Below, piece after piece: positions 1-32,912 of a DNA stretch of 32,912 nucleotides (position 1 is the stretch's first letter; every line of letters starts with the position of its first letter). The position numbers and the translations under genes were made by a program. Source of the stretch: Squatina squatina (lineage: Eukaryota); contig JARFOE010000168.1 in NCBI GenBank assembly GCA_031763465.1, forward strand, positions 8,447,137 to 8,480,048, written 5' to 3'. Below the pieces are notes generated by a model. The model searched no databases. It saw nothing but the letters and a program-made list of their open reading frames with translations, and was not told the DNA's origin.

Positions 1-552
1 ACCTCTTTTAGTGCCACCTGTCACACTGGACAACGCTGTGTCAGGCAGGAGTGGGGATTCGCCATCATCAGCTGCTACAGGCTATTGAGACTGAGAGAAG
101 TAATCTGAGTTTCACAATGCAAATGAAGGTGATTGTCAGATATTGTAAAAGGTTTGGACTTCATCAGTTCAAAACGGAATTCATTACTGTCAGATTTTAT
201 AATGCTTTCTATTAACAGTTTAGTTTATAAATTTAAAGAGCTTGTCATGACACTCGCCATTCTAATTCTCGGGTTTGAATCTCTGCAGATTATGAGTTGA
301 AGCATTCACTGTGATTTGTAAGACCACGATTCTGAATTAAGATGCTTTGGCAAAGAATGATATTGCAGGACGCTACAGCCCAGTTATGAAGCTACAGCAA
401 TTATTAAGTTATATTTCCCAAACCACTGCAAATCAAATCTGAACAGCATCATGATTAATAAATCATGGCCTTTTCCCTAAAGAAACGCATCACTTGTAAA
501 GATACATTCTCTGAAAACATTATCACGTACCTTTTCACCAGGCTGGCTGTGG

Positions 553-716
553 ATATTGGAAAAAATCAGCAGGTCAGGCAGCATCTGCGGAGAGACAAAA
601 AGAGATACTGACCTGAAACATTAACTCTATTTCTGTCTCCACAGAGGCTCCCTGAACTGCTGAGTATTTCCAGCATTTTCTCATTTTATTTCCAGCAGCC
701 GCAATATTTTCCTTTT
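553..716. mobile_element. Penelope-like element terminal sequence in inverted (fold-back) arrangement
   Basis: Left arm GGAAAAAATCAGCAGGTCAGGCAGCATCTGCGGAGAGACAAAAAGAG (~558-604) is the imperfect reverse complement of right arm CTCTATTTCTGTCTCCACAGAGGCTCCCTGAACTGCTGAGTATTTCC (~625-671). The right part (GACCTGAAACATTAACTCT...CCAGCATTTTCT...GCAATATTTT) aligns by eye with the copy at 15162-15278. Inverted termini are an established feature of Penelope-like insertions; family assignment is by recall. Confidence 0.7.
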
Positions 717-908
717 ATTGGGAATTTAATTTTGTTTTAATATATTTTGAGTTGGTACGTGGCGGGTGATATGTTGAAGAATGTGAGGCATAGAAACAGA
801 AAATAGGANNNNNNNNNNNNNNNNNNNNNNNNNNNNNNNNNNNNNNNNNNNNNNNNNNNNNNNNNNNNNNNNNNNNNNNNNNNNNNNNNNNNNNNNNNNN
901 NNNNNNNN

Positions 909-1660
909 TAATGTGAATGAGCATAAGGTAATATATACTATGAGAAAAACAAGACTGGCAGCAGACATTTAATAGAAATGCGCTAAGGGATGTGGATGAA
1001 CAGAGATCCAAGGGTTTCAAAATACAATTCTCCGAAGGTGTAGGTGGATAAAGCCAAATATGGCTAATAACAACTCGAGTTTATACATAGGGGTATATAG
1101 TAAAGAGTAATGATAAATTTCTACAATGCATTGGACAGGTTATAGTACAGAGTGCAGTTATGGACACTCCATTATAGAAAAACGAGTAAAGTCATAGATT
1201 CATCAGGATGATGCCAGGAATAGGAAACTACAGTTATGAGGGGAGACTTGAGATACTTGGACAATTTCAGTGGAAGCATAAAAGGTTAAAAGGAGATTTA
1301 ATAGTGATTTTTAAAATTATGAGTTGTTTTCATTAGAATAGGGAAAGATTATATCCTCTGGTTGGGGAAGTCAGTGATGAGTGGTCATCAATTTAAAATT
1401 ATCACTAAGATAGAGCGAGGAGAGAGGTCAGGAGAAATGTCTTCACACAGAGGGGTTATTGGAGCATGGAATATTTTCTCACGAGGAACAGTTGGGTCAG
1501 AGACCATTGCACCTTAAGGAAAAATGAGATCAGTATTTGAAGTAGAGCAAGGCACAGGGCTGTGGAAAGAGAACAGCAGAGTGACATCAGTGAATACTCT
1601 AGCAAAAAGCTGGCACAATTACATAGGGCCAAATATGCGGTAAACATCTATGGTTCTACA
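909..1660 (+). mobile_element. Decayed CR1/L3-clade LINE, 3' end (ORF2 C-terminus and 3' UTR)
   Basis: Degenerate CR1 ORF2 C-terminal motifs: GTGCAGTTATGG (VQFW-like), CAGTTATGAGGGGAGACTT (SYEERL-like), AAAAGGTTAAAAGGAGATTTAATA (RLRGDLI-like), TTCACACAGAGGG...TGGAAT (FTQRV..WN-like). Ends in a TCTATGGTTCTA tail. Many stops and frameshifts. Confidence 0.8.
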
Positions 1661-1759
1661 ATTCAACTTGGCATCATTCTCTTAACAACAGAGTATTACT
1701 TTGTGTCTTTCATCACTTATCTAATTCCAGTTTTAAATCTCTCTTTCCCACTGCTTTAA

Positions 1760-1935
1760 GCTTAAGCAGCAGCCTTTCATGTGGAACTTTGTCAAAGTCT
1801 TTTAGAAAATCCAGGGACACCACAGCATGGAGTGTTCAGCAGTCCACTTGGAATGCAACTTCCTCAGCAAAGCCAAGGAAGTTGATCAGGCAGAGAGATT
1901 CCCTTCTGAATCAATGTTGGCTCCTGTTTATTAGT
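1760..1935 (-). mobile_element. CR1 LINE reverse-transcriptase fragment (decayed)
   Basis: Minus-strand translation INRSQH*FRRESLCLINFLGFAEEV...VVSLDFLKDFDKVPHERLLLK resembles the CR1 RT consensus SQHGF..GRSCLTNLLEFFEEV...VYLDF.KAFDKVPH.RLL.K. Confidence 0.8.
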
Positions 1936-1959
1936 TCATGAATAAAACAGATGTAGGTA

Positions 1960-2390
1960 ATGAAATGGTCATTAAAAAACTGGAGTGCTTAAATATTCAT
2001 TAGGCATCAGGGCTGGATGGAATGCATCCAAGAATAGTGAATAAAATGTGACATGAGGAGCCAAGCTATAGTTGGAATTTTCCACTTATGGAACTTAAGA
2101 TCAGATGATTGAAAATACTTGAGATTCCAATGGTCCAATTGAGAAGAAGTCAAAACAATGATAGGACTATTAGCCTGACATCTAAAGTAGGAAAAACATT
2201 TGAAGTCCATTAGAAAGGAAGCAATTAACTAGTAAGGTCAATAAATTCAAACCAACGTGGTTTATGAAATGCTGGTCACGCCTAACGAATTCATTGGAAT
2301 TCTTCAAGGGTATAATCTAATTGGCAGATGCGATCCATGTTCTCAGTCTTTACTTACAAAAGGCATTCCTCCTCACCCTGAAGGCGCTGA
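1960..2390 (+). mobile_element. CR1 LINE RT N-terminal fragment (decayed)
   Basis: Plus-strand remnants ASGLDGMHPRI (cf. KSPGPDGIHPRVL) and NDRTISLTSKVGKTFE (cf. NYRPVSLTS.VGK.LE), then QHGF/LEFF-like traces with frameshifts. Confidence 0.7.
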
Positions 2391-2884
2391 CTCTTGGGGT
2401 GCAGTTCCACAGACACTTGCAGACAACTGGTCCTTCACCAAAATACCCAAATGGCCATTCTTCTTATGGAAACTTGGGCATTCCGAGTTGGCAGGCTTTC
2501 CCACCATGGGGGCAACACAGCAGATCCTAATGCTGTTGTCATTTTGATGTGTAGGGGGTCATTGGATAAGAATAGAGGAAGAACCAAGGCTGATTTTCTT
2601 TCTTTGACCAGATATGCTGCGGCCAGTTGTCACCTGGAGTAATATGCATTAACGCAGCAGGGATCAGGTATCGAGCCTGAACCTGCAGGTCTGTATTCAT
2701 CCANNNNNNNNNNNNNNNNNNNNNNNNNNNNNNNNNNNNNNNNNNNNNNNNNNNNNNNNNNNNNNNNNNNNNNNNNNNNNNNNNNNNNNNNNNNNNNNNN
2801 NNNCAGTTCTTACCTTCTCCTCTTCCCTCCCCACAACCCAACCCACATCCCTTTTTCATATCTGATACCCAAAAACTGGATTCT

Positions 2885-3753
2885 GCAGCGGAGGAAGAGG
2901 CACCCTCACTCGATCTTACACTCACAGCCACCAGCTCAGATACTGACACTCCGCGTATATTAGAGGCTCGGATAGAAAAGGGACCTGCATGTGGTGAGGC
3001 GCTGGGCACAGGTGCCAGGGCTGGGGGAAAGGATAGCGTAGATGCCAGCTCATGGGAAGTCACACGTTAGTTCTGCTTCAGAGGTCTCAGATGATGACTT
3101 TGATGGGCCAGGCTACAGAAGAACGCTGATGGATGCACATAACCAAATGCTTGGTGCCCTATAAACTCTGCCAGAAAGCTTGCGCACAATATCAAGGAGC
3201 ATGGAGGAGTTCGGCACCAACTTGGCACAGGGCTTTGTGCAGAGCTTGGCGCCCATCCTTTCCAACATGGAACCTCCATCACCACACCTGTGAAACCCAT
3301 CATGATACAGTGCCTGATGACCAAGGTCATAGCTTCCACTACAGCACAAACAGATTCCATCAAAGGTCTGAGTGCTGCAGTAGAATCTCAGGCTGCTGCC
3401 ATCATGGCTCTGGACACCAGTGTTCAGAAGGGCTTCCAGGGCATCACGGTGGTCCATCAATCTGTTCCCCAACAGATCACGCTGCCCTAAGAGAAGGGCA
3501 CTGGCTCCACAGAGCACAAATCTGCTTCCCTCTCTGAGGATAGCAGCCTTTGTGCTCCCACCCATGCCACTCTGCCAGTGAGTGCCCCTGTCAGCCCGCC
3601 AGCCCAGTCTGCTGCAGCGTAGGTGCAGTCTGAAGCCCAGCCTTCTCGGGCCCAGAGCTGCTTGAGGTTGCCCTCCAAGGCCATCTGCCGCCTCCTCAAT
3701 TGGAGGTCAACAGTCTTCCACCAACTATGCTGCAGCCACTGGGACGGAGCACT
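2885..3753 (+). mobile_element. Decayed ORF, probably the C-terminal low-complexity/coiled region of a PIF/Harbinger Myb/SANT-type accessory protein
   Basis: GC-richer, codon-like stretch reading EEEAPSLDLTLTATSSDTDTPRILEARIEKGPACGEALGT...DDDFDGPGYRRTLMDAHNQMLGAL*TLPESLRTISRSMEEFGTNLAQGFVQSLAPILSNME...DSIKGLSAAVESQAAAIMALDTSVQKGFQGIT with stops and frameshifts. Resembles multicopy shark transposon-derived ORFs from memory; no Myb domain or TIR is visible because gaps flank it. Confidence 0.45.
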
Positions 3754-4729
3754 NNNNNNNNNNNNNNNNNNNNNNNNNNNNNNNNNNNNNNNNNNNNNNN
3801 NNNNNNNNNNNNNNNNNNNNNNNNNNNNNNNNNNNNNNNNNNNNNNNNNNNNNCCATTGGTACAGCTGCTGTATGAGTGGCCGACAGCCATTATACAAAC
3901 ATACTCAGTTAGTCATGCACATAGCCTTCTGATCCTTTGTAGCATACAAGGCAGGTGGTGAATTCTATACTTCGATAGTATACAATCACTACGACAGTGA
4001 GGTTTGCACTGAGGTGCAGCCCTTTCCAACTCCAGGAGATTTTACAAAAGAATTTCCATCACTTATACTGATTGGGTCACTATGCATCTATAAATAGAGA
4101 CATTCCGACAGATCTGGGCTGCAGTCTTGGTGATTATTGAGATTATGACTATGCCAGATGGGGTTCTACCAGGCTATCATTTCAATCTGTGAGTTATGCA
4201 GCTTTAAGTTAGAGACTAGAAATTAATTGTTGGCTTCAAGAGTGAATTCTGCTCGAGCAGGCACTCCACTTAAAGACATGAATAAGTTTGTGGCCCTCTT
4301 TTCTACATTTAATGCATGATGGAAACTAAGACACTGACATTGATCATAATTATATTACAATATTGGGGAATAGTTGCACACTTGGCTGCTGCTGTTCCTC
4401 CACAGTATAAACTCTCATTGCAGCCTGATTTATAGAACCACGTGAATCAATAGCTATCAGCCTCACTGATTACAATTAATTAGGACAGTGAACTGTTGCT
4501 GGCAGACTCAGTAGAAAATAAGGCGTCGAGTTATTCAGGATCTCATTATATTTTTGGCAGCACAAAATCCTGGTATAAAATACGTCTCATATTTTCTTGA
4601 GCAGGAGATTTGAAGGGTCTTTTCAGGGTNNNNNNNNNNNNNNNNNNNNNNNNNNNNNNNNNNNNNNNNNNNNNNNNNNNNNNNNNNNNNNNNNNNNNNN
4701 NNNNNNNNNNNNNNNNNNNNNNNNNNNNN

Positions 4730-4772
4730 CATCCTGAGGCCGTGAAGGGCAATATATAATTGCAAGTTCTTT
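4730..4772 (+). mobile_element. DeuSINE 3' tail fragment
   Basis: CATCCTGAGGCCGTGAAGGGCAATATATAATTGCAAGTTCTTT matches the reverse complement of the tail of the full copy at 31832-31870 (GTGAAAGGCGCTATACAAATGCAAGTCTT). Confidence 0.7.
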
Positions 4773-5409
4773 TTCAGCTTTTGGAGGTAGCTTGAGACTA
4801 ATGCAAGCTGTAGCTTTGCTGGAGGAGTAAAACTATAGCTAGATGTCAGCCTGTCAGGAAATCATTGCTTCATTGTCCCTAAGGGTCAGGGTAAGACTAC
4901 AAGAAGGTGTCATAACAAGGATTCAGCGCTGACAGTCCACGTCAGTGAGACTTAACTCCAGCACAACCTTACTGAGTGTATTCCTGCACTTGTCTTCATT
5001 GTATTAATTCCCAAAGCAGTGCCGAAATAATGCCTGCACACCCTGTCATACTCAGTGAGCGGATGGGGATATTATAATGGCACTGGTAATGGGCATCATT
5101 TCAATGTGTCACTGTGGGTGCCAATTGTTCTGCCTCACTTTAGTTTGAAATTGTAATCCAGATGTTTCCTGTTCTCTTGAGGCAATGTCACTCTGAGGCT
5201 CACACAGATATTCTGCAAATTCTAAATCGCAATTCAAAGGACGTGAGTGACTTGAGTCTTATTTTATCAATCGTTTCTCATTTCCATGCGCTATTTCCGA
5301 TTGTTATTTTATAAATCACATGCAAATGAAACTTACCTGAAAGCAGACAGCAGTAATTTGTTTCCCAAGAAAACTGGGGCTTTTTTCCCGTTAGAACAGA
5401 TTGTGGGGC

Positions 5410-5735
5410 GATACAATGGAAGTGAAAGGATAGGACAGGGGAGGACAGAGGCAGAGTGTTTATCAAGAGTTGAGGGGTCGGGAATGAAGGGCCAGAGATA
5501 CAAGAGGGCAGGAGAAAGACCTTCACACAGAGAGTGGTGAGTCTGTGGGATTCACTTCCAGGGTCAGTGGGTGAGGCAGAAACGATGTCAAGATTCAAGA
5601 TTGAATTGGAGAGGTAGAAGGGATTGGGAACAGGATGGGTGAATATGATTGGAACTATTTTCCCACGTGGAAGGTAGACACCAACATGGATTAGTTGGGC
5701 CGAATGGCCTGTTTCCCTATTGTGACTCCTTTGTA
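5410..5735 (+). mobile_element. CR1 LINE 3' end (decayed)
   Basis: TTCACACAGAGAGTGGTGAGTCTGTGGGATTCACTTCCA (FTQRVVSLWDSLP), GAGGCAGAAACG...TTCAAG and the 3' UTR motif TTGGGCCGAATGGCCTGTTTCC typical of CR1 ends. Confidence 0.85.
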
Positions 5736-6109
5736 TTTTGCTTGTGAGAAAGTATTTCAAATTTAACAATGATCAAATAAGGCTGAGGTCACCTTTAATG
5801 ATTACTGCTTTTCTTTTCTGTTTCTTCGCTGTGGCTAGCAGTGATTTAAACTGATAAAATACCCCATCCTCTTCAGGTGGGTGCTGATTGAAAAATGTAT
5901 AAAGTCCATGTAATTTGCTGTGCCTGGCCTTTATCCAGCAAAGTCGACCCATGTCCTTTGGGTCACAGGATACCTCGAAGACCTCTTAGTACAGAGGAAA
6001 ACCCAGGCACACTCCATTAGTGATAAGCAAAGCTGGGGTATTTGAATAGGATTAGTATCTGAATTAAGCACTGATACTATCTGATTTGGAAGAAAATGAG
6101 CTTAAACAA

Positions 6110-6325
6110 ACTGAATGGTACAGTGCATTAGAACTCTATTATAAAGCAAAGAATTCTCACCTCTGGAGACCTGAGTTCTAATTCAACCCTGGGAAAGATG
6201 ATGAAGGTTATTCTCTAATGGCTGGTAAAGGTTATATTTGAAATGAGTTCTATCAGTCTTTACCCAGTTCTTCATTGACATGATACCACAGCATAAAACC
6301 AGCTCAAAAGTGGTATTTAATAAAT
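6110..6325 (+). mobile_element. LF-SINE-related tRNA-derived SINE, 5' half (old copy)
   Basis: Colinear blocks resembling the recalled LF-SINE consensus: ACTGAATGGTACAGTG, TCACCTCTGG...CTGAGTTCTAATTCAACCC (decayed B box), TAATGGCTG, TGAAATGAGTT, CCAGTTC, CCACAGCATAAAACCA, AAGTGGTATTTAAT. Confidence 0.65.
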
Positions 6326-7879
6326 CAATTTTTGTGCAATATTTGCAGGATAATATCAAGACTTGGGATCAATCCATTTGGCAGTTTTAATTGTAAGATA
6401 TCCCCAGGAGTGTGGAGATTAGAAATGTCTTTTCTCCTTTTACATTAATTCTTACCGGAAGCTTGAAAAGAACAGCTTCAAAAAGACTGCAGCTGCCTCC
6501 ACTGATTGTTCACAGTGCAGTGNNNNNNNNNNNNNNNNNNNNNNNNNNNNNNNNNNNNNNNNNNNNNNNNNNNNNNNNNNNNNNNNNNNNNNNNNNNNNN
6601 NNNNNNNNNNNNNNNNNNNNNNAATTAACATGGGGACAGCCTTTGTTTTGCTCTTATACAGCCAGAGATACAGGCCCATTATGTTAGGATCAAAACCATG
6701 GATCAACACAGAAATGTGCCCTTGAAAACGTTCTCCTCTATATCCTGTTACTTCCCCGTACCCTTGTGAATAACACAGTTCCCTTTGCTTCTGTGCATGT
6801 TATGACAGGAAGTCATAGTGGCAATCAGAAGTTAATGATCTGATTCAAACGATGTATCTCACAACTCCTTGGCAGAACTAAAAGGTTTCACCAGTCCAAA
6901 TTAAATTGACAGTTCCTTCACTAATCGCTGCTACATCTCTATCGGAGAAGTTGGAGGAAGAGATTTAGGAATGAGGTGTCACACAAGTTCAGTAATAGCT
7001 GCTGTGTGCCTGGGGTTAAAGCTTTCTGAAGGAGGAATGCAGAAAGCAGCAACTGATCTGTGCATCAACTAACATAACTGACAGCGCACAATACGGATGG
7101 AAGCCAAACTAGATTGCAAAGTCAGGATGTGCCAGTATGANNNNNNNNNNNNNNNNNNNNNNNNNNNNNNNNNNNNNNNNNNNNNNNNNNNNNNNNNNNN
7201 NNNNNNNNNNNNNNNNNNNNNNNNNNNNNNNNNNNNNNNNCGATAGACTGGACATTTTAACATTATTTATGAAGGGGATTGATGTGTGAAAACTATCTTT
7301 TCACCTGGTAGTTCTTTAACAGTTGCCAAGTAAATATTTTAATCTCCAGCACAGTTTCACCTCAGTCACGCAGGCTTGTTTTAATGGACGAAGCCTGCTG
7401 CAAACTGCGCCACGTCCAAAATGCAGACAGTGGCTGGTATTCTCTCCAGAATGACCGGGTGGTTGATAAAAGGCTCAGTTTAAGAGCAGTGTTCAGTAAC
7501 TCCTCGCCATCATGTGCCAAGACAACAAGGTCATAATTCATGGAGAATTTATTTAGCGGGAACATGGTCTGAGCCTAATTAAATGATAATGATGTGTGTT
7601 TAGTGTTCCATATTTGCCTTAAGCAATCAAATGATTAGATTGTTGTTTCAAGCTGTGAGGCTGAGACATTAAACAGGTTCAGTTAGTCACAGTAATTCCC
7701 TTTTATATTTACTTTATAGTCTGGTATATAATTTGTATCTGCATAAAGCTTGCTTCTCGATTTTATGGTTGCTGGTTTTGTATAAACTATAAATCATTTC
7801 CCAATGTGTAGGAAACATGAAGATCCAGCTGAGGAGCTCCCTGAACACTCAGATGTACATTACAGCAGTCAGCAGCTGG

Positions 7880-8160
7880 GAAACACAAGCTAGGAAGATC
7901 CCAGGTTAGATGCTCTGCCGTTGCCGAGTCCACTGATCTCCATCAAGTGGCGGTTGGCGGATTAAACAATTCCCTCAGTGCCCTGAGTTGGATGGGAGAA
8001 GATTATCAAGTCTTGCCACTCACTGACGAAGCCTGTTGGATGTGCGTAGACATTGAGTAAGGACTCAGTTAGGTTTGGCTGTGAGGTTTCCTGTAGTTGA
8101 AAGCCTGCCAATCCTCATTGCCTGAGCTCGCACATAAAGAATGGCCCCTGAGTGATTTAG
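7880..8160 (+). mobile_element. Decayed SINE-like interspersed repeat (family present three times in the window)
   Basis: Shares GGAAGATCCCAGGTT...GAGT..CTGATCTC...CCTCAGTGCCCTGAG.T.GG blocks with 11270-11430 (+) and 25640-25800 (-). Confidence 0.55.
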
Positions 8161-8186
8161 CTCTGAGTTTGAAACTACAGGTCAAT

Positions 8187-8310
8187 GGTTGCATTTATTC
8201 AAGGGTTTTCACAATCTCGGGTCATCTCAAAGTGCCACTGAAGAACTTCTAAAGTGCAGCCACTGTTATAATGTAGGAAACATGGCAGCCAATTTGTGCA
8301 CAGCAAAGAC
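8187..8310 (-). mobile_element. DeuSINE 3' fragment
   Basis: TTGCATTTAT...TTTCAC...CAAAGTGC...AAGTGCAGCCACTGTTATAATGTAGGAAACATGGCAGCCAATTTGTGCACAGCAA aligns with 31837-31952 of the full copy. Confidence 0.8.
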
Positions 8311-8690
8311 AGTCTATTGCAATTTCCCAAATGAATATATTTTTGACCAATTTCATAGATGCAGGATTTGATTTTAATTAAGTTAATTATCTGAATGTGC
8401 TTAATGAGCTTATGTTTCATGAAAATTCCATGAACTTTTACAATCTTTCTTTGAACTGCAAACATAATGATTATGACAAAGTTAATACGTAGTTTGGTTT
8501 TTGAACAAAGTTGATTAACTTTTATTTATATATTTGCATNNNNNNNNNNNNNNNNNNNNNNNNNNNNNNNNNNNNNNNNNNNNNNNNNNNNNNNNNNNNN
8601 NNNNNNNNNNNNNNNNNNNNNNNNNNNNNNNNNNNNNNNCATGCCAGTTGCTGTTGGTGTCTCTCTGCCTCCAATTGCTCCCCCATCCAG

Positions 8691-8741
8691 ATCAAACTGG
8701 CAATAGTAGCACGCATGATAAGCAGATAGAAATATTTGTGG
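8691..8741 (+). CDS. Candidate 51-bp symmetric (phase 1-1) coding exon of an unidentified gene, (D)QTGNSSTHDKQIEIFV
   Basis: Pyrimidine tract CTCTCTGCCTCCAATTGCTCCCCCATCCAG before 8691, donor G|GTAAGC after 8741, length divisible by 3, open in the phase-1 frame. No homolog recognised. Confidence 0.4.
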
Positions 8742-8939
8742 GTAAGCAAGGCACAAAAAGTGAGAAAGAAGCGATCTGGAAGCTGGAAACTCTCCGGGCA
8801 ATCCAAACAGCAGAAAGATGCTGTGATCGGATTAGCAGTAGATGAGTTCCACGTTATATACAGCTACAGCGGCTCTGACATACCTATCCTGCCAGGTATC
8901 ACTGAAGGGTCTGGCACTGGGCGGGACTGCCATGATTTT

Positions 8940-9170
8940 TAGTAAAAATGGGGCCAGAGCCTAATTGCGTCCCAGGACCCTAAATTAATATATTCATAAG
9001 GCCCCCCCCCACCACCCCAGCACTTGCCTGTAACAGGCACCTTGACCACCTGTGAAAAGTGCACGGTTAAAATGGTGGTGGGCGGGAACGCAGCGATAAA
9101 TACTCCACCGCGGTTTGAATCACCTGCTCAATCTGTTCCTATTGGGAGGGCAGGAGTAAAATGGGGCCTT
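8940..9170. mobile_element. GC-rich non-autonomous DNA transposon remnant (Harbinger-like end)
   Basis: GC island ending GTAAAATGGGGCC followed by TTA. PIF/Harbinger TIRs start GGC/GGGC and target TAA/TTA. The same AAAATGGGGCC motif occurs at ~8945. The matching left TIR was not identified. Confidence 0.3.
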
Positions 9171-9849
9171 ATTGTGACCAGTGAGCAGTGTGCAATCCTT
9201 CAATGGGCAAGTGTACAAGCCACATTCCACTTCTTCTGATAGATTTGGCACAGGAATAATTGATGCTGAATTATAACAAAATTACATTCAGATGGTTGTT
9301 TGGCCTAAATCCAACAGGAGTCATTTTGCAACATGCTGCCCATCCCCATCAGACATTGGACCACACGACTTGGATCAATGGAGATAAATGACTTCCATGC
9401 ATCCAACGTCCATCGGAGACAATCCTAACACAGACTAAAAGCAAAGAAGGATTGTGGTTGGTGGGTTCAAGAGTTGAAAAATAAAACACTTTGGTTCTTA
9501 TTTACATATAAAACGTGATAAAATACAGAAACACCTCACAAATGAGCTGGTATGGGAGATTTTATTTTTCTCCACAAAGATACAGAGGGCAGCTCACTGT
9601 TGACAGTGAGTTATAGCAGTTCCTCCCCCAGTGTGAAATGGTCATAAATCATTAACACCACAGGTGTGACTCAGTTATGATGATGCCCCTTTGCGGACAT
9701 GAATAATTGTCTGAAATTCGCCATCGCTGATGATATTCTGTTTGTTGTCTGGCTGATTCTGTTTATTCTAAAGGCTAAGGCAGAACCTGAGTGCACTGTT
9801 ACTGAATTCTGGAACTGAGAGTGCTTCTGCCCAATGTTAAACATTACTT

Positions 9850-9908
9850 CACACACAGACACGCACACACCCTAACACACACACCCTAACACACACACAC
9901 ACAAACAC
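9850..9908. repeat. Interrupted (CA)n microsatellite
   Basis: CACACACAGACACGCACACACCCTAACACACACACCCTAACACACACACACACAAACAC running into a gap. Confidence 0.95.
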
Positions 9909-11229
9909 TNNNNNNNNNNNNNNNNNNNNNNNNNNNNNNNNNNNNNNNNNNNNNNNNNNNNNNNNNNNNNNNNNNNNNNNNNNNNNNNNNNNNNNNNNNN
10001 NNNNNNNNNACATTTGCTTGCCTTCAGCCGTCACTTCCCATTTTATCCCTCGCCTTTTCTGACAATCCTTGTGTGCTGGGCGGGTTAAAGGAACTGCAGC
10101 AAGCAGACTGTGTCAGGACTCACCACCCACTGTCTCCTCACTCGCTGATTTGTAATTCTTGCAAGGTTTTTAATTTGATTTTACAAGCAACTAGCTTCAT
10201 GCTGTTTATGCACAGCTGTTCAGATCAAGCTATCAAACAAGATATGATGAAATAATACAAGTATGTTGCACAGCATGACTACACAAAGTAGGGGAAGGGA
10301 CCATATGAGCACTGCAGGCGGGGGCTGACGGGCTTTTAATGGGATCTGAGCAGTGACACTCAGTGCCCGCTATTCCTTACCCATACAGAATGCGTCTGCC
10401 AAACAAACAGCAAACTCACAGCATGCCAAGTGCAGCCTCGCATCCTCAGCACATCTAGAGACCACAACAGATTGGCATGACCTTGTGTTGATCACCTCCT
10501 GCACCTCTCCTGTGGAAATGATTCTTTTCCTGGTAAATAATTCTTTACCCTCTTTTCATTTATCTTAAAGAGAAATTCCCCTAAATCTCCGCACTTTCTC
10601 TGAAAGTGGACTGTCTTCCACAGCCCTATTCGGGCCAGATGGTGAAACTTCAAGGTGCCAGTGAAGAGGGATTCGGACTAACTGCTGCTCCAGAAACCTC
10701 GGAACAGTAGCTTCAAAGCAGAANNNNNNNNNNNNNNNNNNNNNNNNNNNNNNNNNNNNNNNNNNNNNNNNNNNNNNNNNNNNNNNNNNNNNNNNNNNNN
10801 NNNNNNNNNNNNNNNNNNNNNNNAAAGATCAAAACTCCTCAACCAGCAGACAAGTAGTTAGCCCTGCCCCCTCTCACTAAACCATCCTGCAGTGTCAGCC
10901 AGTGTCTTACTGGCATGGTCATGCTTCCTTTATGCTTTGCTAAGATTCCATTGAAACGTGCATGTCAATCAGTGTCCAGGTAATGGGAGCCCATCCCCTT
11001 TCAGAATTGGAACATTATATACAGACCAGAGGCGCGTGGAACATGCAGGCTTTTTTGTATGTACATAAGTTTTGGTTTGGAATCAGCCATTCAACTTGAG
11101 TTTTTGCAGTTAAATCGCATGATCACAAGTTGGGGGGGAGGATTTCCATTAAAAATCGTGTGTCTCACAACTAAATCCTGAGAATTGTCATCACTGTCAG
11201 TGTGATTATAACATTGCTGAGATAGAGCT

Positions 11230-11430
11230 GCCAATGCTTACATCTAACTAATGCACAAAGAAAGTGACATGAGCTATACAGACCAGGAAGATCTCGAGCA
11301 GTCTGTGCTGAGTTAGCCGATTCCAGCTCGGGTGTTGATCGTGGGCCTCAGCACCCCTGAGCTAGGAAGGGGTTAAAAGACAAATTTCAACCAGTCCTGA
11401 TCACTCTTCAGGGACCGTGCTGGAAAAGAT
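11230..11430 (+). mobile_element. Decayed SINE-like repeat (same family as 7880-8160)
   Basis: GAGCTATACAGACCAGGAAGATCTC...GTCTGTGCTGAGTTAGCCGAT...GGCCTCAGCACCCCTGAGCTAGGAAGGGG; internal similarity to two other copies. Confidence 0.55.
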
Positions 11431-11827
11431 GCATTTCAGACTTCAGCTAAGGGCAAATTTTGCCTCAGCTATATTACACCACCGCTCCCCAACAGTCAAA
11501 CATGATGCCAACACACACTGTTCAGGCTCACAAATGAAGAATTGCCACTGCCCATAGAACTGTATCCCAATATGAGGCACTGACTTCAGGAGCGGTACAA
11601 ACTGGAAAGGGAATAAAAATGTTGAAAAGCAAAACAATTAGGCACCAGTTTCAAATGTCTGCTACTTTTTACACGATAAATAATTGTCAATAGAAAGTTA
11701 GAAAGAAAATATAAACAGGACACGTTCATGACAGACACTAAGTAGAATAGATTTTAAAGTACTGACTATTTAAAGTTAATAATCTGTATTTAATACACAT
11801 TTGCATAGGGTTGAAGTACAATCTTAC

Positions 11828-11876
11828 CTATATTGGGATGATTCAAAATCTTCATAATTCTTACTTCTCGAAAGAG
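11828..11876 (-). CDS. Internal 49-bp exon of a MARK (PAR-1) family Ser/Thr kinase, MARK1- or MARK3-type (alphaC-beta4 region)
   Basis: Minus strand: ttttaatag|CTC TTT CGA GAA GTA AGA ATT ATG AAG ATT TTG AAT CAT CCC AAT ATA G|gtaag = LFREVRIMKILNHPNI(V). This matches MARK1/MARK3 as recalled (MARK2 has KVLNH, MARK4 KGLNH). Canonical AG/GT. Too short for the ORF track; the paralog cannot be resolved. Confidence 0.93.
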
Positions 11877-13388
11877 CTATTAAAATTAAAAATATTGCTT
11901 CCCTTCCACCAACAGGGTGTCTGGTCTGTTACTCCACCAACTCAACAGTTTGGTCATTATGATACAAATGTGGTCCCATAATCTTTAAATATGTTTCAAA
12001 TCCCTTGACCAGAATATTTTGTCATACTGTGATTGCAGTGTACTCCCATATTTTTCTGCTGTCTTAAAAGGATCACAGATCCTTACAGCCATAAGGTGGC
12101 TGTGCCTTGGCTATCAAGTTCCCATTGTATATTTTACCAAGTTTTATTGATACCATACTGAAGGCTTCCTAAATTTCTCCAAAATCTCCTTCAGTTCTTG
12201 GATAACTCCAGTGCCTGCCATTGGTTCAATGCCTTTCTGGGGTGAGTTATGTTTCTTTCCAGATTCATCAGCAGTTTCTCTACATCAAACCTCTAGACTA
12301 CAAAAAAAGTCAACAAAAATGCGGAGCAAAGTATTTTTGCGGATGCAGCAAGCTCCATGAAGTAGCAGGATGATGATCGCCGAAGCAATTTATGCCCATA
12401 AAGAGGACCTTCTCGTTTTACTGCCGCTCTTGGTGAAATGTTGGCTGACTGGCATTAAATACATTGCACGCTATTCCCTAACTGGAAGAGAAGCTGTTTT
12501 CAGCAGCATTTTAAAATAGGAAGGTTCACTCTATTTAGAAAAATAAAGAGAAGCAATCACTCCAACTCCATTGCTTAAGGCATAAACATTAATTAAAAAA
12601 AATATTGTTTCACAAATCACTGCGGGCGAGATGAAATGACCTTTTAATGTGTGCCCTTTCTGTTCTCTTTGCTTATTATCCACATGTTATTTAGTGAAAT
12701 CATCGTCAGTTTTTTCCTGTACAGTTTTGTCGGTCTCCATGTATTAACTAATGAGACTGAGGTATTTCAAACTGCTTTGTCAGCCTATGATTCTACCTGC
12801 AATTAGCAAGTGTTGTAATCAGACTTTTCCCTGTTAATGTTTTCTATATAATATAATGGGCCAGGACATTACCTTGCATCAGTGAGGTGGAGCTGGTAGT
12901 TAGGCTTCTTTGAAGTAATCATACCCTTGAAAGACAATAATTGCTTCTTTTCTTGTATAACATGCTAGATGTTCCTTGTCATATTAATTGCCCGTTGTAC
13001 ACACTAACCACAAACAGCTGCAATAACAAGCCTTGATTCATCTCCGAGGCTCATTATTATTTTTCTCCTTCCAAAAGCCGGAGGCTATGTGGATTTGGGC
13101 TCGCTAAGCTTTGCATCGCAGCCTCTCTGTGCCACAGTAACCTTACACTTGCGTTCTGCACGTAATCTTTTACTGTGTATCCATTATTTTTGTCGAGAGG
13201 GGGGTCCTTTGGACTGAGTGAGTCGTTTCAAAGACATCAAGAGCGACTTGAAAGAGATATAAGTGCTCAGATTAAGAACAGTGAATCANNNNNNNNNNNN
13301 NNNNNNNNNNNNNNNNNNNNNNNNNNNNNNNNNNNNNNNNNNNNNNNNNNNNNNNNNNNNNNNNNNNNNNNNNNNNNNNNNNNNNNNN

Positions 13389-13472
13389 GCTTGCACGGGA
13401 AGGTGCCGTGGGAAGGGGAGGGGCTGCTAGGGGTGATGGAGGTGTGGACCAGGGTGTCGCGGAGGGGGCGTT
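13389..13472 (-). mobile_element. Penelope-like retroelement ORF fragment (RT to GIY-YIG linker)
   Basis: Minus-strand peptide LRDTLVHTSITPSSPSPSHGTFPCK matches the PLE linker pattern LRDxLVxS...GxFPC..xC..C that precedes the GIY-YIG endonuclease; runs into a gap. Confidence 0.75.
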
Positions 13473-14984
13473 TAGTTTCCTCTACCTGCACATTGGTACC
13501 AACTGATGTACAAGCACTGCAATAATCATGATTCCAGCAAGTCTGTGTCATGACTGTATAGATTAGGAGAAAAGAATGGTGAGAGTGCAATATTCTCTTA
13601 GTCTGTATGTGCTGGTACAATTTCCCCCATAAAAATGCATGTTAAATTCATCGCGTCTGTAATGTCTGCATTGATTTTTCATTTCCCAGAGAAGAGCCTG
13701 TGGATTCAAGAATTTCAATCTCAAGCCTTGGAGTCCTGGCATATTGTTTTTAGATCCCAGTGACAACATTCGCTAGGTACACATACCTATCGAGTTGTTC
13801 AAAGCCACCATTAAACAAGTGTATGATTTTCTTACTCCACAGTCAATGCATTTGAGTCACTGAAGAAAAATTATGTTAATTTTATGCAGACATTACTGTA
13901 CTGGTAATTCTACACAAACCGCGGACTTTGTGCCTCCGCGGTGGCTTTTAATGGTTTTTTTATACGTTCTGTTTTAGGAAGTGTCTATTTATGCCCCAGC
14001 CAAGCATCCCAAAGTCGTTGGCGTCATCCCTCCCACTTGAGGACGCGTGATGGTATCAACTGTAAACCATCTTGGGCTAAACCTATTGTGCTACCTCTGC
14101 TGCTGCCGGGCGTTCTCCTGAGTGGTGCTGTTCTCGTCAGATAATGTTGCCATCCGCCTGAAACAACACAGGCGGGATTGCAGCCAGGCACATCATCAAG
14201 GCAAATGAAAAGTCAGCACTGTTCAGCTACACCAATTACTTCCACTTTAACATAAAGTCATTTGCAAATCAATTTGCCTTTTATACCAACTGTCCATTGT
14301 TCACCCTTGACCTCTACCTGTGCCTTTAGGGTTGGGGTATATCGGTGGGATAGTCAGACCTGCTTCCTGAGATAATGGTTCGGAATGAATGGCTGGTATA
14401 AATGAATAATTAGCGGAAACCGCTGTGTTTTCCCCATGAGACTTTGCCTAGTTTAACACATTGACAGAATATAAATTACCACAGCTTTAAACTCATGCAC
14501 GACTTTCGGAAAGCAACTGCAAACGATGGATGTGTTCTTTTAAAAAAAACATATCTTTTCCCACCTGGACCTCTCTGTACATTGGCCTTTGTCAATCGCT
14601 TGCTTGGCTACGGTGGCTGAAAGGAGCCCCCTCCAGGCCCAACAGATCCACTGCAGGATAAGCAACATTCAACTTGGGCTGGGATTATAAACAGCAGACT
14701 GTTCCACTGCAGCTCCACTTGGAGTTATTGGTTTCAGAAGCCTGTGTAAAACCCACTAATTACCACAAATGAAACAAGGTCATTTTTACAAAGTAATTCT
14801 AGAAGTTGCGTCAGCTTGACTCAGTGGTATCACTCTCCCTTCCAAGTCAGAAGGTCTCGAATCAAGTCCCATTGCAGGTCCTGAGCCAAACATCTAGTCT
14901 GACACTTCAGTGCAGCACTGAGGGAGTGCTGTATTGTCACTGATGCTGTTTTTTCCATGTGACATGAAAGCGGTAGAATTAAGA

Positions 14985-15280
14985 GATTGCCATCTTTTGC
15001 TTTGTGCTATCATCCCTTTTGTCATTTATTCTCTCCTGCCTCCCACCCTATCACTGACCTACCCTTTTGTCCTTTCCTCCCCGTCCCCACCCTCCCTGCC
15101 TCTGCACTTGCTTAAAACCTGTTGCATCTCAAGCTGTTTCCAGTTCTGGCGAAAGGTCGCCGACCTGAAACGTTAACTCTGTTTCTCCCTCCGCAGACGC
15201 TGCGCACCTGACCTGCTGAGTGTTTCCAGCATTTTCTGTTTTTATTCCAGATTTCCGGCATCCGCAGTATTTTGCTTATG
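14985..15280 (+). mobile_element. Penelope-like element 3' UTR/pLTR fragment
   Basis: Pyrimidine-rich tract, then a hammerhead motif, then CTGACCTGCTGAGTGTTTCCAGCATTTTCTG...GCATCCGCAGTATTTTGC shared with 610-716. Confidence 0.7.
15142..15178 (+). ncRNA. Minimal type I hammerhead ribozyme motif (PLE-associated), core variant CUGGCGA
   Basis: Stem I AGTT(15142-45)/AACT(15175-78); core CTGGCGA (15146-52, canonical CUGANGA); extra A; stem II AGGTC/GACCT with GCC loop; GAAA (15167-70); self-complementary ACGT in place of stem III; predicted cleavage triplet GUU (15172-74). Confidence 0.7.
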
Positions 15281-16628
15281 TGTTTGTAAAAGTAAGAGAT
15301 TCCTTAGCTCCCTTTGAAAAAGAGCCAGGGAGTTCACCTGGTGTCCTGGGCAAGAGTAAACATGCAACCAGCATCGAAATAAAATCAGAGGGGTTAATTT
15401 TAACACAGCCTGCTCCTAGGAAGCTGTCAGGATCAGATCAGCCCCCATTGCTGGACACAAATTGACCAACAGTGAATACACTTCAAACTAATTAACTGGC
15501 TGAGAATCACGTTGGGATATCTTGAGAATGTGAAAAGTGCAATAGAAATGCAATCTTCTTCTGTTCCTGAATTAAAGATATGAATGGTAAAGAANNNNNN
15601 NNNNNNNNNNNNNNNNNNNNNNNNNNNNNNNNNNNNNNNNNNNNNNNNNNNNNNNNNNNNNNNNNNNNNNNNNNNNNNNNNNNNNNNNNNNNNNGGAGCT
15701 ACAGAACTTTCAGAACCCAATACATTTGTTCCAGTACATCAGTACAATCTGATTCCAAAAAGTCAAGGCATGTCAGACTGCGCTCTACAGAATGGGCCTC
15801 CTCACTGAGTGCTGGCCTGAAGTGTGCAATTAATGATAATCGCTTCTGTCTCCATGTCATGTCCAACTACATTAGTGTGGCCTGGATTTCAAGTAGTCTT
15901 TATTATCAAATTTTATGCATTCAATTAAACTTAACTTTAAAACAAAACACACCACCGTATTAACATTAAAGGGTGTTACAGCCAATGGAAACAATTAATA
16001 TCAATTGCACACTTCAGTGGAAGAAGGCTCAAATATAAGTCACAGATCTAAAGGAAACGCAGTAATAAACTGGATTGAAGAAATTGGCTCACGTTGGGCA
16101 TTTGCCTGCTGCTTTATGAAAATCCTGTGTTGAACAGGTGGCCTGTCCCTTTGGACCAATTTCTTTCCATCACAATAGTTCAAGATTGCTTTGAAGCCAC
16201 AAACTTGGCTGAGATTGGAACTAATTTTAAATCAGACATCTACTTCCTCTGTATTCTCATTGGAACCGAACGGTTTTCTCTCCGCGTGGACCCCAGCTTT
16301 CCGAACCTTTCACTTGGGATTTTATTGCATAACTGCAGATAACTGAAGTTTCCAACGATTCCTACTTGGTTAAAATCAAATTGCAAGAAAGCTGGTGGAC
16401 CAGATAGGTCAGTGGTTTAGCACACCAAATATTACACTGCAGTGCTGAGATCCAGGGCCATAGGAAAAGAGTGGGGAGCAGAACTAATTGTATAAATCTT
16501 TCAAAAAGCTGGCACATGCATGATGGGCNNNNNNNNNNNNNNNNNNNNNNNNNNNNNNNNNNNNNNNNNNNNNNNNNNNNNNNNNNNNNNNNNNNNNNNN
16601 NNNNNNNNNNNNNNNNNNNNNNNNNNNN

Positions 16629-16985
16629 CCTACACTGATGCCAGTTCCTGGGGGTGAGGCTGCAGGCATTGACTCTGTCCCCCCCCTCAGCCCGGGCCTG
16701 CTGGATAGTGGCCCTGGATATGTTTCTGCAGCTGCCCCTCACTCCCTCCACTCGGACCTCCAGGGAGACATCAGAAAAATGGCGGCCAAACATTCCACTT
16801 GTCTCAGTATCCAGGATCTCTTCCAGTGTTCTTCAATGAAAAATCCGAGAAACTGCGCTGTCGGAGGTGCATCCCCATTTTAAATAGACCTTGGGAGTCG
16901 GACCAGAAATTGCATTGGGTGGGCTGTCCGCTTCCCATCGCGATTGCGACGTCAGTCCGTCAGTCCACTGAAAATGAGGTCAGTG
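16629..16985. mobile_element. GC/CpG-rich non-autonomous DNA-transposon-like remnant
   Basis: Abrupt GC/CpG-rich block with AAAATGGCGGCC and a terminal GAAAATGAGGTC resembling the AAAATGGGGCC end at ~9160; one end lost in a gap. Confidence 0.3.
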
Positions 16986-17794
16986 CTTCAAATTAGCTAA
17001 AACTCATGGGGCTTGTCTCCGGCCCTGCCCTCTGCATGCCCGGAGTTAAAATCAGACTTTAAATCATTTCATCCAAAATCAGAAATTAATGCTGCTTTCC
17101 ACTCAGGCAATAAGAATTCCTCAAGCCCATCCTGACAACTCAATAGCAAGCCTATGTTTCAGAGAACAATAACTTTACAGTGACTGGGTTTTCATAGGCA
17201 AAATCAAGAATCAGAACCATGAGACATCATTCTGCTGGCCAACATTATAGCAAGTGTGAAAATGTAATGCAAAACAATGCCCCTCAGATGTGTCTCTCAT
17301 TTCTAACAGCATGCAAAGAGCAGAAAAGCATATTCTGAATTCCAAGCACGAGCAAGGAGAACTGGTTAAAGCTGATAGTTTAAGATCAGAAATATGTGTG
17401 AATAACGAACACACCACGAGGACCAGGCTTAATGAAGATGTCTAGTGGATGTGATTAGTTCAAAGCACAGAATTCCTGCCCATCAGCTGTCAGTGCGGCT
17501 TTGATGTGCCTGTGTCAGATGTTCTGTGAGATCTGGCCATTAACTACTTCCAGTTATACCTTCACAATGTAATGTTAGCTGCTGCAGTCTACTTTCAGGA
17601 GGTCAGCTGGTCTAATTTTAATTTAACTGATCNNNNNNNNNNNNNNNNNNNNNNNNNNNNNNNNNNNNNNNNNNNNNNNNNNNNNNNNNNNNNNNNNNNN
17701 NNNNNNNNNNNNNNNNNNNNNNNNNNNNNNNNTTTTTCTCTGTTCTTTCTTTGCCTCTGGTGGGTTGCGTGAAGTGAATGGTCATCATGCTCAG

Positions 17795-17870
17795 TTGCAC
17801 CAGGATGGAAAGGCACAGAGTCGATGGACCAACTGGTCTTTTCCTGCCCATCATTTTCATCTGCTCATAA
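17795..17870 (+). mobile_element. CR1-type LINE 3' tail remnant
   Basis: GATGGACCAACTGGTCTTTTCCTGCCCATCATTTTC: short stem-loop (GACCA/TGGTC) followed by TTTTCCTG, the layout of CR1-clade 3' termini. Confidence 0.5.
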
Positions 17871-18474
17871 CTGACAATAACATCATGTGAGACACACACT
17901 TTTGCCAAAATAGATGAGGACGTTTCCTGAGCCTGCACTTCAACGCAAAGCATCCTGTAACAAGCGGGTTTAGCTCGACATGCCTCATTCCTTTTTCTCA
18001 GAAGAAACGTGACTGCCCCCATCATCTCCCTAGGCAGCAGCTGACAGCTCATCCATGTTCCTGCAATGACTTTGGCAGCCTCTGCAGTTTATGATGGCTT
18101 GTAGATATTTAGCAGACCTGGCCTGAACCTTTTATTTGTACAGGATGGTTTAATAACAGAGGAGTTCATTCAATTCTCGAATGTGACAAATTGCCAAAAC
18201 TAATTTGGTTTTCATACACGACCTTGTCAGTGATAAAAAATCTTGTTGCAAATCTGGCCTGACACATCACTGACTCTCTGGGAGCCAAATGGAACAAAGT
18301 AAACAGCGGGTTCAATATTACAAGATTGTGCTGATTATTTTTAACTTAAATCTTTGATTGATAGTGGAGTTAATTTTTAGAAGAGTTTTATTAAATTATT
18401 TGCTGGGAGCAGTTTCAGCTTTTACCCAATGTATTACCATATTTAAGACCTTTTGTGATCAATGACTGAATCAC

Positions 18475-18656
18475 GGATTCCTCTGGTAACCAGTGAACAG
18501 ACTATGGACTACCTCTGGTAACCAGTGAACAGACTATGGACTCCCTCTGGTAACCAGTGAACAGACCATGGACTACCTCTGGTAACCAGTGAACAGACCA
18601 TGGACTACCTCTGGTAACCAGTGAACAGACCATGGATTCCTTTGGTAACAAGTGAA
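18475..18656. repeat. 32-bp tandem minisatellite, about 5.7 copies
   Basis: Unit GGACTACCTCTGGTAACCAGTGAACAGACYAT starting at 18475 (31 bp), 18506, 18538, 18570, 18602 and partially at 18634; head-to-tail with no spacers. Confidence 0.97.
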
Positions 18657-18662
18657 TGTATA

Positions 18663-18812
18663 TGGCGTCTTTCAGACGAGATGCTAACCTGAGTTCCCAA
18701 AGCACTATGTGAAGAACAGGGGAGTTCTCCTTGGTGTCCTAGCCAACATCACCAAAAAAACAGATTATCTGGTCATTGTTTCACTGCTCTTTGTGGGAGC
18801 TTGCTGTGCACA
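18663..18812 (+). mobile_element. DeuSINE central (Deu domain) fragment
   Basis: GCACTATGTGAAGAACAGGGGAGTTCTCCTTGGTGTCCTAGCCAA...AAAACAGATTATCTGGTCATT...TGTGGGAGCTTGCTGTGC, colinear with the copy at 31832-32274; followed by a short CR1-like tail (~18816-18868). Confidence 0.8.
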
Positions 18813-20393
18813 ATAGGGTGGATGGCCTCATCCTGTGGTGCACACTGCTATCGTTCTATGGTTTTATGCTGTAGTAGAATTGTGATTAACTGTAGAATAT
18901 GCAAGGCTATTGAAATTATGCCAAAATAGNNNNNNNNNNNNNNNNNNNNNNNNNNNNNNNNNNNNNNNNNNNNNNNNNNNNNNNNNNNNNNNNNNNNNNN
19001 NNNNNNNNNNNNNNNNNNNNNNNNNNNNNTTAAGGAATTCTCATGTGGCCACTACTTCTTTAACTACACCATAATGTTACCCGGAGGCTGCAATGATTGC
19101 AGATGTTATCAGCACATACAGAAAGCAGTTTGTTCAGTTAATTCCCACTGATAAAGAGGCTTGTGTGGTTTATTAAAGGCATGGGTTGAATCTTCAAAGG
19201 GTTAGAACCTTTGAAGCTCTTGCCTGCTCTGCAGATAGCTGTTGATGCCATTGTCAAATCAGATGTTTGTGGTGCTGGGAATGTGAGTCTGCATTTAAGA
19301 GCAGGGCCTTGTGTTCCAGCGCACACTAACAGGTCTGGGAGTGATTTCCCGGTGCTTACTAATGTTGTTTGGGTTTGACTAAAGTTCTGAAGCTGAAGTT
19401 GAATCCCTCCTTTGTGTTTAATCTGCTGTTTAAGCACTTAAAAAGCTGCAATTTTAAATGATCAGAAGCCCCGAATATTTGACTTCACCCAACTAAATTA
19501 CATCTGAATGCAATATCCCAGGGGCTGAGCCCAGCAATTATTCAGATACACTGGCTCAGGCTAATATTGCAAGTGTCTGGGTGTTAACATCATGCGGCTG
19601 CCTTGAAGTCACTATTTAGCTCTCAATAGGCTGCAATCACTGTCAGTGATGTTATTGTGCAAACTCTCGAGTATGTCTATACTAAATTCCTTTCTCTGCG
19701 ATTTTAACAGAAACTTGAACTCCTTGACAATAACCATATGCCTCACCCCTATACCGCCCCCTGTCCAGTTATGGACTGGCCATTAGCCCAATCTTAGGCC
19801 TTTAAGCGCTTTAGTTCAAACTGATGGTCAGGTGTGTGCCGAAGGCCCCAAATTCATCGGTGCTGGTGCTGATTTGGTAATTTGACTGAGAGAAACCACA
19901 TGAGGAATAGAAAACTTTCAGCGACACAGGAAACCTTTCTGTGATCTATATTGGAAAGCCTGGAGTAGGTATTATCATATTGCTCACCGGATCAATGCCA
20001 AATGGATACGGATTTCCAGAGAATACTCCTGGCACTGCAGGATCTAACTGAAGTAGCAGGCTGTTTTCAATAAGGTGCTTACTGAAGAAAAAGATAATCA
20101 AAAGAACACATTTTCGCAGTTAGTGACAGACAAATGCAATCACTGTCAAACATAGCATGAGAATGTCAAGGCCGTGGAAAAGGACTGGAGGAGGGCCACT
20201 GAATAGATACCTACAGCAACAAATTGCAATTGTATAGCACCTTTAGTGTAGAAAAATGCCCTGGCTACATCCAAATAAAGAGGTCAATGGCTTNNNNNNN
20301 NNNNNNNNNNNNNNNNNNNNNNNNNNNNNNNNNNNNNNNNNNNNNNNNNNNNNNNNNNNNNNNNNNNNNNNNNNNNNNNNNNNNNNNNNNNNN

Positions 20394-21800
20394 GCTGCTT
20401 CTCCTGGTTGCTGTTCTTGCCCAGAAGCATTGGTTTAATGTTGGCCACAATCTAAGATGTCTTTCTTTTTAAGTGTGAGGAGATTGAGCTGATGAGGTGT
20501 CTCAGTGCACTTGCCGTCCCTACTTTCATTTGTTGAGCATTAACTTAGGCAGGAAGAAGTTGAACGAGTCTGCATAAACCGGGGCCAGAACTGTGTAACA
20601 ACCAAGTGGCTCGCTATGGTTTTTAACAGCCAGATGGCTATTGAAGCCCACTGAAGCACACATCTGCTCGTGGAGATTGTTAAGCAACGTGTCCATTTGT
20701 GTTTTCAGTACTCGACACTTCATCTCCACGGCGACATCCAATGCAGGGCATAGACACACTGTGATGGAAAAATGGCCCAAGTGTATCTTGTAAAGAGGCA
20801 GGTTGTCTGGAATTAACTTTGGACAGCTCCTCCTTTAGCCTGTCCTGAGGCAGCAGAGAGCTGATGTGGCCTTGAGCTTCCACAATTGCATGTTTAATTT
20901 GGAGTACCCCTTCTCAATCCACAGAGAACTATCGACAATGTTGAGCTCGGTGGAGAAAGACTCTTTAATCATTGTAGGGTCTGACGCATTCTATACATTT
21001 CTCATATATCAGCAAGCTCTTGCTAAAACTACCCAGTGCTAAGCTGAAAGCACACTTCAGCACATCATGTTTAACTCCAATGAGAACTGGAATCAGAGGT
21101 CCCTAAAATAGATTTCAGAAAAGGTACCATGCAACACACATTTTCCATTGACATTTTTGTTAAGGTCTTCACCATGTAAACATACAGAAGGTGCCCTTGT
21201 TTGAAAATCATTGTTGGCAACTGGACAACTTCCTTTGTGACACTGAAGCTCCTGGTAACCAGGAGATTGCTGGCAGCTTGTTGGCTACCAACTTGTGCTC
21301 CAAGGGTGCCTTTGATAATCATCACCATGCCCTCCAATATAACAACACCGTGTGGAGGTGTCCGCATGGTGTGGTGTCACAGATAGTCATGGCAGCTCAT
21401 TCACACTATTTCTGCGTGCCGACGCCCCAGTGTCTGGATGGTCTTTGATATTTTCTGCTGACAACTTTCATCTTCCTCAGCAATCATCTTTACAATGGCA
21501 ACTGAGAATGATTCCACATTGAGGTACATTTCAGCAGTCATTCCAGAGCCCACTGGAATTGCTCACTTCAGAATTATTGGGAATTATTTCACTCACAGTG
21601 TGAAATCAGATCTCTGCTTGGATGACTCTTTCCTCTCTGACTTCTTTCTCTCCAATAATTCACACTGTTCCTTCCCACAGTGTTTCCAATTGCTCTCGGT
21701 GATCTTCCAAGATTTGGATAGATTTGATTAACGCACTTGTCTTTAAGCTCTCCCCTCATTGCTCTCTCAGGCACAAATGCACAGTTTGTACCACTTTGTT
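20394..21800 (-). mobile_element. Heavily decayed non-LTR retrotransposon 5' region: ORF1-like remnant followed by an RTE-like AP endonuclease remnant
   Basis: Minus strand ~20780-20600 reads, with a frameshift, HFSIT..VYA/PALDVAVEMK...QMDTLLNNL..EQM...GFNSHL (cf. RTE endonuclease ISVYAPTLD...K..FY.QL..L......GDFNARVG). At ~21190-21110 VY..EDL.K...PFLK and at ~21420 SARRNSV resemble L1/Transposase_22-type ORF1 motifs. Recognised by eye; boundaries approximate. Confidence 0.45.
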
Positions 21801-23145
21801 GTGTTTGGTCCACCCACTGTGGTTTCTGGGTTGCCATGGTTTCCATTGTGAGGTCAGGTTACATAACACCTCAGTTGTGATGTGGCCCTGGGTCATGTGC
21901 CCATATAAGTCTTGTCCGTTGTTTGTGGCAGTTTAAGGTGTGTGGTGGGTGGTGGGGGTAAAGGCCCAGACCCGAGATACAGACCATACGGACAAGGCAA
22001 CATTTGTAACCTTTGGCAGCCATGTTGGATTGAGCAGCTGTTTGTTCCTAATAAAGAACCAGTGCACCCCAGGCTCTCAAATTACATGTGACAAAAGGTG
22101 CAGAAACGGGGGTGTAGGACAGACATTTCTAGCAGAATTGCCCCCAAATTTGGATATTCATCTGACTCAAATCAATTTTGGATACACTAGAAATAANNNN
22201 NNNNNNNNNNNNNNNNNNNNNNNNNNNNNNNNNNNNNNNNNNNNNNNNNNNNNNNNNNNNNNNNNNNNNNNNNNNNNNNNNNNNNNNNNNNNNNNNATAT
22301 AAGGCAAGTATGATTTGAACAGATGCCATTTGTATGAAGGATTATTTTAAACCTAGAATCTTCTGAGTGGAGTCTCTATACAATACTGGTTTAGCAGACA
22401 TTTTGAAACTGTAGTGTTGGCTTCTGTGTTGCTCTGATCTGCTGTTTTCTTTCAGATCGAGAAAGACTTGAACTTGGCTGGCTTTGGAAAACACGTGAAG
22501 TGCAGGGTGCAAAACACAATAGTAGGACTTGAACCTTAAGCCTTTCTCCCACGTAAAGCTTAGCATTTAGGTATTTAAAAAGCACGCACATTTGAAAGTT
22601 GGGAAATGTGGGGAAGCAGCATGATGTCATTGTCCAATGGTTGGAGTGGGCAGCGGGAGAGGGATAGAGAAAAATCTTTAACCCTTTCTTTGGCATATGC
22701 TTGTTAGGTTTGGGGAAGTTGCTTTTGAAATTGTTAAAATTTCAGTGTGATAAGCTGATTTGTGAAAGAGAAAAGTATCTAACTCAAACTTGAATGGTTT
22801 AACCCTTTTTCCATTCATTGCTAAATTTTAAATGGTTCAAAAGTATAATTAATCCCAACTAATAATTTGGAATGAAAGAAATATTACTGTTACTTTGGTT
22901 TGCTTTTTGAAAAGTTTGCCAACATGTTTTTTTCCTGTCATTGTTACTGGTGAAAAAGATCATTGGAAGAGCTAGCTTTGACTAAGGTTATAAGAGACCT
23001 CCAGACTCTCAATTTCCAAACAATCCTTCACTATCTTCTTCCCATCACTAATTCATTTTTAGCCTTTTATTCACAGAATAGCTTTAATCTAGATCATCTT
23101 ATACTTAGTGGCAGCTGGGGGGAGAAGTTCATCAGATAACATGCT

Positions 23146-23802
23146 NNNNNNNNNNNNNNNNNNNNNNNNNNNNNNNNNNNNNNNNNNNNNNNNNNNNNNN
23201 NNNNNNNNNNNNNNNNNNNNNNNNNNNNNNNNNNNNNNNNNNNNNNNNNNNNNNNNNNNNNNNNNNNNNNNNNNNNNNNNNNNNNNNNNNNNNNNNNNNN
23301 NNNNNNNNNNNNNNNNNNNNNNNNNNNNNNNNNNNNNNNNNNNNNNNNNNNNNNNNNNNNNNNNNNNNNNNNNNNNNNNNNNNNNNNNNNNNNNNNNNNN
23401 NNNNNNNNNNNNNNNNNNNNNNNNNNNNNNNNNNNNNNNNNNNNNNNNNNNNNNNNNNNNNNNNNNNNNNNNNNNNNNNNNNNNNNNNNNNNNNNNNNNN
23501 NNNNNNNNNNNNNNNNNNNNNNNNNNNNNNNNNNNNNNNNNNNNNNNNNNNNNNNNNNNNNNNNNNNNNNNNNNNNNNNNNNNNNNNNNNNNNNNNNNNN
23601 NNNNNNNNNNNNNNNNNNNNNNNNNNNNNNNNNNNNNNNNNNNNNNNNNNNNNNNNNNNNNNNNNNNNNNNNNNNNNNNNNNNNNNNNNNNNNNNNNNNN
23701 NNNNNNNNNNNNNNNNNNNNNNNNNNNNNNNNNNNNNNNNNNNNNNNNNNNNNNNNNNNNNNNNNNNNNNNNNNNNNNNNNNNNNNNNNNNNNNNNNNNN
23801 NN
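23146..23802. other. 657-N assembly gap (the only gap that is not about 100 N)
   Basis: Direct count of the N run; the other 22 gaps are ~100 N. Confidence 0.97.
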
Positions 23803-25639
23803 TGGAGCCAGGAGTTTTTCCTCTAAGGGTAAATATAAGTTACTGAACAGAAAATTTCAGAATTGTTATTTTCAATATAAAATCCATTTCAATTAGTAGA
23901 GCTATATAAATGTTATTTCAGTGATAAAGTTCCTTTGGCCCACAGTTTCATGGATTGTTCAAATTTTGAATGGAAGAAGGTTAAACATCTGAATTGAGCT
24001 AAACCAAGAATTAACCCCACTGATTGCTAATTAGTTCAGGCATTCGCCAAAGTTTAAGATGTGCTTAGTATTTGTGAGCTGTGAATTTTTTTTTCTTTTG
24101 TTGGCCTGCTCTATAATATTTGCCATTTAGCTCATTATGCAGTTTAATTACTGGAAGGGAGTGGCCATCTTATTCCCATCAATAACAGAAGTTTAATTTT
24201 CTAAAGGCATTACTAACTTAATTATAATAATACCAGGGCTCAAAGTACTATGTATTTGTCACATCTCTTACCCGCCCAGTGCAAGTGCAAACTGAGCATT
24301 TTCAGCCTTTCTCCATACTCATGCATTGATAACAGGCCTGGATTCACCAAATAATGCCCATAGCCAATACAGGGCATCCTGGTTCAGCATAAGAAACAAT
24401 CACAGTACATACAAACCAAGTTTGACTTGACTGCACTTACACAAATGTTCTGCTAATGTTGGATATATTGAGAATTATGTTAGACAAGCTTTTACGGTTG
24501 GGATGTCCTGAAATTTACATATACTGATATCTGCTTATATATGCAACTGTTACTTTGTTGCTTTTTCCAGTATGATAATTATTCATCACAATAGTCAAGG
24601 ATAAACCTGGCATATCAAAAAAAAGTTATGACCATATAGTCTTTTATTGGGACTAACGTTTTCAGCAAAAAGTTCTAAATTTGAGTGATTCCAGTAAATT
24701 GTTATGGTTTACTCTTAATGGTATTTTGCAATATTGATATGATGCAAAAAGTAATCAGATTATCAAAGTATTAAGTCATATCATGACATCCCTATTGGAT
24801 TGTTTTGCCACATGCCCATTCTTGGTCCCATGTAAAAAGGTAGCCCATTAGAATGAAATTCATGTCTACTCTTTGTTTCACAGCGAATATCTCTGATATG
24901 ATAACCCTTCTCTGATCCAAAGTACCATCAATAAATAATAGTCTACTAAAGTTCCACTTGGGCTATGTGCCTTCACAACAAGTTTTGTTTATTTGTTCAC
25001 CTCAGCTTTTAGCTAACAGGTCCCACCAAATTCATGAACTCAGTCATTGCTGTTAATGGACTGAACAGCAAGTCTTCAGCTAGTAATTTTGAGCCCTTTA
25101 TGATGATGGGGAAGAAATGTCTACATTGATCCAAAATCCAGAAATGTATTGCTTGTCCACAACCTTTCAGGTAGACCAAGTTACATTATACTTAAGCAGA
25201 CCTTCACTTCCTTTTTTTAAACTGAGGAATGCATTATGCCAGCAGTGTAGTATTTTGCTCAGGGTTTTCTCCTCCTTACCAAACCAAAATGTCCTGTAGA
25301 GATGTTNNNNNNNNNNNNNNNNNNNNNNNNNNNNNNNNNNNNNNNNNNNNNNNNNNNNNNNNNNNNNNNNNNNNNNNNNNNNNNNNNNNNNNNNNNNNNN
25401 NNNNNNAACCACTTAGCGGCAGCCTCTGTCCTCCGCTCTCCTCTCCGACTCCTGGAATGGTCCTTGTATCATAGTAATTTAATTTTCAATATATTAAACT
25501 TGCAGAAGGAGGCACAACCTGCATGTTTTTGCCTTTTATAAGTTATTTCATATAGCATTGTATAGTGGCTCTAAATAGCAAAGAATAGGGACTGAAGAGG
25601 TGTGGAAGAGATTTAGTGGATTTAGCCCCTCGATAGCAA

Positions 25640-25800
25640 TTTCCGTCCTCCCTCTCCGCTTAAGGGCACTTAGAACAACTGTAGGATCCAACTGCTGCCC
25701 CAACTGACATCAGCTAACTTGTGACAGATTGGGAATCAAACCTAAGAACTAGGGTCTATATGGTTCTGTAGGACATTGGATTTTATTCCCTCAGTTGTTT
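25640..25800 (-). mobile_element. Decayed SINE-like repeat (same family as 7880-8160 and 11230-11430)
   Basis: Reverse complement contains GAACCATATAGACC...AGGTTTGATTCCC (B-box-like)...AGTTAGCTGATGTCAG...AGTGCCCTTAAG..GAGAGGGAGG. Confidence 0.5.
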
Positions 25801-26184
25801 TAAAATCCGTAAACTGGTTATGGTCTTGGATTTCGCGGGTCTGCTTATTCAGTACCTGCAAAACAAAGCATTGGTTTAAATAGCTGGCTTTTAGTTAAAT
25901 CTTAAAAATTATATTACAGCAAAGCTGTTTCTTAAGGAGTGGATAGAAAATTTCAGTAACCATGAATCATTATTGCTGGTGGTATTGAGAGGGGAGTCAA
26001 ATACACTGCTGAGATTAGTAATAACATTTTAGCACGAAAAATAAATTGCACTCTACATCAAAATGGTTTAAAACCCACAAAAAAAACCTTTGAACCCTAA
26101 ACATGAAGGTTTTCCTGTTAATAATCATAAAGCCATTCAGTAACAGCAGCATTTTCATTAAGGACTTCAATTATTGTTCCATAG

Positions 26185-26282
26185 GCACCACTACTATGCT
26201 TGCTGGCTTCTCCTTTTTGGATTTCTCCTTGACCTGGCTGATGGAGCTGTTGCTAGACAACTTAATGCGTGTTCTGCTCTTG
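26185..26282 (+). CDS. TMEM269: TMEM269 internal exon (98 bp, phase 2-1): HHYYACWLLLFGFLLDLADGAVARQLNACSAL(G)
   Basis: ttgttccatag| acceptor and G|gtaagt donor. The peptide aligns with recalled human TMEM269 (HYASRMLLVSFLLDMAVRAMTSHINICSKLG); frame continues into the next exon. Confidence 0.9.
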
Positions 26283-26433
26283 GTAAGTTAAGACTTCAAC
26301 AGGCATGCAGACCTTTCAACAATACTGNNNNNNNNNNNNNNNNNNNNNNNNNNNNNNNNNNNNNNNNNNNNNNNNNNNNNNNNNNNNNNNNNNNNNNNNN
26401 NNNNNNNNNNNNNNNNNNNNNNNNNNNTTACAG

Positions 26434-26577
26434 GAGCCAAGTTGGATGATTTTGCAGATTTCACAACATTTGGAATTGCAACCTCACTGTTGCTTCAGGC
26501 CCATGGCATACTAGACAGTGTGTTTGTCATCTGCTATGTGATGGCTGTGTTTGCACGCCTCTGCTTTTTTTCTAGTG
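26434..26577 (+). CDS. TMEM269: TMEM269 internal exon (144 bp, phase 1-1): (G)AKLDDFADFTTFGIATSLLLQAHGILDSVFVICYVMAVFARLCFFSS(G)
   Basis: ttacag| acceptor, G|gtaaga donor, open hydrophobic frame not shown in the ORF track. Matches recalled human AELNDFAVFTTFGLASALLL...LCFYS. Confidence 0.92.
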
Positions 26578-27336
26578 GTAAGAATTCACTTTCTTTGGTC
26601 TATGAATAGTGAGGGATTACTGTTGGTACTGAGAATTCAAATATTTTCCTAGTTTACATGGGTCATATGCAATGCCAGTGGCTGATATTTTTCACATAAA
26701 AATCACCAAATAGAGTTTATTTCAACTACTAGAAGATATTTAATTGTTTGTGCTGTCATGGTACATGATTGAGCTCTAGTAGTGTCATGAAGTAGCACAA
26801 CGCAGGTTAATCTTGCACTCTGCAGAGTTCCCAGCTGCACGGCAGTGAGGAAGCATTGCATCAGGGTTAGAAGGGAAAGTTGTTACATGACACTAACTGT
26901 TGCACACTTCTAAGGTTCTGACTCGAGAGTAATATAAGGCAAGTCCTGGCCGTAAGTCACTCATCCTCTCATCCTTTTGGTAGCAAGAGACTAATGGTTT
27001 ATTGTTGCTGCTTTAATTGAGTTTCTTACCCTGCATGGCACATTACAAAAAAAATATACTGCAACAAACAGAGGGGCAGAGTGCAACAAAATATTTGTGA
27101 TCATGAAATAAATGGGAAGGCGGTCTTTATACCTGTTACCCAAATGTCCATGTTTTGTACTCTTGCAAATGCCATTTTAGCGCCCCTGCCTGCATTTTGT
27201 TTTTCCTTAAATTGTTTAAATAAAAGTAGCAATTTTGAAAACTCATCCTTTAGTCTGTCTGCCCCAGAATTCTAGCTGTTGATATTAGTGATTTCCAGGA
27301 TGACATTAAGGTCTATCGGTACTAATTTTCTTTTAG

Positions 27337-27532
27337 GAATCCCATTCGTCTACCGTGGCCTACCATGTCCTTATGCCTCAGCCATCCTAGCCAGCACCTC
27401 TCTCTTGACTGGAGGCAATCGCTTCCTCCTGTATATTGTTGCAGTAGTGATGATCCTCTTCATGACTGACCAAGGCAACTACCCTCATGACAAAGTCCTG
27501 GAGTCACAGCTCTGGAAAAAAGCAGTTTTCAC
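27337..27532 (+). CDS. TMEM269: TMEM269 exon truncated by a gap: (G)IPFVYRGLPCPYASAILASTSLLTGGNRFLLYIVAVVMILFMTDQGNYPHDKVLESQLWKKAVF
   Basis: actaattttcttttag| branch point and acceptor; phase compatible with the previous exon. Near-identical to recalled human GLPCPYASCILASTSLLTKGNRF...MILFMMDQSYYPYDKILES..WKK. Confidence 0.93.
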
Positions 27533-27914
27533 NNNNNNNNNNNNNNNNNNNNNNNNNNNNNNNNNNNNNNNNNNNNNNNNNNNNNNNNNNNNNNNNNNNN
27601 NNNNNNNNNNNNNNNNNNNNNNNNNNNNNNNNCAGTTGTAGTTGAGAGTTCAGAATCTAAATCACTGACACACAGACAAATTAGCATATGTGACATGTCA
27701 CTGGCATGTTTGACCACCTTCGACTGATGGCTTGAACCAGTCTACAAATCGTAACTAGTCCAGAAGGAAATAAGTAGCTGTCCTGCAAAAGACAGTGGTA
27801 TCCAGAATCTATACAGTACCCATTCCCATTGCGCACCCATATTACATCTCAGTGACTTGGATCCGACTGAACTGTGTCCCTGCCTTCCCAGCTGAACAGC
27901 TTTCGTGTACTCAC

Positions 27915-28132
27915 ATGTCACTCTTCTCTGTGATTGGCCGCTTCATGATCCTCTCCGGTGCGAGCCATTTAATGGGAACCTGGACTGCTTTGTGGGACGA
28001 GAGAGTTCCGTTTCTGTAAACATTGAAAGCCAGACTCAGGCCAGCGAGCTTAACAGTCAGATCTTCATGGATCAGAATATTCCGGGCAGCAACATCCCCA
28101 TGGATTAGTCTGTGCTTTGTAGTCAGATAATC
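27915..28132 (-). CDS. STYK1/NOK-like tyrosine kinase, catalytic-loop exon (218 bp, phase 0-2)
   Basis: Minus strand ggaacag|DYLTTKHRLIHGDVAARNILIHEDLTVKLAGLSLAFNVYRNGTLSSHKAVQVPIKWLAPERIMKRPITEKSD(AT)|gtgagt. HGDVAARNIL, absent DFG and KWLAPER are STYK1-family hallmarks; the phase-2 intron after SD is typical of tyrosine kinases. Symbol withheld because it may be a paralog. Confidence 0.92.
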
Positions 28133-29278
28133 CTGTTCCAAATGGACAGACAGGTTGAATAGTGTTTTGGATGCACAGTGTTTAAAGTCTTATTCAACTG
28201 GGTTTTAATAAGAATGCAACTGCGATTCTGTTGAAGAAACTGAATAACAGTTAATCTGCGGATGACACCAAGAGGTGGAATTTCTATTCCCTCTCAGTGA
28301 CCAGCTTATAGCAGTTATTTCATCAAAAAACTCCAGCTATCACATAAACAACCAAGATACTAAAGAGGTTTTGTCCCAGAAAACCTTACGCTAACTAATT
28401 CTGAAACTATTGTAAGCTATAATAATGATATACAAATTGTCAGTGGATTTATTCTATTAATCTGACTCAGTCACAACAGCTTCATATTTCTGCATAAACA
28501 GAACAAATAGAATGGAGAAACATTTTTTGGAAGGCAGAAAAGAAATACGAAATGACATTTCTGTAAATGTTTCTTATCAATTTTTCCCCCACTCCCCCCA
28601 AAATACGGCAGTTCTCTCCTCAGGTGAATTGACCGACAACTTAATGCAACTGGGACTAGAATCTGAACTCTGATCATCTCGCCAAGTTCAGTGGGCTGTA
28701 ATCCTGGCAGATGTCACAGCAAGAGACATTTTGTGGTCTCCGAGCAACTCAATGTCACCCAGTGCACCGACATGATGCCAAAAGTATCTAGGTTGCTCTC
28801 TGGGGATACAACCACACTGCCAAAGTGCAACTATTCTGATTTTTTTCCTGGAGATTTCCCTTCTATTCAGAAATACAACAAATAATTGGACAAATTGGAC
28901 TTCCTCCATTAACATAACCGTACATAGCCCATGATTGAAGGAGGATATATTACATGATCCATAAATGTAAAGGGTAAATCAGAATATGGAAACTGTCGAG
29001 ACATCTCCTGCATCTGTAGAAAGCAAAATCCTTGCCAGAATTCCTTTAAAGTGGCATTAATTATTGGCCTCTTATCCAAAATGCAATGCAGCTTCACTCC
29101 ATTCAGGATTAAAGGTCAAAAACCCAAGAGAAGTGCTCAGAAATTCAATCTCATTTCACCATATTCACTGATCTAACCAAGGCCTTGGGTGTCAAGAACA
29201 GAGTCAAGTCAAGCTTTGGATGCCCTCGTGTGAGCAGTAGTATCTGAATTATTTTACCATAACTCAGCAAAGATGCAA

Positions 29279-29504
29279 CGATTCCTGACTCCGAGTGTGT
29301 CCGATCCCTGACCCCGAGGGAATGCGATCCCTGAACCCGGATGATCCGATCCCTGACCCCAGAGGCTCCGATCGCTGACCCCGAGGGAGTCTGTTCCCTG
29401 ATCCCGGTGTTCCGATCCCTGATCCCGGAGGAGCCTGACCCCTGCACCCAGGGGAGCCCTATCCTTGACCCCGGGGCTCCGATCCCCGACCCCGGGTGAG
29501 TCTG
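29279..29504. repeat. GC-rich degenerate minisatellite, 21-24-bp unit, about 10 copies
   Basis: Recurring core CGATCCCTGACCCC followed by variable GAGGGA/GGATGA/AGAGGC tails; runs into a gap. Confidence 0.9.
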
Positions 29505-29604
29505 NNNNNNNNNNNNNNNNNNNNNNNNNNNNNNNNNNNNNNNNNNNNNNNNNNNNNNNNNNNNNNNNNNNNNNNNNNNNNNNNNNNNNNNNNNNNNNNN
29601 NNNN

Positions 29605-29733
29605 ACTTCAAGGAGAAAAAATTGGAGGGATATGGGGAAAGAGCGGGGGAGTGGGACTCACTGGATTGTTCTTCGAAAGAGCTGGCAGAGATTTACTGGA
29701 CTGAAGGGTCTGTCTGTGCTGTACTGTTCTATG
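29605..29733 (+). mobile_element. CR1 LINE 3' end fragment
   Basis: GAGGGATATGGGGAAAGAGCGGGGGAGTGGGACT...AAAGAGCTGGCA...GGACTGAAGGGTCT...TGTGCTGTACTGTTCTATG; resembles the tail at ~1550-1660. Confidence 0.8.
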
Positions 29734-30040
29734 GTAAGGATGGAGTAGCATTTTACTCATTCACAGTTGACCCAGGTGTCAACATGCAGACCCATTACTA
29801 CATGTTCACATTGTAAGATTCCAAAATCATACAATTTCCCTTCAAGAATTCCTTTCCACGGTTCCTATCACAACCAAACTGTGATTACTCCTACCCTCCT
29901 GAAAAAGCGAAGTTCTTTATTTTAGGTACACGATACTGAAAATTGGCCCTAGGCCCTCAGGAGGAGAAGATGACTACAAAAGCTCCAGCATTTGTTAATA
30001 CACCACATCAGCCAGTCTATCGGGTAATAGAATCACCTAC

Positions 30041-30181
30041 CTTGCAGTTGTATGACTGGAGCACGCTCCCTCTCTTGTTTCATTTTACAAGTCTTCCATA
30101 TGACTATGGTGATCAGAACCACTGATGAGACACCGAGGATCACTGGGATGATGATAATCCCATTGTTTATACCATTCACAT
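30041..30181 (-). CDS. STYK1-like kinase transmembrane exon (141 bp, phase 1-1): VNGINNGIIIIPVILGVSSVVLITIVIWKTCKMKQERERAPVIQLQ
   Basis: Minus strand cctcttcccctctcag| ... CAAG|gtaggt. Open frame with a ~21-aa hydrophobic helix followed by basic residues; IIIIP...VIW pattern like recalled STYK1 (VIIVPTLL...VILW). Same strand and upstream of the kinase exon; absent from the ORF track. Confidence 0.8.
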
Positions 30182-31681
30182 CTGAGAGGGGAAGAGGAGA
30201 CAGATGTCGATTGTGTTACTCCCCTTGTGGTAAAACCTCCAACAGACGACCTCAGAAACCTCCAATAAACTAAATAAATCTTCTGTGATGTTGATACTTG
30301 TGAATTAGAATGGTTTGGTACAACATAGTATCGAGGAACACTCCATCATCTCTGCCCCACCAATACCAGTGTGACNNNNNNNNNNNNNNNNNNNNNNNNN
30401 NNNNNNNNNNNNNNNNNNNNNNNNNNNNNNNNNNNNNNNNNNNNNNNNNNNNNNNNNNNNNNNNNNNNNNNNNNNTCATGTGCCGAGTCCTGGGATGTAG
30501 ACTAGCATTTGACTGCACCGTGACACTGTATGTCGGACACTAAACCAGATGGTGGTTGTTAGGCATTAAATTACAGAGTCTCCGTGGTTCAGTGAGACTG
30601 AGGAGGCAACACATCAGGGTTTCCAAGGGGACAGTGACACATCTGAGCTCCAGGGAGGTAGCATAGTAAGGTGAAAGAATCTGGGCTGCTGTCATTAGAA
30701 GTTTAATAAAATTGAGATGCAAAACTTACTTTAAAATTCCCCATGCTGGAACATGTTAATCTTCAGTTCGGTTTGTCGGAGGCTGCCAACCGGTAATTAA
30801 GAGCCTGCATGAAGCACCTCCCCCCAAGGGTTAACTTGGCAGAATCACTAAATAATGTCACTTGATGGAAATCATTGGGCATTGATTTCCAATTAAGAGC
30901 TGCCAACTGCTCACGGGCCGGGTGAACTGTCAGCGATATGCGTTCTGTTCACACTACTTGGATACCAGCAGGTAAAAGTTAAATAATTAGGGATTTAGTA
31001 AAGAGCGGGTACAGAGGGAAATGTTTTTTTGTGGTCTCATGCTCTGTAAGCAGAAGTGAAACAGACTGCTGATATCATCCACAAGCAAGTCTGTGCACAC
31101 TGGCCCCACTGAGTGTACAACTAACAATCTCAACGGCATTTTACAATTTGGGATGGAACCATTTCATAGTTAACAATTTTATAACTGTCTCAGTTAATTA
31201 TTTACCCACCCCAGAGGATATTCTGTTATGTGAGACATGCACACAGGTAGATCCGGCCAGTGGAGCAGTGAGCACCTTCAGCCCTCACACCTCAAAAAAA
31301 GATCACATCTTATTTTCTATAACCATCTGTTCTTTTATTTGGTACAGTAAAGGTAAGCAATATAACAATTCTAGTGGATTTATCAAGATAGCATTCTTAC
31401 CACAGCATTTCTACAACAAACGCAATTTGCACAACCCTTTTAACAGGATTTGGAAAAACCTATTTCAGCACACTTTGAATTCTTTTCCAAGCAAAAGGCC
31501 GTATCAAAAAACAAAACAGTAAAATGTATTAAATCAAGAAGCATTGCATTTATTTACAGCACTTCAGTGGTCCTAGTACAANNNNNNNNNNNNNNNNNNN
31601 NNNNNNNNNNNNNNNNNNNNNNNNNNNNNNNNNNNNNNNNNNNNNNNNNNNNNNNNNNNNNNNNNNNNNNNNNNNNNNNNN

Positions 31682-31812
31682 TGGGCGCTAAATCCGCCAC
31701 CCCGTTTTTAAAAAAAACTCCCTTTCGCCCGTTTTCTGCCCCTCCTGCGCCGGTTGACTGGCAACGCGCATGCGCGCAGGACTGCAGCCATTGGATCCTG
31801 TTTGCGCAATGG
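31682..31812. promoter_or_regulatory. CpG-rich block with NRF1, CCAAT and C/EBP consensus sites (promoter-like, or transposon interior)
   Basis: CGCGCATGCGCG (31765-31776), ATTGG (31790-31794), TTGCGCAA (31802-31809); high CpG density against a CpG-poor background. Function is inference only. Confidence 0.3.
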
Positions 31813-31831
31813 GAGTTCATTTTTTTAAAAC

Positions 31832-32274
31832 AAGACTTGCATTTGTATAGCGCCTTTCACGTCCCAAAGTGCTTTACAGCTAATGAAGTACTTTCAAAGT
31901 GTAGTCACTGTTGTAATATGGGAAATGCGGCAGCCAGTTTGCACACAAGCAAGGTCCCACCAACAGCAATGTGATAATGACCGGATAATCAGTTTTTGTT
32001 TTGTTGATCGCGGGATAAATATTGACCAGTACACTCCCTCTCTTTTCGAAATAGTGCCATGGGATCTTGTACGTCCACGTCCACCTTTGAGGGCCAATGG
32101 GGCCTTGGTTTAACATCTCATCCGAAAGACAGCACCTCCAGCAGAACAGTACTCCCTCAGCGCTGCATTTGAGTGTCAACCTAGAGTTTTGTGCTCAAGT
32201 CTCTGGAGTGGGACTTGAACCACAACCTTCTGACTCAGAGCCGAGAGAACAACCGACTGAGCCATGGTTCACAC
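31832..32274 (-). mobile_element. Near full-length tRNA-derived DeuSINE (SacSINE1-like)
   Basis: Minus strand: Pol III A box TGGCTCAGTCGG (32264-32253), B box GGTTCAAGTCC (32221-32211), Deu domain AAGATCCCATGGCACTATTTCGAAAAGAGAGGGAGT..TGGTCAATATTTATCCC, and LINE-type tail GTGAAAGGCGCTATACAAATGCAAGTCTT. Confidence 0.9.
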
Positions 32275-32882
32275 AGTAGGGTCTCCCCCACCCCCTCCAC
32301 CTCCCAGCATATGCTTCACGGTTCTCACGGGCACTCCGCAAAGGACACTTTCTTTTTAAAAGTATAAACCAAGTCAATGTACTCCCTTGTATGCCTGGTG
32401 CAATGTTTGAGTGACTTCACCTCCGTCCTTCTTCCTTACTGCACAACTTCCACTCAGCTGTCTACAGCAAGCTTCATCACTTCAGTGGCCCAATAGACCA
32501 GTACCTGTAACAAAAACCATACAGTGGATTACTCCGTTCTTTGTGACCAGCCAGACAAGGTCATTAATGGCCCAGTGATTAAGCTTACAAATATTAACAA
32601 AAAGAACATGAATGGCCAGTTGCCTGCCTTCTATCCCACATGTAATGAGCTACTAGATCAGACAACCAATCAATATCTGGCAAATCAGTATCTAATACTT
32701 TGTGTAGCAATACCAAAACCTGGCATAATGATATCAATAACTTGGTCTACCGGTATCTGGCATATTACTACCGAGTGCAATAAACCCACACAAACCAGCA
32801 GGCAGGCTGCAAAAGAGATTCAAATGCAGTTCTGAGTCACAAACTCCTGTCTAATATAATATATATATTTTTGAGGACTCAC

Positions 32883-32912
32883 CTTTAAAACCCTCTTCAG
32901 GCATACATACTG
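32883..32912 (-). other. Possible 3' end of an exon at the window edge
   Basis: Strong donor AAG|GTGAGT on the minus strand at 32883/32882. Two open frames (VCMPEEGFK in phase 1, which would be compatible with the STYK1-like TM exon; QYVCLKRVLK in phase 0). No homology recognised. Confidence 0.3.

What the first reader, a model, noticed from the sequence alone, without database searches (positions are those of the whole stretch)
26185..27532. TMEM269 with a fully intact CDP-alcohol phosphatidyltransferase active site: possible PssA/Cho1-like lipid synthase in a vertebrate
Seen: splicing the exons gives DLADGAVAR-QLNACSAL-G-AKL-D-DFA-D (26231-26459), exactly D-x2-D-G-x2-A-R-x8-G-x3-D-x3-D. The motif is split by an intron and a gap, so it is invisible in the ORF track. 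Established: this is the catalytic signature of CDP-alcohol phosphotransferases (PIS, CEPT, CLS1, PgsA, PssA/Cho1), with four Asp residues for metal binding and catalysis; animals are thought to make phosphatidylserine only by base exchange (PTDSS1/2). Downstream DFTTFG, ARLCFF and YRGLPCP resemble the D.vsFG, RLARF and F.GLP.P motifs of bacterial PssA and yeast Cho1. Human TMEM269, as I recall it, has lost the motif (DMAVRAMTS...GAELNDFAV) and is uncharacterised. Inference: non-mammalian TMEM269 is an active CDP-DAG-dependent phospholipid synthase, possibly for de novo PS, that decayed to a pseudo-enzyme in the human lineage. Domain-level annotation may already exist; the activity is what I believe is undescribed.
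Basis: partly seen in the sequence, partly recalled or inferred. Interest (0 to 1): 0.8.

Follow-up and report, generated by a model that had tools for sequence, protein, structure and literature searches.

The report
Vertebrate bacterial-type lipid synthase, mammals disabled
This shark gene, TMEM269, keeps a complete lipid-synthase active site that is conserved in fish, amphibians, reptiles and birds but broken in the marsupial and placental mammals examined, so it likely makes phosphatidylserine (or a similar lipid) by a microbial route that animals are thought to lack.

Summary
Three exons (26185-26282, 26434-26577, 27337-27532) splice at GT..AG into an open frame with the full CDP-alcohol phosphatidyltransferase signature, and a contig from a related organism shows both joints. 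The four aspartates are kept in every clean non-mammalian model examined. Placentals replaced three of them; opossum replaced a partly different three. The decay is therefore therian-wide, not human-specific. Profiles and a predicted 8-helix fold point to microbial phosphatidylserine synthase (PssA; Z 19.2 against 11.2 or less for others), not to cardiolipin synthase, as UniRef names it. Two serine-pocket residues differ (Ser63 to Asp, Arg104 to Phe), and the score is below the PssA cut-off. Bacterial domains with the same kind of changes are the only PssA-like enzyme found in several genomes that carry phosphatidylserine decarboxylase, so serine remains the likeliest acceptor. Trees did not fix the root, and no fungal Cho1 was tested. 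No invertebrate ortholog appeared. Odds: active enzyme about 0.85, serine acceptor about 0.5.

The parts
26185..26282 (+). TMEM269 exon A (residues 59-91 of the 241-aa ortholog): end of helix 2 with D1, D2, G, A, R of the signature
   Evidence: Pfam PF01066 E 2.3e-7; joined form in X1 contig
26231..26459 (+). CDP-alcohol phosphatidyltransferase signature across intron 1: D1 26231-33, D2 26240-42, R 26255-57, G 26282/26434-35, D3 26445-47, D4 26457-59
   Evidence: aligned to M. jannaschii PSS Asp41/44/62/66
26283..26433 (+). intron (GT..AG) containing a 100-N gap at 26328-26427
   Evidence: skip of 151 nt in the X1 contig
26434..26577 (+). exon B: helix 3 (D3, D4) and helix 4 with R-L-C-F-F
26448..26450 (+). 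Asp96, at the place of serine-contacting Ser63 of MjPSS
   Evidence: Asp in 176 of 177 covering rows, Glu in 1
26556..26570 (+). R-L-C-F-F: Arg132 (MjPSS Arg101, essential) and Phe136 (Phe105) kept; Phe135 replaces Arg104
26578..27336 (+). intron (GT..AG)
   Evidence: skip of 759 nt in the X1 contig
27337..27532 (+). exon C (runs into the N gap at 27533-27632): Y-R-G-L-P-C-P at 27351-71, helices 5-6, Y-P-H at 27480-88, L-E-S-Q-x-W-K-K
   Evidence: His189 in 184 of 184 rows
22452..22570 (+). probable upstream or alternative 5' exon
   Evidence: 22 of 24 residues match the N-terminus of a catshark TMEM269 isoform; covered by contigs of X1 and X2; its joint to exon A was not seen

Best explanation
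TMEM269 of this shark is an eight-helix membrane protein with an intact CDP-alcohol phosphatidyltransferase site, and it likely works as a dimeric, Mg2+-dependent enzyme that would move the phosphatidyl group of CDP-diacylglycerol onto L-serine, making phosphatidylserine de novo alongside the base-exchange enzymes. Shown: the gene structure, the splicing, the signature, its conservation in non-mammals and its loss in therian mammals. Inferred from MjPSS: D74, D77, D95 and D99 hold two metal ions and the CDP phosphates, R82 binds the phosphates, R132 and F136 line the acceptor site, and helices 7-8 enclose the acyl chains. Inferred more weakly: serine is still the acceptor although Ser63 is Asp and Arg104 is Phe. 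In marsupials and placentals the same fold persists as a probable pseudo-enzyme.
For: Signature: complete. In 184 vertebrate hits D3 and D4 are Asp in 177 of 177 covering rows, D1 in 166 of 169 and D2 in 167 of 172; the exceptions are bird models that lack the real exon A. Profiles: NCBIfam pssA scores 63-68 bits against pgsA 13-21, ClsA 21-27 (5 orthologs) and Pcs models at most 28. On 46-residue core windows, 14 of 15 PssA score 21.9-39.1 bits (one mis-cut window 16.9), against PgsA 7-17, the shark's own CDIPT-, CEPT- and CRLS1-like exons 14.1, 10.5 and 9.5, and Pcs 6.2. Fold: the model (pLDDT 74) has only MjPSS chains at Foldseek E<=0.001, and VIA Z 19.2 over 191 residues (rmsd 4.3) against 11.2 PIPS, 10.2 PgsA and 6.3 CHPT1. 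Dimer: score 0.45, best of 3 controls 0.00, runs agree in at least 97% of contacts, pLDDT at least 72; the mark was reached by 21 of 30 solved homodimers and 0 of 23 monomers (17 of 29 and 0 of 30 for eukaryotes). The interface uses helices 1, 3 and 4 as in MjPSS, so the pass may be from memory of that structure. Pocket: Arg101, whose mutation kills MjPSS, is kept, while Arg104 mutants keep partial activity in MjPSS and Candida Cho1. Bacterial parallel: of 81 Desulfobulbia genomes, 14 lack an over-cut-off pssA and have only a tandem fusion. Its PssA-like half has Asp at position 63 in 11 of 14, and Asp63 plus an aromatic residue at 104 in 5 of 14. All 14 carry PS decarboxylase, and 0 of 81 have E. 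coli-type PssA. Expression in fish rises on a low-phospholipid diet and falls at higher temperature.
Against: No activity was measured here or found in print. The score is far below the pssA cut-off of 107. Ser63 and Arg104 are present in 30 of 30 over-cut-off PssA read and absent from every TMEM269; Cho1 R189A raises the serine Km from 8.4 to 28.9 mM. The bacterial argument is co-occurrence among related genomes, some incomplete: 2 of 66 genomes with canonical pssA also carry a fusion, and 5 of 23 do in the family of G001, so the fusion may have another job. Trees are weak: TMEM269 plus PgsA as one clade was not rejected (p-AU 0.68; the constrained tree was 12 log units better than the free one). 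The shark already has two base-exchange PS-synthase loci, so no need for the enzyme is shown. No fungal Cho1 was compared.
Confidence: 0.5

Rival explanations
1. It is an active CDP-DAG phosphatidyltransferase with a different small acceptor. An extra acid (Asp96) and a lost arginine (Phe135) would suit an amino alcohol without a carboxylate (ethanolamine, choline) or a serine variant (D-serine, threonine), giving PE, PC or a minor amino-lipid directly.
For: Both changes sit at residues that contact serine or affect its Km and are fixed in all non-mammalian TMEM269. His189 replaces MjPSS Lys157 in 184 of 184 rows. The nearest relatives in three trees are uncharacterised environmental proteins, one fused to an alanine/serine-racemase-like domain. 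Asp96 is kept even in mammals (12 of 12 covering rows).
Against: Known PC synthase scores lowest of all against the TMEM269 profile (6.2 bits). Bacterial domains with the same kind of substitutions stand in for pssA in genomes with PS decarboxylase. Two of 10 other pssA-like loci also lack Ser63.
Confidence: 0.3
2. It is not an active synthase in any vertebrate but a CDP-DAG- or lipid-binding regulator. The aspartates are kept for binding, and mammals simply went further along that path.
For: Mammals keep 81-91% of the other invariant columns after losing the aspartates, so the fold has a non-catalytic use. No assay exists in the papers found.
Against: All four aspartates, R82, R132 and H189 are invariant from sharks to birds. 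In mammals the motif region kept only 44-72% of its invariant columns, which is the pattern expected when a catalytic function is switched off.
Confidence: 0.13
3. It is a second cardiolipin synthase or PGP synthase, as the automatic UniRef name 'cardiolipin synthase (CMP-forming)' says.
For: UniRef and Atlas names. The AU test did not reject a TMEM269 plus PgsA clade.
Against: ClsA and PgsA models score 13-27 bits against 63-68 for pssA. It lacks the D-P-[LI]-A-D pattern seen in PgsA and in the shark's own CRLS1-like exon, which lies elsewhere. The fold matches 8-helix PSS, not 6-helix PgsA.
Confidence: 0.05

Closest known systems
Methanocaldococcus jannaschii phosphatidylserine synthase MjPSS (PDB 7B1K/7POW; PMC8633023), type II PssA, TIGR00473
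   Same: Signature with the same x8 spacing; Ala59, Arg101, Phe105 and the G-L-P motif; predicted 8-helix fold (Z 19.2) and helix 1/3/4 dimer; best PDB hit by sequence and by fold.
   Different: About 24% identity; Ser63 to Asp, Arg104 to Phe, Lys157 to His; score 63-68 against a cut-off of 107; longer N-terminal helix; spliced vertebrate gene; activity untested.
Fungal Cho1 (Candida albicans; PMC8727905)
   Same: CAPT motif and 3 of the 4 tested residues of the R-L-A-R-F serine motif (R186, L187, F190), whose mutants are nearly dead. One review table lists TMEM269 as the human counterpart of CHO1.
   Different: R189, linked to serine Km, is Phe. No full Cho1 sequence was fetched, so orthology is untested. 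One of the top 150 profile hits carried a eukaryote-collection label and none of the 30 looked up was fungal.
C-terminal halves of bacterial PgsA/PssA tandem fusions (uncharacterised; Desulfobulbia and others)
   Same: Asp after D3 in many, His after Y/F-x, and in one subtype R-L-[IV]-Y-F; they group on the TMEM269 side of the PssA-like tree (82/96).
   Different: Fused to a PgsA-like half; no assay found; the grouping is not significant against nesting with canonical PssA (p-AU 0.084).
Animal PTDSS1/PTDSS2 base-exchange PS synthases (PF03034)
   Same: Same product, if the best explanation holds; both kinds are present in this genome.
   Different: Unrelated family; they use PC or PE rather than CDP-DAG.
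Other animal CDP-alcohol phosphotransferases (CDIPT, CRLS1, CEPT1/CHPT1)
   Same: Same superfamily signature.
   Different: Separate loci in this genome; 9.5-14.1 bits against the TMEM269 profile; CHPT1 fold Z 6.3.

Membership tests
CDP-alcohol phosphatidyltransferase superfamily (PF01066) | D-x2-D-G-x2-A-R-x(n)-G-x3-D-x3-D signature | tested here: met
   joints seen
CDP-alcohol phosphatidyltransferase superfamily (PF01066) | Pfam score over the gathering cut-off (22) | tested here: met
   31.7 for exon A; 59.7 for the full ortholog P0001
CDP-alcohol phosphatidyltransferase superfamily (PF01066) | Divalent-metal-dependent transfer with CMP release | not testable with these tools
   needs an assay
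Type II PssA / archaetidylserine synthase (TIGR00473) | Score over the curated cut-off (107) | tested here: not met
   63.2-68.4 bits for 5 orthologs, although it is the best family in all 5
Type II PssA / archaetidylserine synthase (TIGR00473) | Eight-helix fold with helices 7-8, unlike six-helix PIPS/PgsA | tested here: met
   predicted model with 8 helices; Z 19.2, 191 aligned, rmsd 4.3
Type II PssA / archaetidylserine synthase (TIGR00473) | Essential Arg101 and serine-contacting Phe105 | tested here: met
   R132 in 176 of 176 covering rows; position 136 is F or Y in 160 of 160
Type II PssA / archaetidylserine synthase (TIGR00473) | Ser63 after D3 and Arg/Lys104 in R-L-A-R-F | tested here: not met
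   Asp96 and Phe135, against 30 of 30 canonical PssA with Ser and Arg
Type II PssA / archaetidylserine synthase (TIGR00473) | Groups with PssA to the exclusion of PgsA/Pcs in a tree | tested here: inconclusive
   SH-aLRT 94, but a PgsA-sister topology was not rejected and Pcs fell inside PssA
Type II PssA / archaetidylserine synthase (TIGR00473) | Makes PS from CDP-DAG and L-serine | not testable with these tools
   no assay found in the searches
Fungal Cho1 orthogroup | Clade with fungal Cho1 | not tested
CMP-forming cardiolipin synthase / PgsA | Model score and D3-Pro pattern | tested here: not met
   13-27 bits against cut-offs of 109 and 240; D-D-F-A-D instead of D-P-[LI]-A-D
Phosphatidylcholine synthase (Pcs) | Model score and longer motif spacer | tested here: not met
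   at most 28 bits against cut-offs of 350-440; x8 spacer, whereas Pcs has a longer one

The most novel reading that the evidence does not exclude
Jawed vertebrates carry a microbial-type CDP-DAG phospholipid synthase with no invertebrate ortholog among the best profile hits. It came from a microbial donor of a non-canonical PssA subgroup, makes phosphatidylserine (or an undescribed amino-lipid) de novo in fish, amphibians, reptiles and birds, and was turned into a conserved pseudo-enzyme in therian mammals, by partly different substitutions in marsupials and placentals.
Probability: 0.2. Interest if true: 0.9.

Novelty: new variant of a known kind. Interest (0 to 1): 0.64.

Why it matters
The standard account, drawn from mammals and fly, is that animals make phosphatidylserine by base exchange while yeast uses CDP-DAG, and Cho1 is promoted as an antifungal target because humans lack it. 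If TMEM269 is active, most vertebrate lineages have a second, de novo route to PS or to a related lipid, and the mammal-based rule reflects a loss. It is directly testable with one yeast complementation and one acceptor panel. The mammalian protein is a natural inactive control, and an uncharacterised human membrane protein gains a fold, a likely ligand (CDP-DAG) and a pseudo-enzyme hypothesis.

Tried and rejected
No RNA holder was listed for exon C; the two listed runs have no recorded kind. P0250 found only P0336. Four scans of viral contigs found no relative. The metagenome scan gave 5 loci: 3 fish-like TMEM269 pieces and 2 bacterial fusions. The genome scan gave 6 bacterial fusions. Atlas look-ups returned only TMEM269 clusters and an archaeal PssA cluster. 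The 98-row mixture-model tree did not finish its careful search, so its supports are SH-aLRT only. Tree 2 is unreliable at its root, and the bootstrap had not fully settled. Rows dropped: P0326 (no motif match); a 61-row subset; 7 outgroup or long rows. The 160-row conservation table was selected on the motif and is circular for the aspartates, so (all 184 rows) is used for those. Nine PLD proteins of four fusion genomes were scanned: 8 were cardiolipin-synthase-like and 1 was unassigned. A paper reports PE in three Desulfocapsaceae strains, but I could not tie those strains to an enzyme type, so it is not used as support. Neighbouring stretches of the scaffold were mostly N. Rejected: artefact or pseudogene (open frame, canonical joints, spliced contig, 5 of 7 listed differences synonymous); bacterial contamination (introns, and 94-98% identity to shark orthologs); human-only loss. 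No monotreme, lamprey or hagfish record was identified, and no human sequence was fetched.

Full report
Observation. The window is shark DNA: exon C is 98% identical to a sawshark TMEM269 record and has one match in the own genome. Exons at 26185-26282, 26434-26577 and 27337-27532 have AG and GT ends where readable and give one open frame of 145 aa with the exact signature D-x2-D-G-x2-A-R-x8-G-x3-D-x3-D at 26231-26459. A 925-nt contig of run X1, from a related organism (14 other letters in 438), skips both introns at GT..AG, reads on into the missing upstream exon, and continues into the last exon on the unplaced contig C489092. This is one contig from one study, and its run kind is not on record. 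Exon A alone passes the Pfam cut-off, so the domain is easy to detect.

Conservation outside mammals. Searches gave 184 proteins; those with names are sharks, rays, chimaera, bony fish, coelacanth, amphibians, reptiles and birds. Of the 184, 160 match the strict pattern, and the other 24 are partial, exon-skipping or intron-retaining models. Counting all rows that cover a column, D3 and D4 are Asp in 177 of 177, D1 in 166 of 169 and D2 in 167 of 172; the exceptions are five bird models that lack the real exon A.

Mammals. Seventeen named mammalian proteins were aligned. In placentals D1 is kept (15 of 15), D2 is Val or Ile (15 of 15), D3 is Asn (11 of 11 covering) and D4 is Val or Ile (11 of 11). 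Opossum has Ser at D1 and D2, keeps D3 and has Glu at D4. The sugar-glider model does not cover the motif. Mammals keep 81-91% of the other invariant columns but 44-72% of those in the motif region. The loss is therefore focused on catalysis, shared across placentals, and reached partly by other substitutions in a marsupial. One early loss of D2 followed by separate decay fits as well as two independent losses. Monotremes were not seen.

Which kind of enzyme. The best solved relative by sequence is M. jannaschii PSS (E 4e-5 single, 9e-9 profile). NCBIfam ranks pssA first for 5 of 5 orthologs at 63-68 bits, below its cut-off of 107, with pgsA at 13-21 and ClsA at 21-27. On equal-length core windows PssA outscores PgsA, Pcs and the shark's own CDIPT-, CEPT- and CRLS1-like exons, which lie at other loci. 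The AlphaFold model (pLDDT 74, eight helices) matches only MjPSS at Foldseek E<=0.001 and gives Z 19.2 over 191 residues, against 11.2 for PIPS and 10.2 for PgsA. A homodimer model scored 0.45 against a best control of 0.00 (mark reached by 21 of 30 solved homodimers and 0 of 23 monomers; contacts agree at least 97%, pLDDT at least 72). Its interface uses helices 1, 3 and 4 as MjPSS does, which may be from memory of that structure. All 20 plasmid hits were weak; of the 16 with a listed annotation, all 16 were named PS synthase. The UniRef name 'cardiolipin synthase' is not supported.

The acceptor pocket. In MjPSS serine is held by Asp62, Ser63, Asp66 and Phe105; R101E abolishes activity and R104E halves it (PMC8633023, parts 1-4 of 8 read). 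In Candida Cho1, R186A, L187A and F190A are nearly dead and R189A raises the serine Km about threefold (PMC8727905, passages). TMEM269 keeps the essential Arg, Leu and Phe but has Asp for Ser63, Phe for Arg104 and His for Lys157, all fixed. Canonical PssA has Ser and Arg in 30 of 30 read, though 2 of 10 other pssA-like loci lack Ser63.

Bacterial parallel. A search for the D-D-x-A-D-F pattern found bacterial proteins that fuse a PgsA-like half to a PssA-like half; earlier scan notes had described such fusions. Among 81 Desulfobulbia genomes, 66 have canonical pssA, 14 have only such a fusion and 1 has neither. All 14 have PS decarboxylase (80 of 81 overall), and none of the 81 has E. coli-type PssA. 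Of the 14 C-halves, 11 have Asp63: 6 with Arg104 and 5 with R-L-[IV]-Y-F, close to TMEM269's R-L-C-F-F. The other 3 have Thr63 and also lack Arg104. The simplest reading is that these halves supply PS, which makes the TMEM269 pocket compatible with serine. Against this, 2 of the 66 carry both enzymes, in the family of G001 5 of 23 do (26 of 51 have only the sub-cut-off hit, 2 have none), the genomes are related, and no assay exists (listing only).

Origin. A profile search of 1.84 billion representatives shows a gap among its best 150: 101 hits are at least 55% identical to named jawed-vertebrate TMEM269, and 49 are at most 42%. Thirty ids were looked up by name, 29 of them from that list; none was an invertebrate animal, cyclostome or fungus, and several had no name. 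The best non-vertebrate hit, P0250 (E 1.7e-25), and its relative P0336 share D-D-x-A-D-F and L-E-S-Q-x-W-K-K with TMEM269. They are its sister group in three trees (SH-aLRT 96; 99/94; 99/94), followed by P0270 and P0322 (63; 99/96; 99/96). Long branches meet there, and their hosts are unknown. Nesting with canonical PssA was not rejected (p-AU 0.084), nor was a PgsA-sister rooting (p-AU 0.68). Transfer from a microbe and retention with many losses both remain open, and only the top 150 of 6980 hits were seen.

What is in print. The search 'TMEM269' gave 10 papers and 'transmembrane protein 269' gave 4. A sole-larvae study calls tmem269 a protein 'with phosphatidyl serine synthase activity' and finds it up on a low-phospholipid diet; I saw no assay in the passages or the supplement search (PMC7569605). 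An antifungal review tabulates TMEM269 as the human counterpart of CHO1 while stating that CHO1 has no human homolog (PMC11993586, passages). A salmon study calls it poorly characterised and finds it down at 20 C (PMC13142024, passages). Two more mention it in passing. Six others were seen only as listings. Several database records carry the name CDP-diacylglycerol--serine O-phosphatidyltransferase. Searches (listings only) showed no title or abstract on its activity, its mammalian loss or its origin. The library lacks most subscription journals, and the structure papers' supplementary alignments were not read. The base-exchange versus CDP-DAG account is from PMC6946173 (passages).

Verdict. 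It is a member of the CDP-alcohol phosphatidyltransferase superfamily that works like type II PssA but fails two PssA membership features, so it is filed as a new variant. Probability of an active CDP-DAG enzyme in non-mammals is about 0.85: serine 0.5, another small alcohol 0.3, cardiolipin or PGP 0.05. Non-catalytic is about 0.13. Interest 0.64.

Noticed in passing
window 27914-28186 (-): Exon of a tyrosine-kinase-like domain (Pfam PF07714 E 1.7e-17) facing TMEM269 about 380 nt past exon C. It reads H-G-D-V-A-A-R-N and K-L-A-G-L where kinases usually have HRD and DFG (recalled), suggesting a STYK1-like atypical kinase (name recalled).
   Followed up: partly
window 22452-22570 (+): Matches the N-terminus of a catshark TMEM269 isoform and is covered by contigs of X1 and X2; probable alternative first exon.
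   Followed up: partly
L093 9635-9841 (-); proteins P0093, P0154, P0170, P0214: A USP48-like exon (name recalled) lies about 20 kb past the window. Bird gene models merge TMEM269 with an elastase-like gene and a mole-rat model merges it with ERMAP, hinting that the neighbourhood changed in mammals.
   Followed up: no
protein P0270/P0335 (ENA, 608 aa): Alanine/serine-racemase-like domain fused to a PssA-like domain close to TMEM269 in trees. The residue at the recalled PLP-lysine position is Gln. Possible D-serine lipid pathway or a binding domain.
   Followed up: partly
L013-L018, L116-L133: At least three subtypes of PgsA/PssA tandem fusion in Desulfobulbia that largely replace canonical pssA; in one subtype the N-half motif looks degraded.
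   Followed up: partly
L008, L009 (1874-2359; 1048-1533): Fish TMEM269 contigs in a metagenome collection with exons B, C and the last exon joined but intron-like sequence before exon B; several database isoforms also skip exon A or B, which would remove half of the active site.
   Followed up: no
window 29290-29500: GC-rich degenerate tandem repeat (units resembling CCGATCCCTGACCCCG) next to an N gap.
   Followed up: no
bioRxiv 10.64898/2026.03.18.712765: Human TMEM269 has the lowest agreement among variant-effect predictors of 13,332 proteins, which would fit a protein that has diverged in function from its orthologs.
   Followed up: no
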